Positions 1-64,000 of a DNA stretch of 64,000 nucleotides are shown piece by piece (the stretch's first letter is position 1; every line of letters starts with the position of its first letter). Both the position numbers and the translations under genes were made by a program. The notes under the pieces were generated by a model. The model was not told where the DNA came from, searched no databases, and saw only the letters and a list, made by a program, of their open reading frames with translations. The stretch lies in NCBI RefSeq assembly GCF_963921235.1, contig NC_086097.1:128590001-128654000 (forward strand). Direction: 5' to 3'. Source of the stretch: Mobula hypostoma. Its lineage: Eukaryota.

Positions 1-1398
1 GGGAGTAGAAAATTATAGACCAGTGAGTCTTACTTCAGTCGTTGGTAAATTGATGGAGAAGATCTTGAGAGGCAGGATTTATGAACATTTGGAGAGGCAT
101 AATATGATTAGGAATAGTCAGCATGGCTTTGTCAAAGGCAGGTCATGCCTTACGAGTCTGATTGAATTTTTTGAGGATGTGACTAAACACATTGATGAAG
201 GTAGAGCAGTAGATGTAGGGTATATGGATTTCAGCAAGGCATTTGACAAGGTACCCCATGCAAGGCTTATTGAGAAAGTAAGGAGGCATGGAATCCAAGG
301 GAACATTGCTTTGTGGATCCAGAACTGGCTTGCCCACAGAAGGAAAAGAGTGGTGGTAGACGGGTCATATTCTGCATGGAGGTCGGTCACCAGTGCTGTG
401 CCTCAGAGATCTGTTCTGGGACCCCTACTCCTTGTGATTTTTATAAATGACTTGGATGATGAAGTGGAGAGATGGGTTAGTAAACTTGCTGATGGGACAT
501 AGGGTGGGGGTTTTTGTGGATAGTGTGAAGGACTGTCAGAGGTTACAGCGGGACATGAATAGGGTGCAAAACTGGGCTGAGAAGTGGCAGTTGGAGTTCA
601 ATCCAGATAAGTGTGAGGTGGTTCATTTTGGTAGGTCAAATATGATGGCAGAATATAGTACTAATGGTAATATTCTTGGCAGTGTGGAGGATCAGAGGGA
701 TCTTAGGGTCTGAGTCCATAGGACACTCAAAACTGCTGTGCAGGTTCATTCTGTGGTTAAGAAGGCATATGGTGCATTGGGCATCATCAAACGTGGGATT
801 AAGTTTAGGAGCCGAGAGATAATGTTGGAGCTGTATAGGACCCTGGTCAGATCCCACTTTGAGTACTGTGTTCATTTCTGGTCGCCTCACTACAGGAAGG
901 AAGTGGAAGCCATAGAAAGGGTGCAGAGGAGATTTTCAAGGATGTTGCCTGGATTGGGGAGCATGCCTTATGAGAATAGGTTGAGTGAACTTGGCCTTTT
1001 TACCTTGGAGCAACGGAGGATGAGAGGTGACCTGATAGAGGTGTATAAGATGATGAGAGGTATTGATCGTTTGGATAGTCAGAAGCTTTTTCCCAGGGCT
1101 GAAATGGCTAGCACAAGAGGGCACAGTTTTAAGGTGCTTGGAAGCAGGTACAGAGGAGATGTCAGGGGCAAGTTTTTTACGCAGAGAATGGTGAGTTAAT
1201 GGAACGGGCTGCTGGCAACGGTGGTGGAGGCAGATACGATAGGGTCTTTTAAGAGACTCCTGGACAGGTACATGGAGCTCAGAAAAATAGAGAGCTATAG
1301 GTAACCCTAGGTAACTTTTAAGGTAAGGACATGTTCGGCACAGCAGTGTGGGCCAAAGGGCTTGTATTGTGCTGTAGGTTTTCTATGTTCTCTATGTT
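1..1398 (+). mobile_element. CR1 LINE 3' portion, cut by the window edge (RT domain broken by frameshifts/stops, plus 3' UTR)
   Basis: ORFs 23-502, 447-713 and 738-1199 carry CR1 RT motifs (SLTSVVGKLME, QHGF, MDFSKAFDKVPH, GPLL, KLAD, RGDLIEVYK, TRGHSFK); ends in a TTCTATGTT tail. Confidence 0.95.
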
Positions 1399-1640
1399 GT
1401 AGTGGTCAGCACAATGCTTTACAGTACAGGTGACCGCGGTTCAATTCCTGCTACTGCCTGTAAGAAGTTTGTATGTTCTCCCCGTGACCACATGGGTTTC
1501 CTCCCACAGTCTAAAGACATACCAGCTAGTAGGTGCATTGGTCATTGTAAATTGTAGCATGATTAGACTAGGTTTAAATTGGAAGAATTGCTGGGCTGTG
1601 TAGCTCAAAGAGCCAGAAGGGCCTTCTCCGGGCTTTTGAG
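1399..1640 (+). mobile_element. tRNA-derived V-SINE (HE1-like)
   Basis: A-box-like TAGTGGT, B-box GGTTCAATTCC, V-domain GTTTGTATGTTCTCCCCGTGACC...GGTTTCCTCCCACAGTCTAAAGAC. Confidence 0.75.
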
Positions 1641-1887
1641 TTCTTACGTTGCCGAGCATGATGCCGTCTGGAGTTTAGCTTCGAGTACGGTCACCCCTAG
1701 TGAGCTTACATGGAATATTGTGAGCTGTTTTGGACCCACAGCACCTTCAGACCTTGTTTGGGCAAACCCTCCGACAAGAATATCCAGAGGATATAGAAAA
1801 ACGTTGTTGCTGCTTAAATCCACCATCGTCGACACCCGCAAAAATATCAAGATTAGTTTGATGATCATGACATGGTGATAGACTAAC

Positions 1888-2060
1888 TCAAAGTTCAAAG
1901 TTCAAAGTAAATTTATTACCGAAGTACATATATGTCACCATTTCCAACCCTGAGTTTCATTTTCTTGCGGGCATACACAGTAAATCCGAGAAACACAATA
2001 GAATCAATGAAAGACCCCACCCAACAGGGTGATCAAACAACCAATGTGCAATGAGAAAAG
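1888..2060 (-). mobile_element. 3' end of a Rex1/Babar-tailed retroelement
   Basis: (TTTGAAC)n tail and AATAAA on the minus strand, the same tail as the Rex1 copy ending near 31954. Confidence 0.6.
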
Positions 2061-2064
2061 GAGC

Positions 2065-2412
2065 AACTGCCCTCAGAGCTCAGCGATGCTCTACTACTGA
2101 CCATATCCAAGAAGGAAGACACGGCAGACCGAGGCAATTACAGAGACTTCCCCCTCTTGCCATCAACAGGCAAAGTGCTTGACTGTATCCTTGTCAACTG
2201 TCTTTATTATCTGATAAAGTAGTCCCAGAGTCACCGTCTGATTTCCACCCATCTAGTGGTACACAGACATGACCTTCACAATATGGCAATTACAGGAAAA
2301 ATGATGTGAACAAAGGCAACATTTGTACTTGGCTTTCAAAGATTTGACAAAGGCTTTTGATACAGTAGACTGCCAAACTCTCTGGTGTATATCATCAGGA
2401 CATGGCTGTCCT
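2065..2412 (+). mobile_element. Degenerate RTE-clade LINE RT fragment
   Basis: Decayed motifs resembling GNYR..., PES, DMTFT, QLQEK, DLTKAFDTV. Confidence 0.65.
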
Positions 2413-3139
2413 GGTATCCACACTGTACTAGAATATGTGGATCCTGGATCAGCCTCTACAGCCACTGGAGGACCCACTGATAGATAACCCCCCTTAGGAG
2501 AAAACCTTACTCAAATGGAGTGATTGCGCTACTATTTGCCAACTGGGATATGTCCAGCACAGCAGAATATACAAATGAAAGAGAAAGGAAAAGGGTAATG
2601 CCAGGCAAAAATGGAAAAAAAATTATGTTTCTTATGGTTGGAGTGTTTAGGATGCTTGATGCAATGCCAATCAAGTAGGCTACTTTGTCCTGCTTTGTGT
2701 CTTGAGAACTGATGATATTTTACACACCCAGACAAACAAAAAGTACGCCATCATCTCCCTGAGTGTATCCAATTCCTATTGCTCAATCTCTTCTTCGATC
2801 TGTGAAAGATGTGCATCCCAAATCCTAACCGCTCATTGTGTTAAAACAATTTTATCCTCGAGTCACCTAAAATCCTTTCACCAAACATTTTAATTCTGCT
2901 CCTCTGGTTAGCAAAAACAAAACAGTGATTCGTTTCAGTAAATGCCATTCAGTTCCATAGACCATCTAAGAATTCTGAGATCAGAGATATCTGTGCTGCC
3001 TTCAGGACAACTGTGGTGTTCTGACAGTAATTTATTCTTCCTGGAGAAAATATAGAAATTTGCAAAATGTTGACACCCATGTCTGTGACTTTAACATAGC
3101 TCATCATATCTATAGATTTAATCATCGGTTGAAAACAGA

Positions 3140-3405
3140 CACCCTGTGGTCATGTATAGGAGTTTGCATGCTCTTCTTGTGACATTATGCATTTCTCCCA
3201 CATCCCAAAGACATAGTTTGATAGGTTAATTAGTTGCTGTGAGTTGTCCATAGTGTGTAGTGTGTGGTGGCATATGAGGGGAGAAAATAAGAAAAAGGGC
3301 AAAAATAAAAGTGAGGTTAATTTAAGATTATTGCAAATGACCAATTGATGATTGGCATGACTTGGTGGGTTGTTACCATGCTATCTCTCTCTCTCTTTCT
3401 CTCTA
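3140..3405 (+). mobile_element. Degenerate V-SINE fragment
   Basis: GGAGTTTGCATGCTCT...TTTCTCCCACATCCCAAAGAC...GGTTAATT V-domain remnant. Confidence 0.55.
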
Positions 3406-5733
3406 GAAATCCTGTGGTAAGCAATTAATCGATAGCAGTTATACTTATTCCTGAATAAATAGCTCAATTTTACTCAATCAAGCTGAAAATATGAACTGAA
3501 GAAAATTGGCAACGGACACCAGTGCAAGTTACAACACACTTGCTTTTGGGATAATTTTTAATGGTGCACAAAAATATATATATAAATTGAAAGCAAAAGA
3601 AAAATGAGAATTACTCCAATGTGATGAAAGAACTTAACTCAGAAATACTGCTTGAATATAAATTTGACTTTGCGCAAGAATATTAGTAAGCCTTTGACTG
3701 CGAATGTTAATTGGAAATACAATGGGCACTCGATATCATTTGGTATCAGTGATCAAAAATGGTTTTCTGTCCATTTGTAACTAGGTCAAAAATGAAATAG
3801 CTCAAGGAAGGGAAAACACTCAGGAAAGTATAAATGCAAGAATGTGAATTAACTAAGTACAGAATGCATGGAAGGGAGTTACTATCAGTTAAAGTGCTGC
3901 ACTTTCGTCTGAAGGAAGGTTGCAATGGGACAGATGTTACGTACGATCATATCCCTTTCTAGCAGATTAAGCAGACGTACTATTAGTCACAAGGTGTGCA
4001 AAGATCACATTACTGCAGGTGGCAATGAAGTAAGCTTTACAGGAATGCCACTCGAAAACCATGAGTGATGAAGAATCATTAATCAGATCAGTATTGTGGA
4101 GAAGTCTGAACCAACACCCTTTCCCATTTAGCATCGAATTCTCCATTCTTGTTATTAAACAGATATAAAGCATCAGCATGCACCTTCCTGCATCAATAAA
4201 CAGTCAGGGACTGAATAAAATAGAATTCATTGTCAGAACAGGTTCAATATAGATTCTTTGGTAATCCTTTAACAACTAGATCTGAATCATTTCCTTCCTA
4301 GCAAATGTAAAACTGGTTGTTTCTTTCTTACGTAATGTGTGTCCTTTGACTTTTGTCGTATAGATGTCTGCATGGGGGTAGAGGAAAGCACAGAGAGAGT
4401 GAGCAAAGAGTTCAGAAATGAGAGGAAGTTTGAGTATGAGGAACACTGTGATAAGAGAAAGGTTTAAAAAGATTTTATTTCCACAGCACCTTTTGTATCC
4501 TCTGGAGCCCAACAGCACTGTATTTGGAATCAATGGCTTTTCTTCAGACATAGATACTTTTGGAGTAGCTGACATCCCAGCTAGCTCACTTCTAACTTTC
4601 CCAAAGGCACTGAGATAATCTCTAAAATAATGTTAGGCTGAACTCTTTCAGCCCTTCACTGATCCCTGCTTTTGTTCTCTTTTCCCTTTCTCCTTCTCTC
4701 TGGACTTTTACATTTGTTCCAGCTTGAACTTTTCCCAGCTCTGAAAAAAAAAGTCAGGAAGTGAAGTGTTATCTGTGGTTCTCCATAGCTGTTGCTTCAC
4801 TAGCCGAGTCCCTCTGGCCATTGTCTGTTTTCATTTCAGACCTGAGGTATCTTCAGACCTTTGCTACCTCAAGAGCTCTTCGCTACTATAATGTTGCAGT
4901 ACAGAACCTGGCCTTTGCTTCTCTTCGTCAATGTATTGGACTGGCATTCACTATCTATGGGTAACATGATAGATTAACCTTATAAGCTTGTTCTGGATGA
5001 AAACCACCTTGCAAAATGTATCCTGTGGATGCTTCTCAATCTGCCAGGATAAGGACCGAAGTGTTGGCGGGGGGGGGGGGGCGCGGTGGTCTATGATTAC
5101 GGGAGAGCCAAGAATGCATGGGTGAGGTTAGAACCACATCTGGCATGACCTTACTAAATGGCAGCAGAAGCTCAGGGGCCGAGTGCACCCAGTCCTTCCG
5201 GGCATGAGAAATATGAGTCTCCTCCACCACTTGTTGCAAGGTTGACTGATTACATCCTAGCCTCATCTCCAATCTGCTCCCTGTTCTCGTTAACCTATTC
5301 CTCCTTGATTCCCCTGTCCATCTCAGCTCGAGGCATAATCAGTGATTCAGCCTGCACTGCTCTCGATGACAGGAGAAGTAATTCCTTTTTATTCCTATTG
5401 GACAACTCTCCAATGCCCTCCACAGCCAGTGCTAGGGGACTTGTAATGATTTTGCTGTTATGTGCAATGCCACCAGCCCCTTTCCACATGAGTCTACAGA
5501 CATTGTTGAAGGGAGTCATATGCTAAAATAAAGCTCCAATTTTTGTTAATGCACATAGAAAACAACCTATTGATCTGGATACATCACAGTTGATATGGCA
5601 ACAGCTCAGTCCAAGACCAGAAGAAACTTCAGAGTGCTGTGGATGCAGCTCAGAACATCACAGAAACCAGTCTCCCCTCCATGAGCTCATCTACACCTCA
5701 CTGCCTTGTGAAAACAGCCAACGTAATCAAAGA

Positions 5734-6947
5734 ATCTGCTCTCAGGATGAGGCTTTTCATTCTAGGACGAGGGAGATGTCTTCATTTTTTAAAGAAAGGG
5801 GCTTCCCTTCCTCCACTATCAACTCTGTTCTTAAACGCATCTCCCCCATTTCACGTACATCTGCTCTCACTCCATCCTCCCACCACCCCACTAGGAATAG
5901 GGTTCCCCTGGTCCTCACCTACCACCCCACCAGCCTCCGGGTCCAACATATTATTCTCCGTAACTTCCGCCACCTCCAACGGGATCCCACCACTAAGCAT
6001 ATCTTTCCCTCCCCGCCTCTCTCTGCATTCCGCAGGGATCGCTCCCTACACAACTCCCTTGTCCATTCGTCCCCCCCATCCCTCCCCACTGATCTCCCTG
6101 CTGGCACTTATCCGTGTAAGCGGAACAAGTGCTACACATGCCCTTACACTTCCTCCCTTACCACCATTCAGGGCCCCAAACAGTCCTTCCAGGTGAGGCA
6201 TCACTTCACCTGTGAGTCGACTGGGGTGATATACTGCGTCCGGTGCTCCCGATGTGGCCTTTTATATATTGGTGAGACCCGACGCAGACTGGGAGACCGC
6301 TTTGCTGAACATCTACGCTCTGTCCGCCAGAGAAAGCAGGATCTCCCAGTGGCCACACATTTTAATTCCACATCCCATTCCCATTCTGACATGTCTATCC
6401 ACGGCCTCCTCTACTGTAAAGATGAAGCCACACTCAGGTTGGAGGAACAACACCTTATATTCCGTCTGGGTAGCCTCCAACCTGATGGCATGAACATTGA
6501 CTTCTCTAACTTCCGCTAGGCCCCACCTCCCCCTCGTACCCCATCTGTTACTCTTTTTAATGCACACATTCTTTCTCTCACTCTCCTTTTTCTCCCTCTG
6601 TCCCTCTGAATATACCTCTTGCTCATCCTCTGGGTCACCCCCCCCCCCGGTCTTTCTTCCCGGACCTCCTGTCCCATGATCCTCTCGTATCCCCTTTTGC
6701 CTATCACCTGTCCAGCTCTCGGCTCCATCCCTCCCCTTCCTGTCTTCTCCTATCATTTTGCATCTCCCCCTCCCCCTCCAGCTTTCAAATCCCTTACTCA
6801 CTCTTCCTTCAGTTAGTCCTGACGAAGGGTCTCGGCCTGAAACGTCGACTGCGCCTCTTCCTATAGATGCTGCCTGGCCTGCTGTGTTCACCAGCAACTT
6901 TGATGTATGTTGCTTGAATTTCCAGCATCTGCAGAATTCCTGTTGTT
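5734..6947 (+). mobile_element. Penelope-like element (Neptune-type), 5'-truncated: RT C-terminus, CxxxxCxxC linker, GIY-YIG, 3' UTR with hammerhead
   Basis: RICS, PLVLTYHP, CKRNKCYTC, VIYCVRCSRCGLLYIGET, HLRS, VATHF, PDGMN; TSD AACGTAATCAAAGA at 5720-5733 and 6948-6961. Confidence 0.95.
6815..6850 (+). ncRNA. Minimal type I hammerhead ribozyme (PLE-associated)
   Basis: AGTC-CTGACGA-AGG(gtctcgg)CCT-GAAA-CG-TC-GACT: stem I AGTC/GACT, both core boxes, palindromic ACGT stem III, GUC cleavage triplet ending at 6846. Confidence 0.85.
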
Positions 6948-8110
6948 AACGTAATCAAAGACCCCACCCACCCCAGATATTTTCTCTTTTTCCCACCTTT
7001 CTTCAGATAATAATGCAAAATCCTGAAAGCATGTACCACTGGGCTCAAGAACAGCTTCAGTCCCAAGGATATAAGATTATTGAATGGACCTCTTACAATT
7101 AGATGGTCCCTGACCTCACAATCTACCTTGTCATGGCCTTGCACCTTATTTTCTACCTGCACTGCACTTTCTCTATAACTGCAAATATACTGTACATTCT
7201 TCATTATGGTATCATTACCATAATGCTATGTGTTTGCATTATGATGTACTGATATAATGAAATAATCTGTAAAGATTGCATGCAAAACAAAGATTTTCAC
7301 TGTACATATGACAACAATAAACTAATTAATGAACAATAAGTAAAAAGTATACCACATACACCCAGGGCATGACGTGTATGAAACTGTCTTGTGTTCAGCC
7401 AGAAACTGGCCACTTGGTTTCTCAAGCCTGCTGCACTTTGCAATAATATCTTGCTGCCTTGATTATAACATCCACTGTGCATTCCTGGCTGCCCTCAGTA
7501 ACCTTCTGTCTGGCTTTTGTTCTCATCCTGATGGATTGTGATGCATCCGGTGGATATACATGGCATGGTTGCTATCAGGTTAATTGTCACTTTTCTTTGC
7601 TGTCTGGTTCAGTAAGTTCCAAACCACTTGAAACCGAGATATAGATTCCTTGGGTGTTTTCTTTCAAACGCTCACGTGACGCCACTATGTGGCTGCTTAA
7701 TGGGTGTCTTACAGTGCTGTGGACAAAAAAAAAGAGTATTCAATAGTGCTGTCAGAATGCTAGTCCAGAATATTGATTTCTAACGTGTATTTGTTCAGTA
7801 CCCAGCTACTAAATAGACAGCCATCTCTTTTATGAAAATCTTGATGAAAGATGATGACAAAGGATTTATACTGAGACACTGTATGCATCAGGATCTTGAT
7901 GTATGGGAGCTTTTCAAAGTATAAACCCATTGACTGTCTATCAGCAAAATAAATGTTCATTTGGGATCTGGTGAGGTTCAGAAATGAAACCCAGTCCAGA
8001 CCTGACCTGACCTCATCCAATCCAAACCCAAACCGACTACAGTTAATCCAACACACATCAAAGTTGCTGGTGAACGCAGCAGGCCAAGCAGCATCTGTAG
8101 GAAGAGGTGC

Positions 8111-8146
8111 AGTCGACGTTTCAGGCCGAGACCCTTCGTCAGGACT
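8111..8146 (-). ncRNA. Minimal hammerhead ribozyme copy
   Basis: Reverse complement of the 6815-6850 motif. Confidence 0.83.
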
Positions 8147-8973
8147 AACTGAAGGAAGAGTGAGTAAGGGATTTGAAAGTTGGAGGGGGAGGGTGAGATC
8201 CAAAATGACAGGAGAAGACAGGAGGGGGAGGGATGGAGCCAAGAGCTGGACAGGTGATAGGCAAAAGGGGATACGAGAGGATCATGGGACAGGAGGTCCA
8301 GGAAGAAAGACAAGGGGGGGGGACCCAGAGGATGGGCAAGAGGTATATTCAGAGGGACAGAGGGAGAAAAAGGAGAGTGAGAGAAAGAAGGTGTGCATAA
8401 AAATGAGTAACAGATGGGGTACAAGGGGAAGGTGGGGCCTTAGCGGAAGTTAGAGAAATCGATGTTCATGCTATCAGGTTGGAGGGTACCCAGACGGAAT
8501 ATAAGGTGTTGTTCCTCCAACCAGTGGCCACACATTTTAATTCCACATCCCATTCCCATTCTGACATGTCTATCCACGGCCTCCTCTACTGTAAAGATGA
8601 AGCCACACTCAGGTTGGAGGAACAACACCTTATATTCCGTCTGGGTAGCCTCCAACCTGATGGCATGAACATCGACTTCTCTAACTTCCGCTAAGGCCCC
8701 ACCTCCCCCCCCGTACCCCATCTGTTACTCATTTTTATGCACACATTCTTTCTCTCACTCTCCTTTTTCTCCCTCTGTCCCTCTGAATATACCTCTTGCC
8801 CCCCCCCCGTCTTTCTTCCCGGACCTCCTGTCCCATGATCCTCTCTTATCCCCTTTTGCCTATCACCTGTCCAGCTCTTGGCTCCATCCCTCCCCCTCCT
8901 GTCTTCTCCTATCATTTTGGATCTCCCCCTCCCCTTCCAACTTTCAAATCCCTTACTCACTCTTCCTTCAGTT

Positions 8974-9009
8974 AGTCCTGACGAAGGGTCTCGGCCTGAA
9001 ACGTCGACT
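8974..9009 (+). ncRNA. Minimal hammerhead ribozyme copy
   Basis: AGTCCTGACGAAGGGTCTCGGCCTGAAACGTCGACT. Confidence 0.85.
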
Positions 9010-9269
9010 GCACCTCTTCCTACAGATGCTGCCTAGCCTGCTGCGTTCACCAGCAACTTTGTTGTGTGTTGCTTGAATTTCCAGCATCTGCAGAATTCCT
9101 GTTGTTTACAGTTAATCCAATCTGACCTGGCCCAAGCAAAAGTTTGTCAATTGTCAAAATTGTTTTTTTTTTCCTTTTTATGCCCCCACTTTAAATTCAT
9201 GGGTGTTAAAGCATCAGATGACCTATGGTGGGGCCCAGTACATAGATAGATCACATGGAAGATGTGCCA

Positions 9270-9600
9270 ACTTCTTCATTTTCTCAGTACTTTAAGGTTC
9301 AGCATGCCACCAAACTCTCTAACAAATTTCTACAGATGTACTATTGAAAGTGTTCTGACTCACTTCATCCCAGTCAGATGCAGCAATTTGATTGCAGAGG
9401 AATATTAGAAGCTGCAGAGAGTAGTGGACTCTGCCTAATACATCATCGGCACATCCCTCCCCGCAACTGCTTCAAGATTGCAACGTCTGTCCTCACCATC
9501 CTGGCCATGGCATTTTCTTGTAGCTATCACTGAGCAGGAGGTCCAGAAGCCTGCAGTCCCAAACCACCCGGTTCAAGAAAAGGGTCTGACTTCCTTTCAA
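9270..9600 (+). mobile_element. Degenerate Rex1/Babar 3' fragment
   Basis: AAATTTCTACAGATGTACTATTGAAAGTGTTCTGAC (NFYRCTIESVL) motif. Confidence 0.65.
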
Positions 9601-9867
9601 TCATTCAGTACCAAATCCAACCATTACAGCCCTAATCACTGCTTCACCGTGACCACTTTCACCACCTTACACATCGGCCTTCATTACTCAGGGCACTGTG
9701 TGTCGGAGTTGTGAGGTTATGTTGCAGCTGTGCAGGCTGCTGGTGAGAGTACACGAAGGGTATTGTAAAGAAGAGCCTTGGCCCGAAATATGGACTGTTT
9801 ATTCATTTCCATAGATGTTGCCTGACCTGCTGAGTTCCTCCAGCAACTTGCGTGTGTTGCTCTGGAT

Positions 9868-10460
9868 TTTTTTTTAAATTATGAGGACACGCAGTCCTCT
9901 TTTATTGTTATTTAGTAATGCATGCATTAAGAAATGATGCAATGTTTTTCCAGAATGATATCACGAAAACACATGACAAACTGACTTAAAAACTAACAAA
10001 AACCACATAACTATAACATATAGTTATAACAGTGCAAAGCAATACCGTAATTTGATAAGAACAGACCATGGCACGGTAAAAGTCTCAAAGTCTCTCGAAA
10101 ATCGCATCATCTCACGCAGACGGTGAACCTCCAGCGCCGCCAACTTGCTGTTGCAGCATACTGGAAGCATCCGACCACAGTCCGACTCCAAGCCTGTCCG
10201 AAAACTCTGAGCCTCCAACCAGCTCTCTGACGCCGAGCACTGAGCACCATCTCTGCCGAGCACTTCGACCCCGGCCCCGGCAACAGGCAATAGGCAAAGC
10301 CAAGGATTTGGGGCCTTCCCCTCCGGAGATTCTCGATCGCACAGTAGCAGCGGCAGCAAAGCGGCATTTCAGAAGTTACTCCAGGTGTTCCTCCGTGCTT
10401 GTCACGTCTGTCTCCATCAAATCCTGATTGTGCACGGCCCCCTAGTTAACACATATGATA
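9868..10460 (-). mobile_element. Poly(A)-tailed non-LTR or SINE-like insertion inside an old PLE tail
   Basis: T-run at the left end, AATAAA on the minus strand, CpG-rich body; it splits the PLE tail CTCTGGATTT / CAGCACCTGCAGACTTTCTCGTGTTT. Confidence 0.55.
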
Positions 10461-10494
10461 CTTCAGCACCTGCAGACTTTCTCGTGTTTATTAT

Positions 10495-10980
10495 TAGGGG
10501 TATTGTGTATAGTTTTGGTCATCCTTTTACAAGAATGTTGCCAGGGCTCAAGGGCCTGATCTGAGCAAGCTAGAACTTTATTCCTTGGAGTGTAGGAGAC
10601 TGAGAGGTGACTTTAAAGAGGTGTATAAGATCAGGAGAGGCATAGATAAGATGAACAAACGTTGTCCTTTTCCCAGGGAAAAGGAATCAAAAACTGGAGG
10701 ACAGAAGTTTCAGTTGAGAGGATAAAGTTTTAAAGGTGATCTGAGGAGCAAATTAATCGCATAAAGGATGTTCCGTTTATGGAACAAGCTGCCAGAAAAA
10801 GTGGTTGAAGCAGGTGCAGTCACAATACTTGAAAGACATTTGGACTGGTACATGGATAGGAAAGGTTTAGAGGGACATGGATCAAATGCAGGAAAATGGC
10901 ACAGGATTAGATGATCACCTCAGTCAGTATGGAGAAGTTGGTCAAAGAGCCTGTTTCCATGCTGTATGACTATGACGGTA
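10495..10980 (+). mobile_element. Old CR1 3' end
   Basis: AGGAGACTGAGAGGTGACTTTAAAGAGGTGTATAAG (RRLRGDFKEVYK), CR1 3' UTR, CTATGA tail. Confidence 0.8.
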
Positions 10981-11114
10981 TGAATATGCTGCGGATGAGA
11001 CTGTGAATGCCGTGTGTATCTGTGAGAAGAAAGCTCAAGTGCACGCAAGCTAGAGTGTGGCCATCGTATCTGTCTGCGGAATTCAATCCTTGTGCCGCAG
11101 GGTATCGTCTCCAG

Positions 11115-11460
11115 TCATAAGACCATAAAACACAGGAGCAGAATTAGGCCACTCGGCCCATCGAGTCTGCTCTGCCATACCATCATGGCTGATTTATTAA
11201 CTCTGTCAACCTCATTCTCCTGCCATTTCCCTGTAACATTTGATGCCCTTACTCATCAAGAACCTACAAACGTCCCCGCTAAGTACGACTTGGCCTCCAC
11301 AGCCATCTGTGGCAATGAATACCACAGAATCATCACCTTCTGGATAAAGAGATGCCTCGTCATCCCTGTTCTAAAGGGACATCCTTGTATTCTGAGGCTG
11401 AGCCTTCTGGTCCCACTGCAGGAAAGATCCTCTCCACCTCCACTCCCGCTAGGCCTTTAG
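11115..11460 (-). mobile_element. CR1 3' end
   Basis: Minus-strand CR1 terminus (CATAAGACCATAA…AGGAGCAGAATTAGGCC). Confidence 0.75.
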
Positions 11461-13233
11461 AATATTGATGTTGGACCCTTTTGCCGTCGGACCAGGAGCC
11501 ACACTCTGTCAAAGCCATGTGGCAGCTGAAGTACAGTGGCTGGCTCACATCATGAACATCTGACAGGCACCTTGCGCTCAAGTAAGCCACCTGCGCTGCA
11601 TGCTGTTCATCCTTAGTTTGCTTAATAAATGTTGACTGTTTCGGAATTCTTTTCCCTTTGTGTTTCACTGCGCAGTAAAAACTGATGGTTGTTTCTTTTT
11701 CCTCTTTTCAATGCTGTGTGCAGATCATTAATTCTCCGCAGGGAGCATGTGGTTCTCATTCACAAGGAAGCTCTAAAAGAAACTGTGTATTATGTAGGTG
11801 TGAAAGTGCTGCTAAACCAGCAGGGGAACTCTCTAAATGCGCCTTGGTGATTGAGCATTGAATGATGGAGTGGTACCTGAGTACCACGTAAGGAACTCAT
11901 TGTCCTTCCATTTCACACTCCAGTGACCGCACTGAGGTTAAACTTCAAACTAGAGATTTATGCAGGTTAGATAAATCGGTGGGACCTGTAGGGGATTGCA
12001 AATTTCTAAAAACCTCTCTGTAGCCCCAAAGGTGAGCACATGTTTTTAGTTTGCTGTCACTTAATTCTCCATTCCAACACACATTTCTGACTTCTCCCTC
12101 CGTGGGTTCTTAAACTGTCCCGGCAAAAACTAGTACAAGTTTAAGAAGAGGTGCCTTATCATCAGTCTTTGCATGTTACATTCTACCATAATCAACACTG
12201 AATTCAAATGTTTCAGATCAATTTCGCTATGTATCTTGCATGCAGATTTTTTTCTCTCATCTAGAGTGATGGAGAGGAGTCACACTGCAGGTCAACAGGC
12301 CATTCAGCCCAACTTGTCCATGCTACCAAAATGGTCCCCGAAGCTAATCATAAGCCTCTGAGCTTTTCCTGCTAATGCACCTGTCCAAATGTCTTTTACA
12401 TATTAGTATACCCTCCTCAGCCACTTAGCCTGGTAGTTCATTTCAAACACTCACCTGTAAGAAGAAGTTGCCTCTTGAGTCTCTTTTAAATCATTCTCAT
12501 CTCACCTTAAAGGAATGCTCTCTAGTTTTTGGTTCCGAATCCTGGAGTGAAAAAAAGAGTACACGTATTTCACAGAGTTACAGAAACACAAGCAGTTCCT
12601 ATTAGTAGGAGATGCCTGAAGCCTCTGCAGTAGCCAACAAATCCACTCTGCTGGTCTCCCAAATGCTCCTTTGTTTGTATGGGATGTACATAAGTTCCTC
12701 CAGCATTTTGTGAGTGTTGTTCTCTGGATTTCCAGCATCTGCAGAATCTATTGTGTTTGCATAAGTTGAGAGTTAGTAAGCTGGTATTATAAAACATTGT
12801 ACTTTCAGCTCTACCAGCTGGCTTACGTTTCTTAGCAAATATCTCCAGAGCAGAATTTACCCCTCGGTTTGGAAGCATGAAATTACAGCAACAAATGAAA
12901 TAGAGCTTAAGGCACTGCAGGTCATCCAGCCTGTTTTCTCTACGTCAAGGCTTGTGGATCATCTAAACTTTCTTCCATCCTGTCAAGCAACATTCTTTTC
13001 TGCACCTTTTCCTTGTTTTTATCCTTCTTCCACAGAAATATCTGTTATTTCCCTCAACTATTCCCTATGGGATAAAAAATAGCACTCTAACCATTCTTTG
13101 AGCAAAGGGAGATTGAGTAATTAAAGCAGATTCTGGAAATCTGAAAAAGAATTCTAGAAATATTTAAATATTTGGCAGGTTGGACAGCTTTCATCAGGAC
13201 AGAAAATATGTTAGCAGCTTTCGACGATGACAA

Positions 13234-13235
<2 letters not shown>

Positions 13236-13266
<31 letters not shown>
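13236..13266. repeat. (TC)n microsatellite
   Basis: Seen directly. Confidence 0.95.
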
Positions 13267-13269
<3 letters not shown>

Positions 13270-13494
13270 AAATATGATGCGTTTATTCAGTTTTCTCGTC
13301 AGTGTTATGTGATCAGAATTCTTAGCAAGTCATAATATTTGCTGTGAACCTTCATCTTAAAACATTTAGTTTTGACCATCACGGCTCAAAAAGAGACTGG
13401 CCAGCCTCTCCCGATAACTTTGCTCCTCTACTTCTGGCAACATCCTCATAAATCTTTCTGCAATCTTCCCACTCTAACCATATCTTCCCTATAA

Positions 13495-15783
13495 TCAGGC
13501 TTCAGTCAGGCTTGTTTGAAGAAATCTTTGTCCAATTACTACAAGCATATAACCAGTAATACCAGAGGTCCCAAAACAGTAGACCACTGCTATACCAAGG
13601 TAAGGAATGCCTACCGCTCTATGCCCAGACCACATTTTAAGAAATCTGATCACTTGGCTGTCCTTCTCCTCCCTGCAAATAGGCAGAGGCTAAAGAGCAA
13701 GGCCCCAAAGCTGAAGGACAATAAAGAGGTGGTCATGGGAGGCAGAAGAAGAGCTATGGGGCTGCTTGAAGTCGGTGGACTGGGCGTGTTTAAGGGTTCA
13801 TCTGTGGATCTGAATGAATACATCACAGTAGTCATGGACTTTATAAAAGCTGAGTGTGTTCCACAAAATCATTCTTAGTTTTTCCCAACCAGAAGCCCTG
13901 GATGAACCATGAGATCCGCAATCTGCTGAGGGCTAGATCAGAGGCATTCAAGTCTGGTGACTAAGAACGGTACAAGAGGTCCAAGTATGATCTCCTGAAC
14001 TCTATCTCACAGGTAAAGTGGCAATTCCAGACTACACTAAAATCAATGAAGGATGCACAATGACTGTGACAGGACTTGAATGCTATCACCTCTAACAAAG
14101 AGAATCAAACGACATAGGTGATGACGGAGTTTCACTTCCAAATGCCTTCTGTGCTTGCTTTGACCATCAAAACTTTGAGGAACCATCGCAAACTTCCAGA
14201 TTCCACCCCCCCGCCCACCACCTCCCGCAGACCCTGTGGTTTCAGTCTTTGAGGCTGACGTGAGAGCATCCTTCAGGAGGGTGAGTTCACAGAAAGCATC
14301 CAGCCCAGACAAAGTAGCTGGTTGAGTACTAAAGTCCTGTGCAATCAACAGACTGGAATGTATACTGAGATCTTTAACCTGGTGCTTTGGCAGTCTGAGG
14401 TATGCACCTGTTTCAAGCATGCTTCAGTTATACCACTGCCTAAGAAGAACAAGGTAACCCGCCTTAATTACTATCATCTAGTAGCTCTTAACTCCACTAT
14501 GAAGAAGTCTTTTCAGAAGCTGGTGATGAAACTTGGATCCATACCAATTTGCCTACTGGTACAACAGATCCACAGCAGATGCCATTTCATTGGCTCTTCA
14601 CTCAAACCTGGAACATCTGGACATCAAAGGTGCATACATCAGGATGCTCTTTATCGATTACTGCTCAGCATTCAATACTTCCCATCTCCTCAAAACTAAT
14701 CTATAAGCTTCAAGACCTTGGCCTCAATACTTCCTTGTGCAACTGGAGCATCAATTTCCTCACTTGCAGACCCCAGACAGTTCAGATAGTTCATAATTTC
14801 TAAGATAAGGACATGTTTGGCACAACTTTGTGGGCCAAAGGGCCTGTACTGTGCTGTAGGTTTTCTATGTTGCTATGTTTCTCAATTGGCAGCATCTCCT
14901 CCACAGTCTCCATCAGCACAGATGCACCACAAGGCTGTGAGCTTGGCAACTTACTCTACTTGCTTTACACTTATGACTGCATGGCTAAGCACAGCTTCAA
15001 TGCCATATTTAAGTTTGCTGACGACACCACTGTCATTGGCTGAATCAAAAGTAGTGATGATTCAATGTATAGGATGGAAATCTGGCTGAGTGGTGCTACA
15101 GCAACCTCTCATTCAATGTCAATAAGACCAAGATGTTAATTATTGACTTCAGGATGAGGAAATTGGAGGTCTGTGAGCCAGTCCTTATCAGAGGATCAGA
15201 GATGGAGAGGCTCAGCAACTGTAAATTCCTCAGTGTTATCATTTCAGAAGAGCTATCCTGGCCCCAGCAAGTAAGTGCAATTACGAAGAAAGGATGGCAG
15301 TGCCTCTACTTATAAGATTGCAATGATTCTGCAAGACATCTAAAACTTTCTCAAACTTCTAAGGATGTGTAATGGAGAATATATTGGCTGGTTGCATCAT
15401 GGCTTGGTATGGGAACACCAATGCCCTTGAATGGAAAATCCTACAAAATGGAATGGATACTGCCCAATCCATCACAGGTAAAGCCCTCCCCACCACTGAG
15501 CACAGCAGCATGGAGTGTTGTTGCAGGAAAGCAGCATCTATCATCAGGGGTCCCCACCACCCAGGTCACGCTCTCTTCTCGCTAATGTCACCAGGAAAAA
15601 AGTACAGGAGCTTCAGGACTCACACACCAGATTCAGCAAAAGTTATTACCCCTCAACCATCAGGCTCTTGAACCAGTGGGGATAACTTCACTCAATTTCT
15701 CTTGCCCCATCATTGAAATAATCCCTATAGATTCTATTTCAAGGACTTCATTTAATATTCTCAATATTTATTTATTTATTTAT

Positions 15784-15815
<32 letters not shown>

Positions 15816-16022
15816 TTATTTATTTATTTATTATTTTTTTGTATTTGCACAGTTTATTGTATTTTGCACTTTGGTTGTTTGTCTGCCCTGTCAGGTATGG
15901 TTTCTCATTGATTCCATTATGATTATTGGATTTATTGAGGATACTCACAAGAAAATGAATCTCAGTGTTGTATATGGTGACATATATGTTCTTTGATAAT
16001 AAGTTAACTTTTAACTGTGAAC
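13495..16022 (+). mobile_element. Rex1/Babar LINE (APE end and RT, decayed), with a nested CR1 tail at about 14795-14880
   Basis: [50 protein letters not shown] motifs; (TTTAAC)-type tail. Confidence 0.9.
15765..15835. repeat. Compound (TATT)n(TATC)n microsatellite in the Rex 3' UTR
   Basis: Seen directly. Confidence 0.9.
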
Positions 16023-17529
16023 TATAACAGGTGACCAATACTGTACACAGTACTCTAAGTGCAGCCTCACCAACGATTTATACGACTGTAGCACAATGTC
16101 TTAAATCCTATATTCAGTGACATGACTGATGAAGACCAGCATGCTAAATACCTTTTTCGCCACTGTCTAGCTCTAGTGTCTAACCATTCATAGAGTTAGT
16201 CCTACATTAATTTCACTTTGCAAAATGCACCACCTCACACTTATGTGTGCTGAAGTCTATTTGCCACTTCGCAACCTAGTTCACTAACTGCCTAAGATCC
16301 ACCAGCAAATCTTCTTTACAGTGAATAACACTCCTAATTTAAATCCTGATGTCCTCTAACAACAGTGGACTGGACTCTGAACTTGTGCAGTGGGAGGTGG
16401 GTAATTGGTCAACTGTTTTTCTCCCCCCCCCACCGCCACCCTGGTCTCCTGAGGTCAATCACACAGGATATGTGAGGAGCAGTCAACCAGTCGTCATCTA
16501 CATTACTGAACATGCACAAGTCGGAAGTGTTGCCTCAGATGCCATTTGTACAGTGCAGCCATCACTGTAATTGAAAAGGTCTGCTTCCCTCGAAACTCTG
16601 CACCACATCAATTACTTCCACATGGGGGGAACGAAACTGCACCAGCAGCTGGACTTCTAGCTGTCGGTAATTACGGGCTCAATTAATATTTTCACATCCT
16701 GTTAATTCTGATCAACAGATGAGAGGCTGTGAAATCCAGAGGGTGTTTATAAAATGGCAAAGGTTACTCTGAATATCAGAAAGGGGTCAAGTGGTTTAGC
16801 TTTCATTTCTAATGCAGACCTGTTCTTTAGGGGAGGCATTAACTAGGGACGAGGGCAGAGTAATGTCTGGGTGTACGTTTGTCCTGTAGCTTGCATGTTA
16901 TGTTAGTTATTCAGAACCTTGGGCTGATGATCCAAAGACACGAGTCCCCCACTGTGACAGATGGGGAAGTTCAATACAGTTAATTAAATGAATCAGGAAT
17001 AGGAATGTGAGTGGCTAAAGTAATGACTGTGAAACTCCTGGACGGTTATATAACAGGCATCAGGTGATGTAATTTACAGAAGGAAATCCCGTCAGTCATT
17101 ATTCAATCTGGTTTACACGTGACTTCAGACCACCCATCCCTCCTCCCCTCCCTCCTGTCAGAATGTATCACGGCTGAGACCACAACAAGCTACATAGAGT
17201 TGTGGTCGTCCATGTCTACACGTCCTGTGCCTCAGTAAAGCAGCCAACATAATCAGAGGCCATTCCCAGCCAGGACGCTCCCTCTTCTCTCCCTCCCAAT
17301 GGGCAGAAGATGCAAAAGCCTGAAAGCATGTACTACCAGGCTCAAGGGCAGCTTCTATCCCACCATTATAGACTATTGAATGGACATCGTGTATGATAAG
17401 ATAAACTTTTGACCTCACAATCTACTTCATTGTGGTCTTGCATCTCCTCTATTGACACTGTAGCCTTGCTGTAAGTGTAACACTATACTTTGTATTCTTC
17501 TCTATTTTTTTCTTTGTAGTATCTCCTAT

Positions 17530-17880
17530 GAATTCCACAGATACACCATCCTAAAGTTCCTCCTCATCTCAGTTCTAAAGGACATCCCTTTATTCTGAGG
17601 CTGTGCCCTTGGATCCCAGACTCTCCTACTAATGGACACATCTTCTCCAAGTCCACTGTTTCGAGGCTTTTCAGTATACATTAGGTTTCAATAACATCCC
17701 TCTGAATTCCATTCAGTACAGGATCAGAACTATCAAACTCTCCTCATACTGTACATTAAGACTTCCATTCCTACAAGCATTACTGTGAACCTCCTCTGGA
17801 CCTTCTCCAGGCCAGAATATATTTCCTAATATACAAGACCCAAAACTGCTCACAATATCCCTAATGCTGTCTGACCAATC
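17530..17880 (-). mobile_element. CR1 fragment
   Basis: Minus strand encodes decayed CR1 ORF2 C-terminus (GGTCCAGAGGAGGTTCAC). Confidence 0.7.
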
Positions 17881-19340
17881 ACAGACAAGGGAAAATCCGC
17901 AAATACTGGAAATCCAAGCAACACACACTAAGCATCTGGAGGAACTTAGCATCTATGGACAAGAGTAAACAGCCGACATTTTGGGCCAACATTCTTCATC
18001 AGGACTGGAGAGAAAGATGTGAGAAGGTGGGTGGAGTGAAGGAAGAAAAACAAGGTGGTAGGTGATAGGTGAAACTGGGAGGGGGGGTGAAGTAAAGAGC
18101 TTAGAAGTTGATTTTTGAAAGAGATAAAGGGCTGGAGAAGGGAGAATTAGATAAGAGAGGACAGAAGGCCATGGAAGAAAGGGAAGGGGGGAAAGCACCA
18201 GAGGGAGGTGATGGGCAGGTAAGGAGATAAGATAAGAGAGGGAAAGGGGGATGGGAAATGATGAAGGAGGGGGGTCATTACTGGAAGATCAAGAAATTGA
18301 TGTTCATGCCATCAGGTTGGAGGCTACCCAGATGGAATATAAGGTGTTGCTCCTCCATCCTCAGTGTGGCCTCATCGTGACAGTAGAGGAGGCCATGAAC
18401 TGATATGTCGGAATGGGAATGGGAAGTGGAATTAAAATGGGGGGCCATTAGGAAATTCCGCTTTTTCTGGTGGATGGAGCGTAGGTACTCAGCGAAGCAG
18501 TCTCCCACTCTACGTCGGGTCTCAGCAATGTACAGGAGGCCACACTGGGAGCACCAGATACAGTAGATGACACCAACAGACTCACAAGTGAAGTGTTACC
18601 TCACCTGGAAGGACTGTTTGGGGCCCTGATGGTAGTGAGGGAGGAGGTGTAGGGGCAGTTGTAGCACTTACTCCACTTGCAAGGGTTGGTGCCAGGAGAG
18701 AGATCAGTGGGGAAGAATGAATGGACAAGGGAGCGATCCCCGTGGAAAGGAGAGAGTCGGGGTGGTGGGGGGGAGGGAAAGTTGTGCTTGGTGGTGGGAT
18801 CCCATTAGAGATGGCAGAAGTTATGGAGAATAATGCAGAGGCTGGTGGGGTGGTAGGTGAGGACAAGAGGAACCCTATACCTGGTGGGGTGGCAGGAGGA
18901 TGGGTGAGGGCAGATGTGAACGAAACGGAACAGATGCAGTTGAAGGCAGTGTTGGTGGTTCAGGAAGGGATGCCTCTTTCTTTGAAGAAGGAGAACATCT
19001 CCTTAGTTCTGGAATGAAAAGCCTCATCCTGACAGCAGATACAGCAGAGATGGAGGAATTGAGAGAAAGGAATGGCATTTTTATAAGGAACAGGATGGGA
19101 AGAGGTATAGTCCAGGTAGCCGTGAGAATCAGTGGGTTACAAAGGATATTAGGAAATAGACTGTTTCCAGAGATAGAGACAGAAAAATCAAGAAAGGGGA
19201 GGGAGGTGTCAGAAATGGACCAGGTAAATTTGAGGGCAGGGTGGAAGTTGGAGGTAAAGTTGATGAGATCTGCATGGGTGCAGGAAGCAGCACTAATGCA
19301 GTCATTGATGTAACGTAGGAAAAGTTGGGGAGTGATACTA
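17880..19340 (-). mobile_element. Older Penelope-like element, frameshifted
   Basis: ORF pieces FLRYINDC, NFHPALKFTWSISD, HFNSTSHSHSD, LQPDGMN; decayed hammerhead near 17970-18007. Confidence 0.9.
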
Positions 19341-19417
19341 GTATAGCCTTGGAGCAATGCAGTCTGACCAATGTCCTCCAAGCCCTCAGCAACACTGTGA
19401 AGTCCGATGCACCTTGA

Positions 19418-19791
19418 ACAAGTCTGGCCATTCTCCTCTGACCTCTTTCATTAACAAGACTTTTTTGCCCACAGAATTACAACTCACTAGATGTCTTTTT
19501 ATATTTCATACCATTCTCTGTAAACTCTAGAGAATATTGTGCATGAAAATCCCGGGACATCAACAGTTTCTGAGCAACTCAAACAACTCCGTCTGGCATC
19601 AACAATCACTTCATGGTCAAATAACTTAGATCACATTTCTTCCCGATTCTGATGTTTGGTCTGAACGACAACTGAACCTTTGACCATGTCTGCATGCTTT
19701 TATGAATTGTTGCTACTACATCATTGACTGATTAAGTAATTGCATTAACGAGCATGTGTATAGGTGCACCTAATAAAGTGGTCATTGAGTG
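19418..19791 (-). mobile_element. Tc1/mariner transposon left end with N-terminal transposase remnant
   Basis: TIR-like CACTCAATGACCACTTTATTAGGTGCAC on the minus strand, followed by a decayed GKKCDLS..DHE.IVDARR…SETVDVPGFS..IFSRVYREW HTH region. Confidence 0.75.
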
Positions 19792-20934
19792 CACAATTGC
19801 AAAATAATTTTCCAACTCCTATATTCAGTGAGCTGAATGATGCCCACCAGTATACTAAATGCCTTCTTCACCAGCCATCTCCCTGTGTCGCTGCTTTCAG
19901 TGAACTATCCACTTGAACTCCTAGGTCCCTTTGTTATGCAACACTTCCTAGGGTCCTATTATTCACTGTTTAAGACATTTGCTAGCTTGATCTCCAGCAA
20001 CGCAATGCCTCATATCCTTAAGGATAGCTTTCAGAAAGGAAAAGTCTATATAAAAGCCTCACGTTTTGTCAGGTGAAAATAGAGCTAATTAAAGGAGGGG
20101 TTAGGACTGGGGAAAGAGAGGTGCTCCTTCCTACAGAGTGCTCATGTGGGATGTTTTTTCTCTGTAGTGGATGCATGTTGAGTGTCTTATTGAATGCATC
20201 TGTCATTGTACAATCCTCGCTGTTCTGATGCCATATGTAATGGCAGATCATGAGGCCGGTGTCACAGGAACTGGAGGAGACTTGTTTTGTAGGGATGAAG
20301 TCCAGGGCTTGCTAAGATCAGTGTTTCAGAAGAGCAGAACCCTGCAACGGCAGCCATAAACCTGTGGGAGGTTTTCAGAGAGCCAGGCAGGCAGGGATGG
20401 AAGTGATTATGTCACAGACATCAGCGAGATAGAGTACATTCTGGAATAATAGGAATAGGAAAAGCAAAAGGGCTATCAAACACACCCCCCATCTGACCTC
20501 CTTGTAGTTTATCTGGCCACAATGAAAGATCAGGCCACTTTCTCCCTCTAATGATTTCCTCAGTAATCAAGCAACGGAAGTCGTTGAGTGCAGCGTGATT
20601 AGTTGTAAGGCACTTGCTAATCATTTGGTTCTCATGCTCAGAGCTGACAAATTCGTCTGCAACTCGGGGGCTCCGTTCAGTAGCTCTGGCAAGCAGGCTG
20701 CAAGGCCAGCGTTAGTTCCTGAGTAGGTGCTAATAGGCTGCTCCTCAGCCCAAAGTTTCTCATTTTGCTTCAAGCAGTGTGAGTCAGCAGAGGATCTATT
20801 CTGCAGTTTGTATTAAACTGACCTATGAGGAATAGTGCTTAAACCTTTGAAGGGAGAGTGCCTTTAAACTGCTCAGTTGTTGAGTGATGGTGTTGAAAAA
20901 GTGGGTAAGGGAAGATAAAGTTCCCAAATATGAT

Positions 20935-21070
20935 TCCTGATGGAAGGTCTCGGCCCAAAACGTTGACTGTTCACTCTTTTCCATAGATGCTGCCTGGCCT
21001 GCTGAGCTCCTCCAGCATTTTGTGTGTGTTGCTTGCATTTCCGGCATCTGTAGATTTTCCCTTGTTTGTG
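20935..21070 (+). mobile_element. Isolated PLE 3' terminus with decayed hammerhead
   Basis: CCTGATGGAAGGTCTCGGCCCAAAACGTTGACTG…ATAGATGCTGCCTGGCCTGCTGAG…. Confidence 0.8.
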
Positions 21071-21995
21071 AAAGTTCCCAAAGTGTTGGCTGGGTCAGGA
21101 TCTAATAACATCAGCACATGTGGAATCAAAAGTATATTGAAGTATCAGTAGTAGAGATCATAGAGCAGTACAAAACAGGAATAGGGCCTTTGACCCATGA
21201 TGTTATGCTGAACTAAGTAAATTAGTATTTAAATGCCTAGCTACTGTAACTTCAACTATTCTGTCAAATAATTTCCATATCCCTCCATCTTCCACACATT
21301 CACATGCTTGTCAAAGAGCCTCTTAGATGACGCTATCACATTTGCCTCCACCTTCATTCCACAGGCCCACCATTCTTCAAAACATTCCCTCATCTGCTGC
21401 ATATCTGTTTCTCAATGTTCCAGTGGCCATTGGGGGACAGTCATTAGAATGACTGCACCCTTTTTATTTTTGAGTTCTACACATACAGGCTCAGTGGATG
21501 AACCTCCCCATCGTGGCTTCTGAGTGCAGCTGTATTGCCTCTGATAATAGAGCAACTCAATTCCACCCCCCTCCCCACCCACACCCCAACCCTTTTACCT
21601 CCTTCACTATCTTTACTAAAACATTGAGTCCCTGGAATATTAAGCAACCAATCCTGTTTCTCCCTCTCTCTCTCTCAACTGAGTCAATGTAATCTCTACA
21701 ACATCATAGCTGAACTGCGTGAAATCTGTGGCAGTAGCACCATTCTAACTGTCTTACTACATTCCTTGTGAAGCAATGCAGTGAAATATCTCACTCTTAC
21801 TTATGTCTGTAATTTAACTCGCCCAATATTCTTCAAGATGTTTGTGTCCTTCTACCTTCGGCCTGTTAATCACCCATGAATTTCATCACTCTACTGTTCT
21901 GGCCAGTATTCACCTACTAAGACCTCAGTTCTGGAATAGCCTCCTTAAGCCTCTCTATCTCTCTTTGCTCATTTAAAAAGATTCTTCAATGTATT

Positions 21996-22224
21996 TGTTA
22001 TGATTTGTACCACTAGAAACTAATTGAAAAGAAAACACAGGAGCTGAGATAAACGTTTTACTTTAGTGAGGCGCTCACATATGATGTGGTGGCCTAATGA
22101 CGTAGGCCATTGACATACTTTTGCACATAACCCATACTGAATTACGTAAAGAACAAAGAATTGTTAATCAAACAACATATTTACAATATTACTCAATGAT
22201 TACTAAAATATTAAATACACAACA
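21996..22224. mobile_element. Short solo-LTR-like element
   Basis: TGTT…AACA termini; imperfect 5-bp TSD GTATT/GTGTT. Confidence 0.5.
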
Positions 22225-22518
22225 GTGTTCTCTTCTTGTTAATCTATTGAGCATCAGCCCGAATATTCTGCTTATGTGGGCTGACACTATTTTCACTCTG
22301 ATATGAACAGAAAAAGATAGGAACATGCAGAGACCACTCAGACTTCTGTGTTTTCTCCTCCATTCTGTACTATCACAGCTCTGTTTTCCTGCATGTTACC
22401 TCCCCGTAAAAATGTAAAGGGTCGTAAAGATGTAAAGGTAAAGTAGTTCAGGATTCCATAAGGATAACACAGTTTGATTGGTAATAAGGCAGGAAAATTG
22501 AATGTGAGTATTTGTTTG

Positions 22519-23550
22519 ACATAGAGTGGTTGTCCTTGCTCTCTGCATTTCTCTTGTAGCTGTCGAAGGGAGAAGGTCATATCGATTGTGGAGCGTTCTG
22601 ACCACTGAGACTCGGGATATACCCTTTCGGCTATTTTCTGCAGACTGTTCAGGACCATGTGGGCGAAGACCTTCCCAATGATGCTCAGCAAGGAGATTCC
22701 CCTGTAGCTGTTACAGTCGCTTCTGTCCCCTTTGTTCTTATATATGGTGACAATGTTGCAGCCTCTCATGTCTTGCGGCACTGCTCCCTCTATCCAGCAC
22801 TGGCACAGGTGATTTAGCAGGATGTCCTTTGCGCATTTGATGACCTCTGATGGAATGCCATCCGATCCTGGTGCCTTCCCAGTGGGCAGGCTGTCGATGG
22901 CTTTACTCAGCTCTTTTGGCAATGCATCAAGTTCCTCCATGACAGGCAGGCATTCCACGGTGTCTTGCGCACTGTCCAAGATGCTGTTTTCTCTGGAGAA
23001 GAGTTCAGAGTAATGCTCCACCCATCTCTCCATCTGCTTGCCTTTGTCATTGATGGTCTCACCTGTTATGGTTTTCAATGGTGCTGTCTTGCTCTGGGTT
23101 GGTCCGATGGCTTTCTTGATCCCCTCGTACACTCCACGGATGTTGCCTGTGTCAAATGATGACTAAATGCTTTTGCATAGTTGTAGCCAGTAGTCATTTG
23201 CACAGCGTTTCAAAGACGTTTGCAAGAGAGACATGAAGTCACTGAAAATGAGCGTCAAGAGGTGGGAGGACATTGCAACCGATTGCTCTCATTGAAGGCT
23301 GGAACTACGCAGAGGTCTAAAAAGAGGAGAAGAGAAGCGGAAGCTTGCTGCTGAAGAAAAGCACACTCGTCGGAAAAACAGCACCAAGACAACACTGGAG
23401 GACAGCGCCTTCAAGTGCAGTCGCTGCAGCCGAGATTGTCACTCCCGTGTGGGCCTCTACAGCCAAAACAGATGCTGCTCTAACACAGACTGAAGCAAGA
23501 CTTTCCAGGCGCAGATCCATGGTCTCGCGAGACTAACGGATGTCACCACC
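22519..23550. mobile_element. RTE-clade LINE with 5' inversion (minus 22519 to about 23210; plus about 23205-23550)
   Basis: Minus ORF GKAPGSDGIP, KGDRSDCNSYRGISLLS, PESQ, LRQLQEKCREQ; plus-strand C-terminus RFKDVCKRDMK, CSRCSRDCHSRVGLYS, RTE 3' end; TSD AGTATTTGTTTG at 22507-22518 and 23551-23562. Confidence 0.9.
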
Positions 23551-23855
23551 AGTATTTGTTTGGAGAGGACTTGAATATAAAAGCAAGAATACACTGCTGA
23601 AGATTTTTAAGGCATTGGTTAGACTACATTTGGAATACAGTGTACAGTTTTGGGCCCCATATTCGTAGGGAGATATGTTGGCCCTGGAGAGGACCCAAAG
23701 GAGGTACACAAGAATGCTTAAGAGAATGAAAGGTGTAATGTAGAAAGATTGCATGATGGATCTGGTCCTACACAGAAAGATGAGGAGAGATCTTATCGAA
23801 ACTTACTGAAAATACTGGTAGGTTTGGATAGAAAGGACGTAGAAAGGTTGTTTAT
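23551..23855 (+). mobile_element. Old CR1 fragment that hosts the RTE insertion
   Basis: GAATATAAAAGCAAG…GCATTGGTTAGACTACATTTGGAATACAGTGTACAGTTTTGG (LVRLHLEYSVQFW). Confidence 0.75.
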
Positions 23856-23879
23856 CGTATGCCTGCAAATGCCCTAAAA

Positions 23880-26210
23880 CTTCATCCCTAATAATGGACT
23901 CCAACATCTTCCCAACCACTGAAGTCAAGCTAACTCGTCTATAATTCCTTGTTTTTCAGCCCCTTCTTAAAGAGTGGAGTGATTCGTTCAATTTTCCAGT
24001 CCTCCAGAACCATTTCAGAATGTAATGATTCTTGAAAGGTCTTTACTTATGTCATGGTCTGGTCCGTGAAGTCCGCTTTCTGGTTCACGGTCTGGTCCAT
24101 GGACTCAGGACTCCGGGTCTTCCAGTTGTCCCTTGTTTGGTTGAGTTAATTGTAGCCACCTGATTCCCATCTTGAGACTTGGAATATAAGTAGCCTCGGG
24201 GTTGAGAGTGGGCTGCTGGTTTGTCTTGCCAGTCCCCCTTGGAGCAACCTGCTGATAGAAGGCCAGTGAAACCATTTGTGATCTCTAGGGCTGGTTGGAG
24301 GACCACTGCTTCATGGAGCCTTGTTGCCACTTGTTGGAGTAGTCTTTGTGGTATGGATTTGGCTGTTTCCTGGGCCAGCTGAGTGGCTGCCAGCCACTCT
24401 GAGCTAGGTAGGGATCTGGATTTTTCTGTAGCCAGTGGAGGTTGCTGGCTGTAACTGACTTGGAGCAACCCTGAAGCAGAGATGGAACTATCTGTTTTTC
24501 TTTGGTGTTTGTCTCTTCTTGTCCTTGTCTCTGTGGGGTAAGTCAGGCTGTTCTGCTGTTGCCCTGTGGGGGGTCATGTCTTGTCTTGTCCATGCCTTGG
24601 GTAAGTCATGCTGTTTTGCTGTTGCCCTGTGGGGGGACATGTTTTGTCTTTGCCTCTGTTGGGTAAGTCTGGCCATTCTGCTGTTACCCAACAGATGGAC
24701 CTGTCCCACCTTGGTGTGGAGAGGTTGAGTCCTGGCTTGTCTAAGTATAAATCCTGGCTCTATGTTTATGTGTTGTCCTGTCTCATGTTGGTGTTGTGTT
24801 AATGATGAGTCCTGGCTTTTCGAAGGACAAGTCCTGCCTCTATGTTGATGTTCAGTTCCCAGTCGGTCTGTCAGCTCCAGCTTCTGAGTTATCAGCCTCT
24901 GCATTTCAAGACGTAGATCCCGCAGCCTGCGAGCCCCGAGGGCCCAAGCCTGGAGGATCCCGCAGCCTGTAAGCCTCAAGACCCAAGACCCCAGCCATGT
25001 CCTGTCCTGAAGCCATGTTATGTCCTTGCCTGGTTCTGGGGTCTGAGCCAGAGGCAAGACCCGGGTTCTGGGTCCTTGTCCAGTCTTGGGCTTGGAGTCG
25101 AAGCCTTGTCTCCTAGTCCACGGTTTCTAGTCCAGGTCCCGCTTTCCCTAGCCCAAGTCTCTGTTCTTGTCCCTGCTCCTGGTCTGAATCCTGTCACATC
25201 CCTTTTCTAGTCAAGTCCCGTTCCTTGTACTTCAGTGTCTGTGTCTTGCATTTGGATCTGTTCCCAATGCCCCCATTGTGACAACTTATGCCTCCACAAT
25301 CTCCTAAGCTACCTCTTTCAGAACCCTGGGGAATAATCCATCCAGCCCAGGAGACTTACCTACCTAACCTTTCATCTTCCCAAGCACCTACTCCTTAGTA
25401 ATAGCAACTATATTCATTTCCATGGCCCCGCCCCCCACCAATACACTCAAATTTCTGGCACACTGCTGATGAATTCCATGGCAAAGACTGATGCAAAATA
25501 CTTTTCAAGTTCATCTGCCATTTCTTTGTCTGCCACTACTGCCTATCCAGTGTAATTTGCCAGTGGTCCAATATCCATTCTACCTTTCTTTTAGTCCTTG
25601 TACAGTATATCTGGAAAAAAGCTTTTGATAACCTCTGTTATATTGCAGGCCTGCTTCCTGTCTCTGTATCTGTATCTGAAAATATTTCACCTTTACTTCC
25701 TTATTGTTTTTTTGTTGCCTTCTGTTGGTTTTTAAAAGCTTACCAGTCCTCTAGATCCCACCAATTTTTGCTATATTTTATGATCTTTTTTGCTTTTATG
25801 CTCCTTTTGACTTCCCTTGTCAGCCACAGTTCCCTGATCCTCTCTTTAGATTACTACTTCTTTCATGGGATGAATCTATCTAGCTGATGCAATTAGCCAA
25901 ATGTCCTAATTCTGCTCCTATGTCTTGTGGTCTATCCTGTGCCTTCAAAATTGCTCCAGCCATTGGTATTCTGCCATCATCCCTGCTAGTGTCCCCTTCC
26001 AATCAACTTTGGCCAGCTCCTCTTTCTCCTCTGTAGTTTCCTTTACTCCATCATCATACTGATTTCAGCTTCCCCCTCTCAATCTCTATAGTGACTTTTA
26101 TCATATCATGATCATTGCCTCCTAAGGATTCCTTTCCCTTAATGTCCCTAATCAAATCTGTTTATAACTCAACATCCAATCTACAGTGGGCTCAACCAGA
26201 AGCTGCTTAA
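23880..26210 (-). mobile_element. Decayed CR1 ORF2 fragment, interrupted by the LTR at 24050-25283
   Basis: Minus strand NYR.VSLTSVVGKMLESIIRD at about 23880-23945 and SPGLDGL.PRVLKE at about 25310-25360. Confidence 0.75.
24050..25283. mobile_element. Solo LTR or non-autonomous LTR-type element (Gypsy-like)
   Basis: TGTCA…TGACA inverted termini; 5-bp TSD ACTTA at 24045-24049 and 25284-25288; internal tandem repeats; no recognisable protein. Confidence 0.8.
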
Positions 26211-26262
26211 AAATAAACCTCTACTCTTACTTTTAAGGTATTCTTGCATTTGAAGTCTCAGA

Positions 26263-26782
26263 TATCTGAGGAAAGACATCCTTGCCATAGAGGGAGTACA
26301 AAGAAGGTTCATCAGATTGATTCCTGGGATGGCAGGTCTTTCATATGAAGAAAGACTGGATGAACTGGGCTTGTACTCGTTGGAATTTAGAAGATTGAGG
26401 GGGGATCTGATTGAAACGTTTAAGATCCTAAAGGGATTGGACAGGCTAGATGCGGGAAGATTGTTCCCGATGTTGGGGAGGTCTAGAACGAGGGGTCACA
26501 GTTTGAGGATAAAGGGGAAGCCTTTTAGGACCGAGGTTAGGAAAAACTTCTTCACACAGAGAGTGGTGAATCTGTGGAATTCTCTGCCACAGCAAACTGT
26601 TGAGGCCAGTTCATTAGCTATGTTTAAAAGGAAGTTAGATATGGCCCTTGTGGCTACAGGGGTCAGGGGGTATGGAGGGAAGGCTGGGTTCTGAGTTGGA
26701 TGATCAGCCATGATCATAATAAATGGCGGTGCAGGCTCGAAGGGCCGAATGGCCTACTCCTGCACCTATTTTCTATGTTTCT
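26263..26782 (+). mobile_element. Young CR1 3' end
   Basis: Open ORF2 C-terminus 26317-26694 (RRLRGDLIETFK, RTRGHSLRI, FFTQRVVNLWN); TTCTATGTTTC tail. Confidence 0.95.
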
Positions 26783-27319
26783 TCACTTGCTCCCTCTTTT
26801 ATCTTCACTCTCCCTTTCTTTTGCTTCTCTTGCTTTCTCCATTACTTTGTCTCTTCCTCTTTCTCTCTATCCATTTCTGTTTCACCTTTCCTTTGTAGCT
26901 CTTTCTCTGTCTCTCTATCACTGTCTGTCTGTAAGTCTTGCATCTACACAAGCTAAAGCAATATGGTTTCTTTCTACTTAGTGCCTGCTTCTAAGCACAC
27001 TACGGGGTATATTAGTGTAATGGTTAAATTACTGGAGTCCAGACCACTGAACCAGAGTGAGTTCAAATCCCAGCACAGCAGTTGGATAATTTAAATTGAA
27101 GTAACTAAAGAAGAATGTGGAAATAGAGATAAAAAAAGAACCAGTCACAGTGTAGTTACTCATAAACTTATTAGCTTGTCATAAAAATCTATCTGGTTCA
27201 AGTAGAATCACTGAAATTTAAGTCATAGTTATGGATCATGAGGCCTATATTGTCAATGACAGTTAAGTTGGAGAAGTCGAGACTATCCCACCATCCAACT
27301 GCAGCCAGCACATCTCCGA

Positions 27320-28800
27320 GTTTAAAGTAAATTTATTATCAAAGTTTCCATTTACAATCTTGAGATAGTTTCTAGCAGACATTTACAATGAAAAAAGAAA
27401 TACAATAGAATTTTATGAAAACCTATACATCAACAAAGACTGACTAATAACCAAAGTGCAAAGGACCACAAACTGTGCTAATGAAAATAATACTGAGAAC
27501 TTGAGTCGTTAAGAGTCTTTTGAAGTGTCTGTAGGTCTGAGAATCAGTTCAGAGTAGTGGTGAATGAAGTTATACACGCCGGTTCAGGAGCTTAATAGTT
27601 TAGGTTAATAGTTGATGGTATGGGGCGTAAGGTTTCTATATAGCCTTGTATATCAGTATAGAAACGCTATACAGTAGTCATGTACTGCTATAGTGATGTG
27701 GTGATTATGGTTGTGCATGTTGCTTCACGATGCTGAAAGGAAGTAACTGTACTAGAACCTGGTGGTGTGGGACTTTGTTTCTGTACTTCCTGCCCGATGG
27801 TAGCTGTGAGAAGATGGGATGGACCAGATGGTGGGGTTCTTTAACAATGGGTGTTGTCTTGAGGCAGCACTTCATGTCGATATGGCCCATGGTGGGACAA
27901 ACAATCCAAACTGCCACTCTGGGATGGATTAAACAGCCACTTCATTTCCAGCCTCCTTGCCCACACCAGTCTGGCGACTATGAAAAAGTTCAGATTCATT
28001 AGTAAAACAAGAACGTTCAAGCTTATTGTCATCTGACTACATATACTTATATACAATCAATCGAAACAATGTTCCTCCAGACCACGGTGCACCCACACAT
28101 AAACCAAAATATTACACTATAAATAAGTTAATAAAACATAATGCATGTAGTAAAGTCTCATTGTCCTCGTGATGAGATGTTGGTGGTGGCATAGCATTGA
28201 GCCCCAGAGATGAGTTTACCCACCAGCCTCTGAGGGATGATCGTATTAAATGTTGAGTTGAAGTTGATCAAAAACATCCTGGCCTCATTTCCTAGGTGGG
28301 ACAGAATGGAATGGAGGGCTGAGGCAATGACATCATTAGTGGACTAGTTTGAGCAATAGGCAAACTGTAAAGGGTCCAGTGTAGCTGGAAGGTGGGATTT
28401 TATAAGATCCATTACCAGCCACTGAAACATAGAAACATAGAAAATAGGTGCAGGAGTAGGCTGGTGCAGGCATTTCACGATTGCTGAAGTCAATGCCACA
28501 GGGCGACAATCATTAGTGTAGCTCTCTTGGACACAGGAATGATGGTGACTGCCATGAGGCCTGGAGGTACAGTGGACTGTTTTGGAGAGATAGTAAAGAT
28601 ATCTGTTAAAACTTCTGTTAGCTGGGCCACACAGTCCCTAAGCATTTGGCCAGGTATGTTGTCCAGCCCTGCAGCTTTGCATGTGTTTACCCTGGTTATG
28701 GTCTTCCTCACCCTGGCTGCAGCCAGACAGGGTGCCTGTTCCTCAGGAAGAGAAGGGGTTTTCCTCGATGCCATGTCATTCAATTGGTCAAATCGTGCAT
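27320..28800 (-). mobile_element. Cluster of decayed Rex1/Babar fragments
   Basis: KAAGLDNIPG…LTDIF…IIPVSK and PHHLVHPIFSQLPSGRKYR on the minus strand. Confidence 0.7.
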
Positions 28801-28809
28801 ATCAGGAAG

Positions 28810-29180
28810 GGAGGTGTTGCTGAAGCTATCAAAGTGTAAAACCTCACATTTGTCTGCATTAAATTTTATCTGCCATTTTCAGCCTGTTTTTTCAGCTGGT
28901 GCAGATCCCACTGCAAAGCATGATGGCCTTCCTCACTGTCTACTACACTCTGAAATTTGGTGTTGTCAACAAATTTGATGATTCAGTTAACCACATTATT
29001 ATCCAGTACAGTAGATGACAAATAACAATGACCCAGCACCAACTGCTGTGGCACACCAATAACCACAGGCCCCCAGTCAGAGAGGCAACCCTCTGCTACT
29101 GCTCTATGGTTTCTCCCACAAAGCCAATGGCTAATCCAATTTATTACCTCAGATGTAGACAGACAGACCTTCTCCACAGA
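28810..29180 (-). mobile_element. CR1 RT fragment
   Basis: WISHWL…GVPQQLVLG motif on the minus strand. Confidence 0.65.
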
Positions 29181-30723
29181 TCTTGCCGGAGGTCGCAGCA
29201 TTTCTGTCCACTCATAAGGAGATTAGGCCTTCTAGTTGAGTGGCTGAGTCAAGAATGGTGTCTTGGACAACTCTCCTGCTGGTTCAGATGCAGAAGCAGG
29301 TAATCCAGTTTGCTTTCCAGCGATCAGACATTAGCAAGTGGAATCGACTGGAGCATGGGCCTGCAGGGATCTGCTTCAAGTCTCGCTTTAATAGTGACAA
29401 GCTAACTGTATTTTCTGTGTTCGAGTGTACCACTTCCAATGGCTGCTTTGCTGAGTAGATGTAGTAGACAGCAGCACAGAGCTAGAGCCTGCTCCTTGCT
29501 TTAGTCTATCACTGCATCGCACCTTCATTATTCCTCTTGCTGGTGAGGTAGACTTGCAGACTTTAGTGTTTTTAATGTTCGGTCATAGTAAAGATAACAG
29601 GACAAGAAATATCACTGTTGTTTGAAGCTGGAGTGGCTGCTGCATCTGTGAATGCTGTCATCTTGTGACATAAAGAGCTGGAAATTCTCAAGTGGTCAAG
29701 CAGCACTCAGTGGGGAAAAGTTAAAGCTAGCTTTGGTGTCAACGCCCATTCACTGGACTGGAGTCTGCAGATGCTGGAATTTCAGTTCAACAAGCAGTAA
29801 CGTGCATCAAGGAGGAGATACAGGAGCCTGAAGACACAGACTTAACATTTCAGACATAGCTTCTTCCTCTCCGCCATCAGATTTCTGAATGAACAATGAA
29901 CCCATGAACACTACCTCACTTTTTTATTCTGTTCTATTTTTGCACTACTTAATTAAAGTGAATGTATTTCTTATTGTAATTTATTTTTTTCTATTATTAT
30001 GCGTCGCAATGCACTGCTGCCACAAAGAAAACAAATTTCACGCCATGTGCCTGTGATATTAAACCTGATTCTGAATAACCTGGAGGAACTCAAGGAGTCA
30101 AGCAGTATCTGTGGGAGGAAAGGAACGTTTGGGGTTGATTGTTGTTTCACCAGAATGAAGCAGGAACTCTACAGTGCTACTTTGGCACCAAGGAAAGTGT
30201 TAAGGCATCAAACATGTTTTTCAATATCATTATGAGAAGACACTTTATATTTCCTTAAGATGCACTTCAGAAACAATCTGACTAAAGCCCGACTGAAGAC
30301 TCCTTTGAAACATGCCGGTACTTTTAAAGATTTTCGACAGTTTCAGCAGATTTTTTTTCTCCTCAATTTTGACTGACGATGTTTCAGAAAATCGTGACAG
30401 TCTGCTCCAGAGCTCACACGCTCCTGAATTATTTAACATCAGCATTCAGCTTCACCTTTGAAACTAGATAAAAGAAGGCAGCTCAGTGCTGTGAGAATAT
30501 CTGTGAAGATGTTGTTTTTAAAGCAGGGGGAAGCAGAGAGCTGAAGAGTTGTTTCCATTTTAGTTAACCCTAGCACATTAGCCGATGCTGCCACTCTTCT
30601 CCTTTAACCTATGTGCCACATGTTAAACTGTCTTTGATTTCTTCATCAAATTCTCTTGACCTTTCATAATCACATGCAGTAGCTGACCATGCTGTACTTT
30701 CTCTCTTGTAATGAGCGGCATCA

Positions 30724-31954
30724 AATCTAGACAGCAAAGGTGCATACATCAGGATGCTCTTTATCGATTATAGTTTAGTATTTAGTACTATCATCCCCTT
30801 AAAGTGAACCAGTAAACTCCAAGACCAGCGCTTCAATACCCCCTTGTGCAATTGGATCCTGGATTTCCTCGCTCGGAGACCCCAGTCCATTCAAATTGGC
30901 AAAAACGTCTCCTCCACAATCCCCATCAGCACAGGAGCATCACCAGGATGTGTGCTTCACCCCCTGCTCGACGCGCTTTACACCTGTGACTGTGTGGCTA
31001 AGTGCAGCTCTAACACCATATACAACTTTGCTGATGACATCACTGTTGTGGACCGTATCAAAGGGGGTGATGAATCAGCATACAGGATGGTGATCGAATA
31101 TTTGACTGAGTGGTATTATAATAACAACCTCTCACTCAATGTCAATGTGACCAAGAAACTGATTGTAGACTTCAGGAGAGGGAAACCAGAGACCCATGAT
31201 CCAATACTCATCGGAGGATCAGAGGTGGAGAAGGTCAATAACTTTAAATTCCTGGGTGTCTCTGTCCTGAGCCCATCATATCAATATAATTGCAAAGAAA
31301 GCATGACAGTGCCTCTACTTCCTCAGGGGTCTGTGGAGATTTGGTGTGTCATCACAAACCTTGGCAAACTTCTATAGATGTGTGGGGGAAAGTGTGCTGA
31401 CCTGTTGCATTACGGCCTGGTATGGGGACACCAATGCCATTGAGCAGAAAATCCTACAAAGGGTAGTGGATTTGGCCCAGTGCATCATGGGTAAATCCCT
31501 CCCAACCAGTGAGCATACCTACATGAAACATTGCCACAGAAAAGCAGCATCTGTCATCAAAGATCCTCACCACCCAGGCCATGCTCTTTACTCACCACTT
31601 CCATCAGGTCAAAGGTACAGATGCCTCAGAACCTGCACCATCAGGTTCAAGAACAGTTCCTACCCCTCAACCATCAGGCTCTTGAACAAAAGAGGATAAC
31701 TATACTCATTCTACATCTGATGTTCCCACATCCGACAGTCTCACTTTTAAGGACTTTATCCTGTTATTTCATGCTCATTATTTATTGCTACTTATTTATA
31801 TTTGCATTTGCACAGTTTGTTGTACATTGATCCTGTTTACAGTTACTGTTCTATAAAGTTGTTGAATATGCCAGCAGGAAAAAGAAACTCAGGGTTGTAT
31901 GTGGTGACATGTATGCTCCCTGATAATAAATTTCACTTTGAAATTTGAACTTTG
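30724..31954 (+). mobile_element. Rex1/Babar LINE RT and 3' end
   Basis: [46 protein letters not shown]; (TTTGAAC) tail. Confidence 0.92.
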
Positions 31955-32449
31955 ATACATATAAGTCATAAGGAAGAACAGTTATTAGAAACTTTGAGAG
32001 AATGGGACCTTAATCTACTGTTCGTAGGAATGTACAGAAGTCTCACTCTTCAATTTAATTTCTATGGAAGCTCTATGTATGAGTGTCCTGAAGTTAGGTG
32101 TTTGTAACCAGAGTATAGCCAATATTATCTTTAAAAACTTCAGAAAACAGTGCTGGGATAAGTGCTTACTTTTACTTCAATGTTCATTTTCAACCACCTA
32201 TCCTTTCATCTTCATTTTCAAATTGCTCACTTAAGTTCTGATTACATTTTCATATTATGATTGAGGATCTTTCTTAAATGTTGTAGAATTCATTACAAAG
32301 ACAAATGGCTTACAGAGATTATCAAACCATTTCTACCTCAGCTAATTTGCAGCATTCGAGTTTCAATTTGTTGACTATCCATTTGCTACAGGTGGACTTC
32401 ACACTGTTGAAGTAAAATCAACACCAAAGACAAGCACTGAAAAGATAAT

Positions 32450-33155
32450 CATGAGAAAGTCTGCAGATGCTGGAAATTCAAAGCCACATATACAAAATGC
32501 TAGAGGAACTCAACAAGTCAGACAGCATCTATGGAAATGAATAAACAGTTGATGTTTCGGGGAGAGACCTTTCATCAGGACTGAAAAGGAAGGGAGAAGA
32601 TGCCAGAATAAGAATATGAGGGGAGGGGAAGGAAGACGGTGATAGGTGAAGTCAGGTGGGTAAGAAAGATAGAGTTGGAGAAGAAGGAATGTGATAGGAG
32701 CGAAAAGTGGACCATTGGAGAAAGGGAAGGTGGAGGGGACCTAGGTGATAGGCAAGTGAGAGGACGTAAGAGGCCAGAATGGGAAACAGAAAAAGAGGGA
32801 AGGGAGAGGAAATTTTTTTTTTGCCAGAAGGACAGATCGATATTCATGCCATCAGGTTGGAGGCTACACAGACGGAATATAAGGTGTTGCTTCTCCACCC
32901 GAGGCTGGGCTTTTCTTAGCACAATTTTCGAATAGGAAAGGGAATGGGGCGAAAAATGTTTAGCCACTGGGAAGTCCCTCTTTCGGCAGGTGGAGCAGAA
33001 GCAGTCCCTCAATTTATGACAGGGCTCACCAGGGTGGAGGAGGTCACACTGGGAGCACTGGACACAGTAGACAATTTCACAGGTGAAGTGTTGCCTCACC
33101 TGAAAGGTCTGTTTGAGGCCCTGAATGGAGGCGAGGGAGGAGGTGAATGGGCAGG
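32450..33155 (-). mobile_element. Older PLE 3' fragment (GIY-YIG and 3' UTR)
   Basis: IQGLKQTFQVRQHFTCE, VAKHF, LQPDGMNID; hammerhead remnant near 32547-32583. Confidence 0.88.
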
Positions 33156-33244
33156 TTGGAAAGATAGGGCACCCAAAGGAAACCCATGCTGTGACAGGGT
33201 AGATGCACAAACTCCACATGAACAAGACACAAGGTCAGGACTAA

Positions 33245-33808
33245 ACTCACCTCAGGAGTGTATGCTTAGCCCACTCCTCTACTGTCTCTGTACCCATGAC
33301 TGTGTAAGAAGATCTAAAACAAATAGCATCTATAAATTTGCAGATAGTATAATCTTTGTTGGTAGAATATAAGATGAAGATGAGAGGGCATACAAGAGTG
33401 AGATATACCAGCCAGTTGAGTAGTGTCGCAGCAACAACCTCGCACTCGATGTCAGTAAGACCTATGATCTGATTGTGGATTTCAGGAAGGGTAAGACAAG
33501 GGAACATGAACCATTCCTCATTGAGGGATCAGAAGTGGACAGAATTTCAAGTTCCTTGCTGTCAGAATCTCTGAGAATCTAACCTGGTTCCAACATATCA
33601 AGACAACTATAAAGAAGACAAGACAGTAGCTTTATTTCATTAGGAGTTTGAAAAGATTTGGTTTATCACCTAAAACACTCAAAAACTTCTATAGATGTAC
33701 CATGGAGAGCATTCTGACAGGCTGCATCACTGTCTGGTGGGGTAGGGGCTACTGCACTGGACCAACAGAAACCACAGAAAGTTGTAAAATCGGTCAGCTC
33801 CATCTTGG
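33245..33808 (+). mobile_element. Rex1/Babar fragment that resumes at about 36056-36255 after a CR1 insertion
   Basis: PQECMLSPLLY, YKFAD, NFYRCTMESILTGCITVW. Confidence 0.8.
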
Positions 33809-36055
33809 TGTCAGGTCTCTCAGTGGGAGAGTATTTTGGAGATAGTGATCACAATTCTATTTCCTTTACCATAGCATTGGAAAGGGATAGGAACAGAGAA
33901 GTTAAGAAAGTGTTTAATTGCAGTAAGGGGAAATACGAAGCTATCAGGCAGGAACTTGGAAGCATAAATTGGGAACAGATATTCTCAGGGAAGTGTATGG
34001 CAGAAATGTGGCAAATGTTCAGGGGATATTTGCATGGTGTTCTGCATAGGTACGTTCCAATGAGACAGGGAAAGGATAGTAGGGTACAGGAACCATGGTG
34101 CACAAAGGCTGTTGAAAATCTAGTCAAGAAGAAAAGAAAACCTTATGAAAGGTTCAAAAAACTAGGTAAGATAGAGATCTAGAAAATTATAAGGCTAGCA
34201 GGAAGGAGCTTAAGAATTAAATTAGGAGAGCCGGAAGGGGCCATGAGAAGGCCTTGACGAGCAGGATTAAGGAAAACCCCAAGGCATTCTACAAGTGTGT
34301 GAAGAACAAGAGGATAAGAAGTGAGAGAATAGGACTAATCAAGTGTGACAGTGGAAAAGTGAGTATGGAACCAAAGGAGATAGTGGACGTATTTAATGAA
34401 TACTTTGCTTTAGTATTCACTACAGAAAAGGACCTTGGTAATTGTGGGGATGACTTACAGCAGACTGAAAAGCTTGAGCATATAGACATTAAGAAAGAGG
34501 ATTTTCTGGAGCTTTTGGAAAGCATCAAGTTGGATAAGTCACCAGGACCGGATGAGATATAACCCAGGCTACTGTGGGAGGCGAGGGAGGAGATTGCTGA
34601 GAATCATCAATGGGGACGGGAGAGGTTCCGGAGGATTGGAGGGTTGCAATTCCCTTATTCCAAAAGGGAGTAGAGATAGCTCAGGAAATTATAGATCAGT
34701 GAGTCTTACTTCAGTGGTTGGTAAGTTGATGGAGAAGATCCTGAGAGGCAGGATTTATAAACATTTGGAGAGGCATAATATGATTAGGAATAGTCAGCAT
34801 AGCTTTGTGAAAGGCAGGTTGTGCCTTACTAGCCAGATTGAATTTTTTGAGGATATGTCTAAACACATTGATGAAGGTAGAGAGGAGATGTAGTGTATAT
34901 GGATTTCAGCAAGGCATTTGATAAGGTACCCCATGCAAGGCTTATTGAGAAAGTAAGGAGGCATGGGATCCAAGGGGACCTTGCTTTGTGGATCCAGAAT
35001 TGGCTTGCCCACAGAAGGCAAAGAGTGGTTGTAGATGGGTCATTTTCTGCATGAAGGTTGGTGACCAGTGGTGTGCCTCAGGGATATGTTCTGGGACCTC
35101 TTCTCCTCGTGATTTTTATGAATGACCTGGATGAGGAAGTGGAGGGATGGGTTTGTAAATTTGCTGATGACACAAAGGTTGTGGGAGTTGCGGATAGTGT
35201 GGAGGGCTGTCAGAGGTTACAGCAGGACATCGATTGGATGCAAAACTGGGCTGAGAAGTGACATATGGAGCTCAACCCTGATAAGTGTGAGGTGGTTCAT
35301 TTTGGTAGGTCAAATATGATGGCAGAATACAGTATTAATTTTAAGACTCTTGGCAGTGTGGAGGATCAGAGGGATCTTGGAGTCAGAGTCCATAGGACAC
35401 TCAAAGCTGCTGCACAAGTTGACGGTGTGATTACGAAGGCATATGGTGCATTGGCCTTCATCAACCATGGGACTGAGTTTAGGTGCCGACAGGGAATGTT
35501 ACAGCTACATAAAACCCTGGTCAGACCTCACTTGGAGTACTGTGCTTATTTCTGGTCACCTCACTGCAGGAAGGATGTGGAAATTAGAGAAAGGGTGCAG
35601 AGGAGATTTACAAGGATATTGCTTGGATTGAGGAACATGCCTTACGAGAATAGGTTGAGTGAACTTGGCCTTTTCTCCTTGGAGTGACAGAGGATGAAAG
35701 GTGACCTGATAGAGGTGTACAGGATGGTGAAGGGCATTGATCATGTGTCAGAGGCTTTATTCCCAGGGCTGAAGTGACTATCACAAGAGGGCACAGTTTT
35801 AAGGTGCTTGGAATTAGGTACAGGAGTAAGTTTTTTACTCCGAGAGTGGTGAGTGCGTGGAATGGGCTGCCAGCGACTATGATGGAGGCGGACAGAATAG
35901 GGGTTTTGAGGGGCTCCTGGGTAGGCACATGGAGCTTAGAAAAATGGAGGGCTATGGATAACCCTTGGTAATTTCTAAAGTACATGTTCGGCACAGCATT
36001 GTGGGCCAAAGGGCCTGTATTGTGTTGTAGGTTTTCTATGTTTCGATGTTTCTAC
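33809..36055 (+). mobile_element. CR1 LINE (end of APE, linker, RT, 3' UTR), same family as 1-1398
   Basis: GDSDHN, KENPKAFY, KSPGPD, GVPQG.VLGP, KFADDTK; same 3' UTR as 1200-1398. Confidence 0.95.
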
Positions 36056-37499
36056 CTTGGGTACTAGCCTCCATAAGTATCCTAGACATCTTCAAGGAGC
36101 TGTGCCTTCGAAAGGCAACATCCATTATTCAGGGCCCCCCTCACCCAGGGCATGCCTTCTCCTCATATTATCATGCGTTCCACTGTACTGCTGCTACTAA
36201 GTTAACAAGTTTCACGGCACATGCTGGTGATAATAAACCTGATTCTGATTCAGATCAGTCACGGAGTCATTGACCTATTCAGCATGGATTCAGGCCCATT
36301 GGCCCAACCAGTCTATGTCAAACCATATTGTTCGCTGCAAACAATTTTCTGTGTTTGGCTCAAGTTCCTCCAAACCCTTCCCCTCCATGTACCTACCCAG
36401 GTGCTTCTTAAATGGTACTATTGTACCTGCCCCAATGACTTTTTTGGCAGCTCATTCCATATACTCTGCATGAAGAAGTTACCCACATGTCCCTTTCAAA
36501 TCTTTCCCCTCCCACCCTAAATCTATACCCTTAGTTTTGGACTTCGGTGTCCTAGAGAAAAGAGTATATTATTATCCACGTTGTCTATGCCTCACATAAA
36601 TCTAAACACTTCAATAACGTTACTCCACATTCTCCTATGTTATTCTATGACTGATCCTGCATCTCTGGTGCAGTGGAAGTGCTTCTGTTCAATGTTCTTA
36701 ACTGTTTTACATGTCCTAGAGCAATTGTCCTGCACCTGTCTTTGGAGGGCTGCACAGTAGATATGCAATGTAAATCAGGGAACTGAATAAAACACCATCA
36801 CAGGCTCTTTTGTCTCCTCGACGCCTGGGGTAGATTATCGCTTTTGACATTGATACATGGAGCTGTTAATACTGTTCTATCAGCATCTAGTGACAACTTC
36901 AAAACCCCTTGTGTGCTACAATACTTCTATTTTTCCCAGTCCTCCCCACTTGTAGAATGGTAAAGGAAAGGAAAGATTCAGACCTGTTTTTAATCAGAAG
37001 TTCTTTGCTCATTGTAGTACTATTGCAAACATTATTGCAACTGAGTTTCCATTCATGTATGAGAGGGTCAACTGTCCAAACCTGTCCCTAAAATAATCAC
37101 TCTCTTTTTGTTCCCACAGTTATGTTCTTTCTCATTCTTTTCTATGCAGCATATACATGTATCTCACAATCTTATCTGCGTATGCAGGTTTGGCCTTGCA
37201 GGTGAATGACAAAGAACTTAAGTATGTTTATGACTACTTGCTCAAATCATAAAATGCAATAGTTCAGATAGAGATATTTGGCCCTTGGTTGAAGTTCTAC
37301 TGTGCTTCCATTCATGTTTACAACGACTAGAAGGAGACCTTTCATCCCATTGAGTCTATGCCAGCTATCTGAGTATTATGATCAATCCCTTTCACCCAGA
37401 TATTTCCCTGTAGCCTGTTCTTTCTCACATGCCTAAGACCATTCTGATTTAAAATGGCACTGGTGAAGAGTGACTACTTGCTGGAGGCCAATAAAACAA

Positions 37500-38145
37500 A
37501 GGAACTAACTAAATACTTTGTTAATCACACTTCTTCTGGTAAACAATCGCTGCAAACAATAGCCTGTAACTTCCTTTTGGACTTGGAGGCAGTGGGCCTG
37601 TTGCCAAGATCAAGGGAAGTCCTGGGGTTGATTTAAGCGCCGGGCCAAATTGGAAAGGTCAGGTACAGGCAGAATTGGGGCAGTGGGGTCTGGGGTCCAG
37701 GCCGCAGAACCCAATGTTTGGACAACGATTTAAGCACTGGGCTGAATTAGGGTACAGCCATATCAAGGTGGTGGGGTCCTGGTCCCAGAGCATATCAAAG
37801 TGACTGAACCCAATGCTTGGACCATGATTTAAGCACTAGGCCAGATTGAAAAAGTCAGGGTGTCGGGGGCCCGAGGCGACGGTCAGCCCAGTTCAGCTCG
37901 CTGTTCGTTCACATTTGCTCTGCTCTGCGCTGAACTGGGGGTCTGTGGATGGATTCTCTTTCATGGACTTCAGTTCTGAATGCTATTTGCTTGCTTTTAT
38001 TGTTTGCATGATTTGCTTTTTTTCTCTCTCTGCACGTTGGTTGTTTGAAGGTCTTTTTTAATTGTTTCTTTTGAGTTTCTTTGTTTTGTGGCTGCCTGTA
38101 AGGAGACAAATATATATATGAATGTATACACACTTTGAACTTTGA
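37500..38145 (+). mobile_element. Non-autonomous element with internal ~98-bp tandem units and a Rex-type tail
   Basis: GATTTAAGC..GGGC units at about 37630, 37727 and 37826; TTTGAACTTTGA tail. Confidence 0.55.
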
Positions 38146-38166
38146 GCATATGTCAGTCCCTGTTAT

Positions 38167-38660
38167 AAGTTCAAAGTTCAAAGTACAATTTATTATCAGA
38201 GTATATACATGTCACCACAAACAACCCAAAGATCCTTTTTTCTGCGGAGGGGGCTAAGTACATATCCTTGCAGTGCTCCTGTGCTGATAGAGATTGTGGA
38301 GGAGATGTTTTTGCCAACCCAAACTGACTGGGGTCTACAAGTGAGGAAATCCAGGATCCAATTGCACAAGGGGATATTGAGGCCCCTTTTAGAGTTTACT
38401 GATTAGTTTAGAGGGGATGATGGTGTTACATGCCGAGCTGAAATCAATAAAGAGCATCCTGATGTATGTAACTTTGGTGTCCAGATGTTTCAGGGTTGTG
38501 TGAAGAGCCAGCAAGATAGCATCTACTGCAGACCTGTTGTATCGGTAGGTGAATTGGAGCTGATCCAAGTCATCACTCAGACAGGAGCTGATATGCTTCA
38601 ACACCAGCCTCTCAAAGCACTTCATCACTGTGGATGTAAGTGCCACTGGGTAGCAGTCAT
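38167..38660 (-). mobile_element. Rex1/Babar RT fragment
   Basis: [32 protein letters not shown]. Confidence 0.85.
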
Positions 38661-38759
38661 TTCAACATATCTCAGAGCAAATCCATCAATCCCACTCATT
38701 TTCCTGTAACCAATTCCCTCAGCCTATGAGACCTCCTGATTTTTTCCACCATCCACACA

Positions 38760-38915
38760 GACCAGCAGTGAACAAGAAACCCAATAATCAGCAGAGCTTT
38801 GGGATGTGGAAAGAAAAAATAGTACCCAGGGGAAAACTCATAGTCACAGGAAGAACATGCAAACTCCACACTGACAACACTGGAGGTCAAGAATGAACCA
38901 TGGTTGTTAAGGCTT
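38760..38915 (-). mobile_element. V-SINE fragment
   Basis: Minus-strand GTGTGGAGTTTGCATGTTCTTCCTGTGAC. Confidence 0.6.
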
Positions 38916-38974
38916 TCAAACAGTTCCAGTGTCCTGGTTCTTTCCCATTATACTGCCTGCTATGTACTCAGATA

Positions 38975-39965
38975 GCTGGTAGTCTTCCTGCCTCAGGTTG
39001 TGGTTCAGTCCCATTCCAGAGACTCATGAATTAGGAACAAGAGTAGGCCACTCAGCCCTTCAATCTTGAATGGAAAATGTAGACAAACACCCTAGAGCAG
39101 GGTCAGGGACAGAGGTACCATTCTTCAGATGAGACATACTGGCGTTAGTTTATTATTGTCACATTTACCAAGATACAATGAAAAGGATGTCTTGTATATT
39201 GTTCATATAGATCAGATCATTACACAGAGCATTGAGGCAGAACAATTACAATGCAGAATAAATTGTGACAGAGAAAATTCAGTATAAGTAAATAGTAATG
39301 TGTGCAAGGTCACAGTGAGGTAGATTGTGAGGACAAGAGTCTATCTTGCTGCACTGGGAAACAAGTTCATAGTCTAATTAGAGTGAGATAGAAGTTGTAC
39401 TTCAGCCTGACAGTTCTTGCTCTCAAGCCTTTCTACATTCTGACCAATGCAAGAGGGGAGAAGAGGGAATGCCTGGAGTGGGCGGGGCCGTTGATTATGC
39501 TGGCTGCTTTACTGAGGTATGAGAGGCATAGAGAGTGCCCATAGTGGAGAGTCAGGTTTCCATGATGTGCCAAGGTGTGTCCACAACTCACTGCATTTTC
39601 TCTCTGTCATGTGCAGATCAGTTGTCATACCAAGCCGTTATGCACACAGATAGGAAGCTTCTAATGGTGCATTAAGGGTCATCAAAGACGTGCCAAATTT
39701 CTTTAGCCTCCTGAGGATGTAAAGGTATTGGTATGCTTTCTTGACCATGGTGTCAACATTCTTGGACCAGGTTGATACATGATTTTAAAATGAAGCCATG
39801 TCGATTCACTTCATTGAAATGAAACAATGCCCAGGGATTATATTGAATTATCTGGTATCTTGGCCAACATTTATTAATCGATCAACTTCAGTAATATTGA
39901 TTATCTGCTCACTTTCATAATAGTTTGTGAGAGCTTGCCATTCCCAATTTTGTTGCTTCATTTCC
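38975..39965 (+). mobile_element. Ancient Deu-domain SINE interrupted by a minus-strand Rex-type fragment (about 39145-39770)
   Basis: Decayed GGTTCAGTCCCATTCCAGAGACT, TTCAGATGAGACAT, CTTGGCCAACATTTAT, TTTGTGAGAGCTTGC blocks recognised by eye. Confidence 0.5.
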
Positions 39966-40399
39966 TGTCAGAAAATATGCTGAAAGAGATAAAGAGAGGC
40001 AGATGTGAATATTTTTACCGGATGAATGTTGCTCTGAATATGTCTCTCTTAAATTATCAGAAAATTGCTCAGAAGCAATGACGCAAAATGTGGCAGGCAC
40101 CCTTCCTTGGTTTTATTGTAGAGTGCCTGATGTCAGTAGAATCATGAAATCATAGTGCTGAAGTGATTCAGAAATTAATTCGAGTTAGTCTGTCAGCAGC
40201 AAAGACAATTTATTTCAGAGTTTCAACCTGACTGATGCATCAGGAGAATGACGAATAATGTTTTCTCACCTGCTTTACCTGACTGACAGAATTGTGGCAA
40301 TATATAATGCAATATATAATGTTTCATTTCAATGAAGATAGAAAGCTGAGAGACACAGATAGAGTAAACAGCCAGTATCAATATGTTTAATACTCGAGG

Positions 40400-41300
40400 A
40401 CAATTATTTAAGATGAGAGTTGGAAAGTTCAAAGGAGATACACAGGCACTTTTTCACACGAAGAGTAGTGGATATCTGGAACGTGCTTCCAGGGGTGGTG
40501 ATTGAGGCTTTTAAAGGGCTTTTGGATAGGCACATAAATATGCAGAAAATGGAGGGATATGGACCATGTGTATCAAAAGGAATTAGTTTAATTAGGCATC
40601 ATGATCATAATTAGTTCAGCACAACATCTTGGGCCAAAGTTCCTGCGCTGCACTGTTGTATGTTCTATGAAGACGTTAATGTACTTGATCAATGTTCCAC
40701 AGTGTTAGCGGAGCTACTGTTTCCTGCTTGTTAGCAGTTGCTATCCACAGGATCACAATACATTTTATTGAAAAACAAGAAGATCACATTAATCTACCTA
40801 ATTGTATTAAGCCAGTGAAATGTTCATCTTACAGACCTGAACCGGTCTGATTATATTATCCTTGACACTCTCCCCTTTCACAAATAGAATCAGCAAATTT
40901 ATAAAACAGGAATATGGCATTCAGTCCATGATGTTTGTGCTGGTAACAAAAGGGTTGTTCAGCCTAATCTACCTTATCCCCAGCTCTTCAAGTATATTGT
41001 GAGAGACAATTGTGAGGGTGGACAGTCAGTCTTTTCTACAGAAATGTCAAGTACTAGAGGACGTTCGATTAGGTGAAAGGAGGAAAAGTTTGAAGGAGTT
41101 GTGCAGAGTATTTTTTTTACACAGAGAGTGGTAGGAGCGTAGAACTGCCTGCCATTGATAGTGGTGGAAGGGGATGTGATTGCGGTGTTTACAATACCTT
41201 TAGATAAGAGGTGTAAATGTTAGAGAATGGAAGGGTACAGATCATGGGCAAACTGAAGACATAAAGTCTATTCCTTTTTGGTACTTTTCTATGTTCTATG
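40400..41300 (+). mobile_element. Two old CR1 3' ends (about 40400-40670 and 41010-41300)
   Basis: TTTTTCACAC.(A)GAGTAGTGG motif, 3' UTRs, TTCTATG tails. Confidence 0.7.
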
Positions 41301-41409
41301 GCTTAGTTCTTCCAGCATTTCTGATCTTTGTTGATTTTTAAACCTAGAGAGGGTTACTGATTTCACCACCAGTTCAGGCAGTGAGTTCTAGATCACCACT
41401 GGCTGAAGA

Positions 41410-43335
41410 AAATTCAAGATTGTTTCATATCATTTCCTGTACCTAGGTGTAAAGGAGAACAAAGTAATAGTTACTCTGGATTTGATGCAAAAGGAATACA
41501 ACACAAAAGATAAAGAGTACAATAATAATAAAAAAACACAATAAATATAAATACATCAGATAACTTTTATGCAGTACATAAATTGACTGTATGTCCATAA
41601 ACTGTTGCTAGACTTTATATAAGGAGACTGACAGGAAATAATAAAGTAGTGGTGGAGTTAGTGGGTAGAGATGTTGATAAGCCTTACTGCTTGGGGAAAG
41701 TAACTGATTTTGAGTCTGGTAGTCCTGGTGTGGATGTGTGCGAGGCCTGGTGCCAGGCAAATAACTCCTTCCTTAATGTTAACAAGTCAAAGGAGATGGC
41801 TATTGGCTTCAAGAGAACTCACATCATTCATACCCCCTTTTACATTGGCGGCACAGCAGCTTCAAACTCCTGGGAGTGCACACTCACACAAACTCTCATG
41901 GTCCCAAAACACACTCTACTCAGTAAAGAAAGCTTACCAATTACTCTACTTTCAACCAAATGTTTCCGCATCTCAAGATTCAAGATTGCTTAATGTCATT
42001 TCCAGTACTCAGGTGTAAAAGAGAATGAAATAGTGGTTACTCTGGATCAGTAGATGCTATATAGTCTCTTCCCTGATTGAAGTGGGACTAACAGTCCATA
42101 AGCAGTGTGGGTGGGATCCTTCATGATGCTTCTGGCCCATTTTCCAGCACCTTTCTGTATATACGTGCTTGATGATAGGTAGGCTGGTGCTGGTGATGCT
42201 TCGGGCAATCTTGACTACCCATTGTAGAGCCTTCCTGTCCACCACAGTGCTGCTTCTGTACTAAGCTGTGATGCAGCATGGTGGGATGTTCTCCGCTGCG
42301 CATCTGTGGAAGGATGTGAATATAGATGTGTACAGTCCGGCTCTCTTCAGCCTCCTCAGTTCTCCCTTCTAATCCTGCAATCCAATTACCTACTTTCATC
42401 CTACTTACTAATATTTTGATCCCTCTGTGAAGCAGATCAGGTCTTACCCATTCAGTCTATGTAAGTCCTTTATTATGTTTTACACCTTAATTAATTCTCC
42501 CCTTTGCCTTACATGCTCTGAAGTACCACGACAACAACCTCTCACTCAAAGTCAGTAAACTAAAGAACAGATTATTGACTTCAGGAAGGGGAACGAGGGT
42601 GAATATGTGCCAGTCTACATTGGGGGACCAACGGTTGACAGGGTCGGCAATTATAAATTCCAGGGCTTAACATATTGGATGACCAGCCCTGGGCCCAGCA
42701 AAGAGAAGTACAGCAGCATCTTTACTTTTTCAGGAGGTTTAGGAGGTTCAGCATGTCATCAAACACTCTAGCAAACTTCTAAGGGTGCACTGCTGAAAGT
42801 ATCTGGACTGACTGCATCATGGTCCCACACAACAATTCAACAGTGCAGGAACATTAGAAGCTGCACAAGCATAGTGGACTCAGCTCGATACTTCACTGGT
42901 GCATCCCTTCCCAGCATCAAGAGTGTGGTCCTTTCTACATGAGGTGCTACCTCAGGAACATCTGTCATCAAAGATCCCCACTCAATCAGCCATGCCAGAT
43001 TCTTGCAGTTACCATCAGACAGGAAGTGCAGAAGCCTGACATCCAATGCCACGAGGTTCAAGAGCAGCTACTTCCCTACAATCATTCAACCATGAACAAC
43101 CTACACAATTGTAATGACTACCTCAATGTAGCAACAATATGATCATATTGAGCACTTGCACTACAATGGACTTTGAAGTCTAATTGTGTTCTCTTCTAAT
43201 ATAATTTTGTATAATTTATGCTCAATTTATGTTTCCCTTGCAAATGTTTTGAGTTGATGCGGTGTCTGTGATACTGCAGCAAGTATTTTTTTTCATTGTA
43301 CCTGTGCGTATGATAATAAACTCAACTTTGACTTT
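41410..43335. mobile_element. Cluster of Rex1/Babar fragments on both strands
   Basis: WCQANNSFLNVNKSKEM; NNLSLKVSK, NF.GCTAESI, LPSDRKCR motifs; TTTGA tail near 43330. Confidence 0.7.
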
Positions 43336-43449
43336 GAAAACAACACTGAACTTTCCAATTTTCCCCCAATGCTGACATTGTCTGATCCAGGCAACGTCCT
43401 CAAGAAAGAATGTGAACTTAAGCCTTTCACCAGGGAATGGACAGAAAAG

Positions 43450-44520
43450 CAGTACTGAGCAAAAGTCTTAGGCACATTTCTATAGCTAGAGTGCATAAGA
43501 CTTTTGCACAGCACTGTAGTAATGTTATGTATTGCACTGTACTGCTGCCGCAAGAAAAAGACTGATTTCATGACATATGGGAGTGACGATACCTGATTCT
43601 AATATGAGTCTCTATAGTGCACTGAGAGTGGGAAGAGGGCAGGGAGAGTGGAATCAGGCCTTGGTGAGACCACACCTGGAGTATTGTGTGCAGTTTTGGT
43701 CCCCTAATCTGAGGAAAGACATCTTTGCCATAGAGGGAGTACAAAGAAGGTTCACCAGATTGATTCCTGGGATGGCAGGTCTTTCATATGAAGAAAGACT
43801 GGATGAACTGGGCTTGTACTCGTTGGAATTTAGAAGATTGAGAGGGGATCTGATTGAAACGTATAAGATCCTAAAGGGATTGGACAGGCTAGATGTGGGA
43901 AGATTGTTCCCGATGTGGGGGAGGTCCAGAACGAGGGGTCACAGTTTGAGGATAGAGGGGAAGCCTTTTAGGACCGAGATTAGGAAAAACTTCTTCACAC
44001 AGAGAGTGGTGAATCTGTGGAATTCTCTGCCACAGCAAACTGTTGAGGCCAGTTCATTAGCTATGTTTAAAAGGAAGTTAGATATGGCCCTTGTGGCTAC
44101 AGGGGTCAGGGGGTATGGAGGGAAGGCTGGGTTCTGAGTTGGATGATCAGCCATGATCATAATAAATGGCGGTGCAGGCTCGAAGGGCCGAATGGCCTAC
44201 TCCTGCACCTATTTTCTATGTTTCTATGTTTCTATGGTTGGGAAAAGGGGAAGAGAGAGGGAACGGAGTGGGAAGCATGACAGAGACATTCTGTAATGAT
44301 CAATAAAGCAATTGGTTCGAATCAAATGACCTTGCCTGGTGTCCCAGGGCTGGGTGCATCTGTACCTGTGCCAATCCCCACACCTGGCACCTGTCCTACA
44401 CCCCTACTACGGTGCTCCACCCTCACCATTCACAACATCCTTAGCTCCCGTCGGATTTACAAAATCACTCTCCGCTCCTAGTTATATATATGTGTGTACC
44501 AAGACTTTTGCACAGTACTG
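43450..44520. mobile_element. Tc1/mariner-type MITE-like element with three TIR copies
   Basis: TIR CAGTACTG(T/A)GCAAAAGTCTTAGGCAC forward at 43450-43475, reverse at 43491-43516 and about 44495-44520; each reverse copy is followed by TA. Confidence 0.7.
43656..44236 (+). mobile_element. Young CR1 3' end nested in the MITE; near-identical to 26263-26782
   Basis: LVRPHLEYCVQFWSP…GGKAGF; (TTCTATGT)n tail. Confidence 0.95.
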
Positions 44521-44524
44521 TACC

Positions 44525-44840
44525 CAGGGCAACACTGCAGTAGAGAATTGAAGGAGTGCTACACTGGTAGATATGCTGTGCTTTGGATAAAACATTAAGA
44601 TCTTATCTTTTCTCTCATGTAAGAGGAAAAGGTTCGATTATGAAGAACTGAAGGAGCTCTGCTCAGGATCCAAGTCAACATCTGTCCCTCATCCAAAGCG
44701 TTACATCATCAGATGTGGGGTGGGGTAATGCTCACACATGCTCTGATGTGGGTGCTTGCTGTGCACAAACTGGATGCTGCCTTTCCAACATTACAGTGAC
44801 TTCACTGCAAGAGCACCTTGTCAGTTGAGAAAGATTGCTT
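44525..44840 (+). mobile_element. Ancient Deu-domain SINE remnant (AmnSINE1/SacSINE1-like)
   Basis: GGAGTGCTACACTG…CTTTGGATAAAACATTAA…GTGGGTGCTTGCTGTGCACAAACTGGATGCTGCCTTTCCAACATTACAGTGACT. Confidence 0.6.
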
Positions 44841-45329
44841 TCTGCCCACTTCTTTTTGCATAATTATATGTGTCAGTGGCACTTGCTTCCACTCTGTATG
44901 GTGAATTTGCTCAGCTACCAGAGGGAGGTGCAGCGAAAATGCAAATAAGTGTCTGCATTACAATCCTTTCCCCCACTCTTCTAGGACTCTGTGGCTGATT
45001 TTGGGCTTGTCCCACTTTCTTTCCTGCTTCGTTGCAACTATAACCACAATACAAACAAAGTGGAAATGCATGATAAATTGTGCAGAGAAAGCAGTAGAGG
45101 CCACTGGCAAAAAATGCAGATGATAAAGGAAGAGATTTCTTGATGTGGGATATTTTAATCAAGGTGATATCAATTAATTGACATGTCGAACCAAACTTCT
45201 ATTTTCTAGAAAGGCTGCGGAACTTCCATTTATCAAATAAGCCGACGATTAAACGATCAGTATAATCATTGGAAAGAATAAGGCTGGTTATTGCTGAGAT
45301 GACTCTAGTTTGTTCCTAAATGTGAACTT

Positions 45330-45740
45330 TTAGCCAGTTTTACCTATTCTAAATATGGGTGATGTATTAATCAATTATATATGTATAAAATAATTAAATT
45401 AAATAGGTAGTGCAGAAATAGAAATAAGAAGGTAGTGAGATAGTGTTCGTGGGTTCAATGCCCATTCAGAAATCGGACGGCAGAGAGGAAAAAGCTGTTC
45501 CTGAATCACTGAGTGTGTGCCTTCAGGCTTCTGTACCTCCGTCCTGATGGCAGCAATGAGAACAACGTATGACCTGGGTGCTAGGGGTCCTTAAAGATGG
45601 AAGCCACCTTTTTCACTCCTTGAAGGTGTTTTGGATACTATGAAGGCTAGTGCCCATGACGTTGCTGATTAAGTTTACAACTCACTGCAGCTTATTTTGA
45701 TCCTGTGCAGTAGCCTTCACCTGCCAGATGGTTATGTTTA
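45330..45740 (-). mobile_element. Rex1/Babar 3' fragment
   Basis: Minus-strand CCATCAGGACGGAGGTACAGAAGCCTGAAG…TTCAGGAACAGCTT. Confidence 0.7.
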
Positions 45741-47084
45741 GGGACTTCCTGCTTTTTCCCAGTGCAAATAATGATCATCTACATTCTCTTCAGATTCTAG
45801 TTATTCTATTCTCTATTTTGTATTTTGTTATAAACCTATTTCCAATTATCTATACTTCCATATCAAAAATACAAAGGAGGTGATTATTTTACCAATAAAT
45901 TCCATTACTAGGATTGCATTAACTATGGACATCTTTGCAGAAAATGCATTCAGATTATCCCTCTGCTCTGCTCTATCCATGAGCGTGACATCTGTGGATT
46001 CAGCTTTGTTGCTGCAAGCGTGGGGTATTGGCTGGGTAGAGCTACAAGTAGAACATGCTTAATTGCAGGCACTTACTCTCAAATGAGCAGCAGAGTCTGG
46101 TGCGACAATATATCATGGTCATACCACAAGGTACAGTCAGTCATTAAAGGTACCCTCGCATTGTGCTGTTTCACCTTAAAATCTGCACAAACCAATTTAC
46201 ACATTTGAACCTCTTCAGCAGTAAACAATAAGACATATGAGCCAAACTAGGTCATTGAGTCAACTCTGCCAGTCAATCATGGCTAGTTTATTTTAATTCT
46301 CAACCCCATTCTTTTGCCTTCTCTCCATAATTTTTGATACCCTTACTAATTTAAGAACCTATCAAGCTCCACTTTAAATATAGATTCAGATTCATTAAAT
46401 GATTATATGTACCTTGAAACATACAATGAAATTTATTGTTTATGTTAACAACCAAAGATGTGCTGGGGGCAGCCGGTAAGTGTTGCCACATGACTCAGCA
46501 AACAACATAGCATGCCCACAGTGTTCAGCAGAACAACCCCCACAAACAACAGCACGACAACAACACCAACAAAGCAAAGCAAGGCAACAGCAAAACAGGC
46601 ATAACACACTCAAAATGCTGGAGGAACTCAGCAGGTCAGGGAGCATCTACAGAGCATCGATATTTTGGGCTAAGACCCTTCTTCAGGACAAAGCAAAACC
46701 TCCCTCCCGAATACCCATTAGTTGACCACCGAGCTATCAATTCCATCATCGATGTCACCGACCCCTGTGGAACCCCTGCAGAATAGGTTAAGTATTTGCT
46801 GTACATATACAGCTCACATTATCAACTTGTCTTCTTGATATCTACAATCTCCTCCACTGTAAAAATGTACTTGACTTCGCTCGTGTGCACTCCAAGTGGT
46901 CCGTCTTCAAAGATTGAAGGATAGCGTTATTCGTTACATGTATAATCTAAACTTTGAAACATACAGTGAAATGTAGTTTTACGTCAACAACCAACACTGT
47001 CCCAGGATGGTGCTGAGGGTAGCCTGCAAGTATCATCGCTCATCCAGCATCCACATAGCGTGCCCACAACTCACTAGCCCATAT

Positions 47085-47235
47085 CTTTGAAATATAGGGG
47101 GAAACTGGAACACCTAGAGGAATCCCATGCAGTCACAGGGAGAACGTACAAACGCCTTACAAACGGTGGTGGGAATTTGACCCAATCGGTGATCGCTGGC
47201 GCTTTGAAGGGATTGGGCTAATCACCACACTACTG
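47085..47235 (-). mobile_element. V-SINE
   Basis: Minus-strand GGGTCAAATTCCC…GTTTGTACGTTCTCCCTGTGACTGCATGGG. Confidence 0.65.
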
Positions 47236-48199
47236 TTGGCCAGAAAGAACTACAGTCTGCAAATCGGTGAATTCAAATGAATCAAGGATGGTGGAATTGT
47301 CTTTGTTCCTGCCACTTACTTGGAGATGGAGGCTGCCATTTTGTGGAATTGTCTTCAGTCCTCCATTTTGTGTGTTAGTTGCTTGGCTTGATTAGTGCTT
47401 TAAAGAAGACACAATGATGCCTCAGGTAATCTGCTGAACTACAAATCATTTCCAAATAAGAAGTTATTTGTGAAGAGTTCTTTGGTTAGATATAACATGC
47501 AGGTTTGTAAATGTTGTTCTGTGTAATTCAAGCTGATAAGAACAAAAAGCCATAAATTACCAATTGTCACTTGTTGGGAAGAGGGCAACAAATGGATGCT
47601 GGCCTGGAGCAGAGCCAATGAAAAGGTGCTAAAGGTCAGACACATGACTGACAACCAATGACATTGACGTGCAATATTTGAATTGGTAAGAAATGGATAT
47701 AAAAGCAGATGCTTCAAGTTTGCTGGCAGTTGTAACTCTGTATGAGAATGACTATCGCGGATCTGAGGCACCCCACGATATGTGGAGATTCAAAACGAAA
47801 CTATGAGGAGCACATGGCCAGCAGCAGAAATCCTTTTTAACTGACAAGATCTTTTCAGTTCTTTGACTGTTCATGGAAGGTCAGGAAAACCTAATAGGTG
47901 TGCATCCAGCTATTGATTGTGTAAGTTCACGAGATCTTCTGTTGAGACAATAAAAGTACTTGTCTGTAAATACAGATCTCTCTGTGCCTCTCTGATCACC
48001 ATTACAAGGGGTGATTCTTGTAACACTACCATGGTGTCCCACCTCCTCTGTTTATACTTACCCTGTGCCTTACCTTCTGGCCCATCACATTGATGCTGGT
48101 CTTATTGCCACTCAACATTAATCCCAATGGCCCACAACAGGGCGAACAAATGAAGTGGGGAAGCGTGAGGTCATGCACTGGGGAAGAGAAAACTAAGAG

Positions 48200-49445
48200 A
48201 AGATTATTTCTTAAATGGAGAGGGACAGTACAGAGGGAACGAGGTGCTCTGGTGTATGAATCACAAAGACCTTGCAGGCAGGCCGAACATGTATTTCAGA
48301 AGGTAAGTAGAATCCTGGCCTTCATTACAAATGAAACCCCCTGGTTTCCTTGTCTAGGGAAGACAACTTTTGGCCCCGCCAAACTCGTGAGATTGAGGTG
48401 CTCTCCCATCCCAAACCCCTGTTTGTCTGGTTACTGTGTAATTTGCTACCCTGGTATGAATTAGTGCCAGGAAATAACAAACAGTACACTGCATACGGTT
48501 AGAGGAATTATATTTATAAGTCTTAACTTAACTAAAGGGCTGGTAAAGAATAACAGAAAGAAAAGGGCCCATTCTAATTAAACAGTCAAATATGCACAGA
48601 TTGGAGCTCATCTTCACCTTCTCTGTCACTCACACTCCGGGCCCTCGGTCAACATGAACGCCCACACCACCTTCCGAACGTCGTTCGTAATCCATCTCAA
48701 ACAATCAGGTCTCCCACCAGATTGTATGCTATGAACGGTTCGCCCCGGCTCTTCTGTCTTCATCTCCCGCCGAACAAAAGCCCAGGACCAACTTCATTGT
48801 CCCTCACCAAGAAAACCTCCCACGAATTGGATGGCACACATTCCTCATCATCCCTTATCTTCAACAATAACCCAAACAGGCTGACAGCAGAACAACTGCT
48901 CTTACAGAGCTGCTAAATGAAATACCTACAGCATAACAGTAAAGATGTGAACCAGGGCACTACACAAAGGAGATGGAGTTCAAGAATAGGGAGACTTTGT
49001 TGCAGTTGTACATGGTGTTGATGAGGTTACACATGGAATACTCCATACAGTTTTGCTCCACTTGCCTAAAAAAATATAGAGTAACTTTGGAGGTGGTACA
49101 AAGGAGATTCACCAGACTAATTCTTGGGATAAGAAGGTTGTCCTACCAGGAGAGAATAAGTAGTTTGGGCCTCTATTTCTTGGGGCTACATACTTACAAG
49201 TTAAGGAACCAGTCACTTAAAACCGAGATACATGGAATTTTTTTTCTCCCAGATGGTGGTGAATCTCTGGAGCTCTCTGTCAAAGAGGTGGAAGCTGGAT
49301 CATCAGAAGTATTAAAAGATGACTAATATGTGGCAGATCGAGGAATAGAGGGGCACGGTGAAATGGCCAGCTTAGATCAGCCATGATTACACTAAGTGGT
49401 GGAGCAGGCTTAAAGGGCATGATGGTCTATTCCTAGTCCTTAAAA
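48200..49445 (+). mobile_element. Old CR1 fragment split by a solo LTR
   Basis: ILAFIT / EFKNRETLLQLY…QRRFTRLI continuous across the insert. Confidence 0.8.
48332..48964. mobile_element. Solo LTR (Gypsy-like)
   Basis: TG…CA termini with imperfect inverted repeat (CCCTGGTT/AACCAGGG); 4-bp TSD CAAA at 48328-48331 and 48965-48968. Confidence 0.8.
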
Positions 49446-51344
49446 CTATGCTTTTTTTGTGTGCATGCTGTTTTGTCTGTGTTACATGTGGTAAAAGCAA
49501 GGCCGTGGGACAGACCCAGGAAGCCAGACAGTATTAGTAGAAAGGGAAAAGCTGAGCCAAAGGATGAGAGGCAGAAATGGCCAGCTCTAAATCAGGCAGA
49601 TAGAGTTAGTGAGTTAGGTAAAGTTCGAGAATTCAGTATTGAGTGTGGAGGGTTGCAACATGCCTAGTTAGAGGTAAAAAGTGTTTTTAACCTCATTCTA
49701 GACCTTGTTGCAACAGTACAGGAGGTCACAGACAGGTCAAAGAGGGATGGGGGAATTAAATAGGCAGGTGTTCAGAAGTTCAGGATGAGTTCTGCTTGAA
49801 TTTGGAATCATTCAATAAATTAATGCATGCTTTAACAAGAAGTCAACAGAAGCTTTATGCCTTGTCACACCCGAGTTGAATTTTTGTTTGATATGGCAAT
49901 GTACAAATGCTTACACTATTACACAAGTACAGAAAAAAAAAACTGTTGGAAGAACTCAGCATGTCAAACAGCATCTGTGGAAGCAAAGTGGTGGTCAACA
50001 TTTCCGGTCAAGACCTATACAATGTGTGCCACCACACTCCAGGGACGAGGAGCACGTAATTTTACTCAGCTGCCTTAAGAAGAAAGGAACATTTACTTCT
50101 ACATTGAAACTTCTCTTCTCCTCACTGTTTCAAGATTGTGTCTGTAATAAAATATGACACTTTGAAATGCAGTGTCTGGAGAGTGATAAATATGAATTAC
50201 TTGCAAGACATATTTTGTACATATACCATATTAATGACTTTTAATCCACCTATAATTCTGCTTTCGATCCAATGAATAATTTTCTTTTTATACCTTACTG
50301 TCATTGCTGTAGTCCACAATGATCTCCCAACAATAATGTTTCAGATCTACTTCTAAGTGTCATTAGCACTGTTTTCATTTTCCTGCAACTGTGCTATATA
50401 TAACTGTAATAGATGAATAGATGTTAAGGAGTAAGTATAGGGCCACAATTCAATCTCAAGAGTTCAAATGACGTCTATAAACCATAAAAATGAAGTTCAA
50501 GTGATTTATGGATGTAATCTGAATCGCTGGAATAAATTACAGCTGCATCACTCATTCCCAGTCATCCAGAATTCTATATGTCCCCATACTGTCCTGTTAT
50601 ATGTTTAACGCATTAGGTCAAACTACTCTGAATTCCATTTGCCACTTTACCAATTGCCAGCATTATTATCTCAATTATGCCACACTTTTGGAACTAGGAG
50701 AGTGTCAAAATCAATCATTATTTGGTCCCTCGTAGCCACTATATATTTATCACAACCTAGATTAATAATGAAAGGAAGGAAGTCAGTAGACCTTGTGGAT
50801 GATGCCCTGTTTGACCAAATATGAGTGCCCTGGTTTGACCAAATGTAGATTTTGGCCCGCTCTTATTTCTTGAGTATGGGCTGTGCACAACTCTGTCAAA
50901 TTCCTGAATGAGGTATTCTTGAGCAATCTTCACGCATATGATTACATTAAGTTTCATAGGGAAATATTTTTTAGTGCATGAGAAAATGCAAGGAGTGTAT
51001 GATAAAACATGGTTGCCTGTCTAAAAATAGGCAAGAAGAGCAGCTGCAGCACACATACTAAATCCTGGAGGAACTCAGCAGATCAGACAGTATCTATGGA
51101 AATAAATAAACTGTTGACTTGTCGGGGCAAGACCCTTCATCAGGCCAGGAAAGGAATGGGGAGGATGCCAGAATAAGGAGGGGGAGGAGGACAAGTTTGA
51201 AGGTGATAGGTGAAGCAAAAGGCAGGAGAGCAGCAGAGATCACAGAGAGGGAGTAGTGGGAGAGGATCTCAGTGAACTCCCAAGATTTAAACTTCTTCAG
51301 GGGAGGTATACCGCGAAGAGGCTTCGCAATGGAGCGACAAATCA

Positions 51345-52450
51345 TAAACACAAGAGATCCTGCAGATTCTGGAAATCCAAAGCAACACACACAAAATGCT
51401 AGAGAGACTCAGCAGGTCAGGCCTGAATGGAAATGAATAAACATTTGATATTGTGGGCTGAAATCTTTCATCGAAATTGGAAGGGAAGGGAAAAGATGCC
51501 AAAATAAAAAGGGGGGGGGGAGGGTGAGCAGAACAAGCTAGGTTAGCCTCTACATCCAACACATTATCTTCTGCATTTCTAACATCTCCAAAGGCATCTT
51601 ACCACTGAACATAACTTTACCTCCCCCTCCCCGCTTTCCACAGGAATCACTCCCTCCATGATTTGGTTGTCCATTTGTTCCTCGTCACTAATCTCCCTCC
51701 TGACACTTATCCTTGCAAACGGCCTAAGTGCTACACCTGCCCATTCACCTCCTCTCTCACCTCCATTTAGGGCACCAAACAGTCCTTCCAGGTGAGACAA
51801 CACTTCACCTGTGAATCAGCTAGGGTGGTCTATGAGTTCCTGATGCAGCCTCTTTTACATTGGTGAGACGCCTCATAAATTGGGTGACCGCTTCTCTGAG
51901 TACCTCCGCTCCCTCTACCAAATGTGTAACTTCCCAGTGGCCAAACATTTTAAGTCCAATTCCCATTCCCGGTCTGACATGTCAGTCCATGACCTCCTCT
52001 TGTGCCAAGATGAGGCTATCCTCAAGGTAGAGAAGCAATATCTTATATTCCAATATTCCATCTGGGTAGCCTCCAACCTGATAGCATGAATATCAATTTC
52101 TTCTTCCAGTAAAAATTATTCCCTCATCTCCCCTCTTCTATTCACCATTCTGGCCTTTTACCTCTTTTCACCTGCCTATCACTTGCCCCTCGGACCCCTC
52201 CTCCTTCACTTTCTCCTGTGGTCCACTCTCCTCTTCTACCAGATTCTTTCTTCTCCTGCCCTTCACCTTCCCCACACACTTTGCTTCGCCTATCACCTCC
52301 TAGCTAGCCTCCTGCCCCTCCCCCCACCATTTTATCCTGGTGTCTTTCCCCCTTACTTTTCAGTCCCGAAGAAGGGTCTTGACCCAAAATGTCGACTATT
52401 TATTCATTTCCATACATGCTGCCTGAACTGCTGAGTTCCTTTCATGTGTG
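51345..52450. mobile_element. Older PLE: inverted 3' fragment (minus, about 51345-51545) joined to a plus-strand GIY-YIG and 3' part
   Basis: GDRFSEYLRS, VAKHFKS; PLE tails face outward at both ends; another minus-strand tail at about 51045-51230. Confidence 0.8.
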
Positions 52451-52869
52451 TTACTTAGTCAAGGACCCTACTTGTTCCCACTTCCATCAGGCAGAAGCTA
52501 CGAAAGTTTGAGAACATGAACCATGGCAGCTTCTACCTGGCTTCTGTAAGAGTCTTGAATAGACCTTTTGTATGTTAAAGATAAACTCTATATCCTCCAG
52601 TCCATCTCCCACTTGCACCTTGTGTGTCTACCTGCACTCTTTAACTGCAATGCTATATTCTGCATTTTGTTATTATTTTCCTTTTGTACTACCTTGATGT
52701 ACTTCTGTTTGGAATGATATGTCTGGGTGGTATGCAAATAAAGCTTTACACAAACCTTGGTACATCTGACAATGACAAACCAATTACCTTTTGAAAATAA
52801 CTACCAAATCTGCCTAATCACCCTTTCAGGACAGTGCATTCCATACCAGAACAACTTGCTGAGGTTGTG

Positions 52870-53220
52870 TGGGACGGTAGCACAGCAGGTAGTGCTGCTG
52901 CCTCACTCTTCCAGCAACTTGGGTTCAGTCCTGACCTCAGGTACTGTCTGGTGCAGAGTTTGCAAGTTCCGCCTGTGGGTCGGGCAGGTTTCCAATGAAG
53001 TTTGGCTTCCTCACAAAGTCGTGTTGGTAACTCATTTGGCTGCTGTGCATTACCCCTTGAGTGCAGGTTAACAGTAAAGAGGGTCAAAGGGAATAAGTGG
53101 ACATGTGTGAGAGAGATGAAAGAGTACAGGACAATTGGGGGATCAGGGTAATGGGATTTCTCCTCAGAGCTAGCATGGATCCAATGGGGTGAATGGTCTC
53201 TCGCTCTCTCTGTAGTTATG
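52870..53220 (+). mobile_element. V-SINE
   Basis: GGTAGCACAGCAGGTAG A-box-like, GGGTTCAGTCCT B-box, GAGTTTGCAAGTTC V-domain. Confidence 0.7.
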
Positions 53221-54254
53221 AGGAATCCACTAATTTCCCATTTTCCTTTGCTCTCAGGGTACTGCTTTCCCCGCACTGTTGATAATTGTGATCACCTGTA
53301 ATACATTTCCTGTTCATATTCATGGACAGCATTCATGAGGTCCTATTATATGGAGGAGTTGACTGTGATGGACAGATTCTAATGAAGCCAAGCACCAACT
53401 AAATGAGAAAACAGACTGCTGGAGAAACTCAGCGGTCGAGCAGCATCTGTGAGGCAAAGAGATGACCAACAACTTTAGTCGAGACCCTGCATCAGAACTG
53501 ATTTTCTGAATTAGGACAGGGGTGGTGAACAGCATAACCCTCCTTTGAATTAATAATTGCCAAGTATTTCATGGCTGTTTGAAAGCATACAGATTTAGGA
53601 ACTGGATTACACTGTACAATATTCTTGTGCAAAGTACAATATGTCAGATTTTGTATATTCCCACTCATCCAGTACCCTGTACTGGTCCTCCATGCCTGCC
53701 AGGTACAGTGATATCAAATTACCCTGGCACACCATGTGCACAATTCACTTACAGAAACCAATGGGGATACATTTGGTTACTGTTAACCATGTCACTTACT
53801 CCATTGTTAATGAGCCTGAGGTGTTGGTTTTCTGGCATGTAGGTCCTCTTTAAGTTCCTTGCTCCCATTCTGAAATGGTGCTGAGGTCTTCAAAACCCCC
53901 TACTGCAGGTTAGGCCTAGCTCCCTGACTCACCAGTTCTGTCTGGGGCCTCACCTCCCTGCTGTTGATATAACCCTTCCCCTGATCATCTCCCACCAACT
54001 CGAGCCCTGTCTTCAATCCATCCAGATCCTCCCTCAATCTCATCTGATCCACGGCCTCCCTGATCATCTCTGTGCTATAGAGTATTGGTGCAAACATTTT
54101 GTGGGCACTTACATACTTGTTCAGTTCAAAAAAGAACAGAACACTTTGGGTCTTGTATGCAGTAGCAGCAATTACTTGCCAAGAACCACGATCCTATCAC
54201 TTTAGGGTCACCTTGAGGCTCATAAAGATTTCTTGGCCACAATTCCTTCATGCC

Positions 54255-54450
54255 AGACTGCTGATGCTGAAATCTGAAGCAATGAACAAAATGCTGAAGG
54301 AACTCAGCAGGTCAGGCAGCATCTGTGGAAGAAAATAGACCATCGACATTTTGGGTCGAGCCCATCTATTAATTCCAGATGAAGCAACTCGACCCAAAAC
54401 ATCAACTGTCCATTTCCCTCCACAGATATTCCTGACCTGCTGACTTCCTC
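54255..54450. repeat. Short inverted repeat of PLE 3' termini
   Basis: CAGCAGGTCAGG…GGGTCGAG / CTCGACCC…CCTGACCTGCTG. Confidence 0.75.
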
Positions 54451-56380
54451 TGGAGTATTAAAGTTACATCTCCTATATTCATTTTCTGACTATTAAAATT
54501 TGTAAAAAGAGTCAATAAAGACAAGAGTGACTTTTAAATACTTAGTGTGAAATTCTGAAATATCAGCTACAATGCTGCAGAAAGAAATGGGCAACATACT
54601 TAATCCACAAATGGTATGAGATAAAGATTCAAAGTATATTTATTATCGACGTATATATACGGTATACAATCCTATGATTCATATTCTTGCAAACAAAAGA
54701 AAAACCTTTGAACCCAGTTAAAGAAAAAACCCACATAGCAAAAACCATCAAACACACAACACACGAAAACAAGAACAAATCACGCAAGCAACAAAAAGTG
54801 AGGAGATAACACACAGAGCATTAAACCACAGAATCCCAAAAGTAAGTCCACAGCCATGAACCTCTGAGGCGGGTGAAGCTGGTCCAGGAACAAATTGTCA
54901 CAGAGCTAGTTCCATGCCGAAGTGCCTCGATCAAGTCGTGCAAATAGTAAAAAAGAGTAAACAAAAACAGATGGAACATGAACTGCAGTTCCCAAAAGGG
55001 AAAAAAAAGATAACTAAGGATGTAAGAGAGATTTCTTTCCTTATACACATTATAAAGAATTGTTCAAGCATTTCTGGATTCCTGAAGCCATCTGAGCATT
55101 TTACTTTCTTATATGTTATCCCGCTGTGAAGAGAACAAGTCTTTAATTGGATGACAGATCTTTTATTATTATCCACTTTCTTTAATACGGAAAACTATCA
55201 GTCCAAGTTAGGTACCAAGCCACAAGACACGATATCAGGATATATGACCAAAAGCTTGGTCAAAGAGATAAGCTTGAAGGGGCAGCTCAAAGGCGGAAAG
55301 AGCCGTATGAGGATGTACAGATGGAGCTGCAGGGTTTCAGTCAATGCCCTGAGGTCATGGTCACCATTAGTGATCCAACAAAAATTAGGAATACACAAGA
55401 CCAGAGTTCTGTGCATGGACGTATGTAGCTTTGGCTGATGAAAATCAATAAGTACCAATAACAATATATAGTATATAGTATGTAAGTGATAACATTAGAT
55501 TGGCATGTTCATGGCCAGGAGGGGGCAGGCAAGACAGACAGTGCATCTTGGGAGCTTCTGGTATGCATTTGTACCCTGCAGTTGGCAGTCATCATACCAG
55601 GGTTGTTTATCTAGAGGACTTCAGCAATTGATTACAAACCTGCTCAAAACTTCAGGCATTGATTTTGAAGTACTTGAAGAAATTATAATCATTTTCCTTG
55701 GATATAATACAAATTTGAGAAAAGCACTTACTTTTACTGTGTAGTATATTTGACTATTGCACCCCAGATTCTTCCTTGTCATTGATGACTGAGTTGTGAA
55801 CACTCAGTAACATTATTCCATGTAACCAATGGTAGATTTTGGATTTTTTTTCAGAAATCCAAAGGTTGCAGTTGTGATTCAGGGTTCTCCAATATCAGGC
55901 ACTGTTTGCCACTTTCTCCAGTGCAGTAAAGGAAAATCACTGGAATTAAACGTGAATTTGGATTATGAACTTTGAAAATTTTTCATATTGTTGCATGATA
56001 TTTACTGATATTCCACTGGTAAGTTATGCGGAATTATATAAAAATAAATAATTTTGGGACAGTATATTTAAGATTTATAGGCTTTTTGTTTTAAATATGT
56101 GGGGTATTTTTAGCATTTTTATTTAGTTTATTTTTGATATTTCCCCTTCTATCTCAATCATACATTAACATTGCAAAGTGCTTGGAATTTTCTGGGTATA
56201 ACAAGTAATTTGCATTCACTACTGCCCTATCCTTTTGTTCCACTCTTACCTTGTACTGATCTTCAAGCAGCAAACTCATCCCGGAAGCAAGCTCCAAGAT
56301 GGTCACAGAAAGCCTGAGTGGAATAAGGCCCTGCACAAAGATTTACTTTGACAGCAAGTTAAGCCATGCCCCTGGGTGGA

Positions 56381-56578
56381 GACACAAGAGACTGCAGATG
56401 CAGGAATCTGGAGCAACACAGAAATTGCTGGAGGACCCAAGTAGGTCAGGCGACATTTATAGAAGGAAATAGACATTAGACATATCAGGTTGAGACCCTT
56501 CATCTGGACCCAAAACTGTCCATTTCCCTCTATGAACATTGCCTGACATGCTGAGTTCCTCCAGCGCTTTCTGTGCTG
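56381..56578. repeat. Short inverted repeat of PLE 3' termini
   Basis: GCTGGAGGA…GTCAGGC / GCCTGAC…TCCTCCAGC. Confidence 0.7.
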
Positions 56579-57319
56579 AATCCGCTGTCAAAACTGATTT
56601 TGAATATCTCTGCAAAATATTTTTTGAAAATACTAGAAAAATGCTTAAAAACATTTATGATTAGACTCACAAAGAAAGACAGCAGTGGGTTGTTAATTCT
56701 TCCCAGTCTCAGGACGCCACCGTTGGAGTTCCGCAGGCCGACCATCTTCCTTGACCTTCCTTCCATCGTAAGGTGAGAAGTTGGGATGTTCACTTATGAT
56801 TATACGTTGTTCAGTTCCTTTAACAGCTCCTCGGTAAATAAAGCAGCCACACTGACGTACAGCAAGGCCCAGATATGGCTGATAAGTGCCAAGATATATT
56901 CATGTCACAGAAGTCTCAGGCAATGAGAATTTCCAACAAGAGAAAGACAAACTGCATAACCTTGACTTTCCCTGTCGTAACTATCACCAAGTTCACCACT
57001 GCCAATTTTTTTTGGTCATCATTATCTAGAAACTCATCTGGAACCACCATGTAAATACTACTTGTACAAGGGCAGGTCAGAATTTAGATATCTTGAAGTG
57101 TGTGGCTCACCTCCTGCTACCCATGACCTTTTTCTCTATGCACATGGCACAAGTTAGGAGGGTGATGAGTGCGGCATCAATAATTTTCAATAAACCTAAT
57201 TCAATCCAGGACCAAACATCCACCTGATTGACCCCATCCATTACTCAGAACATTCATGCCCTTCGCCATCAACACACAGTGTTTGCGATGTTTGGCATCT
57301 ACAAAATACACCAGGATTA

Positions 57320-59325
57320 GAACATAGAACATGCAACAGTACAGCACTGGATGGGCCATTTATCCCACAACGTTATGGTGGAATTGATGTCAATTTACAC
57401 TGAATGTCCCCCACTTGCATGACTTCAATACCTTTCCATTCCCTTCATATTCCTGTGTCTATCTAAAAGTATCTTAAACTCTACCAAACTCCCTGCTTCC
57501 ATGACTACCCCTGTTAATTCACTTCAGGCACCACTCTCTGCACCAAAAACTTGCCCTTCACATCGCCCTTAAACTTCCCTCCTCTAACCTTAAAAGCACA
57601 TCCTCTGGAGTTTGGCACTTCTACCCTGGAGCAGGATTCTAACTGTCTATCTTTTGTATGTCTTTCATCATTTTAAAAACCTTTGTCAGGTCTCCCTCAG
57701 CTTCTAGCACTCTAAGAACAACCCAAAAGACTGTAGGATCAGAATTAGGCCATTCAGCCCATCGAATCCACTCTGCCATTCCATCATGGCTGATTCTGGA
57801 TCCCACACAACTCGATACACCATATACCTTCACACCATAACCTTTGATGCCATGTCCATTCAGGAAACAATCAACTTTCACTTTAAATATTCCCACAGAC
57901 TTAGTCTCCACCGCAGTCTGTGGCAGAGTGTTCCACAGGTTCACTACTCTCAGGCTAAAAAATTCCTCCTTACCTCTGTTCTAAAAGGTCACCCCTCAAT
58001 TTTGAGGCTGTTCCCTCTAGTTCTGGACACCTCCACCATAGAAAACATCCTCTGCAGATCCACCTTATATAGTCCTTTCAATGTTCGGTAGGTTTCAATG
58101 AGATCCTCACACATTCTTCCAAATTCCAGTGAGTACAGGCCCAAAGCCACCAAACACTCCTCATATGTTAGTCCCCTCATTCCCGGAGTCAGCCTTTTGA
58201 ACCTTCTCTGGACTCTCTCCAATAACAACACAAACTATTGACAATACTCCAAGTGTGGCCTGACTAGAGTCTTAAAAGTCTCAACATTATCTCTTTGTTT
58301 TTATATTCTATTCCCCTTGAAATGAATGCCAACATTACATTTGCCTTCTTTTCACAGACTCAGCCTCTAAATTAACCTTCTGGGAGTCTTGCACCAGGAC
58401 TACTAAGTCCCTATGCACCTCTGATGTTTGAATTTTCTCCCCATTTAAGTAATAGTCTGCACTTTTGTTCCTTTCACCAAAATGCATTATCATACATTTC
58501 CCAGCACTGTATTCCATCTGCCACGTTTTAGCCCATTCTTCCCATTTGTGTAAATCCTTCAGCAATCACATTGCTTCCTCAGCACTACGTACCACTCCAC
58601 CCATCATCTGCAAACTTTGCCACAAAGCCATCAATTCCATTATCGAAATCATTGACAAACAATGTGAAAATGAACGGTCCCAGTACCAACCCCTAACAAC
58701 CCAAGATTGTCTAACCTTTCTTCATACCTTTCAATCCAGGCAGCACTCTGGTAAACCTCTTCAGCACACTCTCTACAGTCTCCACATCATTCCTATAATA
58801 GTGCAATGAGAACTGTAGACAATACTCAGTGCAGTCTGACTAAACAAACATAACTTCTTTACCCTTATACTCAATACTCCTCCCAATGATGGCAAGCATG
58901 CCATACTCCTTCTTTACAAACCTAACCGCTTGTGTAGACACTTTCAGTGAACTATGGACCTGGATATCAAGATCTCTCTGTACCTTAATGCTGCTAAGGG
59001 GGCTAACATTAACCATATACTTTGTCCTTTCATTTTTGATCTTCCAAAATGCAACACTTCACACTTTCCCAGCGTAAATACGATTGCCAATTCTCTGCCC
59101 ATATCTGTAATTTCTCTGCACTATTTCTCAGTGTATTCTTTGATAGTCCGTTACATTGTCCACAACTCCGCTAATCTTGATGTCATCTGCAAACTTGCAA
59201 ATTCAAACATCTACATTTTCATCCAAATCATTGATGTATTGTATATCATAAACAACAGAAGTCCCAGAACTGATCCTTATAGAGCACCATGATCAAGAAC
59301 TTCTAGGCAAAGTAATAACCTCCCT
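57320..59325 (-). mobile_element. Nested decayed CR1 fragments
   Basis: NLWNTLP, LERVQRRF, WQMEYSAGKC motifs and CR1 tails on the minus strand. Confidence 0.85.
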
Positions 59326-59721
59326 GAAAAATGAGTTTAAAGGAAAGCATTTAAGAATTGAAAATGAACTTCCCTCTCAATGTCAATATCAATGAAGTTA
59401 CTAGTCTAACCTCATGCATATTCAGTGGGAAGGTTACCAATGTAATTGGTGATGAAGATGGAACTGGGGTTTCATGCAAGCAAAGGAAATTTATCACCCC
59501 CTGGTGTGTATGACAATAAACTATTCTGAATCTGGATCCACAAGAAAGCTGCTATCAATGCATGGAATTACTAAAAGTTCTCAAAAAAATCAAGCCAAGT
59601 GAATTAAAAATTGAATTGAATTGAAACAACAGGAATTCTCCAGATGCTGGAAATTCAAGCAACATACATCAAAGTTGCTGGTGAACGCAGCAGGCCAAGT
59701 AGCATCTATAGGAAGAGGCGC

Positions 59722-59757
59722 AGTTGACGTTTCAGGCCGAGACCCTTCGTCAGGACT
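59722..59757 (-). ncRNA. Minimal hammerhead ribozyme copy (stem I variant, AACT instead of GACT)
   Basis: Core boxes CTGACGA and GAAA and the GTC triplet are intact. Confidence 0.75.
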
Positions 59758-60052
59758 AACTGAAGGAAGAGTGAGTAAGGGATTTGAAAGCTGGAGGGGG
59801 AGGGGGAGATGCAAAATGATAGGAGAAGACAGGAGAGGGAGGGATAGAGCCGAGAGCTGGACAGGTGATAGGCAAAAGGGGATACGAGAGGATCATGGGA
59901 CAGGAGGTCCGGGAAGAAAGACAAGGGGGGGGGGTGACCCAGAGGATGGGCAAGAGGTATATTCAGAGGGACAGAGGGAGAAAAAAGAGAGTGAGAGAAA
60001 GAATATGTGCATAAAAATGAGTAACAGATGGGGTACGAGGGGGAGGTGGGGC

Positions 60053-61355
60053 CTAGCGGAAGTTAGAGAAGTCGATGTTCATGCCATCAGGTTGGAGGCT
60101 ACCCAGACGGAATATAAGGTGTTGTTCCTCCAACCTGAGTGTGGCTTCATCTTTACAGTAGAGGAGGCCGTGGATAGACATGTCAGAATGGGAATGGGAT
60201 GTGGAATTAAAATGTGTGGCCACTGGGAGATCCTGCTTTCTCTGGCGGATAGAGCGTAGATGTTCAGCAAAGCGGTCTCCCAGTCTGCGTCGGGTCTCAC
60301 CAATATATAAAAGGCCACATCGGGAGCACCGGACGCAGTATATCACCCCAGTCGACTCACAGGTGAAGTGATGCCTCACCTGGAAGGACTGTTTGGGGCC
60401 CTGAATGGTGGTAAGGGAGGAAGTGTAAGGGCATGTGTAGCACTTGTTCCGCTTACACGGATAAGTGCCAGGAGGGAGATCAGTGGGGAGGGATGGTGGG
60501 GACGAATGGACAAGGGAGTTGTGTAGGGAGCGATCCCTGTGGAATGCAGAGAGAAGGGGGGAGGGAAAGATGTGCTTAGTGGTGGGATCCCGTTGGAGGT
60601 GGCGGAAGTTACGGAGAATAATATGTTGGACCCGGAGGCTGGTGGGGTGGTAGGTGAGGACCAGGGGAACCCTATTCCTAGTGGGGTGGTGGGAGGATGG
60701 AGTGAGAGCAGATGTACGTGAAATGGGGGAGATGCGTTTAAGAGCAGAGTTGATAGTGGAGGAAGGGAAGCCCCTTTCTTTAAAAAAGGAAGACATCTCC
60801 CTCATCCTAGAATGAAAAGCCTCATCCTGAGAGCAGATGCGGCGGAGACGGAGGAATTGCGAGAAGGGGATGGCGTTTTTGCAAGAGACAGGGTGAGAAG
60901 AGGAATAGTCCAGATAGCTGTGAGAGTCAGTAGGCTTATAGTAGACATCAGTGGATAAGCTGTCTCCAGAGACAGAGACAGAAAGATCTAGAAAGGGGAG
61001 GGAGGTGTCGGAAATGGACCAGGTAAACTTGAGGGCAGGGTGAAAGTTAATAAAGTCAAAGAGTTCTGCATGCGTGCAGGAAGCAGCGCCAATGCAGTCG
61101 TCAATGTAGCAAAGGAAAAGTGGGGTACAGATACCAGAATAGGCACGGAACATAGATTGTTCCACAAACCCAAAACAAAGGCAGGCATAGCTAGGACCCA
61201 TACGGGTGCCCATAGCTACACCTTGAGTTTGGAGGAAATGGGAGGAGCAAAAGGAGAAATTATTAAGAGTAAGGACTAATTCCGCTAGACGGAGCAGAGT
61301 GGTGGTAGAGGGGAACTGATTAGGTCTGTAATCCAAAAAGAAGCGTAGAGCTTTG
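60053..61355 (-). pseudogene. 5'-truncated PLE ORF (RT C-terminal half plus GIY-YIG), open
   Basis: GVAMGT, YIDD, FLDL, KPTD, RICS, CKRNKCYTC, IYC…YIGET; lacks the N-terminal RT motifs and a true ATG start. Confidence 0.9.
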
Positions 61356-62642
61356 AGACCTAATCAGTTCCCCTCTACCACCACTCTGCTCCGTCCAGCG
61401 GAATTAGTCCTTACTCTTAATAATTTCTCCTTTTGCTCCTCCCATTTCCTCCAGACTAAAGGTGTAGCTATGGGCACCCGTATGGGTCCTAGCTATGCCT
61501 GCCTTTGTTTTGGGTTTGTGGAACAATCTATGTTCCGTGCCTATTCTGGTATCTGTCCCCCACTTTTCCTTCGCTACATCGACGACTGCATTGGCGCTGC
61601 TTCCTTCACGCATGCAGAACTCGTTGACTTTATTAACTTTGCCTCCAACTTTCACCCTGCCCTCAAGTTTACCTGGTCCATTTCCGACACCTCCCTCCCC
61701 TTTCTAGATCTTTCTGTCTCTGTCTCTGGAGACAGCTTAACCACTGATGTCTACTATAAGCCTACTGACTCTCACAGCTATCTGGACTATTCCTCTTCTC
61801 ACCCTGTCTCTTGCAAAAACGCCATCCCCTTCTTGCAATTCCTCCGTCTCCGCCGCATCTGCTCTCAGGATGAGGCTTTTCATTCTAGGACGAGGGAGAT
61901 GTCTTCCTTTTTTAAAGAAAGGGGCTTCCCTTCCTCCACTATCAACTCTGCTCTTAAACGCATCTCCCCCATTTCACGTACATCTGCTCTCACTCCATCC
62001 TCCCACCACCCCACTAGGAATAGGGTTCCCCTGGTCCTCACCTACCACCCCACCAGCCTCCGGGTCCAACATATTATTCTCCGTAACTTCCGCCACCTCC
62101 AACGGGATCCCACCACTAAGCACATCTTTCCCTCCCCCCCTCTCTCTGCATTCCGCAGGGATCGCTCCCTACACAACTCCCTTGTCCATTCGTCCCCCCC
62201 ATCCCTCCCCACTGATCTCCCTCCTGGCACTTATCTGTGTAAGCGGAACAAGTGCTACACATGCCCTTACACTTCCTCCCTTACCACCATTCAGGGCCCC
62301 AAACAGTCCTTCCAGGTGAGGCATCACTTCACCTGTGAGTCAACTGGGGTGATATACTGCGTCCGGTGCTCCCGATGTGGCCTTTTATATATTGGTGAGA
62401 CCCGACGCAGACTGGGAGACCGCTTTGCTGAACATCTACGCTCTGTCCGCCAGAGAAAGCAGGATCTCCCAGTGGCCACACATTTTAATTCCACATCCCA
62501 TTCCCATTCTGACATGTCTATCCACGGCCTCCTCTACTGTAAAGATGAAGCCACACTCAGGTTGGAGGAACAACACCTTATATTCCGTCTGGGTAGCCTC
62601 CAACCTGATGGCATGAACATCGACTTCTCTAACTTCCGCTAG
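61356..62642 (+). pseudogene. 5'-truncated PLE ORF (RT C-terminal half plus GIY-YIG), open
   Basis: Mirror of the minus arm: QTKGVAMG, RYIDD, GIY-YIG motifs. Confidence 0.9.
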
Positions 62643-62935
62643 GCCCCACCTCCCCCTCGTACCCCATCTGTTACTCATTTTTATGCACACATTCTTTCTC
62701 TCACTCTCCTTTTTCTCCCTCTGTCCCTCTGAATATACCTCTTGCCCATCCTCTGGGTCACCCCCCCCCTGTCTTTCTTCCCGGACCTCCTGTCCCATGA
62801 TCCTCTCGTATCCCCTTTTGCCTATCACCTGTCCAGCTCTCGGCTCTATCCCTCCCCCTCCTGTCTTCTCCTATCATTTTGCATCTCGCCCTCCCCCTCC
62901 TGCTTTCAAATCCCTTACTCACTCTTTCTTCAGTT

Positions 62936-62971
62936 AGTCCTGACGAAGGGTCTCGGCCTGAAACGTCGACT
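62936..62971 (+). ncRNA. Minimal hammerhead ribozyme copy
   Basis: AGTCCTGACGAAGGGTCTCGGCCTGAAACGTCGACT. Confidence 0.85.
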
Positions 62972-63020
62972 GCACCTCTTCCTATAGATGCTGCTTGGCC
63001 TGCTGCGTTCACCAGCAACT

Positions 63021-63660
63021 TTGAATTGAATTGACTTTATTTCTTACGTCCCTCACATGCATGAGGAGTAAAAATATCTACGTTACGTCTCCCTCTGAAT
63101 GTGCAATGTGCAAATTATGGTAATTTGTAATAAATAGTATATACGGTAAGATAAACAACAGATCAGTCAATATCGCTTAGAAATACGATTGTGTTGGCAT
63201 GAATTAATCAGTCTGATGGCCTGGTGGAAGAAATTATCCTGGAGCCTGTTGGTCCTGGCTATTATGCTGCAGTACTGTTTCCCGGGATGGTAGCAGCTGG
63301 AAAAGTTTGTGGTTGGGGTGACACGGGCCCCAGTGATCCTTCGGGCTCTTTTTACGCACCTGTTGCTGTAAATGTCCTGAATAGTGGGAAGTTCACAGAA
63401 GCGCTGGGCTGGCCACACTACTCCTGCAATTGAGGGAAGTACAGTTCCCATACAACCAGTCAGGATGCTCTTAATTGTGCCCCTGTAGAAAGTCCTTAAG
63501 ATTTGGGGACTTATGCCGAACTTTAACCAGCTGAGGTGAAAGAGGCACGGTGTGCTTTTTCTCGCCACACAGCCGGTACGTACAGACCAAGTGAGGTCCT
63601 CAGTGATGTGTATAATGAGGAACTTAAAGTTGTTCATCCTCTCAACCCCAGATCCATTGG
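63021..63660 (-). mobile_element. Rex1/Babar 3' end with (TTCAA)n tail, the target of the PLE palindrome
   Basis: NNFKFL, TFYRGTIKSILTGC, NFFHQAIRL; AATAAAGTCAATTCAATTCAA tail on the minus strand. Confidence 0.85.
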
Positions 63661-64000
63661 TGTGCTTTTCACTTCTTGATTTGTTGACGGAGAATGCTCT
63701 TTAATGATATTGACCAGTTTGACATTCCAGCTGTCAGACGCTAAGGATGCCTGAGAGTGACAGCCATCAGGACAAGAAAAATCCTCTTGGATATCATAGA
63801 GTATAATTCAGAGCTTTCTTTGAGGTCAGCGGGGAGTGGCATTACTTTGCAAATTACACGCAAATATCATTTGCAACCAACAGGTAATTTGTTTAATTCT
63901 GCACCCTAAAAACAAGACAAAGATTAAAATAGTCATGAAGAATAAAATCAAGTTGTCCATCACTACACTGAGCTAAACTTACCCTCAGGGAAACTATGTT

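What the first reader, a model, noticed from the sequence alone, without database searches (positions are those of the whole stretch)
8038..9120. Second PLE palindrome with the same asymmetric architecture
Seen: a non-repetitive 14-bp TSD (TACAGTTAATCCAA) encloses a minus arm and a plus arm. The arm with the complete 3' end (right) is again the longer one, by about 89 nt (8523-8611). The inverted arm is 3'-truncated and meets the TSD through CAA microhomology, and the centre has CC microhomology. Repeating the 59.6-kb design at a unique target makes a mechanistic rule more likely than chance.
Basis: partly seen in the sequence, partly recalled or inferred. Interest (0 to 1): 0.7.

Follow-up and report, generated by a model that had tools for sequence, protein, structure and literature searches.

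The report
Head-to-head Penelope retroelement insertion
This 1.07-kb hairpin-shaped insert is a real, single insertion of a Penelope-like jumping gene in the back-to-back form already described for such elements, and its two arms may have been copied from two slightly different RNAs rather than one folded-back copy.

Summary
In detail: 14-bp TSD (8038-8051 = 9107-9120), minus arm 8052-8522, 89-nt spacer, plus arm 8523-9106, CAA and CC microhomologies. A related organism's contigs appear to cross the site with one TSD copy and no element. The element is a Neptune/Nematis-type Penelope-like element (PLE). The architecture is published: an inverted 5'-truncated copy beside the main one, within one TSD, with a 30-40-nt 'tail' on one end only. 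The '3' truncation' is that missing tail (35 nt), an end shared with a solo copy here. The long-arm rule rests on 2 of 2 young cases; an old pair without TSD runs the other way. Both arms share six sites against younger copies, yet differ at 17/459 sites, more than the ~1% flank divergence to the empty allele, and 3 of 6 testable differences lie on family-polymorphic sites. I favour priming from both nicks on two templates (0.5) over fold-back of one cDNA (0.4). The scan noted this pattern before elsewhere in this genome.

The parts
8038..8051 (+). Target-site duplication, left copy (14 nt); last 3 nt (CAA) are microhomology with the inverted arm
8052..8522 (-). Inverted arm: end of GIY-YIG ORF, 3' UTR/pLTR, minimal hammerhead motif; lacks the last 35 nt ('tail') of the element
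8112..8145 (-). Minimal hammerhead-like motif of the inverted arm (identical to the right-arm copy)
   Evidence: motif read against the description in PMC4209133; no Rfam hit at gathering score
8521..8522 (.). Centre junction, CC microhomology shared by both arms
8523..8611 (+). 89-nt unpaired spacer = extra 5' part of the plus arm (GIY-YIG coding; identical to the three younger copies)
8523..9106 (+). Plus arm with complete 3' end; codes the last ~55 aa of the GIY-YIG endonuclease, then 3' UTR/pLTR; 15-18-nt deletion at 8798/8799
8975..9008 (+). Minimal hammerhead-like motif (CTGACGA ... GAAA CG TC)
   Evidence: description in PMC4209133; cleavage untested
9072..9106 (+). 35-nt 'tail', present on this arm only
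   Evidence: tail concept from PMC8557442, PMC11167929
9107..9120 (+). Target-site duplication, right copy; organism B contigs start to match exactly here
59612..63034 (.). Comparison: the younger head-to-head pair (tail-bearing minus arm 59626-61361, tail-less plus arm 61356-63024, about 44 nt short; 5' offset 34 nt; arms differ 26/1656)
5720..6961 (+). Comparison: simple 5'-truncated copy (5734-6947) with complete tail and its own exact 14-nt TSD

Best explanation
One integration event of an endonuclease-bearing PLE. The GIY-YIG endonuclease cut both strands about 14 nt apart (inferred from the TSD). The bottom-strand 3' end primed reverse transcription at the element's outer start, giving the tail-bearing right arm. 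The top-strand 3' end (...CAA) paired with UUG at the inner start 35 nt upstream and primed a second cDNA on a second RNA, or on another tandem unit of the same RNA, of the same lineage. Both cDNAs stopped after about 0.5 kb, their 3' ends annealed through CC/GG, and repair filled the gaps. Shown: the geometry, TSD, microhomologies, recurring inner end, apparent empty allele. Inferred: the order of events, the two templates, and that the tail-bearing cDNA leads and so tends to be longer.
For: The inner end recurs: 8kL 35, solo 46k copy 36, 51.05k 34, 52.4k 32 nt short, against full ends in 6k, 18k, 21k, 51.35k, 59L; the solo 46k copy has a 12/15 TSD-like repeat, so the inner end does not need a fold-back. 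Purified Poseidon protein cuts and extends both strands, starts at two sites that bound the tail and is predicted to be a dimer (PMC11167929). Arms differ 17/459 (3.7%) while the flank differs 6/594 from the empty allele of organism B (Fisher P=0.005). 3 of 6 arm differences in the part covered by old copies (8676, 9033, 9062) fall on family-polymorphic sites against a background of 17/169 (P=0.016). In the displayed read variants no rare base is shared by both arms. Head-to-head junctions in four relatives have 5' offsets of roughly 0.3-2.4 kb (L001, L066, L075, L076), and in the old 51.3-52.5 kb pair each arm holds sequence the other lacks.
Against: The 5' ends of the arms are close (89 and 34 nt) in both young pairs; independent truncation gives about 1e-3 under an assumed exponential length model, and dual priming needs an extra assumption (concerted, coupled synthesis) to explain this. 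Without CpG sites the divergence excess is not significant (11/428 vs 6/594, P=0.08), and against the same region of the 59.6-kb arms it is P=0.11. An old polymorphism, recombination in the flank or precise excision in organism B would void the age bound. Mutable sites recur, which inflates the 3-of-6 test. The 59.6-kb arms show no discordant site that needs two templates and are closer to each other (1.37%) than to the 6k copy (1.71, 2.14%). The in vitro work is on another clade (Poseidon).
Confidence: 0.5

Rival explanations
1. Fold-back (self-priming) on one cDNA: target-primed synthesis from the outer start stalls at 8521, the cDNA 3' end (GG) snaps back onto CC 89 nt earlier, is extended as a sense copy, stops 35 nt short of the end and anneals to the top-strand overhang by TTG/CAA. 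Arms were identical at birth; the tail-bearing arm must be the longer one.
For: Near-symmetric arms with the same polarity in 2 of 2 young pairs; centre microhomology CC and AGACCT, the latter folding as a 6-bp stem; six sites shared by both arms against the younger copies; self-priming is the published reading of PLE palindromic junctions (PMC3846280 Discussion, there on an antisense template); L001 also has the tail-like extension on its long arm.
Against: The six shared states are not shown to be private to one source (where displayed they are common family states). Arm divergence exceeds the flank divergence to the empty allele, and differences fall on polymorphic sites. The inner end occurs on solo copies. 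The 51.3-52.5 kb pair cannot be a fold-back if it is one event. Microhomology at the centre is expected under both models.
Confidence: 0.4
2. Two separate insertions, or a later rearrangement or gene conversion with another family copy, made or altered the palindrome.
For: The family is extremely abundant (159,633 contigs of run X1 laid on the 1180-nt stretch, nearly all on the element part); conversion could explain the mosaic ancestral/derived states at 8676, 9033, 9062.
Against: One exact TSD encloses both arms and no second TSD lies at the centre; the apparent empty allele carries one TSD copy; same design at 59.6 kb.
Confidence: 0.08
3. Assembly or library artefact (fold-back chimera).
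For: The centre and left junctions were not seen in reads: the laid stretch held one arm only and 239 joints were hidden. The X1 contig over the right junction has only 20 letters on the element side.
Against: Arms differ by 3.7% plus a deletion; an exact 14-nt TSD flanks them; the arms carry their own family-type variants; runs X1-X4 hold 83-87% of the words of 7000-11000 (possibly the source sample).
Confidence: 0.02

Closest known systems
Inverted-pLTR insertions of EN+ PLEs, e.g. Pen2a_Av of Adineta vaga (PMC3846280; passages and Discussion read)
   Same: Head-to-head arrangement inside one TSD (9-10 bp there), inverted copy shorter, 31-bp tail optionally on one of the inverted ends, palindromic centre read as self-priming.
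   Different: Here both arms are 5'-truncated and near-symmetric, reach into the endonuclease ORF, TSD is 14 nt, host is a vertebrate-type genome, and the arms show signs of non-identical templates.
General PLE insertion scheme in Craig et al. 2021 (PMC8557442; passages read)
   Same: [quoted passage not shown]
   Different: The passages seen give no rule on which arm is longer and leave the mechanism undefined.
PAc, Poseidon element of Anolis, in vitro (PMC11167929; parts 1-2 of 4 read)
   Same: Two RT start sites bounding the tail; both target strands cut and extended; hammerhead motif in the pLTR; AT-rich target.
   Different: Other clade (no linker Zn finger); the text read does not model inverted insertions; start region is AC-rich in the RNA there, whereas the inner end here is GU-rich on the sense strand.
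L1 twin priming (Ostertag & Kazazian 2001, recalled; cited in PMC10191854 passages)
   Same: Second target strand primes an inverted cDNA by microhomology; two cDNAs join by microhomology; one TSD.
   Different: In L1 both primers use one RNA and the two parts hardly overlap; here the arms overlap over 459 columns, so one linear template cannot serve both without displacement, fold-back or a tandem unit.

Membership tests
EN+ Penelope-like elements | RT followed by C-terminal GIY-YIG endonuclease in one ORF | tested here: met
   Longer family copy at 61353-62639: YIDD motif, GIY-YIG PF01541 E=3e-4 (21.6 bits, just under the 22.6 cut-off), 52-54% identity over 98% of the query to 800-900-aa proteins with RT (PF00078). 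The 8-kb arms are 93-95% identical to that copy.
EN+ Penelope-like elements | CCHH motif with two cysteines between GIY and YIG | tested here: met
   VIYCVRCSRCGLLYIG at aa 333, H361 and H377 invariant among 15 aligned proteins.
EN+ Penelope-like elements | 5' truncation, tandem or inverted copies, TSD, one-sided 30-40-nt tail | tested here: met
   definition from PMC8557442.
EN+ Penelope-like elements | Minimal hammerhead motif in the pLTR | tested here: inconclusive
   Core motif present on both arms and fits the description in PMC4209133; Rfam gave 0 hits in the window; the single-strand fold is not better than shuffles (z -1.27); cleavage untested.
Neptune/Nematis clades | CX2-5CxxC linker upstream of the endonuclease | tested here: met
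   CKRNKCYTC at aa 296; diagnostic per PMC8557442.
Neptune versus Nematis | RT phylogeny with named references | not tested
   No labelled reference sequences were returned by the searches.
Penelope/Poseidon clade | Absence of the linker Zn-finger | tested here: not met
   Linker present.
Single-template fold-back product | Arms identical at birth, sharing source-private variants | tested here: inconclusive
   17/459 differences, none of the displayed rare bases shared, 3 of 6 on polymorphic sites, but age of the insertion is only loosely bounded.

The most novel reading that the evidence does not exclude
Head-to-head PLE insertions are made by concerted priming from both nicks on two RNA templates, one at each of the two start sites, with the tail-bearing cDNA leading; the arm-length polarity and 5'-end coupling are then a kinetic record of a dimeric integration complex, and this very abundant family offers enough natural copies to settle self-priming against dual priming. 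I did not find this rule or test in five searches of the library; Arkhipova 2006 and Evgen'ev & Arkhipova 2005 were not read.
Probability: 0.35. Interest if true: 0.55.

Novelty: new member of a known kind. Interest (0 to 1): 0.27.

Why it matters
As a locus it is a dead 1-kb retroelement fragment and ordinary. Its value is as a data point: papers up to 2024 call the steps that form PLE tandem/inverted insertions undefined, with self-priming proposed from structure and two-strand priming seen in vitro. A young pair with an apparent empty allele in a relative allows the arms' divergence to be compared with the insertion's maximum age, and repeated over hundreds of loci this would decide the mechanism.

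Tried and rejected
Genome-wide count of palindromes: no assembly held. Exact search for the hammerhead-region motif found 0 matches in viral contigs and 0 in metagenome contigs. Read laying was meant to list strand-change joints and the inner 3' end across the family, but 239 joints, 2407 loose-end rows and 26 variant rows were hidden, so neither was seen; depth gives no copy number. Metagenome relatives: 80 loci, 36 with some inverted repeat of 50 nt or more; 11 inspected at their ends and 6 by tblastn; none gave a TSD-bounded two-armed PLE, several end at contig ends, and L066 (98.6%) could be an amplification chimera, so they do not test the long-arm rule. The old 54.3-kb mini-palindrome is too decayed to place its 5' ends and has no TSD. 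In one search the 59R end was over-extended by the local aligner into the TSD (read by eye as 44 nt short) and the 12.7k, 9.8k, 32k, 54kL and 54kR ends were ambiguous and left out of the two clusters. The idea that the six sites shared by both arms prove one template was dropped. The reading that 8940 G marks a subfamily specific to organism A (26% in X1, about 0.1% in X5/X6, 2.6% in X9) was not relied on, since the linked 8920 C was under 3%. Rfam: 0 hits. Look-ups of earlier findings near the site, by words and by sequence were empty.

Full report
Observation. The window shows TACAGTTAATCCAA at 8038-8051 and 9107-9120 and nowhere else. Between them lie a minus arm (8052-8522), an 89-nt spacer and a plus arm (8523-9106); the insert with one TSD copy is 1069 nt. 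The arms differ at 17 of 459 columns (6 at CpG sites) and by a 15-nt deletion in the right arm. CAA at the left junction and CC at the centre each fit both sides. The inverted arm stops 35 nt before the element's end.

Identity. The plus arm codes the end of a GIY-YIG endonuclease. Longer copies at 5.7-6.9 kb and 59.6-63.0 kb are 93-95% identical to the arms and code RT followed by GIY-YIG, with the CCHH motif and a CX4CxxC linker. By the criteria in PMC8557442 (passages) this is a Neptune- or Nematis-type PLE; I did not separate the two. Both arms carry an identical minimal hammerhead-like motif (description in PMC4209133, passages; no Rfam hit). That the host is a cartilaginous fish rests on my recall of such repeats and on earlier scan notes, not on a call.

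One event. Run search returned organism A (83-87% of words, possibly the source sample) and organism B (54-57%, one sample). Laid on 8521-9700, two organism B contigs (X5 record 15, X6 record 24) begin to match exactly at 9107, the first base of the right TSD, with 757 upstream letters that do not fit the element. I read this as the empty allele; the 757 letters were not displayed, so their identity with the left flank is inferred. The flank differs from A by 6 substitutions and 1 gap in 594 nt. An organism A contig covers 9087-9434 without differences, but with only 20 letters on the element side. Family 3' ends pile up at 9107 (235, 198 and 227 contigs in X1, X5, X6).

What is already known. 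PMC3846280 (passages and Discussion) describes Pen2a with an inverted, shorter pLTR inside one 9-bp TSD and a 31-bp tail optionally on one end, calls head-to-head the most frequent arrangement and infers self-priming. [quoted passage not shown] PMC8969392 (passages) repeats this as curation guidance. PMC11167929 (parts 1-2 of 4) shows that a PLE protein cuts and extends both strands and starts at two sites that bound the tail. So the 'asymmetric architecture' is the standard PLE signature. In this window 3' ends fall into a full class (6k, 8k right, 18k, 21k, 51.35k, 59k left) and a class 32-36 nt short (8k left, 46k, 51.05k, 52.4k), with the 59k right arm about 44 short; five of the fifteen mapped ends were ambiguous. 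Earlier scan notes report the same pattern at other places in this genome; I treat them as leads.

The long-arm rule. Both young pairs have the tail-bearing arm longer at the 5' side (89 and 34 nt), and their 5' ends are closer than independent truncation would give (about 1e-3 under an assumed exponential model). Two cases agreeing in sign is weak. An old head-to-head pair at 51.3-52.5 kb has a 200-nt tail-bearing arm and a 900-nt tail-less arm, but the arms are only about 72% alike and no TSD was found. Relatives from metagenomes show head-to-head junctions with offsets of about 0.3, 0.56, 1.6 and 2.4 kb (L075, L066, L076, L001; estimated from tblastn positions), mostly without visible outer ends. 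The rule is neither established nor refuted.

One template or two. Both arms share six states that the three younger copies lack (8694, 8879, 8920, 8940, 9023, 9066), so they come from one lineage; where the read table shows these sites they are common family states, not private marks. Against identity at birth: 17/459 between arms versus 6/594 in the flank to the empty allele (P=0.005; without CpG P=0.08), and 3 of 6 differences in the part covered by old copies sit on family-polymorphic sites (left arm old-type at 8676; right arm old-type at 9033 and 9062; P=0.016 against 17/169). For identity at birth: the tight 5' coupling, and the 59.6-kb arms (26/1656 differences) show nothing that needs two templates. 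An old polymorphism, excision in B, conversion or recurrent mutation could each explain the excess.

Mechanism. Both models give the same junction sequences. Dual priming (0.5): staggered cut, outer-start cDNA from the bottom strand, inner-start cDNA from the top strand via CAA/UUG, two cDNAs joined by CC/GG. Fold-back (0.4): one cDNA snaps back over an 89-nt loop and its copy is captured by the top-strand overhang. Geometry, TSD, microhomologies and the recurring inner end are shown; the order of events is inferred. Passages of bioRxiv 2024.08.27.596794 and part 1 of 5 of bioRxiv 2026.07.22.740005 added nothing on this point.

Verdict. A real, ordinary PLE insertion of a known form. The arm-length rule and the template question are not answered in what I found (searches, listings only unless named above) and are testable with the whole genome. 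Interest 0.27.

Noticed in passing
window 51051-52455: Old complex PLE cluster: two minus units in partial tandem (one tail-less, one with tail, about 100 nt of unassigned sequence between) abutting head-to-head a 900-nt tail-less plus copy; no TSD found.
   Followed up: partly
window 5720-6961: Simple 5'-truncated copy with an exact 14-nt TSD, inserted in an older repeat; all three young insertions in the window have 14-nt TSDs, which suggests a fixed cut stagger.
   Followed up: partly
window 54260-54460: Decayed mini-palindrome of two PLE 3' ends, tail-like sequence on the left arm only.
   Followed up: partly
window 46582-46699: Solo short PLE 3' end without the tail, flanked by a 12/15 TSD-like repeat.
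   Followed up: partly
window 20917-21083: Short (about 135 nt) PLE 3' end with tail and a 12-13-nt TSD.
   Followed up: partly
window 8940 and 9012 (reads): Variants carried by the younger copies are frequent in organism A (26%, 14% by depth) and rare in organism B (about 0.1%, 1%), which may mark a lineage-specific burst.
   Followed up: no
L001:1005-3690: A metagenome contig holds a near full-length relative with a 128-nt inverted copy of its 3' region upstream, CTGANGA motif on both arms and an extension on the long arm only.
   Followed up: partly
window 26264-26782 and 43707-44225: Two 519-nt LINE RT fragments 98% identical, a young non-PLE family.
   Followed up: no
proteins P0106, P0108, P0112: Distant PLE relatives of about 1050-1110 aa carry extra Pfam domains PF02338/PF10275 (OTU-type, name recalled).
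   Followed up: no

Follow-up and report, generated by a model that had tools for sequence, protein, structure and literature searches.

How a 3.4 kb palindrome composed of a Penelope-like element (PLE) came to lie inside a single target site duplication (TSD) is the question raised by the Mobula hypostoma DNA analysed here, a stretch of 64,000 nucleotides referred to below as the window. Inverted pseudo-LTRs (pLTRs) inside one TSD have been reported, and self-priming on an antisense template was proposed for them (PMC3846280). The formation of inverted repeats by PLEs is called undefined in PMC8557442. Hammerheads have been described in pLTRs, including opposite-strand pairs (PMC4209133). The original prediction took the locus for the signature of a simple fold-back, in which a first-strand cDNA primed on itself and was copied almost to its start. 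In this study, we describe the insertion, compare it with other members of its family, and weigh fold-back against priming from both ends of the target.

Structure of the insertion

The palindrome consists of two head-to-head, 5'-truncated PLE copies enclosed by a single 14-nt TSD, TTGAATTGAATTGA, with copies at 59611-59624 and 63021-63034. The left TSD copy belongs to the AATTG-repeat tail of an older host repeat, and the first four nucleotides of the right copy (TTGA) match the element too. The left arm (59625-61361, minus strand) begins about 1745 nt before the 3' end of the family sequence and has a complete 3' end with tail, whereas the right arm (61356-63024, plus strand) starts 1711 nt from the 3' end, is tail-less and stops 44 nt short (48 nt with TTGA assigned to the target). 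Alignment of 61327 to 59669 on the minus strand with 61356 to 63024 on the plus strand covers 1657 aligned nt, with 26 substitutions (1.6%), one 2-nt indel and a 12-nt deletion in the left arm, between 61048 and 61049 (minus strand); it bears out the predicted pair of arms of about 1.7 kb leaving a 28-nt centre. The left arm exceeds the right by 34 nt at the 5' end and by 44 nt at the 3' end (59625-59668, minus strand), the latter being the PLE tail plus a few nt, which code for the N-terminus of the open reading frame in full copies (L193 and others). The greater 5' reach of the left arm had been foreseen, but at 28 nt, a figure to which the 6 shared nt have to be added; similarly, the right arm had been called 45 nt short, and it is short by 44 nt, ending at a known tail-less PLE end.

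At the centre, AGGTCT (61322-61327, plus strand) and AGACCT (61356-61361, plus strand), the latter common to both arms, form an inverted microhomology of 6 nt across a 28-nt spacer (61328-61355, minus strand) made of left-arm element sequence only. Since AGGTCTCAAAGCT stands upstream of KALRFF in 25 of 27 other copies (L016 is truncated there; the two exceptions read ATGGTCT.. and AGGGCT..), the microhomology is native element sequence, in agreement with the in-frame continuation originally suggested. An overlap of 6 nt is expected in about 0.1% of random joins. The centre junction has one match in the genome, which is this locus alone, and the cDNA end folds into precisely the centre hairpin, with -4.7 kcal/mol. 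Rfam matches at the centre to plant and animal miRNA models scored below the gathering scores and were set aside, the hairpin being their cause.

Each arm contains an open frame of about 436 codons with GIY-YIG at its end (60053-61361, minus strand, and 61356-62642, plus strand). The duplicated coding part is the last ~436 of 1043 codons, comprising the C-terminal part of the reverse transcriptase (RT) and the endonuclease, so that the RT coding sequence originally noted as duplicated is not the whole RT. A motif scan located a hammerhead-like core, CTGACGA..GAAA, 129 nt from the 3' end, at 59730-59753 (minus strand) in the left pLTR and at 62940-62963 (plus strand) in the right; a search with Rfam gave no hammerhead match. 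The arms also have in common a TG>GT swap, at 61174-61176 (minus strand) on the left and 61507-61509 on the right. A second, shorter head-to-head event is present in the same window at 8038-9120.

The locus is a single insertion event with a true TSD, and both arms come from one source. In a related organism, B, the empty site was found as flank-TTGAATTGAATTGA-CTTTATTTC in contigs from 2 runs of one sample, with the 14-mer present once and followed directly by CTTTATTTC, the right flank of the insertion; the empty allele thus fits the 14-bp duplication that had been predicted at both ends of the palindrome. A contig from organism A (one run, possibly the assembly's own source) reads across the left junction into element sequence; the runs of organism C gave no coverage of the insertion point. 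The element went into the AATTG tail of an older repeat, whose frame gave no match in a Pfam search, and the perfect tail measures 5-20 nt in 30 of 30 other copies of this repeat. A chance AATTG similarity posing as a TSD was rejected on these two grounds, the single 14-mer and the short host tails.

The arms concur at 36 of 38 polymorphic family sites in a sample of 216 copies and belong to one subfamily, as anticipated; an origin from different subfamilies, apparent from a conflict at two sites in a sample of 30 copies picked for likeness to the right arm, was rejected when the conflict disappeared in the larger sample. The TG>GT swap occurs twice in the genome, solely in the two arms at this locus. 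Each arm differs by about 1% from the column majority, compared with a family median of 0.9%, and the arm divergence and the indels argue against a chimeric read. Two independent insertions into the AATTG repeat, or an assembly chimera, would suit the simple-repeat target and the 1.6% difference between the arms, but deserve next to no credence, given a 14-mer that is single at the empty site, host tails that never reach the at least 28 nt needed for 14 nt per side, a unique variant common to both arms, and an arm divergence in line with the age of the family where a chimera would have yielded identical arms.

The element family and its inverted pairs

The 1043-aa open frame is intact in three copies (L193, L164 and L118). 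Pfam searches with this frame matched RVT_1 at 534-697 (E=3e-5) and GIY-YIG at 946-1020 (E=0.001), both below the cut-offs. A single frame with RT followed by a C-terminal GIY-YIG domain, the latter found in both arms of the locus, is the arrangement of endonuclease-positive (EN+) PLEs, and an optional tail of 30-40 nt at one end, another EN+ PLE feature, occurs in the family. The translations contain PADKGG and CKRNKCYTC..EH..HF, the second of which was judged against what we assume to be the exact CCHH spacing; both the DKG motif preceding the RT and the Cys/His motif surrounding the endonuclease of EN+ PLEs are therefore represented. These two motifs are named for EN+ PLEs in PMC8557442. 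In L193 and others, a partial copy is joined to a monomer of 3512 nt, giving a pLTR that is a partial tandem overlapping the start of the frame. The tail motif has 32,961 exact matches in the genome, and a motif 1.6 kb upstream of the tail has 2,694. The PLE family is very large, and the locus is one of its ordinary products.

The family was sampled on one contig (C1) using 80 of the first 100 tail matches and 92 of the first 100 long-copy matches listed; the long-copy matches left out were 3 already sampled and 5 in pairs or at this locus. An added sample consisted of 29 close relatives (L002-L030), every other sample being from the one contig. Among the matches listed for this contig, inverted pairs contain 45 of the 80 sampled tailed ends and 27 of the 92 sampled long copies, and the structure is consequently not the unusual one that it had been taken for. 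The first 100 long-copy matches listed include 4 close head-to-head pairs, this locus being one of them, and both arms exceed 1.6 kb in 6 other sampled events (L102, L123, L129, L160, L186 and L191).

A set of 89 simple head-to-head events was compiled, omitting three-piece events and pairs with ends beyond the retrieved DNA. A TSD is present in 83 of these, and its length is 12-19 nt with a mode of 14 in the 81 events used for end measurements (5 without TSD, 1 with both arms tailed and 2 with a poor end match were dropped). An inverted truncated copy with one TSD and a one-sided tail is a published layout and is common here. In 88 of the 89 events one arm is tailed and the other tail-less; one event is two-tailed and none is two-tail-less. 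The same mixed composition was observed in all 42 events from loci that had not been chosen by the tail motif.

Origin of the two arms

Fold-back and priming from both ends of the target differ in which arm may be the longer. Of the 88 mixed events, 48 have a tail-less arm that extends beyond the tailed one at the 5' end, 26 have a tailed arm that is the longer, and in 14 the arms differ by no more than 5 nt; for the subset with an arm of more than 200 nt, in which the ends of 8 events were checked by eye, the corresponding counts are 29, 16 and 1. Because a fold-back copy cannot hold 3' sequence that its template lacks, the 48 events need a second priming. At this locus the copied arm lies wholly within the template arm, as fold-back demands, whereas this fails in the same 48 of 88 family events, which carry the tail on the shorter arm. 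As the general route of the family, pure fold-back is therefore refuted, and at this locus it is one option only.

The ends of the arms are consistent with two primings. In 75 of 81 events the tail-less end is located at 29-44 nt, with modes of 32 and 36. The end at this locus, at 44, lies inside this cluster, which solo copies share, although at its edge; the outer end left by a simple fold-back would not be an RT start site. A TSD-like repeat was found around 14 of 28 tail-less solo copies by a loose search that may include false positives. Target and element share microhomology at either end, on average 1.4 and 1.9 nt, and the sequence downstream of the two nicks is biased towards T in the same way, with T at +3 in 53 of 81 and 48 of 81. 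Three events consist of three pieces (L174, L065 and L041), each with a single TSD, one tailed and one tail-less end, and an inverted piece of upstream sequence that begins within 2, 69 and 31 nt, respectively, of the stop of the other arm, an order of pieces which needs two cDNAs on one template. Rare variants common to both arms, compared in 29 events with at least 300 nt of overlap after removal of duplicates, numbered 16 in 16,955 nt and 13 in 12,292 nt for two length classes, as against 12 in 620,189 nt for random pairs, so that sharing between arms is about 50 times more frequent. Gene conversion between the arms after insertion could add to such sharing. The events L138 and L139 have one common junction and carry the tail on opposite arms.

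From the pairing of tails, the shared variants, the ends and the three-piece events, we infer that both target nicks served as primers on one RNA. Two-ended target-primed reverse transcription, with the cDNA ends joined directly, is in our judgement the probable origin of this locus, rather than one cDNA folding back. The endonuclease of the element would nick both target strands 14 nt apart. The 3' end of the top strand would prime a cDNA at the tail start site, giving the left arm, and that of the bottom strand, paired via TTGA, would start a second cDNA at the tail-less site, giving the right arm, both being templated by RNA of one source. The second cDNA would halt at a truncation hot spot about 1711 nt in, and the first at or beyond 1745 nt; their 3' ends, AGGTCT and AGACCT, would then anneal and host repair would fill in. 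In the range from 1640 to 2100 there are 47 other 5' ends, 8 of which coincide with the right-arm start (1707-1715), several of them in solo copies, which favours a real cDNA end at this position. For the family, we consider it reasonably probable that a dimer primes from both nicks at two adjacent start sites of one RNA, which would produce the strict rule of one tailed and one tail-less arm, and that existing palindromes can be re-copied, with the tail switching arms as in L138/L139.

Several observations speak against two-ended priming with direct joining. The local sequence fits fold-back equally well, and the tailed arm is the longer one here. The 6-nt centre overlap is the longest among 47 large junctions (30 of which were scored as insertions in the junction walk, some probably being mismatches, so that insertion lengths were not relied on), and folding of the cDNA end gives the same hairpin. 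Overlaps of at least 5 nt were seen in 2 of 10 near-equal pairs and in 0 of the other 37 (p=0.04), and near-equal arm lengths are enriched, at 10 of 40 against 3.7 by permutation, in a sample that mixes two selection schemes. The TG>GT swap is restricted to these two arms, as a copied RT slip would be; two control variants taken from other events were located at 22 and 24 places, counts which recurrent single mutations may explain and which neither repeat nor contradict that pattern. Finally, the right-arm end, at 44 nt, marks the outer limit of the main cluster, and the in vitro study of Frangieh et al. saw no strand difference in the start site (PMC11167929). The junction sequence would be identical whether two cDNA ends annealed or one cDNA folded back.

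A fold-back contribution to the centre of this locus is possible, to judge from its sequence, and may be combined with two-ended priming: the left cDNA would fold on AGGTCT/AGACCT, extend in the sense direction and anneal with a second cDNA, which the other nick would have primed at the tail-less site. Such a combination would account for the longest centre microhomology together with a short loop and a favourable hairpin, and for the TG>GT swap, which lies some 150 nt off the centre and is confined to these arms; the family also includes short pieces that look like fold-back (L112 and L004), and L138/L139 suggest that a second cDNA can anneal to the sense strand. We nevertheless regard it as a tentative, fairly unlikely alternative, as the right-arm start lies at a truncation hot spot that exists independently and is shared by solo copies, near-equal pairs have no enrichment of shared rare variants, the arms differ by more than 110 nt in 30 of 40 events with both arms above 200 nt, and the difference reaches 5 kb, which is long for a hairpin loop.

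For this locus, a single self-primed cDNA that was copied nearly as far as its start and linked to the target via TTGA agrees with every local feature, and self-priming has been proposed for the junction palindromes of PLEs (PMC3846280). Pure fold-back is nonetheless improbable, as it cannot produce 48 of the 88 family events and predicts neither a copy that stops at the tail-less start site nor the count of tail-less/tail-less pairs, 0 of 42. It also seems very improbable that a symmetric or hairpin intermediate was formed first, by self-priming on antisense RNA, and that the endonuclease then trimmed the tail from one end. RT starts map in vitro to both boundaries of the tail (PMC11167929), priming suits the target microhomology at tail-less ends and the tail-less solo copies, and the three-piece events require two cDNAs.

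Relation to known systems and implications

LINE-1 twin priming provides a parallel to two-ended priming, in that both target ends prime cDNA on one RNA and the product has a microhomology junction between head-to-head pieces inside one TSD. The three-piece events L174, L065 and L041 resemble twin priming. LINE-1 differs in that its second priming takes place internally and yields arms without overlap. In the inverted pairs described here, both cDNAs would start at the 3' end, about 32-44 nt from each other, and as a result the whole shared length is duplicated. Self-annealing and twin priming of L1 are covered in 10.1101/2024.12.14.628481, where, as had been proposed for the present locus, a small hairpin with short microhomology primes an inverted duplication; that case duplicates flanking genomic DNA and has no fixed second end, whereas here the element itself is duplicated.

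Similarity to published EN+ PLEs is close. PMC8557442 (legend of Fig. 2) and PMC3846280 (Pen2a/Pen2) describe head-to-head copies with one TSD and a one-sided tail of 30-40 nt, a frame running from RT to GIY-YIG, a hammerhead-like pLTR core and palindromes at pLTR-size junctions. There is no difference in kind; the arms at this locus are long and near-equal, as in the 6 other sampled events. The tail is described there as 'often' one-sided, while a near-absolute rule, with the tail on either arm, was counted here. For the Poseidon PLE PAc of Anolis, both strands were cleaved and extended in vitro, two RT start sites were found to bound the tail, and a dimer was predicted (PMC11167929). As in PAc, two RT start sites within the beginning of the frame delimit the tail here and the target is AT-rich, and the tail-less end of the right arm matches the second of the start sites reported by Frangieh et al. 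2024. The main text of that paper does not address inverted copies and, unlike the present study, draws no tie from two-strand extension to them. A literature search, with older subscription papers outside its scope, found neither a two-ended priming model nor a one-tail rule for PLEs.

If correct, priming by a dimer from two nicks would explain in one step the long-unexplained combination of inverted pLTRs and a one-sided tail, and the census counts make the formation of PLE inverted repeats directly testable with the existing in vitro system. Judging from the 45 of 80 sampled tails, the family is likely to seed thousands of long inverted repeats genome-wide, for which effects on dsRNA and on assembly are to be expected.

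Additional copies and the host repeat in the window

A second head-to-head insertion of the Penelope-like element (PLE) family that forms the main palindrome was located at window positions 8038-9120, within a 14-nt TSD (TACAGTTAATCCAA). Its tail-less arm reaches 507 nt from the family 3' end and its tailed arm 598 nt, and the two arms diverge by 3.4%. A solo tailed PLE copy of 1.2 kb was found at 5720-6961, also with a 14-nt TSD (AACGTAATCAAAGA), and older related fragments, at 69-80% identity to the main-locus arm, lie at 18283-19346, 32454-33156 and 51555-52101. The main insertion targeted the AATTG tail of a host repeat at 63021-63700, which looks like a LINE 3' end; its end motif gave 2484 matches, and a Pfam search of the repeat returned no match.

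Truncation points and composite insertions

Measured from the 3' end, the family has two 5' truncation hot spots, one at 1707-1715 nt and one at about 126-142 nt. The latter lies at the start of the pseudo-LTR, adjoining a hammerhead-like core, and gives rise to many palindromes of pseudo-LTR size (42 of the 89 head-to-head events). In three further insertions (L174:1585-3758, L065:200-2330 and L041:192-3452), each comprising three pieces within one TSD, one cDNA jumps to a position close to the stopping point of the other. Short inverted pieces at the 5' ends of L112:266-2326 and L004:377-425 look like true limited fold-back.

Shared inversion junctions

The same inversion junction was present in two separate insertions 70 kb apart (L138:4141-7610 and L139:253-3725), which differ in their TSDs and carry the tail on opposite arms. 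Another was common to L039:200-3884 and L054:199-3821, 1.4 Mb apart. Both cases are consistent either with a pre-existing palindrome having been copied again or with ectopic gene conversion.

Recent activity

Uninterrupted frames of 1041-1043 aa were found in four copies (L193:4082-7210, L164, L118 and L180). The family was recently active, because the arms of some inverted pairs (L171, L186 and L191) differ by only 0.1-0.2%.
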